In this document: piece by piece, positions 1 through 58,853 of the stretch | How the letters are laid out: every line of letters begins with the position of its first letter | Numbering within the stretch: the first letter of the stretch is position 1 | NCBI GenBank assembly: GCA_963734495.1 | Contig: CAVTHK010000018.1 | Location: 1 to 58,853 of the forward strand | DNA from: an uncultured Spirochaetota bacterium | GTDB lineage: Bacteria; Spirochaetota; Spirochaetia; SZUA-6; CAVTHK01 | Length of the DNA stretch: 58,853 bases | Direction: 5' to 3' | Notes under the pieces: generated by a model | What the model saw: the letters and a program-made list of their open reading frames with translations, nothing else | Told to the model about the DNA's origin: nothing | Database searches by the model: none | Made by a program: the position numbers and the translations under genes

Positions 1-2
1 AC

Positions 3-922
3 CACAGGATCAGGTTCACGCAGCCGGCTGCGCTCAACGACCCGATAGATTGCCATCCTTTGTTAACGTGCCGTGCGAGCTCGGGCAGCATACTCGGTAC
101 GTTGTACGTAGTGTACATATGCCGAGTGCCAATGAGTGGTACCACGTTCAGCTGATCGAATCCCGGGTGAACGAGTTCGGGATTCTGTCGCTGACAAAGA
201 ACCCGGTATCTTTCGACATGTGGAGCAAGTACGCAAATGGGCACAAGGGATGCCTCATCGAGTTACGCGCGGACTTCAATGCCCACAAGTCAATGTGTTC
301 GGAAGTCGGCGAGCCGTATCCCGTGGTTCCGGTAAGGTACGACGACACGTTCGAAATCGACCTGGCCGAATGCCGAGGTCCACGCGGTGGCCTTTTGTTG
401 CACGAATTTGAGACGCGGTTCTTCTACACAAAGGTGACCAGGTGGGCCGCTGAGAAGGAATTCCGTATGGTGCGTCCTCTCACGGATCTCGGCAAACAGT
501 CAGGAAGACTCCATGTCGGCACCTACCGAGACTTTGGCACGGTTTACCTCGGAGATTTGCCGCTCGATCTCATCAACACGGTTACATTCGGTGCCTATAT
601 GGCACGGGAAACCAAGCGCCAGATCATCCAGGCCTGCCACGGCACAAACATCCGGTTTCTTCAATGCATGTTGTTTCCGAAAGATAAGGACGAGAACGGT
701 CTCGCCCCCCAAGTCAGGCTTCTCGTTCTGGACGACCCCGCCCTGAGCAATCGCGTGCTCGAGATGCAGCCACAGCTGCTGCTTATGGGCAACGCAGACT
801 TGCTGCCGAAGCGAACAGTGCGGCTACGAACGACCTCAGAACTACCCTATTACGGCCTCAACCCTGAGCTCGTCGACGACCTTTTCCGTCGCCTCAAGAA
901 GCGACGGGGATGTAGAGAGTGA
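3..922 (+). CDS. DUF2971 domain protein (5' partial, apparent frameshift near 60); cassette 1
   Basis: Frame 3 gives IRFTQPAALNDP; ORF 50-922 has GILSLTKNP..MWSKYANGHKGCLIE and KVTRWAAEKEFRM, typical DUF2971 motifs. Confidence 0.8.
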   Translation, partial: QDQVHAAGCAQRPDRLPSFVNVPCELGQHTRYVVRSVHMPSANEWYHVQLIESRVNEFGILSLTKNPVSFDMWSKYANGHKGCLIELRADFNAHKSMCSEVGEPYPVVPVRYDDTFEIDLAECRGPRGGLLLHEFETRFFYTKVTRWAAEKEFRMVRPLTDLGKQSGRLHVGTYRDFGTVYLGDLPLDLINTVTFGAYMARETKRQIIQACHGTNIRFLQCMLFPKDKDENGLAPQVRLLVLDDPALSNRVLEMQPQLLLMGNADLLPKRTVRLRTTSELPYYGLNPELVDDLFRRLKKRRGCRE

Positions 923-954
923 AGCCGATTGGCCGAGGCTGGACTCGGGGTGGG

Positions 955-1069
955 TCATAACAAATCGTTGGAGTAGACGCCTTGAGGGCCGACTGGCACG
1001 GCCGGAGAGGCTACGATATACTGTGAGCTGGGGAGCTACTCGGCGGCGCTACTCAACTCTATGTTATGT
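955..1069 (+). repeat. attC site 1
   Basis: TCATAAC...GTTATGT; TTG[G]AGTAG[A]CGCC pairs with GGCGCTACTCAA leaving two extrahelical bases. Confidence 0.93.
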
Positions 1070-1117
1070 GCTAATGACTTTGTTAACTACATCATCACGT
1101 CTTCGTAGGGGCGGCTT

Positions 1118-2056
1118 ATGCGATACACGTTTAGACTACGCTTCAGACTCCCAGAAGTTCTTGCGATTGGTATGGATCTACCGAGGTGGAATATCACTCC
1201 GGATAGAGCAGTGCCCGAGGTATCGATCCGCTCCCCCGATGAGAAACCGATCAAAGACAGCAAGAACTTGGTAGCTCGTGGTGAAGGCTACGCCGCAGAA
1301 GCCGATGCCAAACAGGCCGGAGAATTTACCCGGAATGTGCTTACGTTGGCCTTCTCGCGGCAGAAGATAGGGGTAGACTTCGGGGACAGGGCTGCCAGGA
1401 GCGGATTCTTCCCTGCCGGCCTTCGAATGCTGGAAGAACAAACCGGCCGACGCGTGCTAAATGATGTCCATGGCTTGATGACATTCGAATCGGATCCACC
1501 TCCCGCCTTTTCCATCCCATCGGCTAGGGTCACAGTAGTTAAGAAGTTCGAGGATCTCCGCGCAGCAATAGTCCAAGCGCTGCAGTTTGCGCCGGCTGTC
1601 ACCGATCGTGATCGGCTCGCTTATGACCTTTTCAGTGCTTCGTTCTTTCAACCGGGACCAGACAGCAGGTTCCTTATGTTGATGATGGCGCTTGAGACTC
1701 TAATCGAACCGATGACGCGGTCTTCAGCGGCGGTTAGGCATGTTTCAAGGCTGATTTGTCTCACTCGCATAGTACGGGGCCTTACACAAGAGGATAGATC
1801 ATCGATCCGTTCGTCACTGGAATGGCTCAAGTCTGAATCGATAGGACAGGCGGGCAGAAGGCTTGTCTCCAGACTAGGGAGTATCGACTATCACGGAAAG
1901 ACGCCAAGGAAACTCTTTACCGAGTGTTACAACGTGCGCAGTAGCCTTGTGCACGGAGCCAGCCCCAGACCGACGACTTCGGAGGTGGGGAATCTATCAG
2001 CATCACTTGAGATAATGGTTGGAGACTTGCTATCTGGTCCTCTATTTGGATCTTGA
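1118..2056 (+). CDS. HEPN (ApeA-like) domain protein; cassette 2
   Basis: RFLMLMMALETL helix and C-terminal YNVRSSLVHG (Rx4H) motif. Confidence 0.7.
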   Translation: MRYTFRLRFRLPEVLAIGMDLPRWNITPDRAVPEVSIRSPDEKPIKDSKNLVARGEGYAAEADAKQAGEFTRNVLTLAFSRQKIGVDFGDRAARSGFFPAGLRMLEEQTGRRVLNDVHGLMTFESDPPPAFSIPSARVTVVKKFEDLRAAIVQALQFAPAVTDRDRLAYDLFSASFFQPGPDSRFLMLMMALETLIEPMTRSSAAVRHVSRLICLTRIVRGLTQEDRSSIRSSLEWLKSESIGQAGRRLVSRLGSIDYHGKTPRKLFTECYNVRSSLVHGASPRPTTSEVGNLSASLEIMVGDLLSGPLFGS

Positions 2057-2091
2057 TGACAAACCAGATATTTGTCGGTGCAACGGATAGC

Positions 2092-2206
2092 ACATAACAA
2101 ATCGTTGGAGTAGACGCCTGAAGGGCCGGCTGGCACGGTCGGGGAGGCCACTATATACTGTGAGCTGGGTAGCTACTCGGCGGCGCTACTCAACTCTATG
2201 TTAGAT
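2092..2206 (+). repeat. attC site 2
   Basis: ACATAAC...GTTAGAT; near-identical to attC1. Confidence 0.93.
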
Positions 2207-2292
2207 CGCCTCGGAATCGCCGCGAGCGGGTACCCTGCTTGTCAGGGGCGACTGTCCGTGGTCAGATAGGGGAGACTCGACTGGAGCGGTGC

Positions 2293-3555
2293 ATGAATAC
2301 AAAGTCGCTTCCCTTCACTGCCGATCGGCTCCGCGCGATAGCCGCGGAGTTTCCCACACCGTTTCACATCTACGACGAGCGCGGCATCCGCGCAACCGCC
2401 CGCAATCTGCTGCAGCGTTTTGCGTGGAATCCGGGCTTCAAGGAGTTCTTTGCCGTCAAAGCTACCCCGAACCCCTTCATCCTGAAGATCCTCAAGCAGG
2501 AAGGCTTCGGCATGGACTGCAGCTCCTTTCCCGAGCTCTTGCTCGCCGAAAGAGTTGGTGTTACGGGTTCCGGGATCATGTTCTCTTCCAACGATACCCC
2601 TGCGCCGGAGTACGCCAAAGCACGCGAACTCGGCGCCGCCATCAATCTCGACGATATCAGTCACATTGACTTCCTCGAGCGGAATTGCGGCCTTCCAGAC
2701 ACCATCTGTGTACGGTACAACCCCGGCAACTCGCGCGAGGGAAGCTTCGTCATGGGCCGGCCCGAGGAGGCTAAGTACGGGTTCACCCGGGAGCAGGTCT
2801 TCGACGGTCTCCGCATGTTGCGATCCAAAGGGGTCACCAAATTCGGACTGCATACGTTCATTGCCTCGAATGAGCTGAGTCCCCAGTACTTCGTTGACAC
2901 CGCCGAGATGATGTTTCAACTCGCTGTCGACGTACGTGAGCGGTTGGGGATACGGGTCGATTTCGTAAACACCAGCGGCGGGGTCGGAATACCCTACAGG
3001 CCGGATGACAAGGCAGTGGACTTGGGCTACGTCAGTGACGGCATACGCGATGCCTACGATCGACTGGTCAAGCCTGCCAAGCTGCACCCACTGTCACTCT
3101 TCATGGAACTTGGGCGAGCGATCACCGGGCCGCATGGATACCTTGTCGCACACGTGCTCCACATCAAGAACATCTACAAGACTCACGTCGGCCTTGACGC
3201 CTCTATGGCACATTTGATGCGGCCGGCGATCTACGGCGCCTACCATCACATAACGGTGGTCGGCAAGGAGGATCATCCTCTCGACCATACCTACGACGTC
3301 ACCGGCTCCCTTTGCGAGAGCAGGGACAAGTTCGCCGTCGACCGCGAGCTGCCTCGGGTGGATATCGGCGACCTGGTTGTCATCCACGACACCGGGGCGC
3401 ACGGCCACGCCATGGGCTTCAACTACAACGGCAAGCTTCGGTCCGCAGAGCTCCTGTTGCGCGAAGACGGCGATGTCGTTGAGATCCGCCGTGCCGAGAC
3501 GGTCGCCGATCATTTCGCGACTCTCGATTTCGCAAAGGTGGCCGACTTTTCCTGA
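2293..3555 (+). CDS. lysA: Diaminopimelate decarboxylase; cassette 3
   Basis: PTPFHIYDE, FFAVKATPN (PLP Lys), SGGVG, MELGR, GSLCESRD, HDTGAHGHAMGFNYNG. Confidence 0.93.
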   Translation: MNTKSLPFTADRLRAIAAEFPTPFHIYDERGIRATARNLLQRFAWNPGFKEFFAVKATPNPFILKILKQEGFGMDCSSFPELLLAERVGVTGSGIMFSSNDTPAPEYAKARELGAAINLDDISHIDFLERNCGLPDTICVRYNPGNSREGSFVMGRPEEAKYGFTREQVFDGLRMLRSKGVTKFGLHTFIASNELSPQYFVDTAEMMFQLAVDVRERLGIRVDFVNTSGGVGIPYRPDDKAVDLGYVSDGIRDAYDRLVKPAKLHPLSLFMELGRAITGPHGYLVAHVLHIKNIYKTHVGLDASMAHLMRPAIYGAYHHITVVGKEDHPLDHTYDVTGSLCESRDKFAVDRELPRVDIGDLVVIHDTGAHGHAMGFNYNGKLRSAELLLREDGDVVEIRRAETVADHFATLDFAKVADFS

Positions 3556-3558
3556 GGC

Positions 3559-3672
3559 GACTAACAAATCGTTGGAGCTGACGCCTTAGGCGCCGACTGG
3601 CGCGGTCGCCGAGGCTGGTATAGACTGGTTGCTTGAAAGCATGCGGCGGCGCAGCTCAACTCTATGTTAGGC
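3559..3672 (+). repeat. attC site 3
   Basis: GACTAAC...GTTAGGC; compensatory AGCTG/CAGCT stem versus AGTAG/CTACT in attC1-2. Confidence 0.93.
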
Positions 3673-3688
3673 CGAACTCTGTTGCTCG

Positions 3689-4765
3689 TCACCCGATCTT
3701 GACGATGCGTTTCTCCTCCGCCGACCGGTAGCAGGCCTCGACCAGCGCAACAGCACGCGCGCATTCGTCCGCAGGCGCGGGATTGTCTTTCCCTTCGGCG
3801 ATCAAGCCAAGGAACATGCCGATCGTACCGCCAGTCGTCTCATCCGACGTTATCTCCGCGCGCTTTCCGTCTGACATCAACTCGAAGCGCTTCCCAGTCC
3901 CGACAATTACTCCCGAGTCGCCGGCGATCGTGATCTGGGTGTTGCCCCAGATGTCTCCCGGATCGGTGTTTACGCCGTCGGTGTAGGCAAATGAGAACAG
4001 CACCCCATTCTCGAGCACCGCCTGGGCGCTGATTGCTCTTTCTGCCGGCAGGCCATCTTTTCTGAGGAAGCACGCGACCTCGCTCGCTCCCGAACCGCCA
4101 AACCAGAGCATCGCGTCCACCATATGAGTGTGCAAGTCAACAAACCACCCTCCACCCGCAACCCCTGGATCCGAGCGCCAGTTTCCTTCCTTTAGCCTAT
4201 CTTCCATAAAGGGCCGAAACTGACCGCCACGCTCGAGTGCGTTCTGCGCCCCCAACGGCTTGTTCGCGGGATCGTATATAAACACCAGGTTCGTGTGCGA
4301 TACCGTGCTGACTTGTCGAACCTTGCCGATTGTGCCTTCTGCGATGATCCTGTGCACCGCTCTCCAGATCGGATCGCACCGATATTTGTAACTCACCATC
4401 AGTTTCGCTTTGGCTGTCTTGGTAGCTGCGACCACTGCATTCGCATCGCGGCTGGACAGTGCCATTGGCTTTTCGACCAGCACATGCAGGTCCCGCTTGA
4501 GCGCCGCCATCGTCGGCTCCACGTGGAAGTCGTTCGGTGTGCACACAATCACTGCGTCCAGTCGTTCATTCTCCAGCATCGCCCGCCAGTCACCATAGGT
4601 GTTCCGTACGCCGGTGATCTTGGCTGCTTCAGCAAGCAACTCCTTGTTGCGCCGGCAAATGGCTGTAACAGCGGCACGACCATCTTCCTGGATACGTGTC
4701 CAGTGGCTCTGCAGCGCGAACACGCCGGCTCCGATGATCCCCACCCGGAGCTGATCTCTCGCCAT
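3689..4765 (-). CDS. Gfo/Idh/MocA family oxidoreductase; inverted cassette 4
   Basis: VGIIGAG, CTPNDFH, VLVEKPMA motifs; GGAGG RBS upstream of ATG 4765. Confidence 0.9.
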   Translation of the reverse strand: MARDQLRVGIIGAGVFALQSHWTRIQEDGRAAVTAICRRNKELLAEAAKITGVRNTYGDWRAMLENERLDAVIVCTPNDFHVEPTMAALKRDLHVLVEKPMALSSRDANAVVAATKTAKAKLMVSYKYRCDPIWRAVHRIIAEGTIGKVRQVSTVSHTNLVFIYDPANKPLGAQNALERGGQFRPFMEDRLKEGNWRSDPGVAGGGWFVDLHTHMVDAMLWFGGSGASEVACFLRKDGLPAERAISAQAVLENGVLFSFAYTDGVNTDPGDIWGNTQITIAGDSGVIVGTGKRFELMSDGKRAEITSDETTGGTIGMFLGLIAEGKDNPAPADECARAVALVEACYRSAEEKRIVKIG

Positions 4766-4861
4766 TTTCTTACCTCCCCCGCATTCCTTGCCGCCAAGTG
4801 TAGTGGAAGACACGAACAGCCCGCAAACGTCCGCCGCCGCCCTCTCAGGATATGGCAAGCC

Positions 4862-4969
4862 ATATAACAAATCGCTGTCGCCTTAACCGACGCTGGCACG
4901 GTCGGCTGGGCTGGTATAGACTGTGGACCCGGGATCTGCTCGGCGGCGCAGCTCAACTCTATGTTATGT
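4862..4969 (+). repeat. attC site 4 (L'' box deleted)
   Basis: ATATAAC AAATCG CTGTCGCC...CAGCTCAACTCTAT GTTATGT; lacks the 6-nt TTGGAG. Confidence 0.85.
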
Positions 4970-5115
4970 AGCACGCGCCCCTCGATACGCCCATAGTCCT
5001 TATGATGGGCTCGTCTTCACTCTTTTCTGGCGGCTTCGTACTTCACACGTTTAGGCGCACTCTCGCCAAGCACCGACGCGAGCATGGGCTTACTCGATGT
5101 CCCTGGATGCCCTCC

Positions 5116-5685
5116 TCATAGGAGGGTCTTTCCTACGGAGTAGGCATCTCCCAGAAGCGGACCGATGCCATGGTACTTGCGGTCTCCCGTACCGAATAGG
5201 ATGGGCTTGACTTTGGCCATGACTGGGTAGTTTCTTTCATTCAGAACTTCTTCGTCTGCCTTCACATCCACGATCTCCCCAATGAACTGGGTGTGCAGCC
5301 CCAGTTCGACCGTCTTGAGCAGCTTGCATTCGAGAATCAAAGGGAATTCCTTGATGTAGGGAGCATCTACCAGGTCGCTCTTCACGGCAGTAAGACCCGT
5401 CTTGGCGAACTTGTCGGCCTCTCGTCCCGAAGCGATACCTGCGTAGTCGGCTTCTTTCACGTGAGCCTCCGATGGAACACTCACGGTGTAGGCTTGACGC
5501 TCGAGAATGCACCCGTAGGTGTAGGTCGCCTTCCGAATCGATACGGTCAAGCAGGCCGGTTGCGAGCAGCAGATGCCTCCCCAAGCTACGGCCATCATAT
5601 TCGGCTTTCCCTCCCTGTCGTAGGAACCGACGATCCAGACCGGTGCAGCTAGAGCCAGTGTTTTCGCTCCGATGGACTTTTTCAT
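5116..5685 (-). CDS. Flavin reductase family (flavoredoxin-like) protein; inverted cassette 5
   Basis: PVWIVGSYD, NMMAVAWGG, SGREADKF, APYIKEFPLILEC, HTQFIGEI; GAGGAG RBS. Confidence 0.9.
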   Translation of the reverse strand: MKKSIGAKTLALAAPVWIVGSYDREGKPNMMAVAWGGICCSQPACLTVSIRKATYTYGCILERQAYTVSVPSEAHVKEADYAGIASGREADKFAKTGLTAVKSDLVDAPYIKEFPLILECKLLKTVELGLHTQFIGEIVDVKADEEVLNERNYPVMAKVKPILFGTGDRKYHGIGPLLGDAYSVGKTLL

Positions 5686-5993
5686 GCGTATCTCCTCTAT
5701 CGCTTTAGGTGCTTCTATCCATGGTTTCTCAGCTGCCTTTCCGATCGCGACTACGTCATTCCTTCGAGTCTTCCCACGGCAGCCCACGCACTCTACCACA
5801 AGAGAGCTGAATCCCGGACAAGGATCTCCTCAATAGAGCAAAGCCTACGTACGCGGGGCCGAAAGGCTGACGCAAGGGCCTGGAAACGGCCGCCGATTGG
5901 GACGGCTGGGCATGCCCCACTTGGCACTTCTCCTCGCGCGTGTAGACCCGTGTCCTCCTTCTGTCGCGGTGGCGCTGCCTCAATTGCCGGTGC

Positions 5994-6099
5994 GCATAAC
6001 AAATCGCTGACGCCTTAACCTTCGCTGGCGCGGTCGGCGGAGCTGGTATAGACTGTGGGCGGGAGCTACTCGGCGGCGCTACTCAACTCTATGTTGGAT
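5994..6099 (+). repeat. attC site 5 (L'' box deleted)
   Basis: GCATAAC AAATCG CTGACGCC...CTACTCAACTCTAT GTTGGAT. Confidence 0.85.
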
Positions 6100-6187
6100 T
6101 GCCCGGAAGCGGTTAAGAAGGCGATTCAAACGCCTACCCCGCAGGCTGCTTGACAGAGTCGACCGTGCTGCGACGAGGCTATCGCAG

Positions 6188-7258
6188 ATGTCCAATGACC
6201 GCTTGCCCATCGTAGACGCACACCTCGACCTCGCTGAGAACGTCACACTCTTTGGCTGCGACCTCCTTGTTACCGTCGCCGAGAGGCGCATACGCGAGAG
6301 ATCTCGGATTGCCCAAGCCACTGTGTCGCTCCCTGATCTGGAAAGAGGTGGTATCGCGGTGGTGTTCGCCACCGTCACCGCGGGCTTCCTCGAGGCCGAT
6401 GTCGGTGCCAACTTCGAGCCGCGGTCAGCTATCTACCACTCCCCGGAAGAGGCCGAGGCTCAGGCGCTGAAACAGATCGCCTTGTACGAGCAGTGGGCCA
6501 GGCAGGGGCGGATCCGGTTGCTCAAGTCCGTGCGTGACTTGCAGGATCATCTGCGGCTGTGGGTATCGGACGGCAAGCCCGGTGTCGTGATGCTGATGGA
6601 GGGTGCCGACCCGATTGTCGAGGTCGGTGACCTCTCGGCGTGGTGGCGGCGCGGCATCAGGGTCATTGGCCTAACCTTTGGGGACACTCGGTATGGTCAT
6701 GGCGTGCGCGGAGGCAGCCGCCACTTGAGGCGAGGAGGTCTGACGGAACAAGGTCTGAGGCTGCTTGAAGCCATGGGAGAGCGCGGCTTCGCTTGGGACA
6801 TCTCGCACCTGACCGAAGATGGAATCTGGCAGGGCTTGGAGATCAAGTTCCCACATGTCTGCGCTTCCCACGCAAATGCTCAAGCCCTGGTTCCTACCGA
6901 TCGGCACCTCAGCGATGCGGTTATTCGGGCTGTTGGCAACCAGGGTGGTGTGATAGGCCTTGTCCTGTACAACGGCTTTCTTGAACCCCGTTGGAAAGAC
7001 GACAAGTCCACGGTGGTTACGCTCAAGGAACATCTCGCGAAACACGCTCAACACGTGGCTGACCTGGTGGGGTGGGACAGTGTCGGCATCGGGTCCGACC
7101 TGGACGGCGGCTTTGGCGCTGACCAAGCGCCCGCCGAACTCGACACTGTGGCCGATTTGCACATGGTAGGCAGCGTGGTGCCGCCAACTGCTCGTGCGAG
7201 GGTGCTTGGTGCCAACTGGATTGGGTTCCTCGGCCGTTCGCTGCCGAAGACGGACTAG
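6188..7258 (+). CDS. Membrane dipeptidase (peptidase M19)
   Basis: VDAHLD, LMEGADP, DISHL, SHAN, GIGSDLDGG. Confidence 0.9.
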   Translation: MSNDRLPIVDAHLDLAENVTLFGCDLLVTVAERRIRERSRIAQATVSLPDLERGGIAVVFATVTAGFLEADVGANFEPRSAIYHSPEEAEAQALKQIALYEQWARQGRIRLLKSVRDLQDHLRLWVSDGKPGVVMLMEGADPIVEVGDLSAWWRRGIRVIGLTFGDTRYGHGVRGGSRHLRRGGLTEQGLRLLEAMGERGFAWDISHLTEDGIWQGLEIKFPHVCASHANAQALVPTDRHLSDAVIRAVGNQGGVIGLVLYNGFLEPRWKDDKSTVVTLKEHLAKHAQHVADLVGWDSVGIGSDLDGGFGADQAPAELDTVADLHMVGSVVPPTARARVLGANWIGFLGRSLPKTD

Positions 7259-7397
7259 GCAAACGGCGCGGCGGCTGAGACCCGGCCGTCGCGCGGTTCG
7301 TTCGGCCAGAGGTCAACGCAGCTATACTTTGCTGGAAGCGCACATCCGCAACGGCCGGTGGAGCACAGGGTGGCTCCGCGCGGGAGAGATTCGTGCG

Positions 7398-7751
7398 ATG
7401 AAGATCGGCTCAATCGTCATTCACTGCTTTGAGTTCGACGCGATGGTGGGCTTCTGGCAAAAGGCGCTGGGATACGTTCCCCGTGACCTCGGGTCCGATG
7501 GCTGGATGGTCTTGCGTGATCCAAAAGGCGAGGGGCCCAACTTGTCTTTTCAGAGGCGGGAAAAGCGACACGGCAGTCGAAACTGGATTCACCTGGACCT
7601 GTACACCACGGACCAGGCTGCAGAGGTGGCACGACTGGAGAAGCTGGGCGCCAGGAGGTATCCATGGCGGTACCGAGAAGGTGCGGATTTCGTCGTGATG
7701 GAAGACCCTGACCGGAATCTCTTTTGCATAGTGCAAAAACCGGCTCTGTAG
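7398..7751 (+). CDS. VOC/glyoxalase family protein
   Basis: FWQKALGY, RNWIHLDL, VVMEDPDRNLFC. Confidence 0.88.
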   Translation: MKIGSIVIHCFEFDAMVGFWQKALGYVPRDLGSDGWMVLRDPKGEGPNLSFQRREKRHGSRNWIHLDLYTTDQAAEVARLEKLGARRYPWRYREGADFVVMEDPDRNLFCIVQKPAL

Positions 7752-7921
7752 GCACGCTGGATCAGTCCCCGCAGCGGCCGTCCTGCAATCGCCCGCGCAC
7801 GCCTGTACGGACAAGCCCTGCCGGCACGGGTGCGTCAAGCGGTAGCAGCATTCGGTGCCGCGGCGCGAATTCGCCGCGTGCTTCGAGGTGTTCTGCGCTA
7901 CACTGTCAGCAGGAACGGAAC

Positions 7922-8536
7922 ATGTCACACCGCCGCAGCCCGCGCAACGATCACCGCAAGCGCCGGGGTCCACACCCCGCCCGCCGCGCCCTCTTCGCGG
8001 CAGCGGCGGTCGCTCTGTCGATCGCCGGCTGCGCCACCTCCCCCCGCGACGCACAGGCCTACGAAGGCCTGCTCGCCGCCGCGCAGCTCGCCATCAGCAG
8101 CAATCACCCCGATTCCGCGCTGCCGGACCTGCAGGCGGCCATCCGCCTGAACGGCAGAGACTACCGGCCCCGCGTGCTTTCAGGCACCGCCTACGAGATG
8201 CTGCACGAGTACAGCCGGGCTGCCCGCGAGCTGACCGTTGCACGATCGCTGGCGCCCGGCGTCAAGGAGATCCCCTTCAACCTCGGCAACAACTACTTCG
8301 CGCTCGGCCAATACCCGGCCGCGATCGACGCGTACAGCCAGGCGATCGCCGTCGACTCGACGTTCTCCAAGCCATACCTGAACCGGGCAAACGCGTACCT
8401 CAACCTGCAGGACCTTGGTTCGGCGCTCCGCGACTACAAGCGGTATCAGGAAGTCGCGGCGACGCCGCGCGAGGACGTGGCCCTGATGATCGGCCGGCTC
8501 GAGGCCTACCTCGCAGTCCATCCCGGCGGAACGTAG
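7922..8536 (+). CDS. TPR-repeat lipoprotein
   Basis: RRALFAAAAVALSIAGC lipobox; TPR patterns FNLGNNY..LGQY..AI..YSQAI, YLNRANAY. Confidence 0.8.
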   Translation: MSHRRSPRNDHRKRRGPHPARRALFAAAAVALSIAGCATSPRDAQAYEGLLAAAQLAISSNHPDSALPDLQAAIRLNGRDYRPRVLSGTAYEMLHEYSRAARELTVARSLAPGVKEIPFNLGNNYFALGQYPAAIDAYSQAIAVDSTFSKPYLNRANAYLNLQDLGSALRDYKRYQEVAATPREDVALMIGRLEAYLAVHPGGT

Positions 8537-8650
8537 TCGTCCCCGACTGCAAGGCGGCGGCCGGCCGCCGGCCCGGCGCGTCCCTTACCCCTTGATGCAA
8601 GGACCGCAGATTATGATGTTGAGCAGCGTCTACGTTGCCTTGAACCGGTC

Positions 8651-9154
8651 GTGAAAGACTTATCCAGCAGGCCAAGCGATGCGGCTCACAACAGGTGGTG
8701 GGAGATCGCCGAAGTGGTCTTCGGGCTTCCACTGCTCGCCGGCATCGGCTTACAGCTTGTTGTTCCGCTCTCGATTCCCTCAGGCACCTTTCACCTGCTC
8801 TCGCTCGTGACAGGACCTGCTGCCATGCTCGCCGGCGTGGCCGTAGTCATTCTCGCGCGGCGGGAGCTGGCGAAGGGCGCCCAGCCGACTGATCCTGGTC
8901 TGCCGACGACCAGACTGGTGACAACAGGCGTGTTCTCCCTTTCCAGGAACCCGATGTATCTAGGCGCGGCATGCTGCCTCCTCGGCGTGGCGCTCGTAGC
9001 CAACCTGCCGTGGGAATTGGGCCTGCTCCTGCCCAATCTTGCCGCCTGTCAGTTTGTGTTGATAGGGCCGGAGGAGAGATATCTGCACGCCAGGTTCGGG
9101 GACCAATACCGGAGCTACTGCGACTCCGTACGCCGCTGGCTTGGTCGGCGGTGA
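8651..9154 (+). CDS. Isoprenylcysteine carboxylmethyltransferase family membrane protein
   Basis: LVTTGVFSLSRNPMYLG, EERYL..RFGDQY..Y. Confidence 0.88.
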   Translation: MKDLSSRPSDAAHNRWWEIAEVVFGLPLLAGIGLQLVVPLSIPSGTFHLLSLVTGPAAMLAGVAVVILARRELAKGAQPTDPGLPTTRLVTTGVFSLSRNPMYLGAACCLLGVALVANLPWELGLLLPNLAACQFVLIGPEERYLHARFGDQYRSYCDSVRRWLGRR

Positions 9155-9304
9155 GGGCCGGTCGTTTCCCTGGCGGCGTGCCTCACCGTGCCTCGCCCCG
9201 GATCTTCAAGCGCTCAGCAAGTGAGTATCTTCAAGGGGCGAGTCGAGTCCTAACCTGATGGTTGAGTGCGGATCGAAACACAACGACTCGAGCGGACAAG
9301 CTGA

Positions 9305-10086
9305 ATGCAGGACAACTGGACCCTTGGCGAGGCGTATGAGAGCTACATGGGGCGATGGAGCAGGCCTCTCGCGCGTTCGTTTGTGAGCTGGCTGGGGCTC
9401 CCGCCGGGAGATCGTTGGCTCGAGGTCGGGTGCGGCACGGGCGCTCTCACCGCCGCAATCTGCGAGTTGGCCGATCCTGCGTCGGTGCTGGCCTGTGATC
9501 CATCGGAGTCATTCGTCGCCTCCGCGAGGGCCGGGGCTTACCGGACGGCCACGTATCGTTTGTCGTGGGCGACGTCGAGCATCTACCTGTGTTGGAGCAT
9601 GACGCTGCCGTTTCCGGGCTGGTGCTGAACTTCCTCCAGGATCCTCTACGCGCGATTCGGGCCATGCGGGAAAGGACACATAGGGACGGAACCATCGCCG
9701 CGTATGTGTGGGACTATCGAGAAGGAATGGAGTTCCTTCGTCGCTTCTGGGACGAAGCGGTCGCTATTGACCCCGCGGTCATGGGGCTGGATGAGGGTCA
9801 CCGCTTTCCGCTCTGCCAACCTCGCGCACTGAGCGCCCTGTTCGTCCAGGGAGGACTTCGGGACGTAACCGGAGGGGTGCTTGAGACGACGACCGCCTTC
9901 GCTGATTTCGACGACTTCTGGATTCCGTTTCTGAGGGGCACAGGTCCGGCGCCCGCCTACGTCGCGACACTCTCAGAAAGTCGCCGCGACAGACTGCGGG
10001 AGCGGCTGTCGAGACGTCTCAAGGCCGAAGCCGACGGACGCATCCTTCTCAGGGCCAGAGCGTGGGCAGTCAGGGGTAAAGTGTGA
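9305..10086 (+). CDS. Class I SAM-dependent methyltransferase (frameshift ~9530)
   Basis: YESYMGRWS, WLEVGCGTG in ORF 9305; continuation SGLVLNF..AYVWDY..GPAPAY in ORF 9565. Confidence 0.85.
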
Positions 10087-10103
10087 ATCAGATGCCGAAG
10101 GCG

Positions 10104-10147
10104 CCCGCCGGATCGTTCGAGCTGACGCGTCGAATCGCGCTTTGGCA
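10104..10147 (+). repeat. Relic attC left arm
   Basis: ATCGTTCGAGCTGACGC (10112-10128) is 16/17 identical to attC3 ATCGTTGGAGCTGACGC and is followed by TTGGCAC at the expected offset; AAC core lost. Confidence 0.6.
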
Positions 10148-10216
10148 CTGCCGCCGCGGCGGCACCGTGCGGTGAATCGGAGCCGCCCCGCCGAGCCGGC
10201 ACGCCGACTACAGGCC

Positions 10217-11059
10217 CTACCCCTTGATGCCGGTGAGCGTGATGCCTTCGACAAAGTAGCGCTGCAGCGAGAAGAACATGATGATGCCGGGCAGGATCGC
10301 GATGACCGTCGCGGCCATCAGCAGGTGCCACTCGATAAAGAAATCGTTGCGGAACCACATGAGGCCCAGCGGGACGGTGAACTTCTTTTTTGACGTCAGG
10401 TACAGCAGCGGCGTAAAGAAATCGTTCCACGTGTTGCGGAACACGAAGATCGCCACCGACGTCAGGGCCGGCTTGGACACCGGCATGATGATCTTCCAGA
10501 GGATCCCGAAGGTGGAGCAACCGTCGATCGTGGCCGCATCCTCCAGCTCGTTCGGGATCGACGCGAAGAACTGCCGCAGCAGGAATATGAAGAACGGCGG
10601 CGCCAGGAAGTACGGGATGATCAGAGGCCACCGCGTGTTCAGCATGCCCACGGTCTTGAAGATCAGGAACAGCGAGATGATCGTCACCTGGGACGGCAGG
10701 ATCATGACGCCGATCACCACGAGAAAGATGAGCCGCTTGCCCGCGAACTCCAGGCGCGCGAACCCGTAGCCGGCGAGCGTGCACGAGACCACCGCGCCGG
10801 CGATCGAGGCGACCGTCACGATCACGCTGTTGCGGTAGTAGAGCGCGAACGGCTGCGCGTTCCACGATTCGATGTAGTTCTTGAAGACGAACGGCCTCGG
10901 GATCCACTCGAGCGGGATCTTGAAGATCTGGTCGGGGGTCTTGAACGAGTTCAGGATCAGCCAGGCGAACGGCACCGCGTAGAGGATCGCCGCGAAGCTC
11001 AGGATCAGGTAGGTCAGCAGCATCGCCACCAGGCGCGACTGTCTCACTTTGAGCGCCAT
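10217..11059 (-). CDS. Carbohydrate ABC transporter permease (MalG-type)
   Basis: IPNELEDAATIDG EAA loop, WNDFFTPL, QRYFVEGI. Confidence 0.93.
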   Translation of the reverse strand: MALKVRQSRLVAMLLTYLILSFAAILYAVPFAWLILNSFKTPDQIFKIPLEWIPRPFVFKNYIESWNAQPFALYYRNSVIVTVASIAGAVVSCTLAGYGFARLEFAGKRLIFLVVIGVMILPSQVTIISLFLIFKTVGMLNTRWPLIIPYFLAPPFFIFLLRQFFASIPNELEDAATIDGCSTFGILWKIIMPVSKPALTSVAIFVFRNTWNDFFTPLLYLTSKKKFTVPLGLMWFRNDFFIEWHLLMAATVIAILPGIIMFFSLQRYFVEGITLTGIKG

Positions 11060-11062
11060 AGG

Positions 11063-11962
11063 CTAGATCCTCTTCCCCTCGTAGTAGACCCAGCGCGAGA
11101 AGCGGAACTGCAGCAGTGTCAGCGCGAAGACCACCACGAAGAAGAACCAGGCCATCGCGCTCCCGTAGCCCATCTCCAGCCACTGGAACGAGCGCCTGTA
11201 GAGGTAGACGACGTAGACGAGCGTAGCGTTCACGGGCCCGCCGTCGGTGAGGATGTAGACGTTGGCGAACACCTGGAACGAGTGGATCAGGCCCATCACG
11301 AGGTTGAAAAAGATGCTCGGGGAAAGCATCGGGATCGTGATGTAGAGCGTCTCGGTCCAGGCGTTGGCCCCGTCGAGGGTCGCGGACTCGTAGAGGTGCG
11401 TCGGGATCCCCTGCAGGCCCGCCAGGAAGATGATGAGCGGCGTGCCGAACTGCCAGATGCTCATGATGATGAGCGACGGCATGGCCCACTGCGGGGAGCC
11501 CAGCCACGGCGGGCCGTCGATGCCGACGAGGCCGAGCATGTAGTTCATGAGCCCGTTGTTCGGGTCGTAGATGTACTGCCACATGACCGCGATCGCGGTG
11601 CCGGCGCTCACCGACGGAAGGTAGAACAGCGTGCGGTAGATCCCGAGGCCGCGGACGAACTTCTGGTTCAGCAGCAGCGCGAAGAACAGCGCGATCGCGA
11701 GCTGGGGCACGAGGCTGCCAAAGGCGTAGTAGACGGTGTTGGCCAGGGCGGTGAGGAACAGCGGGTCTTCCCTGAACATCGCCACGTAGTTGGCGAAGCC
11801 CCTCCAGACCGGCGGGTTGAGCACGTCGTACTTCGTAAAGCTCAGGTAGAGGGAGTAGATCATCGGGCCGACGAACAGGAAGACGACGCCGATCAGGGCA
11901 GGAAGGATCGAGAGGTAGCCCTCCAGGTTCTGCACGAGCTTCCGCCGGGTTCTGGGTTTCAT
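11063..11962 (-). CDS. Carbohydrate ABC transporter permease (MalF-type)
   Basis: LAGLQGIPTHLYESATLDGA, ITIPMLSP, GYGSAMAW. Confidence 0.93.
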   Translation of the reverse strand: MKPRTRRKLVQNLEGYLSILPALIGVVFLFVGPMIYSLYLSFTKYDVLNPPVWRGFANYVAMFREDPLFLTALANTVYYAFGSLVPQLAIALFFALLLNQKFVRGLGIYRTLFYLPSVSAGTAIAVMWQYIYDPNNGLMNYMLGLVGIDGPPWLGSPQWAMPSLIIMSIWQFGTPLIIFLAGLQGIPTHLYESATLDGANAWTETLYITIPMLSPSIFFNLVMGLIHSFQVFANVYILTDGGPVNATLVYVVYLYRRSFQWLEMGYGSAMAWFFFVVVFALTLLQFRFSRWVYYEGKRI

Positions 11963-12035
11963 GGAACGCTTTCCTCGAGGGGCAAGGGCGGCGTCCGCCC
12001 GCGGAAAGCCCGCGGGCGGACGCACTCGGGACCTG

Positions 12036-13347
12036 CTACTGCTGCTTCACGACCTTTTCCACTTCATCCTGCATCTTCTTCAGGATGTTCGGGACGGAGT
12101 CCTTGTTGTACAGGGCTTCCTGCAGGATCTCGGCGGCCTTGCTGAGCTGCGCGTTCATGCCGGGATACATGGGCTGCACGTAGCGGGCCAGCTGGACCTG
12201 CGCGACGGAGGCCTTGAAGTCCTCACGCGTCGACCAGGGCTCCTTGGCCCAGTTCTGGTCCCGGGTGGGCATGTAGCCGCACACCCTCTGCGCGATGAGG
12301 TCTCCCTCGGGGCTCACCATGTACTTGAGCACCTGCCAGACCTCTTTCGGGTGCTTCGTGGTCTTGACCGCGAAGACGCTGTGGCCCTCTACGACCGTGG
12401 TGGCGCTCTTCTTTTTCGGGATCATCCCGATCTTCCAGTTCAGCTTGGGCGCGGTCTTCGGGTACTGGTTGTAGGCCCAGTGGCCCATGTACCACATCGC
12501 CATCTTCCCGTTCTCGACGATCTTGGTGGCGTCCTTTTCGGAGAGCTCGGGCGGCAGCGTGTTCTTGTACTTGTAGATGTTGTCGACCCAGTACTGCAGC
12601 GCCTCGACCGCTTCAGGGGCGGTAAAATTGTACGTCGGCTCCAGCTTCTTGGAGAGCTTGAGCATGTCGAGCCCGTTCTGCAGCACGAACTGGTTGAAGT
12701 CCCAGTTGAACTGGGGGATCTCCGAGCGGGTGTACGTGTACATCTTGGTGCCCCACTGGTCGATCTTGCCGTCGCCGTTCGTGTCCTTGGTGAGCTTGGT
12801 GGCGTAGTCGCGGAACTGCGCCCAGTCCGCCGGCGGCGCCGTGTAGCCGGCCTCCTTGAGCAGGTCCACGTTGTACATAAAGGCGATCCACCAGGAGTAG
12901 ATGGGCAGGCCGTAGAGCTTGCCGTTGACCCGGCCTTCGTTGTCGATCCTCTCCTTGAACAGCGGGTCCCCCTCGGGCTTCATCTCGGCGTAGTCCTTCT
13001 TGTAGAACTCGTCGAGCTGGAGCAGGGCGCCCTTGGCCGCGAACTCCATCATGTAGAAGTTCTTGCTGTGGCAGAAGTCCGGTCCCGTGTCGGAGGCGAG
13101 GGCGACCGTCATCTTCTTCCAGAAGTCCGCGTGGGAAGCGCCGAAGATCTCGATCGAGATGTTCGGGAACTTCTTGGCGAGCTCGGCCTTGATGCTGTTC
13201 ATCTGCAGCTCGCCGCCGCCGGAGCTCCAGTACTGCAGCGTCACGGGGCCGGAAGCCTTGAGCCGTGTCGCCCTGGCCTCCCGCGAAGACCAGGCAGCTG
13301 AGTGACAGGAATACGAACGTAACCAGAATGCGCTTATGGCGTTCCAC
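12036..13347 (-). CDS. Sugar ABC transporter substrate-binding protein (frameshift ~13260)
   Basis: Signal peptide MERHKRILVTFVFLSLSCLVFAGGQG in one frame, SBP_bac_1 body (GKLYGLP, MYNVDLLKEAG) in another; AGGAG RBS. Confidence 0.88.
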
Positions 13348-13408
13348 CTTTTTTTCTCCTTTCTCACCCTGGGATTGCGGACCGCCCCTCGACGAGGGGG
13401 ATGCAGCC

Positions 13409-13438
13409 ATCGTAGTGCCGTCACCCGAGAGCTGTCAA
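13409..13438 (-). promoter_or_regulatory. sigma70-type promoter of sugar ABC operon
   Basis: TTGACA-N18-TACGAT on minus strand. Confidence 0.65.
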
Positions 13439-13499
13439 ATCGAGCACCCGGCGCCTGGACCTCCCCGGCATTCTCGCCGCGCCGTGACGTGTGGTCGCC

Positions 13500-13528
13500 T
13501 TGACACCCAGGGGACGCGCCGGTAGCGT
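13500..13528 (+). promoter_or_regulatory. sigma70-type promoter of DMT gene
   Basis: TTGACA-N17-TAGCGT. Confidence 0.65.
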
Positions 13529-13548
13529 GCGCTTCCGGGAGGCGCAGC

Positions 13549-14457
13549 CTGCAGCAGTCACGCACCCGCCTGACGGCGGGCGCATTCGCTTCGGGTTTCC
13601 TCATGGCGGCGCTGTGGGGCGGCAACACCGTGTCCGTCAAGATCGGCCTCGCGGGCATCCCGCCGCTGGCCCTGGCCGGCATCCGCTTCGCCCTCGGCGG
13701 CGGCACCGTGCTGGCATGGGCGCTGGCGCAGGGCCTGCCGCTGCGCCTCGAAGCGGGCAAGCGCGTCGCCATGGCACTCCTCGCGGCGCTGTTTCTCGTG
13801 CAGATCGCGTTCCTCAACCTGGGGATCAAGTACACGCTGGCCAGCCGCTCGGCGCTGTTCGTCGCGACCTATCCGTTCTGGACGACGCTGCTCGCCCACT
13901 TCTACGTGCCGGGCGACCGCCTCAGCGGACCGACGGTCACCGGAATGCTCCTCGCGTTTTCCGGGCTCATCCTGCTCTTCGGCGAAGGCCTGCTCGCTCA
14001 CGTCGGCTCGCCGATCGGTGATGCAATCGCGCTCGGCAGCGGCCTGCTGCTCGGCGTGCGGATGGTCTACACCAAGCGGCTCACCGCGGACATGCATCCG
14101 GGAAAGCTCCTGGTCTGGCAGTCCGCCCTGAGCGTGCCCGCCTTCTTCGCGCTCAGCCTGCTGATCGAGCATCCGGGCGCGCCCGCCATGAACCTGCCCG
14201 TCGGTCTGGCCATCGCCTACCAGGGCGTCGTGGTGGCCGGGCTCTGTTTCATCATCCAGACGACCCTCATCCAGCGCTACAGCCCGAGCGTGGTCACCGC
14301 GTTCGGTTTCGCGACACCCGTCTTCGGCGTGCTGCTGAGCGCGCTCATCCTCGGCGAGCCCGTGACACCCGCGCTCGTCGCGAGTCTCGTCCTGGTGGCC
14401 GCGGGAATCACGGTCATCAACCGCACCCCGCGGCGCGAGCATCTCGCCGAAGGCTAA
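13549..14457 (+). CDS. DMT/EamA family transporter (probable CTG start)
   Basis: LWGGN..VKIGL..IPPL.LAGIRF; ~10 hydrophobic segments; GGAGG at 13538-13542 before in-frame CTG. Confidence 0.88.
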   Translation: MQQSRTRLTAGAFASGFLMAALWGGNTVSVKIGLAGIPPLALAGIRFALGGGTVLAWALAQGLPLRLEAGKRVAMALLAALFLVQIAFLNLGIKYTLASRSALFVATYPFWTTLLAHFYVPGDRLSGPTVTGMLLAFSGLILLFGEGLLAHVGSPIGDAIALGSGLLLGVRMVYTKRLTADMHPGKLLVWQSALSVPAFFALSLLIEHPGAPAMNLPVGLAIAYQGVVVAGLCFIIQTTLIQRYSPSVVTAFGFATPVFGVLLSALILGEPVTPALVASLVLVAAGITVINRTPRREHLAEG

Positions 14458-14557
14458 GCGGTCCCCCGCGCCCAGCGCCGGGTGGCGGTGGGCGCCTTCC
14501 CATAGTATCTTCGACGCAGTTCAGGAAGTGGCGGCCGCGGCGCCGCTGGGGGCGGCC

Positions 14558-15647
14558 ATGACTCTCTCGCCGGGCAGCATCACCGCACGGGCGTACCTCG
14601 AGCGTCTCGCGGGAGCCAGGGTCCCGGGCCTTCAGTACGTAGTCGTGGACGCGGACACCGCGCTCTTCGAGCATGCCGGCGGCTGGGCCGACGTGGGGCG
14701 CGGGACGCGCATGGCGCTCGAGACGACGATGATGGCCTATTCCATGACCAAGACCATCACCGCGGTCGCCGTCCTTCAGTTAGTGGAACAGGGCAGGTTG
14801 CGACTGGAGGAGGAGGCGGCCCGCCATGTGCCGGGCTTTCCTTACGGCGACGGCGTCACCGTCCTGCATCTTCTCGAACCACACCTCGGGTATCCCCAAT
14901 CCGATCCCGCTGCGCTGGGCGCACCTCGTCCGCGAGGACTGCGCGTTCGACGAAGGCGCCGCGCTCGCCCGAGTCCTCCGGGCCAACCCGCGGCTGCGCT
15001 CCCGCCCCGGCGATCGGTTCCGCTACTCGAACATCGGGTACTGGCTGCTCGGCCGCGTCGTCGAGAGCGTCACCGGGCAGCGCTACGCGGACTATGCGAA
15101 GGAACGGATCCTCAGGCCCCTGGGAGCGCAGCGGCTCGCCATGGACTTCGCGATCCCCGACCCCGCCGCGCACGCAGGCGGGTACCTCGCCAGGCGCTCC
15201 GCGATGAACGCGCTGAAGGGGCTGGTCACCGACAGCAGGCTCTGGGGAGGCCGCGAGGGCCGGTGGCTCCGCTTCGAGAGCCATCTCCTCGACGGCCCCG
15301 CATTCGGCGGGCTCGTCGGCACGGCGCGCGCGTTCGCGCTGTTCCTGCAGGACCAGCTGCGGCCTCAATCCGTCCTGCTCAATCGCGCGAGCAGGAAGCT
15401 CCTTGAGACGCAGCAGAAAAACAACGCGGGCAGGCCGATCCCGATGACGCCCGGCTGGCACGTGGGCCGGACCGGCCGCACGACCTACCTCTTCAAGGAG
15501 GGCGGAGGCGGCGGTTTCCACAGCGAGATGAGGCTCTACCCATCGCAGCGGATCGGGAGCGTCGTCATGGTCAACGGCACCGTGTTCGATTCGAGCGCGG
15601 CGTTGAACCATCTGGACGCCGCGTTCTTCAGAGCGGAACAAGGTTGA
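14558..15647 (+). CDS. Serine hydrolase, beta-lactamase family (frameshift ~14875)
   Basis: YSMTK (SxxK), HTSGI, FRYSNIGY (YxN), KEGGGGGF. Confidence 0.85.
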
Positions 15648-16675
15648 AGGAAGACCGCAAGGCGTCGGGACCTCCGCGCCGCGGCCGCGGCCTGCCCGGA
15701 CGGGCTGGGCGCATCCTGATCGCGGCGCTCGCGGTCGCGCTGGCCCTTGCTGCAGTCGCTCTGGCAGCCGGGGCCGTGGCCAGGTCGCGACTGGCGCGGC
15801 AGTTTCCGCCCCCCGGGCGCCTGGTGGACGTGGGCGGGTACAGGCTGCACCTGTCCTGCCTCGGCCGGGGCTCTCCGGCGGTGATCATGGACGCGGGCCT
15901 CGCCGACTTCTCGGTGCAGTGGGCGCTGGTGCAGCCTCGGGTGGCCGCCTTTGCCACCGCCTGCGTCTACGACCGGGCCGGGCTCGGCGGGAGCGACGCG
16001 AGCCCCCGCCCGCGCACCAGCGGCGTCATGGTCGAGGAGCTGCGCGCGCTTCTTTCCGCGGGGGGCGTCGCGGGCCCCTGGGTGCTCGTCGGCCATTCGT
16101 TCGGCGGGCTCAACATGCGGCTCTTCGCCCACCGCTACCCGGCGGAAACCGCGGGCCTCGTGCTCGTCGATGCCGCGCACGAGGAGCAGACCATCCGCAT
16201 GCCAGCCCTCCAACCCGCGGCCGCGCAGGCGGTCGCGCAGTTCCGGGCGCTCTCGCGGGTGAGCGCGCTCGGGCTCATGGCGCTGTCGCCCGCGAGCATC
16301 CCCGCCCGCGGCCTGTCCGGCCGCGCGCTCGACCGTTACCGGGCCGTGCTCGCGACGACCGCCTGCTTCGACGCGGCCGCCGCAGAGACCGCGGCCCTCG
16401 AAGAGAGCCTGGCCGAGGTGCGCGCCGCCCGCGTGACCAGCCTCGGAGACCTCCCCCTGGTCGTGATCAGCAGGGGTCGCCCGGAGCCGTTGCCCGCGGG
16501 GTACGAGCGCGCGTGGCAGGAGATGCAGTCCGAGATCGCCGCCCTCTCGTCGCGCGGCGAGCGGGTGGTGGCGTCGCGAAGCGGACACTACGTGCAGATC
16601 GAGCAGCCCGAGGTCGTGGTGGACGCGATCCTGCGAGTCGTGCTCGCAGCGCGCGCCGCGGACGCCGCGCGGTAG
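15644..16675 (+). CDS. Alpha/beta hydrolase
   Basis: YDRAGLG, VGHSFGG, SGHYVQIEQP. Confidence 0.9.
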   Translation: MKEDRKASGPPRRGRGLPGRAGRILIAALAVALALAAVALAAGAVARSRLARQFPPPGRLVDVGGYRLHLSCLGRGSPAVIMDAGLADFSVQWALVQPRVAAFATACVYDRAGLGGSDASPRPRTSGVMVEELRALLSAGGVAGPWVLVGHSFGGLNMRLFAHRYPAETAGLVLVDAAHEEQTIRMPALQPAAAQAVAQFRALSRVSALGLMALSPASIPARGLSGRALDRYRAVLATTACFDAAAAETAALEESLAEVRAARVTSLGDLPLVVISRGRPEPLPAGYERAWQEMQSEIAALSSRGERVVASRSGHYVQIEQPEVVVDAILRVVLAARAADAAR

Positions 16676-16710
16676 CCCGCCCGCCCGGCCTGTGGCATAA
16701 TGCCGGCACC

Positions 16711-17778
16711 ATGGAATACAGAAAGCTCGGCAGGACGGGCCTCAAGGTCTCGAGCTACTGCCTCGGCACGATGACCTTCGGCAAGCAGGTCGACGAGGCT
16801 CAGGCGCTGCGCATCATCGACGCGGCCGTCGACCGCGGCGTGACGTTCATCGACTGCGCCGACATGTACGTCAACGGCGAGACCGAGCGCATCCTCGGCC
16901 GCGCCCTCAAGGGGAAGCGCGCCTCGATCGTGCTCGCCTCCAAGGTCGGCCATCTCCTCAAGCTCGGCAGCCGCTACGGCGAGCAGAAGTTCTCCGGCCC
17001 CTGGGACCTCGCGCGGCCCAGGCCCTTCTTCCCGTGGGCGTGGGGAGACGAGACGCCGCCGACCGACATCGGGCTTTCCCGCAAGCACATCATGGCCGCC
17101 GTGGAGGCGAGCCTCGCGCGCCTGGGCACCGACTACCTCGACGTCTACTACGCCCACATGCCCGACTACGACACTCCGATCGAGGAGACGCTGCGTGCCA
17201 TGGACGACCTGGTGCGCCAGGGCAAGGTCCGCTACCTCGGCTGCTCCAACTACCGGGCGTTCCAGGTCTCCAGGGCGCTGTGGACCAGCGACAAGCTGGG
17301 TCTCGCGCGCTGGGACTGCGTGCAGCCGCCCTACAACCTGCTCGCGCGCGACCCGGAGTACGAGCTGATCCCACTGTGCCGCGACGAAGGCGTGGGCGTC
17401 TGCCCCTACAGCCCGATGGCCGCCGGGTTCCTCTCCGGCAAGTACAGCAAGGACAACCCTCCGCCCGAGGGCACTCGCTTCGCCCTTGCGCACCTCGGCT
17501 ATAAGTACAACCTGCGTTACTGGAACGACCTCGACTTCGAGGTGGTGGATGAATTGAAGAAGGTCGCAGCCGCCCACGGCCGCAGCCTCTCCCAGTTCGC
17601 CCTCGCCTGGTGCCTGCGCGACTCCGTCGTGTGCTCCGTGGTCAACGGCGCGACGTCGATCGAGCAGCTCGAGCAGAACATCGCGGCCACCGAGGTGCGC
17701 CTCACGCAGGAGGAGCTGGAGGCGTGCGACCGGCTCTGGGACCGGCTGCACCCGCCGCGGATCTACTACGGGCGGTAG
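16711..17778 (+). CDS. Aldo/keto reductase
   Basis: MEYRKLGRTGLKVS..CLGTMTFG, DCADMY, GKVRYLGCSN, QPPYNLL. Confidence 0.93.
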   Translation: MEYRKLGRTGLKVSSYCLGTMTFGKQVDEAQALRIIDAAVDRGVTFIDCADMYVNGETERILGRALKGKRASIVLASKVGHLLKLGSRYGEQKFSGPWDLARPRPFFPWAWGDETPPTDIGLSRKHIMAAVEASLARLGTDYLDVYYAHMPDYDTPIEETLRAMDDLVRQGKVRYLGCSNYRAFQVSRALWTSDKLGLARWDCVQPPYNLLARDPEYELIPLCRDEGVGVCPYSPMAAGFLSGKYSKDNPPPEGTRFALAHLGYKYNLRYWNDLDFEVVDELKKVAAAHGRSLSQFALAWCLRDSVVCSVVNGATSIEQLEQNIAATEVRLTQEELEACDRLWDRLHPPRIYYGR

Positions 17779-17843
17779 CGGGGCGAGCGGCGCCGGAGTC
17801 GGCGCGGCTCGCCTCCCCAACCCACGTCGATGAGGAGGACAGG

Positions 17844-18774
17844 ATGAAGTACCGCAAGCTGGGCAAGACGGGATGGAAGGTGAGCGCCGTTTCGATGGGC
17901 TGCTGGGGCATCGGCGGCCAGTGGGGCGAGGTCAGCGAGAAACAGGCGCTCGCCACGATCAAAGCGGCGCTCGACGCCGGCGTGAACCTCTTCGACACCG
18001 CCGACGCGTACGGGATGGGGCAGAGCGAGCGCCTGGTCGGCAAGGCGTTCAGGCGCCGGCCCGACAACGTCTACATCGCGACCAAGGTCGGCAACTGGGG
18101 CCGGAGGATGGGCGACCCTCTCCCCTTCAAGACGATCTGGAGCGTGATGGAGTGCTGCGACGCGAGCCTCTACCGCATGAAGATGGACGTCATCGACCTC
18201 TATCAGTGCCACATCGGCACCCCTGAGCATCCTGAGGTGTTCGTCGAGGCCTTCGAGCGCCTCGAGGAGCAGGGCAAGATCCGCCACTACGCGATCTCGA
18301 CCAACGACCTCGCGTCGCTCAAGGCCCTCAACGCCAACGGCGGCTGCGCGAGCTGCCAGATGGAGTACTCGATCCTTCGCCGCGGCCCCGAGAAAGAGCT
18401 CCTGCCCTACTGCCTGGAGAACGACATCGGCGTGCTCCTGCGGGGGCCCGCTCACCAAGGGGATCCTCGCGGACAAGTTCGACGAGACCACCCGGTTCGA
18501 AGACTCGGTGCGCAAGGGCTGGAACGAGGGCGCCGAGCGCGAGCGCTTCGTGAAAGACGTCGGCACGGTCGCGAAGCTGCGGCCGGCGCTCAAGCGGGGC
18601 GAGAGCATGGTGGAGCTGGCGCTGCAGTTCGTGCTCGCGCACCCGGCGGTGACCTGCCCGATCCCGGGCATGAAGAACCCGGACCAGGCGCGATCGAACG
18701 CGGCGGCCGCCGACGGCAAGCTCACGCCGGAGCAGAAGCGCGTCATCGACGAGGTGTCGCCTCCGCCCGCCTGA
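17844..18774 (+). CDS. Aldo/keto reductase (frameshift ~18450)
   Basis: MKYRKLGKTGWKVS.VSMGCWGIGG, FDTADAYG, ATKVG; C-terminal ALQFVLAHPAV.CPIPG in ORF 18508. Confidence 0.88.
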
Positions 18775-18785
18775 GGACGCGCCCC

Positions 18786-19513
18786 GTGGTCCCGATCGTC
18801 GACGGGCCGGAGGCCCTGCCGCTGGCGGCCGACATCACCCATGCCGAAGGGAGCGAGTTCTGCGTCTCCCTGAGGCTCGACCCCGAGATGGTGGCGGCAA
18901 CCTGCTGGCACGGCTGCATGCCGATGGGGCTGGAGCTCGAGGGCCAGCAGTTCCTGCTGATCAAGTGTCACGAGGTGAGGAGCGTCCTCGACTTCGCCGA
19001 CCTGCACACGTCGGCGAGCACCGCCCGCCGCGCGAGGGGCCTCTCGCTCGAGATCGACCGCGACTTCCGGGGCTGCCTCGCGGCCGTCGTCGCGGCCTAC
19101 CCGGACGAGCGCTGGCTGGTCGACGAGCTCTGCGAGTCGCTCGCGTCGCTGCACGCGGACCCTCTTCGTCGGCGTCCGCACCCACTCGGTCGAGGTGTAC
19201 GACGGGGGCGAGCTCGTCGCGGGCGAGGTGGGCTACGGCTGCGGCGCCGTCTACACGAGCCTCGCGGGCTTCCACCGCAGGAGCGGGGCCGGCAGCGTCC
19301 AGCTCGGATGCCTCGGCAGGATCCTCGAGTCGGGAGGCTTCGGCTTCTGGGACCTCGGCATGGATATCGAGTACAAGCGCCGGCTGGGGTCGCACCTGCT
19401 GCCCTGGCAGGAGTTCCTGGAGCGCTTCCGCGGCGAGCGCGACCGTGAGGCGACGCTCGCGGCGGGGCCCTGCGGACTGCGCGCGACTCCTGGGCCGCGG
19501 CAGCCGGCGGTGA
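18786..19513 (+). CDS. aat: Leucyl/phenylalanyl-tRNA-protein transferase-like protein (frameshifts)
   Basis: IDRDF..C, HSVEVYDGGELVAGEVGY..GAVYTSLAGF, WDLG. Confidence 0.65.
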
Positions 19514-20344
19514 GGATCTACGGAGTCGACTTTACCAGCGCCCCGAGCAGGCGCAAGCCCATCACGTGCGCTCGCGCCCGGACTCGACGCGGGTGTCCTG
19601 CGCATCGAAGGCGTCGAGGCGCTGGAGAGCTGGTCGGATTTCGAGGCGTTTCTCGCGAGGCGCGGACCGTGGGTCGGCGGGTTCGACTTCCCTTTCGGCC
19701 AGCCGCGCCGGCTCATCGAGGCGCTGGGTTGGCCCGCGACGTGGCGAGGCGCCACCGCGGCGGCCGCGCGGCTGGACGCCGCCTCGCTCGCGGCGGCCTT
19801 CGCGCGCTACCGCGCGGGGCGCCGGCCCGGCGACCGGCTCGCCTTTCGGCCCACCGACCGGCTGGCGGGCGCGCGCAGCCCCATGATGATGGTGCGCGTG
19901 CCGGTCGGCCGGATGTGGCTGGCCGGCGCCCCGCGCCTGGCAGCCGCAGGCCTCTCGATCCTCCCCTGCCGTCCCGCGGCAGACCGCCGCGTCGCCCTCG
20001 AAGTCTACCCCGCGCTCGAGGCGCGGGCCCTCATCGGCCGCCGCGGCTACAAGGCCGAGGGCGCCGCGGGGCGGCGCGATCCGGCGCGCGCCGCTGCGCG
20101 CGAGGCGCTGGTGCGTGCGGTGGCGTCGCGCGCCGCGGCCGCGCGCCGCGGCTTCGGCGTGCGGCTGGCCCCCTCGCTGGCCGCGGCCCTCGCCGCCGAC
20201 GCGGCCGGCGACCGGCTGGACGCCGTGCTCGCGGCGGTAGCCGCCGGCCGCGCCTGGCGCTCGCGCCGGCGCGGCTGGGGCATCCCGCCCGAGGCCGACC
20301 CGCTCGAAGGCTGGATCGCGGGCCAGCCTGGGCCGCGCGGTTGA
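19510..20344 (+). CDS. DUF429 (RNase H-like) protein (frameshift ~19590)
   Basis: IYGVDFTSAP, VALEVYPAL, DRLDAVLAA, LEGWI. Confidence 0.75.
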
Positions 20345-20388
20345 CGGAAGCGGCGAGATATGTCAGTATACATGTATACACTAGACAT
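20341..20388 (+). promoter_or_regulatory. Toxin-antitoxin promoter with palindromic operator
   Basis: TTGACG-N17-CAGTAT with TGn; perfect palindrome GTATACATGTATAC at 20366-20379. Confidence 0.7.
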
Positions 20389-20400
20389 GTGGAGGATGCT

Positions 20401-20673
20401 ATGGAGACGGTCAATGCCCTCCAGATCCGCAACCACCTCGGGGAGATCCTCGACCGGCTCGAGAGCACCGGCGAGCCCATCATGATCAGCAAGGGCCGGC
20501 GGGTGCGGGCCGTCCTGGTCAGTCCCGAGGATTTTGGAAGACGTTTTCTCGATCGACAGGCCGAAGATCGCAGGCGCGAGCTCATCGAAAAGATTCGGGC
20601 CGCCAGGGTACCCTCCCGCTCCCGGAGCGACAGCACGGAGATCCTGCGCGGCTTGCGGGGATACGGTGCGTGA
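20401..20673 (+). CDS. Phd/YefM family antitoxin
   Basis: METVNALQIRNHLGEILDRL..TGEPIMISKGRRVRAVLVS; GGAGG RBS. Confidence 0.88.
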   Translation: METVNALQIRNHLGEILDRLESTGEPIMISKGRRVRAVLVSPEDFGRRFLDRQAEDRRRELIEKIRAARVPSRSRSDSTEILRGLRGYGA

Positions 20674-21095
20674 GGTACATAGTCGATGCCTCGGTCGCCG
20701 TGCGGTGGTACCTGGCCGACGAAGCTGCCCCCGCCGCGGACGCCGTTCTTGAGAGGCTTCTGTCGGAGCCTGGGCTGTTCGCTGTTCCCGAACTGTTCTT
20801 CTTCGAAGTTCTGGCGGTGCTGGCTCGAACGCACCCGGACTGCGAGCGGGTCTACGCGGACACGTTCCTTACGGCGACCGAAGGCGGCATGCTCCGTTAC
20901 CCCATGACCGAAACGCTCGCTCGAGGGTGCGCGCCGTTCGTCGCTTCCGGCCTCACCGCGTACGACGCCGCGTACGCGTCGCTCGCGCGGGAGCTCGGCG
21001 GGGTGTGGCTCACGTTCGACCGTGAGGCGCACAGAGCGATCGCCGCCGCCGGCCTTTCGTGCGACCTGCACGAATCTCTGCCGCGGGACTGGTGA
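20670..21095 (+). CDS. vapC: PIN-domain VapC toxin
   Basis: IVDASVAV, PELFFFE, LTAYDAAY, LTFD; GTGA overlap with antitoxin. Confidence 0.88.
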   Translation: MRYIVDASVAVRWYLADEAAPAADAVLERLLSEPGLFAVPELFFFEVLAVLARTHPDCERVYADTFLTATEGGMLRYPMTETLARGCAPFVASGLTAYDAAYASLARELGGVWLTFDREAHRAIAAAGLSCDLHESLPRDW

Positions 21096-21106
21096 GCCAG
21101 CGGCGC

Positions 21107-21640
21107 TCAGCCGCGGACCAGCACCTCGGGCGCGGCGGCGCCGCTCACCACATCGAGCTCGTCCCACATGCCGGCGAGGTCGTGGGAGGAGACGCCGCAG
21201 ACCAGCGCGTATTGTCCCGCCTTGTCCGCGACAAAGCTGAAGTGCTGCGCCGGCTGGCCCTTGGCGATTCCTGTCGCGTAATCGGGCGTTTCGGCCTGGG
21301 GGAACGCCGGGGTAAAGGTCTTCGCCGTGCGCTCGCTCCAGGGCGCGACGAGCACGCTGTGCGGGGTGTCGGAGTCGACGGTCAGGTTCACCGCAACGGT
21401 CCAGCCCTCCGGCACCCGGATGACCAGGTTGCCTTTGGCGTAGCCGTTGAAGTTGAAGCCGGACGCCGTGCTGCCTTCGGCGCCGACGAGGTTGAGGGTG
21501 ACCTGCTTCGCGGCGGGGTCGGACGACATGATGTTGTCCGAGCCCGTGTACGGGACGAGCTTGCCTTTGGAGCCGGCGCAGCCGGCCAGCAGGGCGGCCG
21601 TGAGCGCCAGGGCCGCGGGGATTCCGGATCGTAATGACAT
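21107..21640 (-). CDS. Sulfocyanin-like blue copper lipoprotein
   Basis: LLAGC lipobox; FNFNGY..G...IRVPEGWTV, PHS, C-terminal CGVSSHDLAGMW (C-x4-H-x4-M). Confidence 0.8.
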   Translation of the reverse strand: MSLRSGIPAALALTAALLAGCAGSKGKLVPYTGSDNIMSSDPAAKQVTLNLVGAEGSTASGFNFNGYAKGNLVIRVPEGWTVAVNLTVDSDTPHSVLVAPWSERTAKTFTPAFPQAETPDYATGIAKGQPAQHFSFVADKAGQYALVCGVSSHDLAGMWDELDVVSGAAAPEVLVRG

Positions 21641-21789
21641 AAGCGGCTCCTCGAGAGCACGGGATGGGCCGCGGGCGGTGCGGAGTGGGCCGCACAGTCG
21701 CCTGCGGCCTGTGAGATCAAGCTACTGAACCGAAGGGGCAGTCGTCACCGGGGGGGCGTGGAGCGGCAGGGCCGCGCCGCCGAAGCGCA

Positions 21790-22518
21790 TCACTTCTCGC
21801 AGACGAAGAACAGGCGGCCGACTTCCTTCAACTTGAAATCCCTCTGCGCGTCGTAGGCGCGGATGCTCTTGAAGAGGCTCTTGGCGAGACGCCGCTCGAT
21901 CTCGACCTTGGTGTACGCCTTCTCCATGATGACGACGTCGGTGCGCTCCCACCTGTGCTTCTCGAGGCGGAAGCAGGCGAACGAGAAGCGTCCCTCGTGC
22001 CGCTTGGGGTCATAGGCTTGCTCGACCGCCACCACGTGGTCCCTGGCGGTGATGCTCGTCGTCCCGTGCCAGCGCGCTTTGAAGCCGTCCTCCGTGTTGA
22101 CGTCGAAGACGAAGAGCCCGCCGCCGCGCAGGGCGCCGTAGACGTTGTTGAAGACGTTCGTGAGCTCCTGGGCGCTCATCACGTGATTGATGCTGTCGAA
22201 GGTGCAGAGGACCGCGTGGAACATGTTGATGATCTTGAAGTCGCGCATGTCGCGGCAAAGGAACGTCGCCTCGGGCGCGTTCTTCTGGGCGTGCTCCAGC
22301 ATCCGGCGCGATCCGTCGAGCCCGGTCACCTTGTAGCCCTCGTGGGCGAGCCACTGCGCGATCCGGCCCGTGCCGCAGGCGAGGTCGAGCACCGACCGCT
22401 CGCGGCCGACGCGCGCCGCGAACAGGTCGCGGAGCACACGCTCGTAGGTCGTGAGAAAGTGCTCGCCCCAGTAGCGGTCGTAGAGCCAGGCAAAGTCGTC
22501 GTAGGTGGTGTAGCTCAC
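21790..22518 (-). CDS. Class I SAM-dependent methyltransferase
   Basis: YDDFAWLYD, VLDLACGTG, DMRDF, FDSINH. Confidence 0.9.
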   Translation of the reverse strand: MSYTTYDDFAWLYDRYWGEHFLTTYERVLRDLFAARVGRERSVLDLACGTGRIAQWLAHEGYKVTGLDGSRRMLEHAQKNAPEATFLCRDMRDFKIINMFHAVLCTFDSINHVMSAQELTNVFNNVYGALRGGGLFVFDVNTEDGFKARWHGTTSITARDHVVAVEQAYDPKRHEGRFSFACFRLEKHRWERTDVVIMEKAYTKVEIERRLAKSLFKSIRAYDAQRDFKLKEVGRLFFVCEK

Positions 22519-22640
22519 GCTGAAGGGCCCCCCGGCGTCTGCGCCCCGCCGCATGCGGTGTCCGTGCGGCCCGCAGTATATCCCGGGGGGGCCCGATGTT
22601 CCACGGCGGCTGCGCGGCGAAGCGTGGCGAGCGCGGCCGG

Positions 22641-23174
22641 TCAGCGGGGAGGGCGGCGCGGCCCGACGGTCGCCCATTCGCGATCGACAAAGTCCGGCAC
22701 CACTCCGTTGCGCGCCCGTTCACTCGCCCAGTCGATCAGGCTCCGCGCCGTATCGCTGCCCAGACGGACGGGATCGGGGCGAATGCCCACCCTCGCCAGG
22801 TCCAGCCTGTCCGCGTCCCAGCAGGCCTGGATCGTGACGTCCGGATGCCACCGGCCGATGGTGTGTCCCGCGCACGCCCCGTACAGGAGGGAGAAGGCAT
22901 CGTCGTTCAGGCCGAAGTAGCTTCCGCGCCAGCGCAGTGCGAGCTCCGCGCCGCGGCCTCCGTGGTCGTCGTCGGACCCGTCGTTGCGGCGGCAGGCGTC
23001 GTGGAAGAGCGCGAACAGCAGAAGCACTCCCGGGTCGGCGCCGGTCCCTGCGGCCAGCCTGACCCCGTTCGAGTAGACGCGCGCCCAGTGGCCGATCCCG
23101 TGGGTGCCGCGCCAGGACAGAACGTACTGGTCGCGGACGGCCTGAAGCAGCCGCTTCACTTCCGGCGCTGTCAC
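22641..23174 (-). CDS. HD domain protein
   Basis: HGIGHWARV, LFHDACR, CWDADRLDL. Confidence 0.85.
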   Translation of the reverse strand: MTAPEVKRLLQAVRDQYVLSWRGTHGIGHWARVYSNGVRLAAGTGADPGVLLLFALFHDACRRNDGSDDDHGGRGAELALRWRGSYFGLNDDAFSLLYGACAGHTIGRWHPDVTIQACWDADRLDLARVGIRPDPVRLGSDTARSLIDWASERARNGVVPDFVDREWATVGPRRPPR

Positions 23175-23182
23175 CGCAAGCG

Positions 23183-24091
23183 TCAGCGGCCTCGGGAGTC
23201 GACTGCAGCTTCTGCCGCGGCTGCCCGTTCGCTGCGGGGGCAATCCGCGCCGCCGTCGCGGCCTTCCGCGCCCCAGAGCCTGAGGCGTGATTCGATGAAG
23301 CGGACGGTCTCCAGGTGCTGCTCCTTGCCGCGGCCGACTACCGCCATCGGCCGGCCGAACTCGAAGTGGACCGTGCGCTCCGGCCTGATGGGGCCGAATC
23401 CGCGGAAGAGGCCTTCTTCACCCCAGAAGTCGCTCTTGATGGCGATCGGCAGAGCGGGGACGCCCGCCTTTGCCGCCAGCTTGGTCCCCAGCGTGTTGAA
23501 GCCTTCGGGCCGGAAGACGGGGCTCCGCGTGCTCTGAGGGAACACGATGATCGAGATCCCCCGGCGCAGCCGCTCGAGGCCTCCCTCGAGAACAGCGTCG
23601 AGGTCCTCCCGCGGGCTCCTGCGGCCGACGGCTATGGGGTCGCGCGAGCGGAGGACCGGTCCGAAGATCTTTCCCTTCACGAGGCTTTCCTTGACCACGA
23701 AGGTCACCGGCATGAAAGGCACGACGAGCACCGGCAGTATCTGGGTCTCGAGGGTGCTCATGTGGTTCGCGACAAAGACAAACGGCCCGGACCCGGCCGA
23801 GCTGCGCAGGTTGTCGAGCCCGCTCACGGCGAACCGGCCGCGGTGCCGCTCGATCAGTCGCGCGATGCTCAGGGAGCTCGCGGCCCAGGCCTGGTCGTCA
23901 TAGCGGCCCTGCACGGCGAGCTTCCGCGCGGCGAAGACGATGCCTATGTACTCGGTGTAGAAGGCCCAGCGCCATCCGCCGAGAAGCCGCGCAAGGATCG
24001 AGATGGGAGCTCCGGCCGGGGTGACGTAGCTGTCTCCGGAAAACCAGGGCGCGGGCCGAGGTTCTCTCGCGGGATCGCGGGACGGAATCAT
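23183..24091 (-). CDS. 1-acyl-sn-glycerol-3-phosphate acyltransferase family
   Basis: ANHMSTLE, FVVKESL, VFPQSTR. Confidence 0.88.
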   Translation of the reverse strand: MIPSRDPAREPRPAPWFSGDSYVTPAGAPISILARLLGGWRWAFYTEYIGIVFAARKLAVQGRYDDQAWAASSLSIARLIERHRGRFAVSGLDNLRSSAGSGPFVFVANHMSTLETQILPVLVVPFMPVTFVVKESLVKGKIFGPVLRSRDPIAVGRRSPREDLDAVLEGGLERLRRGISIIVFPQSTRSPVFRPEGFNTLGTKLAAKAGVPALPIAIKSDFWGEEGLFRGFGPIRPERTVHFEFGRPMAVVGRGKEQHLETVRFIESRLRLWGAEGRDGGADCPRSERAAAAEAAVDSRGR

Positions 24092-24152
24092 CGGAACAAC
24101 CTCCTCTTTGCGCGGATGCCGGCCCCTGCAGATTCGCACCCGGGGTCGATCT

Positions 24153-25323
24153 CTATTCGACCACGACGAGCCCGGTGCGGTTGCGCTCGATCAGCTCCCA
24201 GTTGTACGCGACCCCGAGGCCGGGCCCTTCCGGCACGTCCACGCAGCCCTGGGAGTCGATCGCGTCGAGTGAGTCGTCGTAGCCGTCGACGTACAGGTCC
24301 GCGTTCGTCGAAGGGACCTTGGGGTGGACGAGGGCCATCTCATAGTAGTTGGAGTTGCGCAGGCTCGCCATCAGGTGGCGCTGCGCAGGGCCGGGCGCGT
24401 GGATCTCGGCGTCGACGCCGAAGCCTTCGGCGATGTGCGCGATCTTGAGGGCGCCGGTGATGCCGCAGTCGTAGGTCGGGTCCACGCGGAGGAAGTCCGT
24501 CGCCTCGGCGATGAGGAAATCGGCCTTGGGCTCGACGTTGCGCACGTGCTCGCACTGCAGGATCGGCGTGCGGATGAGCTGGCGCAGCTTGCGGTGGGCG
24601 TACTGCGAGACGCCGCCGTCCTTGAACGGGTCCTCCAGCCAGAGGAAGCCGGCCTGGTCGCAGGCGCGGCCGACCTTGAGCGCGTCGGCGAACGTGTTGT
24701 ACTCGCACGCGGGGTCGATCATCAGGTCCATGCGGCCGCCCACCCGGCGGCCGACCTCGAGCACCGTGGCGACCTCCTGCGCGATCGGGGCGTCGCCCCA
24801 GCCGTGGATCTTGAACGCGGGGTAGCCCATTGCGAGGCACTGCTTCCGCGAAATCGGCGTACGCGCCGGGGCTGCTCAGGCCGTCGGGCTGGTGGTCGCC
24901 GTGGTAGGTGCTGGCGTACGCGGGCAGCTTTCGACGCCACCCGCCGAGCAGCTGGTAGATGGGCGCCTCGTACCAGCGGCCCGCGATGTCCCACAGGGCG
25001 ATGTCCACCATCCCCAGGCTCATCTTGTCGTACTTGCGGAGGGCGCGCTTGACGTCGTTGTAGATCTTCTCGCGCTCGAGCGCGTTGCGCCCGATCAGGT
25101 AGCTCGCGTACAGCCGGATCTCGCCGGCCTCCGAGGGCCCGCCGCCGACAAAGGCGCCGCTGACCCCGGCGTCGGTGTGGATGCGCAGCGCGTACCGGGT
25201 CCGCTTCGCCCTCGCCCCCGGCTCGTAGACGGAGTTGAAGCCATTGTAGTCGGTGCCGAGGTTGCTCACCTCGTGCCAGAACTCGTGGATCTCGAGCCTG
25301 GTGATGACCGGCGCCTTGCCCAC
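24153..25323 (-). CDS. Mandelate racemase/muconate lactonizing enzyme family (frameshift ~24840)
   Basis: VDIALWDIAG, FKIHGW, WLEDP, EIHAPG, PEGPGLGV. Confidence 0.88.
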
Positions 25324-25507
25324 CTCGCGACCTCCCCGCGGCCGCACCCGCCGGGCGGACCCCGCTCAGCAGGGCCCGTCCGGCGGCGTCGCCGGGCAAG
25401 AAGCGTCCGGCGGGGCCGCTCCCGCATTATCGCCGCGGGCGAGCGGCAGGGCAAACCCCCGGGCCAAACCGGGCCAAACCGCCGCAAAACCCCCGGCCGG
25501 GGCCGGC

Positions 25508-25939
25508 TCACGACGCTTCGAGCAGCTTCTTCATGGTCTCGAGAACCTGGCTCCAGTTCTTCTCGGAGTGTTCCCGCGATTTCTCGTCGCCCGCGTTGTC
25601 CTGCGTGAGGACGAGGCGCGTGCCGCCCTCCGCCGGGGAGAGCTCGAAGGTCACCCTGGAGTAGTTCTCGGGCCGGTCTTCCTTTCCGGACATGCTGCTC
25701 CAGTAGGTGTACTCGAGAACGCGTCGCGGCACCAACCGCAGGATCTCGCCCTTGTCCTCGTACTTCCTGCCTTCCCACTCGCCTCTGAAGAAGATGGGGC
25801 TGCCCACCTTCCAGTCGGAGGCGGTCTCGGTGCCGAACAGGTACTTCTTGATCTGCGCGGGGTCGGTAAGCGCGTTCCACACCTTGGCGGCGTCCGCGCC
25901 GATCGTGATGCGCGCTGTCGCGACGAGCGATGGATTCAT
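25508..25939 (-). CDS. SRPBCC/AHSA1 family protein
   Basis: KVWNALTDP, DWKVGSPI, NWSQVLETMKKLLE. Confidence 0.88.
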   Translation of the reverse strand: MNPSLVATARITIGADAAKVWNALTDPAQIKKYLFGTETASDWKVGSPIFFRGEWEGRKYEDKGEILRLVPRRVLEYTYWSSMSGKEDRPENYSRVTFELSPAEGGTRLVLTQDNAGDEKSREHSEKNWSQVLETMKKLLEAS

Positions 25940-26098
25940 GGCGTTCCTCCGTGACCAGGAATGTCGAGAATAGTCACTCAGGCCGCCCGCCGGCTACCAA
26001 CGGGCGGCGCGGCGACCGGCGGCGAAGGCGGCCGACCCGACTTGACCGAGCGCGTGCCATTTGCCTCGCGCGCGCGTGGCGACTATACTAGGCTTGTC

Positions 26099-26257
26099 AT
26101 GGCAGACCAGATCCCCCCCGTCGAAAGCGTGCCCGTCGTGATGCCCGACCAGGCGGTCGCGGCGCAGACGCAGCCGCCCCAGGCGCCTCCGCGTGAGCCT
26201 GAGCGCCAGGTCATCACCGACCAGTCCGTCGGACAGAACATAGACGTCACCGCCTGA
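26099..26257 (+). CDS. Small Pro/Gln-rich protein ending GQNIDVTA
   Basis: 52-aa ORF preceded by TTGCCT-N17-TATACT; C-terminal G-x-N-I-D motif. Confidence 0.65.
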   Translation: MADQIPPVESVPVVMPDQAVAAQTQPPQAPPREPERQVITDQSVGQNIDVTA

Positions 26258-26341
26258 CCCTGGCCCCGCGCTGCTTGCTCCCACCTGCCGCTTTCGGGTA
26301 GCGTGCGCACCGTCGGCGCCGCGGGGCGCCCGGGAGGCGGC

Positions 26342-27403
26342 ATGAGTCGGCTGGTCGTGCTCGGAGCGGGGGTCATGGGCACCGCGTTCACGGTCCCCGC
26401 AGCCGACAACGGGCACGACGTGGCGCTCGTCGGCACTCACCTGGACACCGACATCATCGCCGCGCTCCGCGCGGGCCGGCCGCACCCGCGGCTCGGGGTG
26501 GCCACGCACGCGCGAGTGAGCGCGTACACGCAGGACGGCCTCGCGCACGCGCTCGACGGCGCGGACGTCGTCGTGCTCGGCGTGAGCTCGCCCGGCATCC
26601 CGTGGGCGGCCGCCAGGCTCGCCCCGCTGCTGCGCCCCCGCGTTCCGGTCGTAGCCCTCACCAAGGGAATGGCGGTCGAGGACGGGACGCTGCGCATCCT
26701 CCCCGAGGCGCTGCTCGCCCTTCTGCCCGCCGGCCTCCGCGCCTCAGTCCCGGTCGCCGCCATCGGCGGCCCGTGCATCGCGGCCGAGCTCGCGGTCCGC
26801 CGCCAGACCGCCGTCACCCTCGCGAGCGCCGATCGCGCGCTCGCGGACCGGGTGGCCGCCATGCTCGCCACTGGCTACTACCATGTGCACCCGAGCTCCG
26901 ACCTCGCGGGCCTGGAGATCTGCGCGGCCTTCAAGAACTTCTACGCGATCGGCGTCGGTGCCTCGAAGGGATTTCAAGACGAGGCGCCCGCGGCCGCCAA
27001 CGCCGCTGCGATGCACAACCCTGCGGCCGCCCTGTTTGCCCAGGCGCTCGCGGAGCTCGCCCACGTCGTCGAGCGGCTCGGCGGTCGCGCGGCGAGCGCG
27101 TGGGGACTGCCGGGGGCGGGCGATCTCTACGTGACGGTCCAGTCAGGGCGCAACGCGCGCCTCGGGCGCTGGCTCGGCCTCGGCTCGACGTACGCCGAGG
27201 CGAGGAACCGGCACATGGCGGGCGAGACGGTCGAGGGCGCGGAGCTCGCGCTCGCGGCGGGCCCCACGCTCCGCGCCCTGATGCAGCGGGGCGCCCTCGA
27301 CGCGGCGCGGCTGCCCCTGATGCGCGCGATCCTCGCCGCGGTCTGCGACGGCGCGCCGTTCGAGCCGCCGTGGGCCGCGCTTTCGGGTGCCGCCGCTCCC
27401 TAG
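26342..27403 (+). CDS. gpsA: NAD(P)H-dependent glycerol-3-phosphate dehydrogenase family
   Basis: LGAGVMG, LTKG, GGPCIAAE, AAFKNFYAI, GDLYVT..GRN, ETVEG. Confidence 0.8.
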   Translation: MSRLVVLGAGVMGTAFTVPAADNGHDVALVGTHLDTDIIAALRAGRPHPRLGVATHARVSAYTQDGLAHALDGADVVVLGVSSPGIPWAAARLAPLLRPRVPVVALTKGMAVEDGTLRILPEALLALLPAGLRASVPVAAIGGPCIAAELAVRRQTAVTLASADRALADRVAAMLATGYYHVHPSSDLAGLEICAAFKNFYAIGVGASKGFQDEAPAAANAAAMHNPAAALFAQALAELAHVVERLGGRAASAWGLPGAGDLYVTVQSGRNARLGRWLGLGSTYAEARNRHMAGETVEGAELALAAGPTLRALMQRGALDAARLPLMRAILAAVCDGAPFEPPWAALSGAAAP

Positions 27404-27472
27404 CCGCCGGCGGTATATTGCCCATGCGCGCGACGCCAGCGGCCCGGGCGGCGAGCGCGCGGGAGGCAAGCG

Positions 27473-28495
27473 GTGGCGGGCGACAACGGAAAGAGGGCGG
27501 GCCTGCAGGTCATCTTCGGGAGCGGCCCCGTGGGCGTCGCGGCCGCGAGGCACCTGCTCGAAAAGGGCCTCGCCGTGCGGATGGTCAACCGGAGCGGCAG
27601 GCGCCCCGCGGACCTCGCGGAGTCGCCCGCAGAGCGCCTTGAGATGCGCGCCGCCGACGCGCTCGACCCCCGGGCCGCCATCGAAGCGAGCGCGGGGGCG
27701 ACGCACATCTACAACTGCGCTCACGCGCCGTACAACGAGTTCGAGCGCAGGCTTCCCCCGCTGCACGCGGGCATCCGGGCGGCTGCGCGGGAGCACAACG
27801 CCGTCCTCGCGGTCCCGCAGAACCTCTACATGTACGCGCGGGGCGTGCCCGTCATCAACGAGACGACCGCCCTCGAGCCGCCGTCGCGCAAGGGCCGCGT
27901 GATCCTGAGCGTGCACCGTGAGCTGGTCGAGGACGGCGAGCGGAGCGGGCTCGCGTGGGTCGTCGTGCGCGCCTCCGACTACTACGGCCCCGGCTCGACG
28001 GGGCAGAGCGTGTTCGGCGCCGACCGCTTCCTCGACCCGCTGTACGCGGGCAAGCGGCCGGCCCTGCTCGGCGACCCGGACCTGCCGCACACCTACACCT
28101 ACATCGAGGACTACGGCGCGGCTCTGGCCGTCGCGGCTCTGACCCCCGAAGCCCACGGCCGGGCGTGGATCGTGCCCAACGACAGGACGCTCACGAGCCG
28201 TGAAGTCGCGAAGCTCTTTTTCGCGGCGGCGGGCCGCGGCACCGACGTGGGGAGGATCCCGCGCCTGGCGGTTGCGGCGGCCGGCCTCTTCAACCCCGTC
28301 ATCCGCGAAGTCGTCGAGATGCTGTATCAGAAAGAGGAGCCGTACGTCGTGGACGGAAGCCTCTTCCGCTCGCGCTTCGCCTTCGAGCCGACCCCGCTCG
28401 AGGAGGGCATCCGCCGCACTTTCGCCTGGTACGAGGCGCGGCGCGAGCGCCTCGGGCGCCCCTTGGCCCGCTCCGCGTCAGCCGCCGCCCGCTGA
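27473..28495 (+). CDS. NAD-dependent epimerase/dehydratase family
   Basis: [25 protein letters not shown]. Confidence 0.88.
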
Positions 28496-29534
28496 GCCCG
28501 CCGGGCCGGACTTCTCCAGCTCCTGCCACAGGTGGCAGGCGACGCCATGACCCTGCGCCGCTTCGACGAACGCGGGCTCCTCGGTCCGGCAGATCTCGCG
28601 CGCGTGAGCGCAGCGCGGGTGGAAGCGGCACCCCCTGGGCGGATCGACCGGGCTCGGCACGTCGCCCTGCAGGATGATGCGCCTCCGGCTCGCCTCGACC
28701 GCGGGGTCCGGCACCGGGACGGCCGAGAGGAGCGCGCGCGTGTAGGGGTGAAGCGGACGCGCGTACAGCTCCTCGACGCCCGCGACTTCGACGAGCCTGC
28801 CCACGTACATGACGGCGACCCGGTCGGAGACGTGGCGGACCACCGACAGGTCGTGGGCGATGAAGATGTAGGTCAGCCCCAGGCGGCTCTGCAGGTCCTC
28901 GAGCAGGTTCAGGACCTGGGCCTGGATGCTCACGTCGAGAGCGGAGACGGGCTCGTCGCAGACGATGAACTCGGGGCTCACGGCGAGCGCCCGGGCTATG
29001 CCGATGCGCTGGCGCTGGCCGCCGCTGAACTCGTGCGGGTAGCGGTCGGCGAACCTCTCGTTCAGCCCGACGAGGCCGAGCAGCTCGCGCACGCGCTCCT
29101 TGCGTGCGGAGCCCGAGGCCAGCCGGTGGATCGCCAGCGCCTCCCCCACGATGTCGCCGACCGTCATGCGCGGGTTCAGGCTCGCGTAGGGATCCTGGAA
29201 GATCATCTGGAGCGAGCGTCGGAGGCCGTCGCAGTTCGCGCCCGCCCGCGTGCGCCAGGTCGCGGCCCTTGAAGACGACGCGGCCCGAAGTCGGCTGGTA
29301 CAGGCGCACGATGGCGCGGCCGGTCGTGCTCTTGCCGCATCCGCTCTCGCCGACCAGGCCGAACGTCTCGCCCTTGCGGACCGCGAACGTGACGCCGTCG
29401 ACGGCCCGCACGACGCCGACCTGCCGCAGGAGCACGCCCTTGCGGATCGGGAAGTGCATGGAAAGCTGCTCGACGCTCAGGAGGACGTCATCGGCCGCCG
29501 CGGCTGAGACGGGGCGCTTGTCGGGAGCCTTCAT
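28478..29534 (-). CDS. Peptide ABC transporter ATP-binding protein, OppF/DppF-type (frameshift ~29220)
   Basis: [44 protein letters not shown]. Confidence 0.9.
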
Positions 29535-29549
29535 CTTGCGCTCCTGTCT

Positions 29550-30515
<966 letters not shown>

Positions 30516-30529
30516 GGGGTCTCCAGCGC

Positions 30530-31482
30530 CTACCGGTAGTGGATGCGCGGGTCGAGCCACGCGTAGGCGATGTCGGTGAGCAGGTTGGCGAGCAGCACCG
30601 GCCGAGGCCAGCAGCAGGACGACGGCCTGGACCACGGGGAAATCCCTGGTGAAGATGCTGTCCGCCGCCAGGCGCCCGACCCCGGGGATCGAGAAGATGC
30701 TCTCGGTGATCACGGCACCGCCCGATGAGCGCGCCGACCTGCAGCCCGATGACGGTGACCACGGGCAGGAGCGCGTTCTTGAGGGCGTGGCGCACGACCA
30801 CGACCCGCTCGAGCAGGCCCTTGGACCTCGCGGTCACCACGTACTCCTGGCGGAGCACCTCGAGCATCGCCGACCGCGTCTGGCGCATCAGCACGGCCGC
30901 GGCCCCGCCCGCGATCGTGATGGTCGGCATGATCATGAGCCGGAGGTTCTGGAGAAGGTTCTCGGTCGGGGGCACGTAGCCGGAAGGGGGCAGCCAGCCG
31001 AGCCCCAGGGAGAAGCCCATGATCAGCAGCAGCCCGAGCCAGAAGTGCGGGACACAGGCGGCGACCATCGAGACGATCGTCACCCCGACGTCCGTCTTCG
31101 AGTTCGGTTTCAGGGCGGAGACCATGCCCAGCGGGATCGCGACCAGCACCGAGACGAGCAGGCCCATGATTCCGAGCTGCAGGGTCGGAGCAACCCGCTG
31201 GAGCAGCAGCCTCGCCACCGGGATCTTGGCGCGCGTGGACGTCCCGAGGTCGCCCCGCAGGACACGCCCCGCCCAGTCCAGGTACTGGACGACCAGCGGG
31301 CGATTCAGCCCGAGCTCGGAGCGCATCTGCTGGTAGAGCACCTGGTCGCGCGCCAGCTCCTCCCCGAGGATCGCGAGGGCGGGGTCTCCCGGCAGGACAA
31401 AGATCAGCGCGAACGCGAAGATGCTCACGAGCACCAGCACGGGGATCATCTGAAGCGCGCGGCGCAGGATGTAGGTGCTCAC
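30530..31482 (-). CDS. Peptide ABC transporter permease, OppB/DppB-type (frameshifts near 3' end)
   Basis: YILRR, LPGDPA, YVVTARSKGL, HALKNALLPV, LDPRI. Confidence 0.88.
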
Positions 31483-31483
31483 T

Positions 31484-32386
31484 TCAGTTGCCCCGCCCGC
31501 GCATCCGCGGGTCCAGCGCCGTGCGCAGCGCGTCGCCGACGAGGTTGGTGGCGAGCACCGTCACAAAGATCGCGGCACCCGGAAAGATCGCGAGCCACGG
31601 GGCCGTCTCGGTGTACTGATAGCTCGAGCGCAGCATCGCGCCCCAGGTCGCGGCCGGAGGCGGCACCCCCACTCCCAGAAAGCTCAGGCCCGCCTCGGTC
31701 ACGATCGCCGTGGCCACCCGCAGGGACGCCTGCACGATGATGGGGGCCGTGACGTTCGGCCAGATGTGCAGGGCGATCAGCCGCAGCGGCCGGGCGCCGA
31801 GGACGCGGGCCGAGTTGACGAACTCCTGCTCGCGCACCGAGAGGGCCTGGGCGCGCACCAGGCGCGCGAACTGCGGGATGTAGACCACCCCGATGGCAAC
31901 CATGACGGTGAGCAGGCCGGGCTTGAGCGCCGAGCTGATGCCCAGCGCGAGCACGAGGGCGGGGAACGCCGACATCGCGTCGATGACGCGCATGATGGCG
32001 TCGTCGATCACGCCACCGATGAATGCGGCCATCAGGCCCAGCGGCACGCCGATTGCCAGGGCGATGCCGACGGCCACGATGCCCACGCTCGCCGACACCC
32101 GGGTGCCGAAGATGATGCGGCTGAGGATGTCGCGCCCGAGATCGTCGGTGCCCAGCAGGTAGGTGCGCGAGGGCTTCTCGAGCACGTGATTGTAGTCCTG
32201 GCGGTCCGGGTCGTGAGGAGCGATCGCGCCCGCAAAGATGGCGCAGAAGACGACGAGCACGAGGACGGCCAGCGACGGGATCGCCAGGCGCGTGCGCAGG
32301 AGCCGCCCCCAGAAGCCTGACCGGCTCCTCCCGGAGACCGACTCCGCTGCCGTCGACCCCAGCGTGGGGCTTCCCGCGGTAGACAA
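31484..32386 (-). CDS. Peptide ABC transporter permease, OppC/DppC-type
   Basis: LGTDDLGRDILSR, EAGLSFLG, GDALRTALDPR. Confidence 0.92.
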   Translation of the reverse strand: MSTAGSPTLGSTAAESVSGRSRSGFWGRLLRTRLAIPSLAVLVLVVFCAIFAGAIAPHDPDRQDYNHVLEKPSRTYLLGTDDLGRDILSRIIFGTRVSASVGIVAVGIALAIGVPLGLMAAFIGGVIDDAIMRVIDAMSAFPALVLALGISSALKPGLLTVMVAIGVVYIPQFARLVRAQALSVREQEFVNSARVLGARPLRLIALHIWPNVTAPIIVQASLRVATAIVTEAGLSFLGVGVPPPAATWGAMLRSSYQYTETAPWLAIFPGAAIFVTVLATNLVGDALRTALDPRMRGRGN

Positions 32387-32430
32387 TCCGCCTCCTTGTC
32401 GTCGAGCTGTCGTCGAGCCCGGAAGGGAAC

Positions 32431-32457
32431 GGGAGCCCCGGCCGCGCCGGGGCTCCC
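32431..32457. terminator. GC-rich stem-loop after substrate-binding gene (mRNA stabiliser/partial terminator)
   Basis: GGGAGCCCCGGC-CGC-GCCGGGGCTCCC 12-bp stem. Confidence 0.65.
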
Positions 32458-32475
32458 TCTAGACCGCAGCGATCG

Positions 32476-34060
32476 CTACGGCTTGAGCCACGTCTCCGAG
32501 AGATCCCAGCCGCCCTGCGTCTCGATCAGGCCCTGGACTCTCTTCTGAATGCCGCTGAAGTTGCCCTTCATCCACATGGTGCCGTACCACGCCGTGTCGT
32601 AGATCCGCTTCTGCACGTCGACGTAGGCCGCCTGGCGCACCGCGTCGTCCATCGAGTTGCGGCCCCTGGCCAGCAGTGCGTCCATCACAGGGTCGGACAT
32701 GCCGGACTGGTTCTTGCCCTCGCCGGTCTGGAAGCGGCCGGCCAGGATGCTGTCGGGGTCGGGCCGGACGCCGGTGTAGTAGGTGGCGAACTCGAACTTG
32801 AGCGTCTGAACCTTGGCGAGCCACGCCAGGCGCTCGAGGGTCTCGATGTTGATGCGGATACCGGCATCGGCGAGCATCTGCTTGAGCATCTGCGCCTGCC
32901 TGAGGTCGGCCTCGCGGTTTATGACGATCAGGGAGACGTCCACGCCGTTGGGGTAGCCGGCTTCCTTGACGAGCTGCTTCGCCTTTTCCAGGTTGTAGTC
33001 ATAGTGCGGAAGGCTCGCGTCGTAGCCGAGGTAACCGGGCAGCAGGAAGTAGTTGTGCACCTCGCCGAGGCCTTCGCCGAGGACCTTGGCCATGGCCTCG
33101 CGATCGATCGCGTAGGCGACCGCCTGGCGTAGCCTGAGGTCCTGGAACTTGTCGCTCTTGAAGCTGAAGGTGAACTGGTAGCAGTTCATCTGGTACGGGT
33201 TGCGGCTGATGACGAGCTTCGGGTCCTGCTGTCCCGTCTTGACGTCGTTGGTGGCCATGTTGTTGATCATGTCGACGTTGCCCGAGCGCAGCTCGGCAAA
33301 GCGCACGCTGTCGTCCTTGATGAAGCGCACGCGCATCTTGTCGAAGTACGGGCCGGGCTGCCCGTCGGCCGCCTTCTGCCAGTAGCTGTTGCCGGCTCGC
33401 TCGATGACGTGGTGGTCGCCACCTACGAACTCGACGAGCTTCATCGGCCCGGTCCCCGCCGTGAGCTCGGGGGTGGTGCCGTACTTGTCGCCCGCCTTCT
33501 CAGCCATGGCCTTGGAGATGATGTAGGGCCTGCCGTCGGCGGCTTCGGAGAGGTTGCTCAGGAGCGAGCCCTGAGGCCCCGTGAGGTTGAGCCTGATGGT
33601 GTATGGATCGATGATGTCGATCGACTTGATCCCGGACACGAATGCGCGGGCCTGGGACTTGGCGTCGTTCATGCGCTCGAGGTTGAACTTGGCCACCTCG
33701 GCGTTCCAGTCGCTGCCGTCGTGGAACTTGACGCCCTGGCGGAGCTTGAAGGTCGCCGTGGAGCCTTCGAGCTTCCACTCTGTGGCGAGGCGGGGGACCG
33801 CCGCCATCTTGCCGTCGGGCTGCACCGACCAGCGTACCAGGGTGTCGTAGACGAGCGTATAGGCCATCGACCCGCCCGTGCTGCGGTGCGGATCGAAGGT
33901 CTGGCAGTCGTTCTGGTCCGCGTAGACCAGCGTGCCTCCACGCACCGGTTTGCCTCCGAGCCGCGGTCGTCTGCGGCTGCTCCGCGGTCGGACCTGCCCA
34001 GAGGCTCATCGTGGCGGCCGCCAGCAAAAGGACGGCCGAAACCAGCCATATTCTCTTCAT
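32476..34060 (-). CDS. Peptide ABC transporter substrate-binding protein (frameshift ~33950)
   Basis: Signal peptide MKRIWLVSAVLLLAAATMSLWAG; FKLRQGVKFHDG, GTGPMKL, RQAVAYAIDR. Confidence 0.9.
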
Positions 34061-34137
34061 CGCGCGTCTCCTCCTGTCTGGCCCGTATTATGGACGAGGA
34101 CCGCCGGCGGATCAAATCGGAGGCCTGCCGGATGCCG

Positions 34138-35379
34138 CTACCCGGCCGCGACCGCGGCCGGCTCCTCTTCACGCACGACACGCGAGAGGTAGACGATCCC
34201 CCCGAGCAGCAGCACAGCGTCGACGCCCATCAGCCAGCGGCTTCCCGCGATTCCCACGATGAGCGAGCCGAAGGGCCCCGCCACGGCCATCCCGACCGTG
34301 CCGACGAGCTGGTTCAGCGTCTGGTAGGTGGCGCGCAGGTCCGGATGGGCCCGGCGGTCCATGAGGGCCATGGCACCGAGCCAGACCAGCGGGTAGCCCG
34401 ACGCCGGTGAGGGAATGGATGGCGGCCATCAGCACCGGCCTTCCTCTTGCCCCCCGCCACGACCAGGAGCGCGAGCTTGAGCGCCGTGACGCCGGCGCCG
34501 AGGAGCAGCATCCGCCGGCAGCCGAAACGCGCGAGCAGCCGGTCGCCCCGCCTCATGATCGGGACTTCGAAGACGGCGCCGAGCGCGAACGTGATGCCGA
34601 TGCCGGCCGCGCCCATCCGAAGGTCGTCGAGGAAGTAGCCGGTGAACGTGTAGGAGCTGGAGCTCGCGAGGTCGAAGACGAACGCGAAGGCAGGTAGAGG
34701 CGGAAGTCGCTGTCGCGGCGCAGGCGATCCCACGGGATGGCGACGCGCTGGATCTGCGCGCGGAAGCCGGTCGCCGCGACCGCGGCCAGCACGAGGTATG
34801 CGAACGCGGCGCCGAAGAAGACCCCGGTCAGGTCGCTCCGGCCCTCGAGCATCAGCCCGACGGCCGATCGATGTGATGATCCAACCCGATCGTGCCGAAC
34901 ATGCGGTAGCGCCCGTAGCGCTCGCCGCTGCCGTGGCGCACGTGCAGGTACGAGAGCGTCTCGGTGTCGATGATGGGGACCATCGGCCTCACGAAGAGCC
35001 CGTTGATGGACACGCCGACGACGAGCACGATCCAGCGCGTGGCGAGCGGCCAGCCGGTCGCGGACGGGAGACCGACCAGCGCGATGGGGATCATCCCGAC
35101 CGCAACCAGCGCCGAGAGCACCGTGAGCAGCCGGTTCTCGATCTTGAACCGGTCGACCAGCACGCCCGCGACCGGCAGCGACACGACGCCCACGATCGTG
35201 CCCGCGAAAAGCAGCAGGCCCAGCAGCCCCACGGCGGGCGTGCCGTCCGCGCCGGTGAGGATGTGCTTGTAGTAGATCACGGCGAAGGGTCCGGCCACGC
35301 CCAGGGCCGCGTAGTAGAGCCCCTGCAGCAGCGCGATGCGGATCGGAGCGATGCGGAGCGAAAAGGGGTCGGAGGTCAC
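34138..35379 (-). CDS. MFS transporter (several frameshifts)
   Basis: Hydrophobic helices across ORFs 34852, 34314 and 34138; YGRYRMFGTIG, FEVPIM. Confidence 0.75.
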
Positions 35380-35506
35380 GGAGACTCGATATAGGGAGCG
35401 AGGGCGACCTGATCAAGGGGGAGGCGCGCAGCGCCGCCGGAATCGCGGCCTCGTTCACGAAATTGAGTTGAAGCCGGAACCGCCGCGTCGTATGATCGAG
35501 TGAAAT

Positions 35507-37170
35507 ATGCGTATCCGCGCGCGAGTCACGCTCGTGGTTCTGCCCGGTGCTGATCGTCGCGCTCGCCTTGAGCGGCGGCGCGGCCTACTTTGTCGCCACC
35601 GGCGCGGTCAGCAGGGTCATGCAGGAGCTGCTCGCCTTCAAGGTGTACGAGCTCGAGAAGTACGCCCAGAGCCAGTGGCAGCTCCTTCTGGACAACCGCT
35701 TCGCGGACCGGCCCGAGATGGTCGAGGCGGCCAAGGGCGGCGTCACCGCCTTTGCGGATTCGATCGTCCGCACCGACACCGAGGTGATCCTGGCGCATCG
35801 GGCCCGACGGCCAGCCGGCGATGAGCACCCGCGCCATCGAGGTGCGGCCCGAGGAGCTGGCCCGGATCGCGGCGCTGGTCCGCGAGGGGCAGCGGGAGTT
35901 CATGACGCTGCCCATCGGGGGCGTGCAGAGGGTCGCGCGCGGATTCCCGTTCGCGCCGTTCGGCTGGTACATGCTCGTCACCGAGGAGCGCGCGGTCTTC
36001 TACAGCGACATCGACGTCATCACGCGCTACACCGGGCTGATCGTCCTCGCCGCCTCGGCTCTCTCGATCGTCCTGCTCACGCTGTTCGCGCGCCGGCTCA
36101 CGAGCCCGCTCGCGAGGGTGGCGGACACGATGGAGACGCATCATCAGCGAGAACGACCTCACGGCGCGGGTCCCCGTGGAGTATCGCGACGAGACGGGCA
36201 GGCTCGCGCACACCTTCAACATCATGATCGGCGAGCTGGACAAAGGCCTACCAGAGGATCAAGCGCTACGCCCTCGAAGCGGTCCTGGCCCAGAAGAAGG
36301 AGCGCAAGATCCGCAGCTTCTTCCAGAAGTTCGTGCCGCCGCACGTGATCGACCGATGGTCGCCAACCCCGAGTCGATGCTCGTCGGCGACAATCGCCCG
36401 CTCGCGATCCTCTTTTCGGACATCCGCGGCTTCACGACGATCTCCGAGGGGATGAGCCCGACGACCTCGTGAACTCCCTCAACCGCTACTTCGCGACGCA
36501 GGTCGACATCGTCATCGGCCGCGGCGGGATCGTCGACAAGTACCTGGGCGACGCGATCATGGCCTTCTTCGGGGCGCCCGCTGGCTCGCGAGGACGACGC
36601 CGCTGCAGGCGGTCCTTGCCGGGATCGAGATGACGGAGGCCGTCGTCGGCTTCAACGCGCGGCAGCGCGAGCTCGGCAAGCCGGAGTTCAAGATCGGCGT
36701 CGGGATCGCCTACGGCCTGGTCACGGTCGGGAACATCGGGACCGACAAGAAGATGGACTACACCGTCATCGGCGACACGGTGAACCTCGGCTCGCGCCTC
36801 GAAGGGCTGACCAAGGTGTACCACCAGCCGATGCTGATCTCCGACACCCTGAGGGACCCGGTCAAAGACCGCGTGCCGACGCGGCTGATCGACACCGTGG
36901 CGGTCAAGGGGAAGACCAAGGGGGTGGGGATCTACACGGCGAGGAAAGGAGCTCAGTGAGAAGGAAGCCCGCGCCTGGAAGCTTCACGACGAGGCGATGG
37001 AGCGCTACTACTCCCGGGCCTTTGCGGAGGCCGAGCCGATGTTCTCCGAGGTGCTCGCGCTGCTGCCGGGTGATCCGACTTCGGAGGAGATGATCGAGCG
37101 CTGCCGCCGCTACCGCGCCGCGCCGCCTCCGGAGGACTGGGACGGCGTCGAGGTCATGACGACCAAGTGA
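35507..37170 (+). CDS. Class III adenylate/guanylate cyclase with periplasmic sensor, HAMP and C-terminal TPR-like tail (several frameshifts)
   Basis: DETGRLAHTFNIM (HAMP), ILFSDIRGFTTISE, DKYLGDAIMAFFGAP, GNIG...MDYTVIGDTVNLGSRLEGLTK. Confidence 0.88.
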
Positions 37171-37181
37171 GCTGGCAGGGG

Positions 37182-38384
37182 ATGCACAGGAGGACGCTTC
37201 TTGCGCTCGTCGCGCTCCTCGCGGCCGCGTCCGCGCACGCGCAGGAGGCGCGGATCGCCGCGTGTCTCTTTCCGACGATCGCGCTCACGGAGGGGGACGA
37301 GTCCAGGCGGCTGAGCGAGATCGTCAACAGCGCGCTCTCGCAGAACCTGCAGCACCTGCAGATCAGCATCCTCCCCGACAAGGCGTGGCGGGACGCCCTG
37401 GCCGGGGCTCCCGAGCAGTCCGTGCTCAACGGAAAGGTCGCGGCGGAGGCGGCCGCCCGGGCCGGGGCGCGCATGGCCGTCGTCAGCCTGATCCACCTCG
37501 AGGGCCGCCAGCTCTCCATGGACGTCAAGGTGCTCGACTCCCGCTCCGGCCGCCTGGTCAGCGGCGTCTATGCGGTCACCCTCGTCGGGGTGGCGGTGCA
37601 CAACCGGGTGACGGAGGCGGTGGACCGGCTGACTCCGCAGCTCGAGTCCTTTATCAGCCCCGAGCAGCAGGCCGAGGAGGTCGCGCCCTTCGTGCTGGAA
37701 GCGACGCTGCTCTCCGGCCTGGACGGCACGCGCGTCAGCCTCGGCGGAATCGAGCCTGCCGGCGAGATCAGCGGCGGGCGGCTCACCCTCCCCTTCGCGC
37801 CGTACCCTGTCGGCACCCGTCTGGAGCTGGTCGAAGAGAAGGAAGGCTACCACGGCGCGCGGGAGACCATCGTGCTGGAGCGGCCCCGCAGCGAGGTCCG
37901 CCTGCAGCCCCTCTGGCGCGAGACGAAACGCTCGGTCTATCTCATGTTGACCACGGGGCAGCTGTTCGGCCTGGGCGTCGGCTACCGGCACTACCTCAAG
38001 CCCGATACCCTGTTCCTCGCGGGCGAGAACTACTTCTACCTGCAGCCCGCCCAGTCGGATGCCGGCGGCATGGCGATCCACGACGACCTGGGCGTTCTGG
38101 TCGGCCGCTACCTGCTCTGGAAGTACGACGCGCCGTTCCGCTTCGCCCTCGCGGCGGGCGCGGGCGTGGTCCTGACCAAGGCGGGGGTGCCGGGCCTCTT
38201 TACGGACTGGTACCTCGACCTCGTGAGCGTGAACCTGGAGTGGAACAAGAGGGAGTACATGTTCAGCCTCCGCGCCGACGCGAAGGCGACGCTCGGGATC
38301 GGCAACGACCTGCTCGGCGCGGACATCATGACGATGAACCGCTTCGGGCCGATGCTCACCGTGAGCATCGGGAGGAAGCTGTGA
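37182..38384 (+). CDS. Secreted protein, probable outer-membrane beta-barrel C-terminus
   Basis: Signal peptide ..ASAHA; alternating hydrophobic/aromatic strands ending LTVSIGRKL. Confidence 0.6.
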   Translation: MHRRTLLALVALLAAASAHAQEARIAACLFPTIALTEGDESRRLSEIVNSALSQNLQHLQISILPDKAWRDALAGAPEQSVLNGKVAAEAAARAGARMAVVSLIHLEGRQLSMDVKVLDSRSGRLVSGVYAVTLVGVAVHNRVTEAVDRLTPQLESFISPEQQAEEVAPFVLEATLLSGLDGTRVSLGGIEPAGEISGGRLTLPFAPYPVGTRLELVEEKEGYHGARETIVLERPRSEVRLQPLWRETKRSVYLMLTTGQLFGLGVGYRHYLKPDTLFLAGENYFYLQPAQSDAGGMAIHDDLGVLVGRYLLWKYDAPFRFALAAGAGVVLTKAGVPGLFTDWYLDLVSVNLEWNKREYMFSLRADAKATLGIGNDLLGADIMTMNRFGPMLTVSIGRKL

Positions 38385-39324
38385 CGCGCCGCCCGATCGC
38401 CCTCGCGGCCGCGGCGCTCTTCGCGCTCGCAGGCTGCGGCTACCTGCTGGACAGCCCGTTCCCCGCCTACGTGCCCCTGATGACGGGGGCGGCGGACGTC
38501 GCGGACGAAATGCCTTACGCGCAGGGCGCCCACTACGAGCTGCGCGTGGTCGGCTCGCCGTCCGGCGACTACGTCTGGATCTACGGCGAGGGCAGCTCAT
38601 TCCGGGAGCGGTTCGCGCTCTACGACAAAGACCTTCACCTCGTGCTCCAGGGCGAGGAGGACGCGGGAGACACGTTCTACGGCGACAGCCCGCTCATCTT
38701 CGCCCCGGCGGTGGGCCGCTTCTGGGTCGGGAAGCTCGCCTACGACTTGAGCTTCGTGAGGCAGCCTGCCAGCGACGCGACCTGGAATCCGGGGCCCGGC
38801 TACTACGACGGGAGCGAGTACGACTTTCCGCGGTCGAGCGGCACCGACGACTTCATCCTGTGGGACACCTGGAGCAGCCCGACCACGTTTGTGAACACCT
38901 TTTCGGGTCCCCGGATCGACGGCAGCGGGATGCGGTACAGCATCGAGGGCCTCTCCCACGACGTCGCCGGAGGCCGGCTGGCTCTCTACGCGCGGGCTCC
39001 GGGCATGAACCTGGTCGTCGGAGTCGTCAAAGATGCCGCCAGCTTCCGAAGCAGTTTCGCCACGAACGTGATCGCCGAGGCGCCTTCACCATCTTCGCGT
39101 CGAGCGGCGACTTCGACCGGCCCATGTTCGCGGGCGACGGGACGGTCATCCGCTATTACGATGAAAACCGGCTCGTCTTCTATGACCTCAAAGGCATCGA
39201 AGGCGCCGAGCTTGCCATGAAGGACTCAGGGGACGCGAGGGTCGGCTTCAGCCCGCAGGGCGGGCACTGGTACATTTTCGACCCGCGCGCCGGCCGGATC
39301 GCGAAAGCGAGGACGTGGTGGTGA
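38381..39324 (+). CDS. Beta-rich lipoprotein (frameshift ~39085)
   Basis: MTRRPIALAAAALFALAGC lipobox; continuation in ORF 38860 ending KARTWW. Confidence 0.65.
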
Positions 39325-40529
39325 GCGCTGGTCGCCGCGGGTGCGCCGTCGTCCTCTGCCTGCTTGCCCTGGCGGCCGCCGCCGGAGCGCAGGAAAAGAT
39401 CGCGCGGGCGAGGAGGCTGCTGTTCTTCTTCTCGATCGAGGCCGGGGCACGGTACGGCGATGCGGAGCTCACGCTCCTCCGCGAGTCGCTTCTCGCCAGG
39501 CTCACGCAGGAGGCCCCGTTCCGCGTCCAGGAATGGGGAGCGCGCGAGGTGCCGGCTGACGACGCCGCGCGGACCGAGGCCGCGCTCGCGAGCGAGTGCG
39601 ACGCGTGGGCCGCAGTCGAGATGTTCGGGGGCACGGAGACGCCCGGCTACCGTCTGCGGTCCTTCGACCTCGTAACGCGCAAGCGCGTCGTCGACCAGAA
39701 CGTCCCCCGCGACACGCCGCTGCGGCCCCGCGACCTCGAGCTCAGGTTCTGGGACGAGGCGGCCGCCACCCTCGCCGCAAGCTACCAGACCGTCGAGCTC
39801 GGCACGCGCGTCACCGTGCGGGGCGCGCCGGCCACGGTCGTCTCGGGGCTGCCCGGCCGGAGGCTCGTGCTCGGCGCGGACGGCAGCTCCGAGGTGGTGC
39901 TGCCCAACCCTTCGCTGTACTCGATCCGTGCGACCCACCGCCTCTACCAGCCGCTCAGCCTGACGTTCAGCGTCAAGGACGCCCCGGTGGACGTCAAGCT
40001 CGCGCAGGTCCGCGCTCCGCGGTACGTGGTGGACGCGGCGCTCACGACGCTGAACTTCCCGAGCGCCGACGCGGGAGTGTACGTGTACCCCAATTACGCG
40101 TACGTCAAGCTCGGTCTCACGACCTACGTCGCGGGGTTCGCCATCGGAGGCAAGCGGGATGACGGGCTGTTCGTGAGCGAGCCCCTCACCACGCTGAGGC
40201 TGCAGGCCGGCAGCTACATCAACCGGCCGGACGCGGCGATCCGGTACTACGGCGCGATCGGCGGCCTGCTCCGCTTCGTGCACTCGGGGGACATCACGGG
40301 CCTCGAGCCCATCGCGCCTTTCGGGCTGCAGGCGGTCCTCGGCCTCGAAAGCAGGCCGTGGAAGGCGGCGAGCGCCTTTTTCGAGCTCACGCCTACCTGG
40401 TACATCTCGAGCGACCCCGAGCTGCTGGAGGCGTCGTACCCGACGGACTACTCTTTTCCCGGAGCCGTCGTGGACAGCGGCGTGATCGACTTTGCCCAGT
40501 ATCGCGTCGGATTGAGGTTCCACCTATGA
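39321..40529 (+). CDS. Secreted protein, probable outer-membrane beta-barrel C-terminus
   Basis: Signal peptide ..AAAGAQE; strands ending YRVGLRFHL; same length/architecture as 37182-38384. Confidence 0.6.
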   Translation: MSAGRRGCAVVLCLLALAAAAGAQEKIARARRLLFFFSIEAGARYGDAELTLLRESLLARLTQEAPFRVQEWGAREVPADDAARTEAALASECDAWAAVEMFGGTETPGYRLRSFDLVTRKRVVDQNVPRDTPLRPRDLELRFWDEAAATLAASYQTVELGTRVTVRGAPATVVSGLPGRRLVLGADGSSEVVLPNPSLYSIRATHRLYQPLSLTFSVKDAPVDVKLAQVRAPRYVVDAALTTLNFPSADAGVYVYPNYAYVKLGLTTYVAGFAIGGKRDDGLFVSEPLTTLRLQAGSYINRPDAAIRYYGAIGGLLRFVHSGDITGLEPIAPFGLQAVLGLESRPWKAASAFFELTPTWYISSDPELLEASYPTDYSFPGAVVDSGVIDFAQYRVGLRFHL

Positions 40530-41600
40530 AGGCAGCGCGTCCGGCAGCAACACTGGCGCTCGTCGTCGGGCTGGCGGGCTGCCTCGTTCCCCCGTTCAAC
40601 CTCGACCTCACCCGGGCGTACCAGACGGCGAGCAGGATGAAGGAAGTCGCGGACATCGGGCCGGTCAGCTTCTGGATGGGAAGCGGCGCGGGTGGAGAGA
40701 TCACCTACCTCCCTAGCCGGACCTTGTTCGCCGGGGAAACGCCCGGCGCCGAAGTCACCCACGGCCTGCTCCTCGCCTCCGGCGACTACGGCCCGCGGGC
40801 CTGGTACCTCGACGAGGATCCCATGGGCAAACCCGTGGTCTATGGTGACCGCCAGTTCTTCATCGACAGCACGGACAGCAATCGCTACAACTGGCAGATC
40901 TTCATGGTCAAGGCGACCGCGGGCCCGCCGGACTTCTTCATTGTCCAGGATCAGTCGACAGGGGCTCTCAACCGCATCCAGTACAACCGGTACGCGGACC
41001 TGCAGCTCAACCCTGATCCGCCCGTCTCGTGGGCGAGCGTGGTCACTCCCATGGGCTCTCTCGCGGGCTTCTCCTACCTGACAGCCACCGACGAGGCATC
41101 GTTTCTCGACAACGACGCCGGCAACTACTACGATCGTCGCGCCCGGGTCGACGAGACCGGCTGGACCGACATCGGCGGACGCGGGCCGGTGACTTTGCCG
41201 GGCGCGCCCGGCAACGGGTTCTACCAGCACGACGGCATGAGCGTGAGCGGCCGCAGCATCTTTTCGTGGTGGACGGGCGCCCGCTACGTCACTTACAAGT
41301 GGGATATCGCTCTCGTTCCGACTTTGCTCCCCATCAAGGCTCGGGTCGACGTGCTGCTGTCGACCGGCGAGCTTTACCAGCGGGGCGACGGGTCGGACAC
41401 GGTCTACGACTGGAGCGGCAACGCAGAAGCACAAGTTCCCGGTGGGAAACCTGCGCCTGGTCGGGGAGCGTTACGTCGGCGGCGAGGCCACGCTCTTCTA
41501 CACGCTCGTCTACTGGGAAAACAGCAGCGGCGGCGAGGACAACCAGATGCACGTCAAGGTCTACACGATCCCCACCGCGGATCTCGACGAGCTCGACTGA
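40526..41600 (+). CDS. Beta-rich lipoprotein (frameshift ~41430)
   Basis: MKAARPAATLALVVGLAGC lipobox; ATGA overlap with previous gene. Confidence 0.65.
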
Positions 41601-41619
41601 CCGGCTCCCCCGGCGCGAG

Positions 41620-43581
41620 CTACTGTGCGGAAACGAGGGTGCGCAGCTCCTCGATGAGCTGCTTCAACGCATCGTCGCCCGCGCCGCGGCGGGCCTCGGC
41701 GTCGAGAAACGCCAGCTTTGCCGCCCGGCCGCGCTTCCCGGAGAGCTCGTACACCAGGTCTACGATCTCCTGCACGGCGTTCTCTCTGCCTGCGCCCTCG
41801 AGCGCGGTCCGGTAGCGCCGCGTCCCGTCCGAGAGGCCCGGCATGAGGCCCGAAGCGGGCTCCGCGCTCAGAAAGGCTTCGAACGCGAGCCACGCGGCGG
41901 CGAGCCCCAGTGTTTCGCCCTCGGACTGCACGAGCCGCTTCTCCTCGTCCCTGTAGCCGCGGTACTTCTCCCGCAGGCTCTTCTCCCGCTGCTCGAACGG
42001 GGCGAGCCGCCTGATCTCGGCGTCGCGCGCCGCGAGCGCCCGCTGCGACTCCTCGGCCTGCACGCGGCTCCGCGCCGCGGCCTCCGCGCGGGCTCCCTCG
42101 GCGGCGGCCTGCGCGAGACGGTCGCCCGTCCTGCGCACGGCGGCCACCGTCGCTGCACTGTCCCCGGGGGGCAGCGTCTCGCCCGCGGCGGCGACGAGCG
42201 CCGCGGCGTACCGGGCGAGGGCCGCGGCGAGCTCCCCGCGCGCGAGGGCCGCGTCCGCTTCGGCGCGCGCCTTGCCAAAGGCGGCCAGCAGCTCGGCCTG
42301 CTCGTCCTGCTCCTGCTGATGGAGAAAGGCGTACGCCTCCGCAGCCGCGGGCACCACGGTCAGGGCGTCCCTGTAGCGCAGGTCCGCCTCGTCGCGCTTG
42401 CCGGCGGCGACCAGTGCCTTCGCCTCAGCCACGCGCGAGCGCAGTGCCGTCAGGGCCCCCGCCGCCGCGGTGAGCGAAGCAATGTCGACCTGCTGGATGT
42501 TCTGCTGCTCCTTGACCAGGCTCCCGAGGGAGTCGGCGAGGAACAGATCCACCTTCATCCGCTCCTGCACGCCGGGCAGCGCGACGAACCTGGGGTCCGC
42601 GTAGAGCCGGCGCAGGCTGTCGAGCTTCTCGAGGGCGCCATCGTAGCGGCGCGCGTTGACGTCGTCGGCCACGCGGCCGTAGAGGCCGAGGATCTGGCTC
42701 CTGACCAGCTCCTGCTGCCTCGTCTGCTCGCTCAGCGCCGCGAGCGCTTTCTGCGCCTCGGCCGCTTCCCGCCGCGCCTGCTCGCCCTGCGCGGCCAGCT
42801 CCTCGCGCGCTTTCGTCTGCTCCGCCGCCTCGCGGCGCATCGTCTGCTCCCGCGCGTCGGCCTCGCGCGAGATCGAAAGACGCGCCTGCTCCAGTCCGGT
42901 CAGGGCGTCCTGGTACTGGGACTGGACCAGCTTGAGCCCCGCAAGCTGCTTCTCCCATTCCTGCTGGAGCTGGTTCCTGTAGTCCTCGATCTCGCGGGCA
43001 ATCTCGCCGCTGCGCCGGCTCTGCAGGTCGCTGATCCGCGCGTTCACTTCGTCCCTGGACTGGCCGGCCGCGAGCATGCGCTTCCTCTCCGTGTCCATCT
43101 CGGCCACGAGAGCCTTGCGCAGCTCCTCCTCCTTCTGCCGGACGCGGTCGTCGATCTCCTTGAGGATCTGGTCGCGCTCCTGCCGCACGCCGGCCAGGCG
43201 CTGCTGAATCGACTGGATCTCGCCGTCCTTGGCCTGCAGGAGCTCGTCCGTCTGTCTGCGCAGCTCGGCGATGAGGCGCCCTTCGGCGGTCTTGAAGGTC
43301 CCCTGGGCGCCCGCCATGTCGGCTTCGCCGCGCCGCAAAGCGATCAGCCCCAGGCCCAGTCCGCCCGCCAGCACCACGACCGCCACCACGTTGACGAGCG
43401 CCGGGAAGAGCGCCCCGGACCGGCCGGACCCGACCGCGAGCAGCTCGGGAGTGACCTGGATCCGGTTCTCCTTGACGACGGCCTCGATGCGCTCGGTGAC
43501 GTCCCTGCGGTCCTCCGGCGAGATGCCCGCTTCGGGCCCGATCGCGAGCTCGTCGCCCTGCCCCGCAGCCACTCCTGACAT
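41620..43581 (-). CDS. Membrane-anchored long coiled-coil protein
   Basis: Single TM helix (FPALVNVVAVVVLAGGLGLGLIAL) then long E/Q/R/A-rich helical region. Confidence 0.7.
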   Translation of the reverse strand: MSGVAAGQGDELAIGPEAGISPEDRRDVTERIEAVVKENRIQVTPELLAVGSGRSGALFPALVNVVAVVVLAGGLGLGLIALRRGEADMAGAQGTFKTAEGRLIAELRRQTDELLQAKDGEIQSIQQRLAGVRQERDQILKEIDDRVRQKEEELRKALVAEMDTERKRMLAAGQSRDEVNARISDLQSRRSGEIAREIEDYRNQLQQEWEKQLAGLKLVQSQYQDALTGLEQARLSISREADAREQTMRREAAEQTKAREELAAQGEQARREAAEAQKALAALSEQTRQQELVRSQILGLYGRVADDVNARRYDGALEKLDSLRRLYADPRFVALPGVQERMKVDLFLADSLGSLVKEQQNIQQVDIASLTAAAGALTALRSRVAEAKALVAAGKRDEADLRYRDALTVVPAAAEAYAFLHQQEQDEQAELLAAFGKARAEADAALARGELAAALARYAAALVAAAGETLPPGDSAATVAAVRRTGDRLAQAAAEGARAEAAARSRVQAEESQRALAARDAEIRRLAPFEQREKSLREKYRGYRDEEKRLVQSEGETLGLAAAWLAFEAFLSAEPASGLMPGLSDGTRRYRTALEGAGRENAVQEIVDLVYELSGKRGRAAKLAFLDAEARRGAGDDALKQLIEELRTLVSAQ

Positions 43582-43698
43582 CCGACATGCAGTCCCCCCG
43601 CGCCGCGCGCTCCGCCTTTGCGCGCGCGCATACCTTTTACACTATAGGTCGGAATGTTCGCGACGTAAACAATTTTCCTTCGCGGCGGACCGCCGCGC

Positions 43699-44448
43699 TC
43701 AGTGATAGACGATGCCCGAGTCGATGACCGACACCTGGCCGGTCGTGCTGTCGCTGCGGCAGAGCTCGAGGACCTCGCGCGCCACGTCGTCGCGGTCGAC
43801 CGGCTTCTGCAGCGCCGAGGTCCTGATGTTGATCTCCACCTGCGCCGGGTCCATCCGCTCCGTCATCCGGGTGCCCATCATCGTGCCGGGCGCGACCGCA
43901 TTCACCGCGATGTCGGGTCCGAGGGCCACGGCCAGGCATCGCGTGAGGTGGATGAGGCCCGCCTTCGAGACCGAGTAGGCGATGCTGCTGCCCCTGGGCA
44001 TCAACCCGGCGACCGATGCGACGTTCACGATGCGGCCGCGCCCCTGCCTCTTCATGACGGGCGCCACCGCTTTGACGCACATGAAGGGCGAGGTCAGGTT
44101 GGCCAGGAGAATGTGGTCCCACACTTCCATCGTCAACGCGTCGAGATCCTTGAACGGGACGAGCTGATTGTAGGCGGCGTTGTTGACGAGGATGTCGATG
44201 CGGCCGTACTCGCGCTCGGCCTCGGCCGACCATCCGCTCGACCGCTCCCGCTCGTTGACGTCGGCCTGCAGCGCGATGCAGCGCGGCCCGAGGGCCGACC
44301 ATTCGCGGGCGAACGCTTCCGCCTTGTCCCTGGACTGCAGGTAGACGCCCGCGACGTTGGCGCCCGCGGCCGCGAAGGCCCGGCAGATGCGCTGCCCGAG
44401 CCCCCCGGTGCACCCGGTGACGATGGCGACTGTTCCCTTGAGCTCCAC
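43699..44448 (-). CDS. SDR family oxidoreductase
   Basis: TGCTGGLG, LVNNAA, YSVSK, NAVAPG; GAGGAGG RBS. Confidence 0.92.
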   Translation of the reverse strand: MELKGTVAIVTGCTGGLGQRICRAFAAAGANVAGVYLQSRDKAEAFAREWSALGPRCIALQADVNERERSSGWSAEAEREYGRIDILVNNAAYNQLVPFKDLDALTMEVWDHILLANLTSPFMCVKAVAPVMKRQGRGRIVNVASVAGLMPRGSSIAYSVSKAGLIHLTRCLAVALGPDIAVNAVAPGTMMGTRMTERMDPAQVEINIRTSALQKPVDRDDVAREVLELCRSDSTTGQVSVIDSGIVYH

Positions 44449-44477
44449 GGTTTCCTCCTCGACCTGGCGTCTCGCCG

Positions 44478-47030
44478 CTACTCCGACCCAGGGCCCGCAC
44501 CGCACCAGGTAGGGCATCGGGTGACGGGCGTGCCACAGGCCCGGATACAGCACGGCCTGTCCGTCTACGACGGATCCGAAATAAAGAAGAAGGTCCCACT
44601 CGGCCGTCACGTACGACGCGGGGATCACGGCCTTGAAGCCGCGGTCGCACGCGCTCCATCGCCGCCGTGCGGAAGGCGCCCTCGAGCTGGTTGGCGTGCC
44701 TGTAGAACAGCGTCCACGGCGTGCGCTGCGCATCGAGCGGATCCACGCGCAGCAGCACCTCCAGGTCGCGGCCGGCCCTGGCGGTCGCGGGCACGCACGG
44801 CGTCGAGCGAGGCCACGTCGCGCAGGACGCGCGGGGCGCAGCCGCCGCCTGCGCCGCGGCGCCCGCGCCGCGCAGCATGCAGGCGAGCTTCTCCACGTCC
44901 TTGTCGAGCTCCGGCAGCCAGTCGCGCCAGTGGCCCATCCTGCCGCCGGTGAGCCCGCCGGCCTGGAACACGAGGTTGTCGTGGAAGGCGGCGCCTCGCT
45001 CGGAGAGCCTGCGCCAGACGTCGCGCGCGGCCAGCATCGCGCCGTGCGCCTCGGCCAGCCGCGCCGGGTCCGCGGCCGCCTGGTGCCGGGCGAGGGCGAC
45101 GGCCGCCTTCACCTTGTGACTGTGGTACTCGGCGATGTCGGCGAGCATCGGAGAAGTCGAGCTGCGTGCCCGGCCACTCCGGAGCGCTCTCGATGCCGCG
45201 CGCGGCTGCGGCGCGGTCGAGCGCGCCGCGCACGTTCGCCGCCAACGTCGCGAGCCACTCGCCGGCCTGGAGCGGCGTGTACTTCGGCCGCAGCTTCCCG
45301 GCCGCGGCGTCGGCCACGTACTCGCTCACGCCGTAGAAGAGGCCCGGATCGCTCGGCTCAGCCGTGAGGTAGCTCATCGCCTTGCCCATGTACTTGTAGG
45401 GGCGGTGGTTGTGCTCCTCGAACAGCGCGGCGCCCGTGCTCACCTCGGGCCAGTAGGAGAGCTGCGGATGCACGGGCATGTGGAAGGCGGTGATGAGCGG
45501 CAGGATCTTGCCTGCGCTCGCGTAGGCGTCGAGCACCGCGGCGGCCGCCCCCTCGGGGAAGCGCGCGGCGAGCTCGCGCTCCCAGACTTCGGCGCTCGTC
45601 GCGGTCGAGTAGCCGAGGCGGCCGAAGGTCAGGTACGTCATCCAGTAGCGCTCGTCTTCCCACCTGCCCGCCGCGTGCTTCGGGTCCTTGTGGATGCGCC
45701 ACGCCTCCTTCTGCAGCGGCGTGTGGCCCCAGCGCAGGCCGAGCGGATCGCTGATCTCGAAGCCGGCCGCGTCGCCGAGGTGGCAGCTCGCCGAGAAGCG
45801 GCGCGCGTAGTCAGGGTCGCCCCAGAGCAGCACGCTCGTCGTGCCGTTGTTCCAGAGGCGGTAGAGGGTGTCGTAGGAGCGCGGGCGCTTCAGCATGTCG
45901 GCGTAGCTGTAGCGGCGGCTGTGGTTGAAGTTCGAGAGCTGCGTGAGCTCCTCGTGCCGCATCTGCGTGAGGTGGTGGGGGAGCCCCGCGTGCTCGCACC
46001 AGTACTTCGTCGGCACGGTGACGCGCACGCCCGTGGCGAGCCCGTCGCGGATCATGTCGTCGGTGAGCCCCTTGGCCCGCAGGTCCAGCTTGATGTCCTT
46101 GCGCACCTCGCCGGCGGCGTTCACAAGCGCGCGCCAGAAGTCCTCGTTCGACTTCTGCGTTCCGACTCCCGCCTCGTGGTTGACGCGGAAGTGGATGCCG
46201 TCGAGCTCGGGCGCCGCGCGCAGCAGCGCCTTGAGGCCCGCCACGCAGTAGCCGGCGAGGCTCGCGTCGTCCTTCGGCAGGTTGTCGACGAGACGCTCCT
46301 CCTCGCTCACCCACGGGTTCTGCTGCCAGGTGCCGAGGAAGAACTCGATGCCGTGGTCGTGCGCCATCCGCGCTATCGCGCGCAGGTGCTCCAGGCGGGC
46401 GTGCAGGTCCGCGGCCGAGAGGCCCTTGGCGCGCACCTTGGGGTACTCAGGGACTTCAACGTAGAAGGGATACGGCGGCGTGAGGTACCCGGTGTCGAAG
46501 CCCATGATGAGCGTGAACCGGTTGAAGCGGGCGGCCGCGAGCCTGCCGTACCAGTAGCGCCAGAAGTCGGGCGAGGCGTACCACTCGTCGTCGAGCTTTC
46601 CCATGATGAAGCGGCAGACGCTGCGCACCGCGTGCTCCGGGCGCTCGGCCAGGCCGTCCATCGCGGCGAGCGCGTCGAGCCCGCGGGTGCGCACGCGGTC
46701 TGCGGCCTCTAACAGCGCGTAGGCGAGGCCGCGGTCATCGGCGCCGGCGAGCACGAGCGCGGCGCCGGATCGAGCGCAGGCGAGGGCCTCCGCGGCCGCG
46801 GGGATCTCGACGCCCGCTGCCGCGATCAGGCCGCGCACGCAGGCGTCGTCGACGCGGCCGGCCACGACGACGGGCCCGGCCGGCGCCGCGGGGACCGTGT
46901 GCGCCGATTCCGTCGCGATGCCACGGCCCTCGAGGGCCGCTTGCAGCGCGGCCAGGCCGTGCCGCCCGGGCGCGGAGCCCGCGGTGCGGTCGACCAGTAC
47001 GACGCGGGTGCCTTCCTTCAACTTCATCAT
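44478..47030 (-). CDS. Large hypothetical protein, glycoside hydrolase-like (frameshifts ~45150 and ~44650)
   Basis: N-terminal LVLAGADDRGLAYALLE..DR motif typical of GH20/67/115-type N-domains, then TIM-barrel-like region. Confidence 0.6.
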
Positions 47031-47151
47031 GAACCTCCGTCGCGGCGCCCGGACTCTAACCCGGCGGAAGCCGAGCGTGCAACAGCCGGGGGCCCGGCGG
47101 TCCCTTCCATTGCGGGCGCAATCGTGGTATGGCAAGGGCGAGGTGGCACGG

Positions 47152-47955
47152 ATGATTTCACGCAGCCTGAAAGGCGCGAAAGAGGCCTACAGGAACAAGG
47201 ATGTCCAGGCGAGCGCCGCAGCGCATTTTGTCGGGGGAAAGCCGCCGGAGGCGGCCGAGGCGCACACGCAGGCTCAGGGTCGGTACATCAAGAGCGTGGT
47301 CTACGGGGGGCTCGACGGCATCATCACCACCTTTGCGGTCGTCGCCGGGGTGGCCGGCGCCGCCCTGTCGGCGGGCGTCGTCCTCATCCTCGGGTTTGCC
47401 AATCTGATCGCCGACGGGCTCTCCATGTCCATCGGGGACTACCTCAGCTCGAAATCGGAGAGGGAGTACCAGAACGCGGAGCGGGTGCGCGAGGAGTGGG
47501 AGGTCAACAACGTCCCCGAGGGAGAGAAGAAGGAGCTCGAGGAGATCTACGAGGGCAAGGGGATGAGCGCGGCCGACGCGAAAGCGATGGTCGCGATCGT
47601 CGCGAAGAACCCCAAGGTCTGGGTGGACATCATGATGGTCGAGGAGCTCGGCATCATCGGCTCGGAGGAATCGCCGCTCGCAAACGCGCTGGCGACGTTC
47701 TTCTCGTTCGGCGTCTTCGGCTTTGTCCCGCTCGTCACGTACATCCTCGCGACCTTCGTGCCGTTTCTCCGGGCGAACTCGTTCGTGATCGCCGCCGTCC
47801 TCACGGGCGCGACGCTCTTTGCCCTCGGCGCGGTCAAGGTGCGCATCACCGGAAAGAACTGGTTCAAGTCGGGCCTGGAGACGTTCGTGATCGGCGGGAT
47901 CACGGCTGCGGCGGCCTACGGGGTCGGAGCCCTGCTCGGCGGTCTGGCGCGTTAG
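47152..47955 (+). CDS. VIT1/CCC1 family Fe/Mn transporter
   Basis: VYGGLDGIITTFAVVAG, ANLIADGLSM, MMVEELG. Confidence 0.92.
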   Translation: MISRSLKGAKEAYRNKDVQASAAAHFVGGKPPEAAEAHTQAQGRYIKSVVYGGLDGIITTFAVVAGVAGAALSAGVVLILGFANLIADGLSMSIGDYLSSKSEREYQNAERVREEWEVNNVPEGEKKELEEIYEGKGMSAADAKAMVAIVAKNPKVWVDIMMVEELGIIGSEESPLANALATFFSFGVFGFVPLVTYILATFVPFLRANSFVIAAVLTGATLFALGAVKVRITGKNWFKSGLETFVIGGITAAAAYGVGALLGGLAR

Positions 47956-48047
47956 GGCCCGGCCGGCGTTCTTCCCGTTGAAGTTGCCCCTCCATCGGGG
48001 GGAAAATGGAACCCGGACCGGGAACACCCGGGATACGAGGAGCGAGC

Positions 48048-48704
48048 ATGGACGCTGCAAAGGAAAAGAAGTGCCCCTTCTGCGGGGAGACGATCAAGGC
48101 CGAGGCGACGAAGTGCCGGTTCTGCGGCGAGTTTCTGGAGCCCCGCGACCGTTCGTCCCCCGCCGAGCCGGCGGCCCGGGCGCCGGAGGGAGGCGCCGGG
48201 GGCATCGACGCGGAGATGCTGTTCGAAGGGCGCTGCTCAGGCTTCGCGCTCGTGCGGCCCGTGCTCGAGACGGCGGCCGCGATCGCCGTGGCGGCCGTGT
48301 TCTGGGCCCTCGTCGGCGGCCGGCTCGAGAGAATCGACCTGAAGCAGCTGGTCTCCGCCGCGGCGCTGGCCATCGTCGTCATCGCGCTCCTTCGGCTCCT
48401 GTTCGTCTGGCTCGACTTCATCAACAGGAAGTACACCATCACCGGCGAGCGGATAGAGCACGAGCAGGGCGTCCTGCGGAAGTCGTTCAGGAACATGGAC
48501 ATGTGGAGGGTCCAGGACGTCGCCTACGAGCAGACACTGGTCGAGCGGGTCTTCGGCCTCGGCCGCGTGAAGATCCGCTCCTCGGACAAAGACACGCAGC
48601 TCATGGTTGTCGGGCCGATCCGCGAAGCGAAGCAGCTCTACGACAAGCTCAAGAAAGCCCAGATCGACGCGGACAGGCGGCGAGGCGTCGTGCACCTCGA
48701 ATAG
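48048..48704 (+). CDS. Zinc-ribbon + 2TM + bacterial PH domain protein
   Basis: CPFCGE..A.KCRFCGEFL; YTITGERI...GVL; EQTLVERVFGLGRV. Confidence 0.82.
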   Translation: MDAAKEKKCPFCGETIKAEATKCRFCGEFLEPRDRSSPAEPAARAPEGGAGGIDAEMLFEGRCSGFALVRPVLETAAAIAVAAVFWALVGGRLERIDLKQLVSAAALAIVVIALLRLLFVWLDFINRKYTITGERIEHEQGVLRKSFRNMDMWRVQDVAYEQTLVERVFGLGRVKIRSSDKDTQLMVVGPIREAKQLYDKLKKAQIDADRRRGVVHLE

Positions 48705-48745
48705 TCGCTGTCTTGTTGCCGCTCGCCTTTGCCCGGGGAACCCAC

Positions 48746-48773
48746 TTGACACATTCTGTAACAGTGTTATATT
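48746..48773 (+). promoter_or_regulatory. tetR-gene promoter with overlapping operator
   Basis: TTGACA-N16-TATATT with TGn; palindrome TAACAGTGTTA at 48759-48769. Confidence 0.72.
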
Positions 48774-48803
48774 AACCTCGTTAGGCAAGGCAAGGCGAGA
48801 GAA

Positions 48804-49421
48804 ATGGCACGACCCGCAAACCCGGAGCTCCCGGCCAGGATCCTCAAGGCGGCCGAAAAGGTCGTGAGGGCCAGGGGCCACGAGGCGATCAACATGCGCG
48901 ACCTCGCGGCACAGGTCGGGGTGACGGCCACCGCCATCTACCACTACTTCAGCGGCAAGCCCGAGCTGCTCCTGCAGCTCAAGCTGCGGGCTGTCGAGCT
49001 GCTCAACGAGCGGATCCGCAGCCTCGACCCCGCTCTGGACCCTATGGAGCTGCTGCACCGGCTGGGCCGCGAGTACGTGGCCTTTGCCGAAGAGCACCCC
49101 AACCTCTACCGGCTCGTCTTCGAAGCCCCGATCGGCCGCACGTCCCTGGCCGATTCGGAGCAGTCGGTCCTGTACTTCACCTACCGCACGGCGCGCGGCG
49201 CCCTCGAGCGCCTGGCCGCCCGCGGCCAGTACCCCATCGATCCACGATACGGCGCTATGATGGGCTGGATCATGCTTCACGGCTTCAGCGCGCTCATGAT
49301 GTCGGGGAGCCTCCAGCCCGCGGAGGGCATGGATCGCGATGAGCTCCGCGAGCTGTTCCTGAGCTTTTACAGCGGCGACCAGCAGAGGAAACAAAAAAAG
49401 GAGAAGGCCCGGGGCAAGTGA
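48804..49421 (+). CDS. TetR/AcrR family regulator (WHG-type C-domain)
   Basis: ILKAA, MRDLAAQVGVTATAIYHYFSGK, WIMLHG. Confidence 0.93.
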   Translation: MARPANPELPARILKAAEKVVRARGHEAINMRDLAAQVGVTATAIYHYFSGKPELLLQLKLRAVELLNERIRSLDPALDPMELLHRLGREYVAFAEEHPNLYRLVFEAPIGRTSLADSEQSVLYFTYRTARGALERLAARGQYPIDPRYGAMMGWIMLHGFSALMMSGSLQPAEGMDRDELRELFLSFYSGDQQRKQKKEKARGK

Positions 49422-49463
49422 GAAGCGGTCGCGACGGCGGTCGACTTCTTCATGACAATATTC

Positions 49464-49474
49464 TAACGCCGTTA
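49464..49474. promoter_or_regulatory. Second candidate TetR operator
   Basis: TAACGCCGTTA, same TAAC-N3-GTTA palindrome as 48759-48769. Confidence 0.65.
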
Positions 49475-49525
49475 CATAAACGGCGCGGCCGGCGCGATGA
49501 CCGGCCTGGCAAAACGGAGGTCGGT

Positions 49526-50950
49526 ATGAAGATCGTGGTCCTGAACGGCAGCCCCAAGGGGCGGCAGAGCGTCACCATGCAGTACGTGGAGTACCTGGCG
49601 CGCAGGTTCCCGGAGGTGGAGCTCGAGGTGCACGACGTGGCGCAGAGGATCGGCGGGCTGGAAAAGGATCCCGCGCGCTTTGCGGAAGTGATCGACTCGG
49701 TGCGCCGGGCCGACGGGGTGCTCTGGGCCTTTCCCCTGTACATCCTCCTGGTCTGCTCGCAGTACAAGCGCTTTGTCGAGCTGATCCGCGAGCGCGGCGT
49801 CGAGGGTGCGTTTGCGGGCAAGTATGCGGCCACGCTGAGCACGTCCATCAACTTCTACGACTCGACGGCGCATGCCTGGATGCGCAGCGTGGTCGAAGAC
49901 CTGGGCATGCCGTTCGCGGGCTTCTATTCCGCGAACATGCATGACCTGATGAAGCCCGCTGAGCGCGAGCGGCTCGAGCGCTTTGCCGCGGACCTCTTCG
50001 CGGTCATCCGCAGCCGCGCGGCCCTGCCCCGGCGGTACGCGCCGCTCGCCGCGATCCCGGGAGCCGCCCTCGGCTTCGGCTCGCCCGCGGCCCGCGTTCC
50101 GACGCAGGGCCGCCGCATCATCGTGCTCACCGACGCGCTGCCTGAGCACGCGCGCCTGCGCGCGCTCGTCGATCGCTTTGTCGCGTCCTTTGACGGCCCG
50201 GTGGAAGTCGTGAACCTCCACGACGTCGACATCCGGGGAGGGTGCCTCGGCTGCCTCCGCTGCGGCGCGGACTACCGCTGCGCTTACACCGGCAAGGACG
50301 GTTTCATCGACTTCTACAACGATGCGGTGAAAGAAGCAGACGTCCTGGTGTTCGCCGGCACGATCGTCGCCCGGCAGCTCTCCTGGAAGTGGCGGCAGTT
50401 CTTTGACCGGAGCTTTTTCAACACGCACACCCCGTCGATCATCGGGAAGCAGGTCGCGTTTCTCGTCTCCGGTCCGCTGTCGCAGATCCCGGAGCTCCGC
50501 ACGTGCTACGAAGCCTGGATGGAGATCCAGCAGTCGAATCTCCTGGAGTTCGTGTCAGACGAAGGCGACGGGGCGGCGGTCGAGCGGCAGCTCGACAGCC
50601 TCGCGGAGCGCCTGGTGCGTCTCTCGCTCGCGGGCTACATCAGGCCGCGGACCTTTCTCGGCGTCGCGGGCCTCAAGATCTTCCGCGACGACATCTGGGG
50701 AGGCCTGCGCGTCGTGTTCCGCGCAGACCACAAAGCGTACAAACGGATGAAGCTCTACGACTTTCCACAGCGAAAGCTGCTGAAGCGCCTGACCATGGGT
50801 GCGGCATGGGTGGTCACCGGGCTGCCCGGTATCCGCAGCCGCTTTCCTGCGATGATCAAGAGCCAGATGGTGCAGCCCTACCGCAAGATCGTCGAAGCGG
50901 CCGGCGCGCCTGCCCGGCGCCCGGCGGCCGCTGTCGCAGCGGCGCCCTGA
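49526..50950 (+). CDS. NAD(P)H-dependent FMN reductase / iron-sulfur flavoprotein-like, two flavodoxin domains
   Basis: LNGSPKG; CLGCLRC.....C cluster motif; FFDRSF; GGAGG RBS. Confidence 0.85.
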   Translation: MKIVVLNGSPKGRQSVTMQYVEYLARRFPEVELEVHDVAQRIGGLEKDPARFAEVIDSVRRADGVLWAFPLYILLVCSQYKRFVELIRERGVEGAFAGKYAATLSTSINFYDSTAHAWMRSVVEDLGMPFAGFYSANMHDLMKPAERERLERFAADLFAVIRSRAALPRRYAPLAAIPGAALGFGSPAARVPTQGRRIIVLTDALPEHARLRALVDRFVASFDGPVEVVNLHDVDIRGGCLGCLRCGADYRCAYTGKDGFIDFYNDAVKEADVLVFAGTIVARQLSWKWRQFFDRSFFNTHTPSIIGKQVAFLVSGPLSQIPELRTCYEAWMEIQQSNLLEFVSDEGDGAAVERQLDSLAERLVRLSLAGYIRPRTFLGVAGLKIFRDDIWGGLRVVFRADHKAYKRMKLYDFPQRKLLKRLTMGAAWVVTGLPGIRSRFPAMIKSQMVQPYRKIVEAAGAPARRPAAAVAAAP

Positions 50951-51088
50951 CAGCGGTGCTGCCGCCTGCGGAACGGCGGACGTGCCCGTCGCGCAGCTCT
51001 CTCTCGAAGCGATGCGGGACATGCGGCTTCGGCCTCGCGCCTCCCGGCAGCCTTGCTCCGCGCGCGCCGGCCCCGCTATGCTTGGGCC

Positions 51089-51661
51089 ATGGCGGAAACG
51101 GGTTTGGAGGCGGAACGAGAGAAGGCGGTGCAGATACTCACGGCGGCCTACGCGCAGGACCGCATTTCGACGGAAGAGCTTGAGACGCGCCTGCAGACCG
51201 TCACCGATGCGGCATCGCGGTCGGCGATTGAGGTCGCCGTGAGTGACCTGCGCGAGACGCCGCTCGCCGCTTCCGCGGCCGATGGCCTGTCACTGGGCGG
51301 CGGGGAACGGCAGGTGATGCAGGGAAGCATGCAGAGGCTGCGGCGCGAGGGTCACTGGCTGCGCTCCCATCGGATCACGATCGTGCAGACGGGCTCCAGC
51401 ATGCGCCTCGACTTCGACGAGCTCGCCGGCCGCGCCGGCGAGGTGTTCGAGGTCGAGCTCCTGCTCAAGGGCTGCAGCTGCAGGATCAAGGTGCCTCGCG
51501 GCACACGCATCGAGGAGCAACTGGAGCCGCACATGAGCTCATACAGATGCTCCGGCTCGCTGCGTCGCCACGACAGTGCCGGCGGCTGCACCCTGGTCCT
51601 TCGAGGCAAGGTGGTCGCAAGCAGCATCAGGATCTCTCCCAGCCGCAGCCGGACGCGATGA
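51089..51661 (+). CDS. DUF1707 (SHOCT-like) domain protein
   Basis: EREKAVQILTAAYAQDRISTEELETRL; C-terminal beta-rich LiaF-like region. Confidence 0.8.
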   Translation: MAETGLEAEREKAVQILTAAYAQDRISTEELETRLQTVTDAASRSAIEVAVSDLRETPLAASAADGLSLGGGERQVMQGSMQRLRREGHWLRSHRITIVQTGSSMRLDFDELAGRAGEVFEVELLLKGCSCRIKVPRGTRIEEQLEPHMSSYRCSGSLRRHDSAGGCTLVLRGKVVASSIRISPSRSRTR

Positions 51662-52000
51662 GGCCGTCCCTTCCCCCCATCGAGACGGTCGACCAGTTCC
51701 CGCGAATCGCGGCCGATTTCCGCGCTTTCCTTTCCAGCCTCTCGCCTACCGACTGGGAGGAAGGGAGGTCCCCCCGACATGGACCGTCAAGGATATGGCC
51801 GCGCAGGCCGACCCCGACGGGCGCCGGCAACCGCAAACCACGTGGATCTCGCACGCCACGTAACCTCGATCGACGATGACTGGGTCGCCGCGTTTCGAAG
51901 GATCAGCCCCACCGTTCTGCTCGACCGCATCGAGCCGCAGCTGCTACGCGTGCGCGGGGGGCGGGTGACATGGCAGCCCTGGCGAACCCCGCCGGCGCCC
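51658..52000 (+). pseudogene. Decayed maleylpyruvate isomerase N-terminal (MDMPI/DinB-like) gene
   Basis: Fragments PIETVDQFP..FLSSLSPTDW, WTVKDMAA, WVAAFRRISP.VLLD in different frames; far shorter than the family. Confidence 0.6.
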
Positions 52001-52030
52001 CCTGCCCCCACTGATCCCGCCGGAGAATCG

Positions 52031-52059
52031 TTGACATCGCGGGGGTCGCCGACTAAGCT
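52031..52059 (+). promoter_or_regulatory. sigma70-type promoter
   Basis: TTGACA-N17-TAAGCT. Confidence 0.65.
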
Positions 52060-52142
52060 CACGTCGACATGCGGGCGACCGCGTCCGGGCCACGGCGCCG
52101 GGACGCGCCCGCCCATTCTTCCGCCACAAGGAGCAAGGATCT

Positions 52143-53711
52143 ATGGCCATCACGACCAACCGTCAGAAGGTGCTCTTCCTCCCGCTCGTGCGGAGCTTCT
52201 TCAACCCGGCTCTCGGCCAGAAGGCCAAAGCGGCCGCGATCGCGGCGGCGAAAGAGCTCAAGATCGACGGCATCTTTCCGGAGGACGGCAAATACACAGC
52301 CGGCTCCATCTGCAACGACCGCGACGTACGCGAGTACTACGAGAAGTGGAAGGCCGACGTCGGCAACATCAAGGCCCTGATCGTGGTCGGCGGCAACTTC
52401 ATGGAGGAGCGCGGCTTCCAGGACACGCTGCGCCTGCTCCCCGAGGACGTGCCCGCCCTGCTCATCTTCCAGAACGACAACCCCTCCAAGATGGACTTCG
52501 CCAACCGGGGCGATGCCTTCTGCGGGGCCCTCTCGATCCACCGCAACGCGAGCATGCTCGGCCGGAACGTCGTTTCCTCGCGGGGCATCGACCTGGCCAA
52601 CCACGCGGTGCTCATCGACACGCTCAAGGAATACATGCGGGTCATCGACGGTATCGAGAGCCTCCGCAACATGCGCGTGGCGATGCTCGGGGTGAACCCG
52701 GTGGAGTTTGCCACCACCTTCACCAACCAGCTCGAGCTCTTCAGGCTCGGGTTCTCGCTGCACACCTACGAGCTGCTCGACCTCTGGGGCGCCACGGTGC
52801 TCGCCGACAAGCAGGCCGCCGCCCCCGACGAGATGAAGAAGCTCTTCCCCGGCATGAAGCCCACCAACCCGATCTCATCGAAGGACCCGAGGATCGCCGA
52901 CATGCGCAAACAGGCCGACAAGCTCTTCGGCCACGCCCGCATCCCCGAGGACAAGTTCAACCTGATGCTGCGCTGCGCGCTGTGGATCCGGGACATCTTC
53001 GAGCGCGACAGCATCGACACCGGAGGCGTCCACTGCTGGACGACCTTCGAGCAGTACTTCCAGATCACGCCCTGCACGTTCGCTTCGCTCGCCGCCTCGC
53101 TGATCGGGAAGCCGCTGGTCTGTGAGACGGACATCTGCCACGCCATCATGTGCCGCCTCGCCTGGGCCATGACCGGCGAGCCGGGCGTGATCCTCGACCT
53201 CAACAACCCGGGCTGGGACCCGCGGATCGTGTCGCTGTTCCACTGCTCGCAGACCCCCGCCGAGTGGATCACCGGCAGAGGCGAGATCGTCGAGCAGACC
53301 ATCATCGAAGGCGACCCCAACGTCGGCAAAGGCAACGCCTACGGCGCCATCAAGGGCGACCTGGCGCCGGTGCCCTTTACCGGCATCTCGGCCGCGACTT
53401 CGGCGACGAGCTTCGACGCTACGGTGTTCCAGGGGCAGCTCCTGCGTGAGCGCGTCGACTCGTTCGGCAGCAACGGCTGGGCCTTCATCCCGAACAACCA
53501 GGACGTGCTCGACGTGATCCACGAGCGGGGCATCCACCACTGCGTCATCATGAAGGGCCACATGGGCAAAGAGGTGGCCAAGGCGCTGGCGTTCCGCGGC
53601 GTCGAGGTCGTGGACCTCGCGGTGCCGGTGCCCAGCCTCGAGGAGATCGAGAAGGAGCTCGGCCCCGCTCCCAAGGGCGGCCGCACCACCTGCCCGATCC
53701 ACTCGATGTAG
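52143..53711 (+). CDS. L-fucose/L-arabinose isomerase family protein
   Basis: GNFMEE, RGDAFCGALS, VHCWT, CETDI, FHCS, IHHC. Confidence 0.82.
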   Translation: MAITTNRQKVLFLPLVRSFFNPALGQKAKAAAIAAAKELKIDGIFPEDGKYTAGSICNDRDVREYYEKWKADVGNIKALIVVGGNFMEERGFQDTLRLLPEDVPALLIFQNDNPSKMDFANRGDAFCGALSIHRNASMLGRNVVSSRGIDLANHAVLIDTLKEYMRVIDGIESLRNMRVAMLGVNPVEFATTFTNQLELFRLGFSLHTYELLDLWGATVLADKQAAAPDEMKKLFPGMKPTNPISSKDPRIADMRKQADKLFGHARIPEDKFNLMLRCALWIRDIFERDSIDTGGVHCWTTFEQYFQITPCTFASLAASLIGKPLVCETDICHAIMCRLAWAMTGEPGVILDLNNPGWDPRIVSLFHCSQTPAEWITGRGEIVEQTIIEGDPNVGKGNAYGAIKGDLAPVPFTGISAATSATSFDATVFQGQLLRERVDSFGSNGWAFIPNNQDVLDVIHERGIHHCVIMKGHMGKEVAKALAFRGVEVVDLAVPVPSLEEIEKELGPAPKGGRTTCPIHSM

Positions 53712-55522
53712 GTACAGGATGTACCTACCCGTGGGCCACACGGACGTGAGGGCCCAGGGTGTCCCGGGCGTGCCCCCGAGCCCTGGCCGCGGCTGCTGAC
53801 GGCGAGCGCCGCGGCCCGCCCAGGCTCGGGGTCGGGCCCCTCCGGGCTCCGCTTCGCTTCGGTCCTTCGGAGGCCCCGCCCGCTCTGCGCCGGGCGGGCC
53901 CTGCGGGTCCCTCACGCGCTGGCGCCCCGCGGCCGCCCTCGTCGCGAGCCGCGCACGCACGCCGCTCACCGCCGCCGTTGTCCTATGCGTGGCCTGTCAT
54001 GCCGTTGCGCCGGCGCCCTCAAATGTCCACCGCTACCAGCCCCGTGGCGAGAACGTCCTCCGGGCCCTCTTCCGCCGCCACTTCGCTGCTTTCGCCGAAG
54101 CCTACCCCGCCCTCTACGCCCGCCACTACGGCCGCTATCGCCTGCCCCGCATCCGAGAGGTGGCCGAGGCGTTTGTCCGCTGCGGCGATCCTCGGTTCGG
54201 GGTGGCTCGGCTGCAGTGCAGCAACCCGGAATGCCGCAGCGAGACCTTCCGCCCCTTCTCCTGCCAGGGCTACTACCTCTGCCCCTCTTGCTCGCAGAAG
54301 AGGACGCTGCTGTTTGCAGAGTTCTTGAGCCGCAGGCTCCTGCTGCGCCTGCCCCACCGCGTGCTCACCTTCACCGTGCCCAAGATCCTGCGACCCGCCT
54401 TCCGCTTCCATCCCAGGCTCTTCGCGGAGGTCAGCCGCCTCATCGCGCGGCTGGTACGCCAGTTCCATGAGCAGGCAGCCCGACAGCCTTTGCTCAGCGG
54501 TTTCGTGCTCGCCTACCAGAGCTCGGGAGACTTTTGCCGGTTCCACCCACACTGGCACGGGGTGTTTTTGGAGGGCGGCTTCGACCAGCAGGGCCGCTTC
54601 CACCACGTGCCTTTCGGCGACCTCGCCAGGATGGCCCAGGCCTTCCGCAGGCGGCTGCTCGCTCTGTTCCTCCAGCGCGGCCTCATAGAGCGCGATCGCG
54701 CCGAGGGACTGCTATGCTGGAAGAACTCCGGATTCAGTTTGGACGGCTCGATCGTACTGCGCGCCACGGATCCCGCGGCCATGGAGCGCCTGGCCCAGTA
54801 CATGGCCCGGCCCCGCATTTCCCTGGGCAAGGTGACGCTCGAGGAGCAGGACGGAAAGGTGCTTTTTCACACCAGCTTCAATCCCTACTTCGGCGAGAAC
54901 CTCAAGCTGTTCGCTGTCACCGACTTCATCGCCGAGCTCACCGCTCACATCCCGCCCAAGGGCGTCCACTACATCCGCCGATATGGGCTATACTCTTCGC
55001 GCACCCGATCCCGTTGGAGCCGCCTGCCCCACATCCTGCGCCTCCGCCAGAAGGCGGCCGAAGCCGACGACCAGGATCGCTGCCCGCCCGCCAGGGGGAG
55101 CTCGACCCTCCCGCGCTTCCTCCACCTGGGCCCGGCTGATCTCAAACGTCTGGGGCGAAGATCCCTTCGTCTGCCCTCACTGCGGCCACCAGATGAAAGT
55201 CCTCGCCGTCATCACCGATCCCCTCCAGGTGGACAGGATCCTGCGCCACCTGGTCAGCATCGGCCGCCCGCCCCCGGGGCTCGACGTCAGTGCGCTGCAG
55301 CAGACGGCCTCATGATCGCAGCCGGCCGCGGCCACCAGCGGCATTCTGCGTCCTCGCATTCGCCGCGCAAGCCCAAGCACCCGCAAATCAGCCCCTACCC
55401 CACGCCACGAGTGCAGCGCCTGGCACCCCACGTCGAACACCGCCCCACCAAGCCCGGCGATCGCCCTTCACGGCCGCTTCCCCCTTGCCGCGCTCCCATG
55501 CCACGCGATCATTTTCCCTATC
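53708..55522 (+). mobile_element. IS91/ISCR-like rolling-circle insertion element (ends approximate)
   Basis: Transposase plus hairpin-rich left flank; right end ATTTTCCCTATC coincides with truncation of the neighbouring gene. Confidence 0.72.
53989..55315 (+). CDS. IS91-family transposase (zinc-binding + Y2_Tnp; frameshift ~55100)
   Basis: CGDPRFG..C...C, FSCQG..LCPSC, HPHWH (HUH), RLAQYMARP, IRRYGLYS, WARLI..VW..DPFVCPHCG. Confidence 0.9.
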
Positions 55523-56023
55523 AGTCGCTCCTGCTCTGACCCGATCTTCCTCTTGGTGTTATCCACTGTCTCCTCTCTGACGAGCTTCCCGCCCTCGAAC
55601 GTGAGGAAGACATTCTTTTCGTAGACAGAGCCGTACCCCATGTGGACATAGGAGAGGAGCTCCCCTTTCGGAATTGTCAGCACGCCGCTGAACCAGGTTG
55701 CCTCCACGGGAAGCTTCTTCCCGAATATCGCAGACACGTCGATCTCAGGCCGGTCACCAGAGCAGGTTCCTTCGACGACCTTGGTGAGAGAAGTTTCCAT
55801 CTTTGATCTCCCACGTCGCTACATACCCCCGCCAGCATGCCGTACAGGAAAACTTGAAAAGGTTACTGGGCCTCGGGTTCGCTTCAGAGAAATAGGACTC
55901 GAGAGGATTCGAGAAGATGGCGAGCGTTTCCCCGTTGTATATCAGCAGGTCGGGGAACTGCGCGGTTGGAAAGACCGGAATCGCGGCAAGCACTACGAAG
56001 ACGAAAACTAGTATTCGTTTCAT
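55523..56023 (-). CDS. Secreted hypothetical protein, 3'-truncated by the IS (frameshift ~55795)
   Basis: Signal peptide, TAQFPD.LIY.G, NPLE.YF, CTACWRGYVATWEI, ATWFSG.L, HMGY.S.YE. Confidence 0.7.
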
Positions 56024-56125
56024 GGATTTCCTTTCATCCCGATGGAAACCGGAGTTCTTGCTGTCATCAAAGGTGGAGGCCACGTCATTGTCGGTCAAAT
56101 TGAACTCCATTCCTCGCACAGGTTC

Positions 56126-56880
56126 CTATCGAACAAACCCCACCTCCATCGTATCGACTGCGATGCTCACAAACTTGCGACTGTGAGGATAGGAACCATT
56201 GAATGACGTTCCCTTCTACACCAAACATCCTGTGAATGTGTCCGTGCAGATGGAGCCTCGGCGGCTTCCTGTCGATCAGCCGCCTGAGTGCCTGACTTCC
56301 GATCTGTTTTCCGTCACTCACGGTATCCAGTGTGCCCCAAGCGGGTCCATGGGTCACCAGGACCGTATTTGCGTCTATCAAGTTCTCGAGCATGCGAAAA
56401 TCCTCATCTTGATCGCTTTCGCACTTCTCGAAAGTCCCACCGACAAACGGAGTCGTGTACTGGTATCCCACGAAGTTGTAAGGGCCCCATTTCGCCTTGC
56501 GCTGGTGGATATTGACGACCTTGGCTTCGCTGGTCGAAGGGCAAGCCCACTGCCAAGGATTCCGTCGCGATCGCCCATGACGAATACTATGGGCTCGCCG
56601 GAGTCTCTCAAGAGCCCTTTGTAATACTCCTGCTTGTTGAGTAGCGCTCTTTGAACTGCTTCTCCGTGGTTGCGTGCGGCTTGTTTTGAGTGCCCGAGGT
56701 CCCTGGCAGCGACCTGAAGGTCCTCTTCAGACGGATACCCCATCAGGTCCCCACCGAGCACGCCAACGTCGTACTTGCGTTCTTTCAGGATACGCGAGAA
56801 GTCCACAAAAGCGGAGTCGAGGCCGTGAAGATCACTCGTGAAGAGGAGTCTCAGACTGACCGGAGGCTGCTCAAAGGACA
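56126..56880 (-). CDS. Metallophosphoesterase (frameshifts; start approximate)
   Basis: TSDLHG, GGDL, MGDRD, VTHGP, HGHIH. Confidence 0.8.
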
Positions 56881-56951
56881 GGTGTCAGGCAACCAGTAGA
56901 ATGGCACAACGGCCGTGTCAACATCGAATTGGGATACGATGTCGTTGTTGG

Positions 56952-57758
56952 TCACGTCTGCCATCCTTCTCCCTGCTGTCCCACGGCCACGTCGCCGGTC
57001 TTGTCGACCACAAGAATGGAATTGCAGTTGGGGCACCTGAAACGTCCTGGCTTCTCCACCTTGAGCTTCCTGGTGCAGGCCGGGCAGGTCAAAGCCCTTG
57101 GGAACCGTGGATAGGTCGAGCCTTCTCGTTGTTGTGGCGCAAGGATGGACGCTTCCATCGCTTTCAATTCGCGTTTCTCCTTGTCAAACCACTTGTTGCG
57201 AAGTTCGAAGGCAATCGGCGTCAGGCTGCAGCCCAGCAACTCGTCAAAGTACCGGACTATACGTTGGAGGGGAACAGGAAGAGGATCTCGTCTCACTCGG
57301 GCGAGGATCTGTCCGGCTTCCTCTTCCTGATCCCGTGATCATGTACAAGAGACCCAAAGCCACAGCCGTTGACCGGGACTGTCCGTGCCAGCAGTGAACT
57401 GTGTAGCCAGTGGCCCTATCCTTTGTCGCGTTGAAGAATGTGATCACCTGTCTGATATGTTCCAGAGTGACGATCTCGTTGGCCTGCTGGGGGAGCAGAT
57501 GAGTAGCGTCCTCGACGTCACGAAACCTGAGTTCCAACACTTGCTCGAAGCTGTCTCGGATTACTTTCGGCATCTGTGGTTGGGATTCCTGATCGAGATG
57601 CAGTGACTCAGGACGCGGCCGCCGGCTTCCAGGCGGCTGACCAGCTCTTCCTCGCCGAACACCTGAACGTCCGGGCCGGGCCGGCGGGAGCTTACCCTCC
57701 GAGGACTGGATTTCGCCCCTGCTACCCGCGATGCCGTCTGCTGATCAGACTTCTTCAC
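56952..57758 (-). CDS. Predicted protein-tyrosine phosphatase with C-terminal zinc ribbon (two frameshifts)
   Basis: SHCISI, L.LRFRDV, VHCWHGQSRS (Cx5R); C-terminal CPAC...KPGRFRCPNC. Confidence 0.75.
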
Positions 57759-58397
57759 TTTGTCGTGCGTTCCAAGGATCAGGTCGGCAGTTCAGGATCT
57801 TCTGGTATTCCTCCTTCCACTTCCTGAGGATGTCTTGCCCGCGGGCTCTGTCAACACGCAGCTGTTCGAAAGCAGGATCGCGTTTGAAGAAGGGGAGGTC
57901 GCGCAGGCTCGCACGTTCCGGCTCTTGCGGCAGGTTTATGTACTGCGAGAAGCCCCAGAGCCTTGCGAATTTCGGAACACCCCTCAGTCAAGGCACCGAC
58001 AACTAGATTGCCCTCGAGGCTCTCGAGCACAGCGCCGAGGTTCACGAATACATTATGAAAAAAGAACTCGTAGCAGTGGAAACGGCTGAGGTTGATGCAT
58101 ATTCTGAGTAGGCCAGCATCAACAAGCCTACATAGAAGGCCGGGAACCAGTTGGACGTTGTAGTTGCTACCCTCGCCCACGAACGCGATTTCCAGGTATT
58201 GTCGCGTGTTGATCTGGACAGGCTCTGACGGTGAGTTGACCGTCGTCATAGGACTCGATGATGTGCCTTAGGTGGTCAGGGACTGCTGCTGTCACTTCGC
58301 CGCCTAACCGCGAACCATATTGAGCCTGAAACTCCGCGACCGTGAAGTCCCTTGACTTAGGCCGCTACCTTCGCTCTACATTTGGCTCCTCAGTCAC
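57745..58397 (-). CDS. Divergent STAS (anti-sigma factor antagonist)-like protein (frameshifts; start approximate)
   Basis: LEIAFVGEGSNYN...LVDAGLLRICINLS...GNLVVGAL...LWGFSQYINL follows the STAS secondary-structure pattern. Confidence 0.55.
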
Positions 58398-58449
58398 TGA
58401 AGATCCGCTCAACTGGCACGACCGTTCCAAGTGCTCGTGACCGCCTTGC

Positions 58450-58853
58450 TCATGGCGGCTTGTTGGAGGTGTGCCAGTAGGCCTTGTTCAGGAACCCTCC
58501 GTGGTAGACCTGGTTCATCTCCCAAGACGTCATGTACGGGAACCGCGTCTGTGACCTGTTTTCGGCTGCACCCGAAGCGTCGGAAGTGGCCGCTCTCAAC
58601 TGCTCGGGCGTTATCCCCTCAAGACTGATGTCGATTCGCTCTCTGTCTTGATGAAGTACAGAAGGCTTACGTCGGGATGAGCAGGGTCGATCCAGTCCAT
58701 GAAGTCGCTCTGGTAGACTGGAGTGCCAAGTTGCTTTGACAGCCTCGCCATGAATGCGACGTAGTAGCTGCTGCGGCCTAGGGCCAGGTACTTTGGGTCC
58801 TCGATCTTCTGGCCCTTCATGTACCAGGAGCCGGTCGCCTCCATGTCAGCTTT
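58450..58853 (-). CDS. Hypothetical protein (5' partial, frameshift ~58620)
   Basis: ORF 58611-58844 continues in another frame as EGITPEQL...FLNKAYWHTSNKPP*. Confidence 0.5.

Follow-up and report, generated by a model that had tools for sequence, protein, structure and literature searches.

Does every attC site of this integron array carry a promoter of its own? In the textbook picture, integron cassettes far from Pc stay unexpressed until shuffling brings them beside it, and a promoter in every attC, if true, would alter that picture. The first-pass annotation of the window (the whole 58,853-nt stretch of DNA analyzed here) had read a sigma-70-like motif, CTGGCR-N18-TAKACT, in all five attC loops as a set of promoters, each firing into the next cassette. 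We consider an attC-borne promoter unlikely here. The reading that we favor, with roughly even confidence, is that conserved islands in these loops are an inherited signature of the attC family, and that their likeness to a promoter is mostly incidental.

The window contains five co-oriented repeats of approximately 105–115 nt on the + strand, all of which are attC sites as originally proposed, given their AAC/GTT cores, the L''/L' pairing of attC 1–3, the 30 copies in the genome, and its two integron integrases. The sites are as follows:

955–1069, + strand (top strand): attC 1, from the AAC core of R'' (ATAAC, 957–961) to R' (GTTATGT, 1063–1069)
2092–2206, + strand: attC 2, with R' GTTAGAT at 2200–2206; bottom-strand fold z = −2.33
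3559–3672, + strand: attC 3, with R' GTTAGGC at 3666–3672; bottom-strand fold z = −3.27
4862–4969, + strand: attC 4, shortened by 6 nt in its L'' arm according to the alignment and without an attC fold (z = −0.38)
5994–6099, + strand: attC 5, the final site of the array, shortened in L'' by those 6 nt as well; fold z = +0.18

Every repeat has TAAC near its start and finishes with GTT plus four bases. Measured against the attC box consensus RYYYAAC/GTTRRRY, as stated in an excerpt of PMC5027507, the R' boxes GTTAGAT, GTTAGGC, and GTTGGAT match exactly, and GTTATGT (two copies) is off by one base. The bottom strands of attC 1–3 fold with AAC/GTT cores, a central spacer left unpaired, and a pair of single-base bulges that lie on the '' arm, which is the 3' arm of that strand (z between −2.3 and −3.7); the fold of attC 1 is canonical (z = −3.65), and the L''/L' pair of attC 3 (GGAGCTG/CAGCTC) is compensatory relative to the GGAGTAG/CTACTC of attC 1 and 2. 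The L''/L' fold was not found in attC 4 and attC 5, in which 6 nt of L'' are absent and z is about 0. Pairing in the L-box helix reaches 97% across 29 copies in the genome, and four of its six base pairs have changed in a compensatory way. From membership of the attC family, we would expect the bottom strand to fold, R''/R' and L''/L' to pair, and an integron integrase to recombine the sites at these boxes.

Spacing between the attCs of the window is 1.0–1.35 kb, that of single cassettes, with three forward and two inverted ORFs:

2–922, + strand: cassette ORF truncated by the contig start, no Pfam family
1118–2056, + strand: cassette ORF of 312 amino acids, no Pfam family
2293–3555, + strand: PLP-dependent Orn/DAP/Arg decarboxylase-like cassette ORF (PF02784, 1e-25; PF00278, 1e-21)
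3689–4765, − strand: GFO/IDH/MocA oxidoreductase, inverted cassette ORF (PF01408, 1.5e-27)
5116–5685, − strand: flavin reductase-like, inverted cassette ORF (PF01613, 4e-31)

An nhmmer search found no further attC copy on the window contig beyond attC 5. Genome-wide, the 30 copies fall into five clusters, and both integrases score above the TIGR02249 cutoff (425 and 386 bits), with attCs running from each to a contig end; the other arrays likewise have cassette-spaced attCs, with ORFs that are mostly forward. Several of the attC clusters in the genome are without an integrase. The window itself holds none, and contig breaks suggest that its array is linked to an integrase-bearing one. In the reading that we favor, the five repeats form the distal end of the array of a sedentary chromosomal integron.

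The motif is present as first described: CTGGCR-N18-TAKACT matches the window exactly five times, always on the + strand and inside an attC repeat (993–1022, 2130–2159, 3597–3626, 4893–4922, and 6025–6054). Shuffled sequence would give 0.01 matches, a figure that is no measure of independent recurrence because the five sites are copies of one repeat; attC copies are mutually related in general, and counts across them are not independent. The accompanying claim that the spacer drifts between copies was only partly correct, since some positions vary but 8 of the 18 are invariant across the five window copies. Both hexamers are the cores of wider islands within a loop of approximately 60 nt, which in attC 1 lie at:

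993–1001, + strand: loop island 1, CTGGCACGG, whose first six bases were taken as a "−35" box
1017–1026, + strand: loop island 2, TAnACTGtG, whose first six bases were taken as a "−10" box

The homologues of island 1 start at 2130, 3597, 4893, and 6025, and those of island 2 at 2154, 3621, 4917, and 6049. Over the 30 copies, each of the nine columns of island 1 is 83–100% conserved, including C1 (29 copies) and G4 (27 copies) of the "−35", and the CGG directly 3' of that hexamer is among the best columns of all (97, 93, and 100%). In island 2, the first six columns read T in 29, A in 29, a free third position (12 G, 9 C, 8 T, and 1 A), A in 27, C in 27, and T in 29, followed by G in 28, T in 21, and G in 24. 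The "−35" to "−10" spacer is 18 nt in 25 of the 30 copies, 19 nt in three, 17 nt in one, and 15 nt in one. Loop columns outside the islands have mostly drifted, several of them showing three or four different bases.

Conservation across the loop is therefore not uniform, in agreement with the first-pass annotation: over the 25 attC copies that lie beyond the window, the 12 columns of the two hexamers average 1.47 bits and the remaining 49 columns of the loop 0.88 bits (p = 0.001). This higher-than-average conservation speaks for a promoter, but conservation does not follow the hexamers as units: the islands span 9–10 nt, and shifted pairs of windows score equally high. Nor do the hexamers rise above the other loop columns that are invariant in the window (1.56 bits, n = 10, versus 1.39 bits, n = 18; p = 0.22), and the CGG of the spacer, as well as C5 and G7 around the "−10", are equally well conserved although a promoter has no need of them.

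Comparison with promoters of the host itself gave a poor match overall. The 25 host tRNA promoters follow TTGACA-N17/18-TAnnnT and score 16.8–25.6 bits, whereas on the same scale the attC motifs score 3.9–11.2 bits, 6–20 bits under the host promoters, and none reaches a host-comparable value. No TTGACA-like −35 was found in the attCs, where CTGGCA matches at four and CTGGCG at three of six positions; positions 1 and 4, which are T and A in 25 of 25 host tRNA promoters, are fixed as C and G, where selection for promoter strength would favor T and A. A simple sigma-70 scan passes the first two window copies alone (CTGGCA/TATACT, 9/12), with the other three below threshold. The second hexamer does resemble a host −10 box: a TAnnnT follows downstream, mostly within the 16–18 nt expected of such a box, and 29 of 30 copies have its T1, A2, and T6; both TATACT and TAGACT occur as −10 boxes in tRNA promoters of the host, where a spacing of 18 nt is normal, and the third position is A in one of 30 attC copies and in none of the 25 host boxes. 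Among random 125-nt windows of the genome, 3.1% score at least 9.13 bits and 1.8% at least 11.15 bits. Best scores of 9–12 bits occur in 8.8% of upstream intergenic stretches versus 1.7% of coding windows of this genome, and this 5.2-fold enrichment makes a weak promoter plausible, although it may partly come from AT content.

A sigma-54 promoter was also considered, as suggested by TGGCACG in island 1. The sigma-54 consensus is TGGCAC-N5-TTGC, with GG at −24 and GC at −12 in fixed spacing; the sequence has no TTGC at the required distance, the nearest conserved GC is three bases too far for the −12, and this candidate was dropped.

Relatives of these sites tell us more about the islands. An attC superfamily with near-identical arms is common in metagenome contigs (at least 120 contigs), and we compared 94 metagenomic attCs picked by their 3' arm alone. 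CTGG begins 8–15 nt into the loop in 31 of the 94, most other bins holding 2–4, and CTGTGG begins 32–39 nt into the loop, again in 31. By comparison, CTGGnn-N18-TAnnnT was found in three and TAnACTG in two. Related genomes have loop families of their own, with CTGGAA or CTGGAT and without the TA, and three copies of the present loop type were found outside the genome, two of which read CATGGArTG and hence lack A2. Among genome contigs, an exact 5'-arm pattern gave two loci, both with no more than a partial attC-profile match and with a different loop sequence.

Because CTGG and CTGTG recur in families without the TA, we interpret the islands as a signature inherited within the attC family. Parts of both islands would predate the loop type of this lineage, with CTGG approximately 11 nt and CTGTG approximately 39 nt after the 5' stem, and both recur at those positions in other loop families of the superfamily that have no −10-like TA. 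This partial sharing of the wider islands with related sites that lack a −10, together with the poor match to host promoters, makes a family signature likelier than a promoter. The islands would be kept by a constraint on the site itself, be it loop shape, strand choice, or a binding partner, and the sigma-70 likeness would give at most weak background transcription. The cassettes that have a canonical promoter-like site bear it in their own sequence, and several cassettes of the same arrays do have such sites of 17–23.5 bits, pointing along the arrays. Two observations stand against the signature reading: the TA is kept in 29 of 30 copies though it lies outside the older CTGTGG, which a −10 would explain, and the 18-nt spacer of 25 copies is joined by a third position that avoids A, as host −10 boxes do. 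Although the attC loop is usually regarded as variable, sequence comparison indicates that variation in the long loops of the superfamily is restricted, with short islands at fixed positions across otherwise unrelated families; these islands offer a concrete target for asking what role the long loop has in recombination, strand choice, or expression.

Best placed among the alternatives, though unlikely, is that each attC is a weak outward sigma-70 promoter, which would give basal transcription of the next cassette at any array position and antisense transcription into inverted ones. The near-fixed T1, A2, and T6, the spacing, the host-like −10 boxes, and the enrichment of 9–12-bit matches upstream of genes all argue for it, and there is precedent. 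In Vibrio strain DAT722, according to an excerpt of the report, a promoter overlapping an attC drives the next cassette, and transcript increases approximately 40-fold from one side of that promoter to the other (Michael and Labbate 2010, PMC2945992), and part of the account in PMC11014356 has transcription starting even within the attC of one cassette. Against it weigh the fixed C1 and G4, the low scores, the failure of three of the five window copies in the consensus scan, the sister loop families in which the −10 is missing (three of 94 have it), and the promoter-like sites that cassettes have of their own. In the window, forward cassettes follow the two best copies (11.15 bits), and what follows the weaker copies is an inverted cassette or the end of the array, which is in line with a promoter but anecdotal (n = 5); over all arrays, no clear pattern between motif quality and the orientation of the next cassette was visible by eye.

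We think it quite unlikely that the loop was co-opted in this spirochaete lineage, with the TA fixed beside the older CTGTGG and 18 nt after the older CTGG. Every site would then have become a weak outward promoter, and the whole array, far end included, would be transcribed at a low level regardless of cassette order, with antisense into inverted cassettes.

Rather improbable, in our estimate, is that the islands are contacts for a sequence-specific partner that acts on the top strand, which is G-rich, or on RNA copied from it, for example a host or integron protein bound to the loop or an RNA element formed in read-through. Consistent with such contacts, the blocks are conserved in sequence where conserved pairing is scarce: the segment shows little self-complementarity, as had been noted, with the loop mostly unpaired in DNA-fold centroid structures. 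RNAalifold on 29 copies gives almost no loop structure (−0.92 kcal/mol). The loop top strand is G-rich in seven of eight loop families (GC skew +0.09 to +0.43), and under RNA parameters those seven families give a better fold for the top strand than for the bottom one. The two islands can also pair with each other (CACGG/CTGTG, 5 bp, by way of a G-T pair) on the top strand only. This pairing, however, involves near-invariant columns in which no covariation signal is possible, and it is absent from the other loop families as read from their sequences; a search of the window against Rfam gave no family that reached the gathering score. An N-terminal extension of the integrase was rejected as the cause of the islands: it is found in 51 of 80 related integrase loci, across many phyla, while the attC arm motif lies within the short flanks of only one of the 80, and the extension is therefore not specific to this attC type. 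Two local hairpins were also set aside. One presenting CTGG in its loop is 70% paired within the genome with little covariation, too weak to be accepted (across 207 attCs, at least 4 bp form in 62% versus 50% of shuffles), and a second one around island 2 is 61% paired.

That the islands are mere remnants of recent ancestry or gene conversion, with mutation uneven by chance, is very improbable: within a species, the attCs of a sedentary chromosomal integron are as a rule much alike, and the loop family of one related genome (G016A) is almost uniformly conserved, but here non-island columns average 0.88 bits in the 25 non-window copies while island columns are 83–100% identical, and CTGG and CTGTGG hold fixed positions in otherwise dissimilar loop families.

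Among known systems, the VCRs of Vibrio cholerae, which are homogeneous within that species, and other species-specific attC families are the closest likeness, being likewise long (approximately 110–128 nt), alike within a genome, and placed at the borders of single-gene cassettes in large chromosomal arrays. The present sites differ from VCRs in their uncultured spirochaete host, with its two integrases and several integrase-less clusters, and in a loop with little self-complementarity and a G-rich top strand, whose conservation is concentrated in islands and not spread over its whole length. Long attC loops are able to form complex branched structures, according to part of PMC5027507, and VCRs are treated in the excerpted text of PMC11014356. 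In Vibrionaceae superintegrons, promoters within the array, borne by individual cassettes or by dedicated promoter cassettes, make expression independent of the Pc position effect (Blanco et al. 2024, PMC11014356; review PMC8876359, both in excerpt). Those promoters vary from one cassette to the next and are found either in the 5' region of a cassette or in a cassette that has no gene, unlike the shared attC motif here; the excerpts of these two papers describe no conserved promoter common to all attCs for Vibrionaceae superintegrons, and that of PMC11014356 discusses attC-internal starts as possibly spurious. The DAT722 promoter, as its excerpt has it, bridges the attC at a single junction in one array, whereas the motif here sits in the loop of all attCs.

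A module of promoter and terminator would have a model in the promoter-early stem-loops (PeSLs) of T4-type phages, mobile regulatory cassettes whose repeats separate accessory genes and, in the excerpted description, are both recombination substrates and promoters (Arbiol et al. 2010, PMC2839356). PeSLs combine a strong sigma-70-like promoter with a terminator stem-loop and act in homologous recombination; the attCs here have a weak motif, no terminator-like site in any of the five, and recombination predicted to be integrase-mediated, and we rejected this model.

Treponema is called the sole spirochaete clade with integrons in the portion of PMC3607928 that bears on this. The present case is like it in having chromosomal integrons in a spirochaete, and is set apart by description in its host, an uncultured spirochaete, whose genome has 30 attC copies in five clusters along with the two integron integrases. 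The nearest integrases, at 59–67% identity, come from uncultured Spirochaetaceae, Spirochaetales, and Spirochaetia genomes and from one "uncultured bacterium".

Searching the whole window for CTGGCR-N18-TAKACT returned exactly five matches, all on the forward strand, compared with 0.01 in shuffled sequence, and every match lies inside one of five co-oriented repeats of approximately 105–115 nt. The five motif positions reported by the first-pass annotation are thereby confirmed, as is its layout of three forward and two inverted cassette genes. Because the repeats are copies of one element, recurrence of the motif is little evidence in itself for the accompanying proposal, namely that every attC is a sigma70 promoter ('-35' CTGGCR, '-10' TAKACT) firing into the next cassette.

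Repeats in the window
955–1069, forward strand: attC 1
2092–2206, forward strand: attC 2
3559–3672, forward strand: attC 3
4862–4969, forward strand: attC 4
5994–6099, forward strand: attC 5

We identify these repeats as attC sites belonging to a chromosomal integron of a spirochaete. They begin with ...TAACAAATCG at the 5′ end and finish with ...CTCAACTCTATGTT plus four bases at the 3′ end, and the bottom strands of attC 1–3 adopt the canonical attC fold (z of −2.3 to −3.7), with the R box paired, the spacer unpaired, and two single-base bulges on the '' arm of the L-box stem. A profile built from the five window copies detected 30 confident attC copies in the 5.38-Mb assembly; the L-box helix, compared over 29 copies, shows 97% pairing, with compensatory changes (e.g. 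TA/CG) at four of six pairs. Two genes in this genome pass the curated integron-integrase model cut-off, and from each of them attC sites extend away as far as the contig start. The window array begins at the contig start and has its last position at 6099, and we take it to be the distal end of one or other of these two integrase-linked arrays. No integrase above the cut-off occurs in the vicinity of the clusters on contigs C9 and C13.

Confident attC copies per contig of this genome
Window contig: 5
C1: 11
C11: 2
C9: 7, in two integrase-less clusters (23.2–26.7 kb and 59.9–64.4 kb)
C13: 5, in one integrase-less cluster (211.9–217.0 kb)

The closest integrases in public genomes, at 59–67% identity, belong to uncultured Spirochaetaceae, Spirochaetales and Spirochaetia, with one labelled only 'uncultured bacterium'. 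In both integrases an N-terminal extension of about 85–120 aa precedes the SAM-like domain (loci L008:2118–2483 and L007:16612–17064), and a Pfam search gave no match for it; among 80 related integrase loci, 51, spread over many phyla, encode a similar stretch directly upstream.

Across the 30 copies, conservation of the approximately 60-nt central loop is uneven, with islands kept and most intervening columns drifted, so the uniform conservation that the first-pass annotation had set against its own proposal is not the situation here.

Conserved loop islands (forward strand)
CG, then CTGGCACGG
GC
TA-n-ACTG-t-G
GG
CGG

In the 25 copies located elsewhere in the genome, the 12 columns of the hexamers hold 1.47 bits versus 0.88 for the other 49 loop columns (one-sided Mann-Whitney p = 0.001), and at face value the hexamers thus stand above the rest of the loop as the promoter proposal anticipated. 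That advantage is not maintained against other invariant loop columns: for columns identical in all five window copies, the 10 within the hexamers hold 1.56 bits and the 18 others 1.39 (p = 0.22). Hexamer-sized window pairs displaced by 1–3 columns score as high as the proposed pair, the CGG on the 3′ side of the '-35' is conserved at 97, 93 and 100%, and C at '-10' position 5 (90%) is followed by a G conserved at 93%. The conserved units do not coincide with the hexamers.

For comparison with other genomes, a DNA-similarity search for attC covered 61 genomes, made up of the present genome, a second member of its genus and 59 others from its order, and gave matches in 12, mostly from one sister family. 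The 87 full-length attCs from the related arrays all share the arms and a length of about 115 nt, and the loop family is genome-specific, such as CTGGAACGG...GGCAATTCC... in a first genome and CTGGATAGACCC...TCCTAATCGTC... in a second. TAnACT was absent at the homologous place in these related loop families except for two copies, CCTAGACTG and CCTGGACTG. The best promoter-like match in 25 of the 87 (L042–L057, loci from the related arrays) is TTGATG or TTGATA, N19 and TATGTT, which takes the R' box as the '-10' and is doubtful because of its 19-nt spacer.

Scanning metagenomes for just the 3′ arm found at least 120 contigs, and 80 loci yielded 98 distinct attCs, 94 with a recognisable 5′ arm. 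Among the matches listed, 31 of the 94 have a CTGG starting 8–15 nt after the loop begins, compared with 2–4 in most other 8-nt bins and a further maximum of 23 close to the 3′ end, while CTGTGG starts at 32–39 nt in 31 and almost nowhere else; related and metagenomic sequences alike comprise a few families, so these counts are not independent events. By a count on the sequence, the two hexamer-bearing islands of our genome lie at about 11 and 39 nt in the loop, the same positions as the metagenomic CTGG and CTGTGG. CTGGnn-N18-TAnnnT was present in 3 and TAnACTG in 2 of the 94 among the matches listed. Outside this genome its loop type appeared in three copies among the matches listed, one retaining TATAGACTG and the other two having CATGGAATG or CATGGAGTG and lacking the second '-10' base. 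At roughly even probability, we read the islands as what would be an inherited, site-level attC signature, which leaves one feature unexplained, the near-invariant TA.

The loops themselves were diverse: near-identical arms with at least six loop families are common in the metagenome contigs (L060–L139), and every metagenomic loop family has its own conserved stretches near the loop middle, both among the matches listed.

To calibrate the promoter proposal we used the host's own promoters, which were clear for 25 of 55 tRNA genes, with the -10 ending 7–25 nt before the mature 5′ end. Their consensus is TTGACA-N17/18-TAnnnT, with T1 and A4 of the -35 in 25/25 and TTGAC in 24/25, and a loose -10 interior, TATACT and TAGACT being among the real boxes. 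On a weight matrix built from these 25, the training promoters score 16.8–25.6 bits, while the attC motif scores 11.15 (CTGGCA/TATACT; in the window, attC 1 and 2), 9.13 (CTGGCA/TAGACT or TACACT; attC 4) or 5.11 (CTGGCG/TAGACT; attC 3 and 5), and the best top-strand score per attC ranges from 3.9 to 12.6 bits over the 30 copies. Of random 125-nt genome windows, 3.1% score 9.13 bits or more and 1.8% score 11.15 bits or more; for metagenomic attCs among the matches listed, 8% reach at least 9.13 bits on the top strand versus 4% on the bottom. In the attC '-35', C1 (29/30) and G4 (27/30) both run against the host consensus, and their retention is unlike selection for promoter strength, which would be expected to remove them.

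Within the arrays, the same matrix detected canonical TTGACA-N17/18-TAnnnT sites of 17–23.5 bits inside cassettes, oriented along the array, on C1, in both C9 clusters and on C13. Their presence argues against the attC motif as the driver of those cassettes and is compatible with a weak contribution from it. The interval from each integrase to its first attC also holds one promoter-like site (17.7 bits on C11, 15.4 bits on C1), a candidate Pc, the integron cassette promoter; positions 1–7300 of the window had no site of at least 14 bits. A TTGACA and TACATT pair recurs on C1, C9 and C13 with spacers of 18, 18 and 17 nt.

That the attC motif acts as a promoter is thus unlikely, weakened by islands wider than the hexamers, the fixed non-consensus C1 and G4, low host-matrix scores, the greater age of CTGG and CTGTG, and the canonical promoters carried by the cassettes. 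In its favor, besides the face-value conservation, the '-10' pattern of T-A-free-...-T with a third position avoiding A looks like the host -10, and best matches of 9–12 bits occur in 8.8% of 1,129 upstream intergenic stretches versus 1.7% of coding windows, a 5.2-fold enrichment that AT content may partly explain. Published cassette-borne promoters are located in cassette 5′ regions or gene-less cassettes (PMC8876359, PMC11014356), one sigma-70-type promoter in Vibrio sp. DAT722 bridges an attC (PMC2945992), and some transcription starts within an attC are discussed as possibly spurious (PMC11014356); in the literature passages searched we found no description of a promoter conserved across all attCs of one array.

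A binding or RNA-level role of the islands appears rather improbable. Pure ancestry as the whole explanation of these unevenly kept islands is very unlikely.

Conserved pairing in the loop is slight (RNAalifold −0.92 kcal/mol), pairing reaches 70% for a small hairpin that would present TGGCA in its loop and 61% for another hairpin around the TA-n-ACTG-t-G island, and stems of at least 4 bp surround the CTGG position in 62% of 207 attCs versus 50% in shuffles; given these weak figures we make no claim of a defined fold holding the islands.

The attC loop is described in PMC5027507 as variable, influencing strand choice and unbound by integrase. In seven of eight loop families here the top strand is G-rich (GC skew +0.09 to +0.43) and, with RNA parameters, folds better than the bottom, a skew opposite to that given there for mobile-integron attC sites.

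Several array copies showed individual changes. A 6-nt deletion in the L'' arm is shared by attC 4, attC 5 and one C13 copy (~213995–214102; L011:3996–4103), and attC 4 and 5 lack the attC fold (z about 0); both may be recombination-dead, which would leave the two inverted cassettes frozen in position. A decayed-arm attC at ~64.3 kb on C9 still has CTGGAA-N18-TATAGACT. An IS110-family transposase of 348 aa (PF01548 + PF02371) is present five times, inverted within arrays, each copy directly preceding an attC with R'' = AATAAGTATCAAATCG in place of CATAACAAATCG; this resembles IS1111 relatives that target one attC end (PMC11187229).

IS110-family transposase copies
L007 (locus on C1) 12910–13956, inverted
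C1, three further copies, inverted
C9, one copy, inverted

Beyond the last attC, an M19 membrane dipeptidase gene (6188–7258, in array direction) starts 89 nt downstream and could be either a cassette whose attC was lost or the gene with which the chromosome proper resumes.
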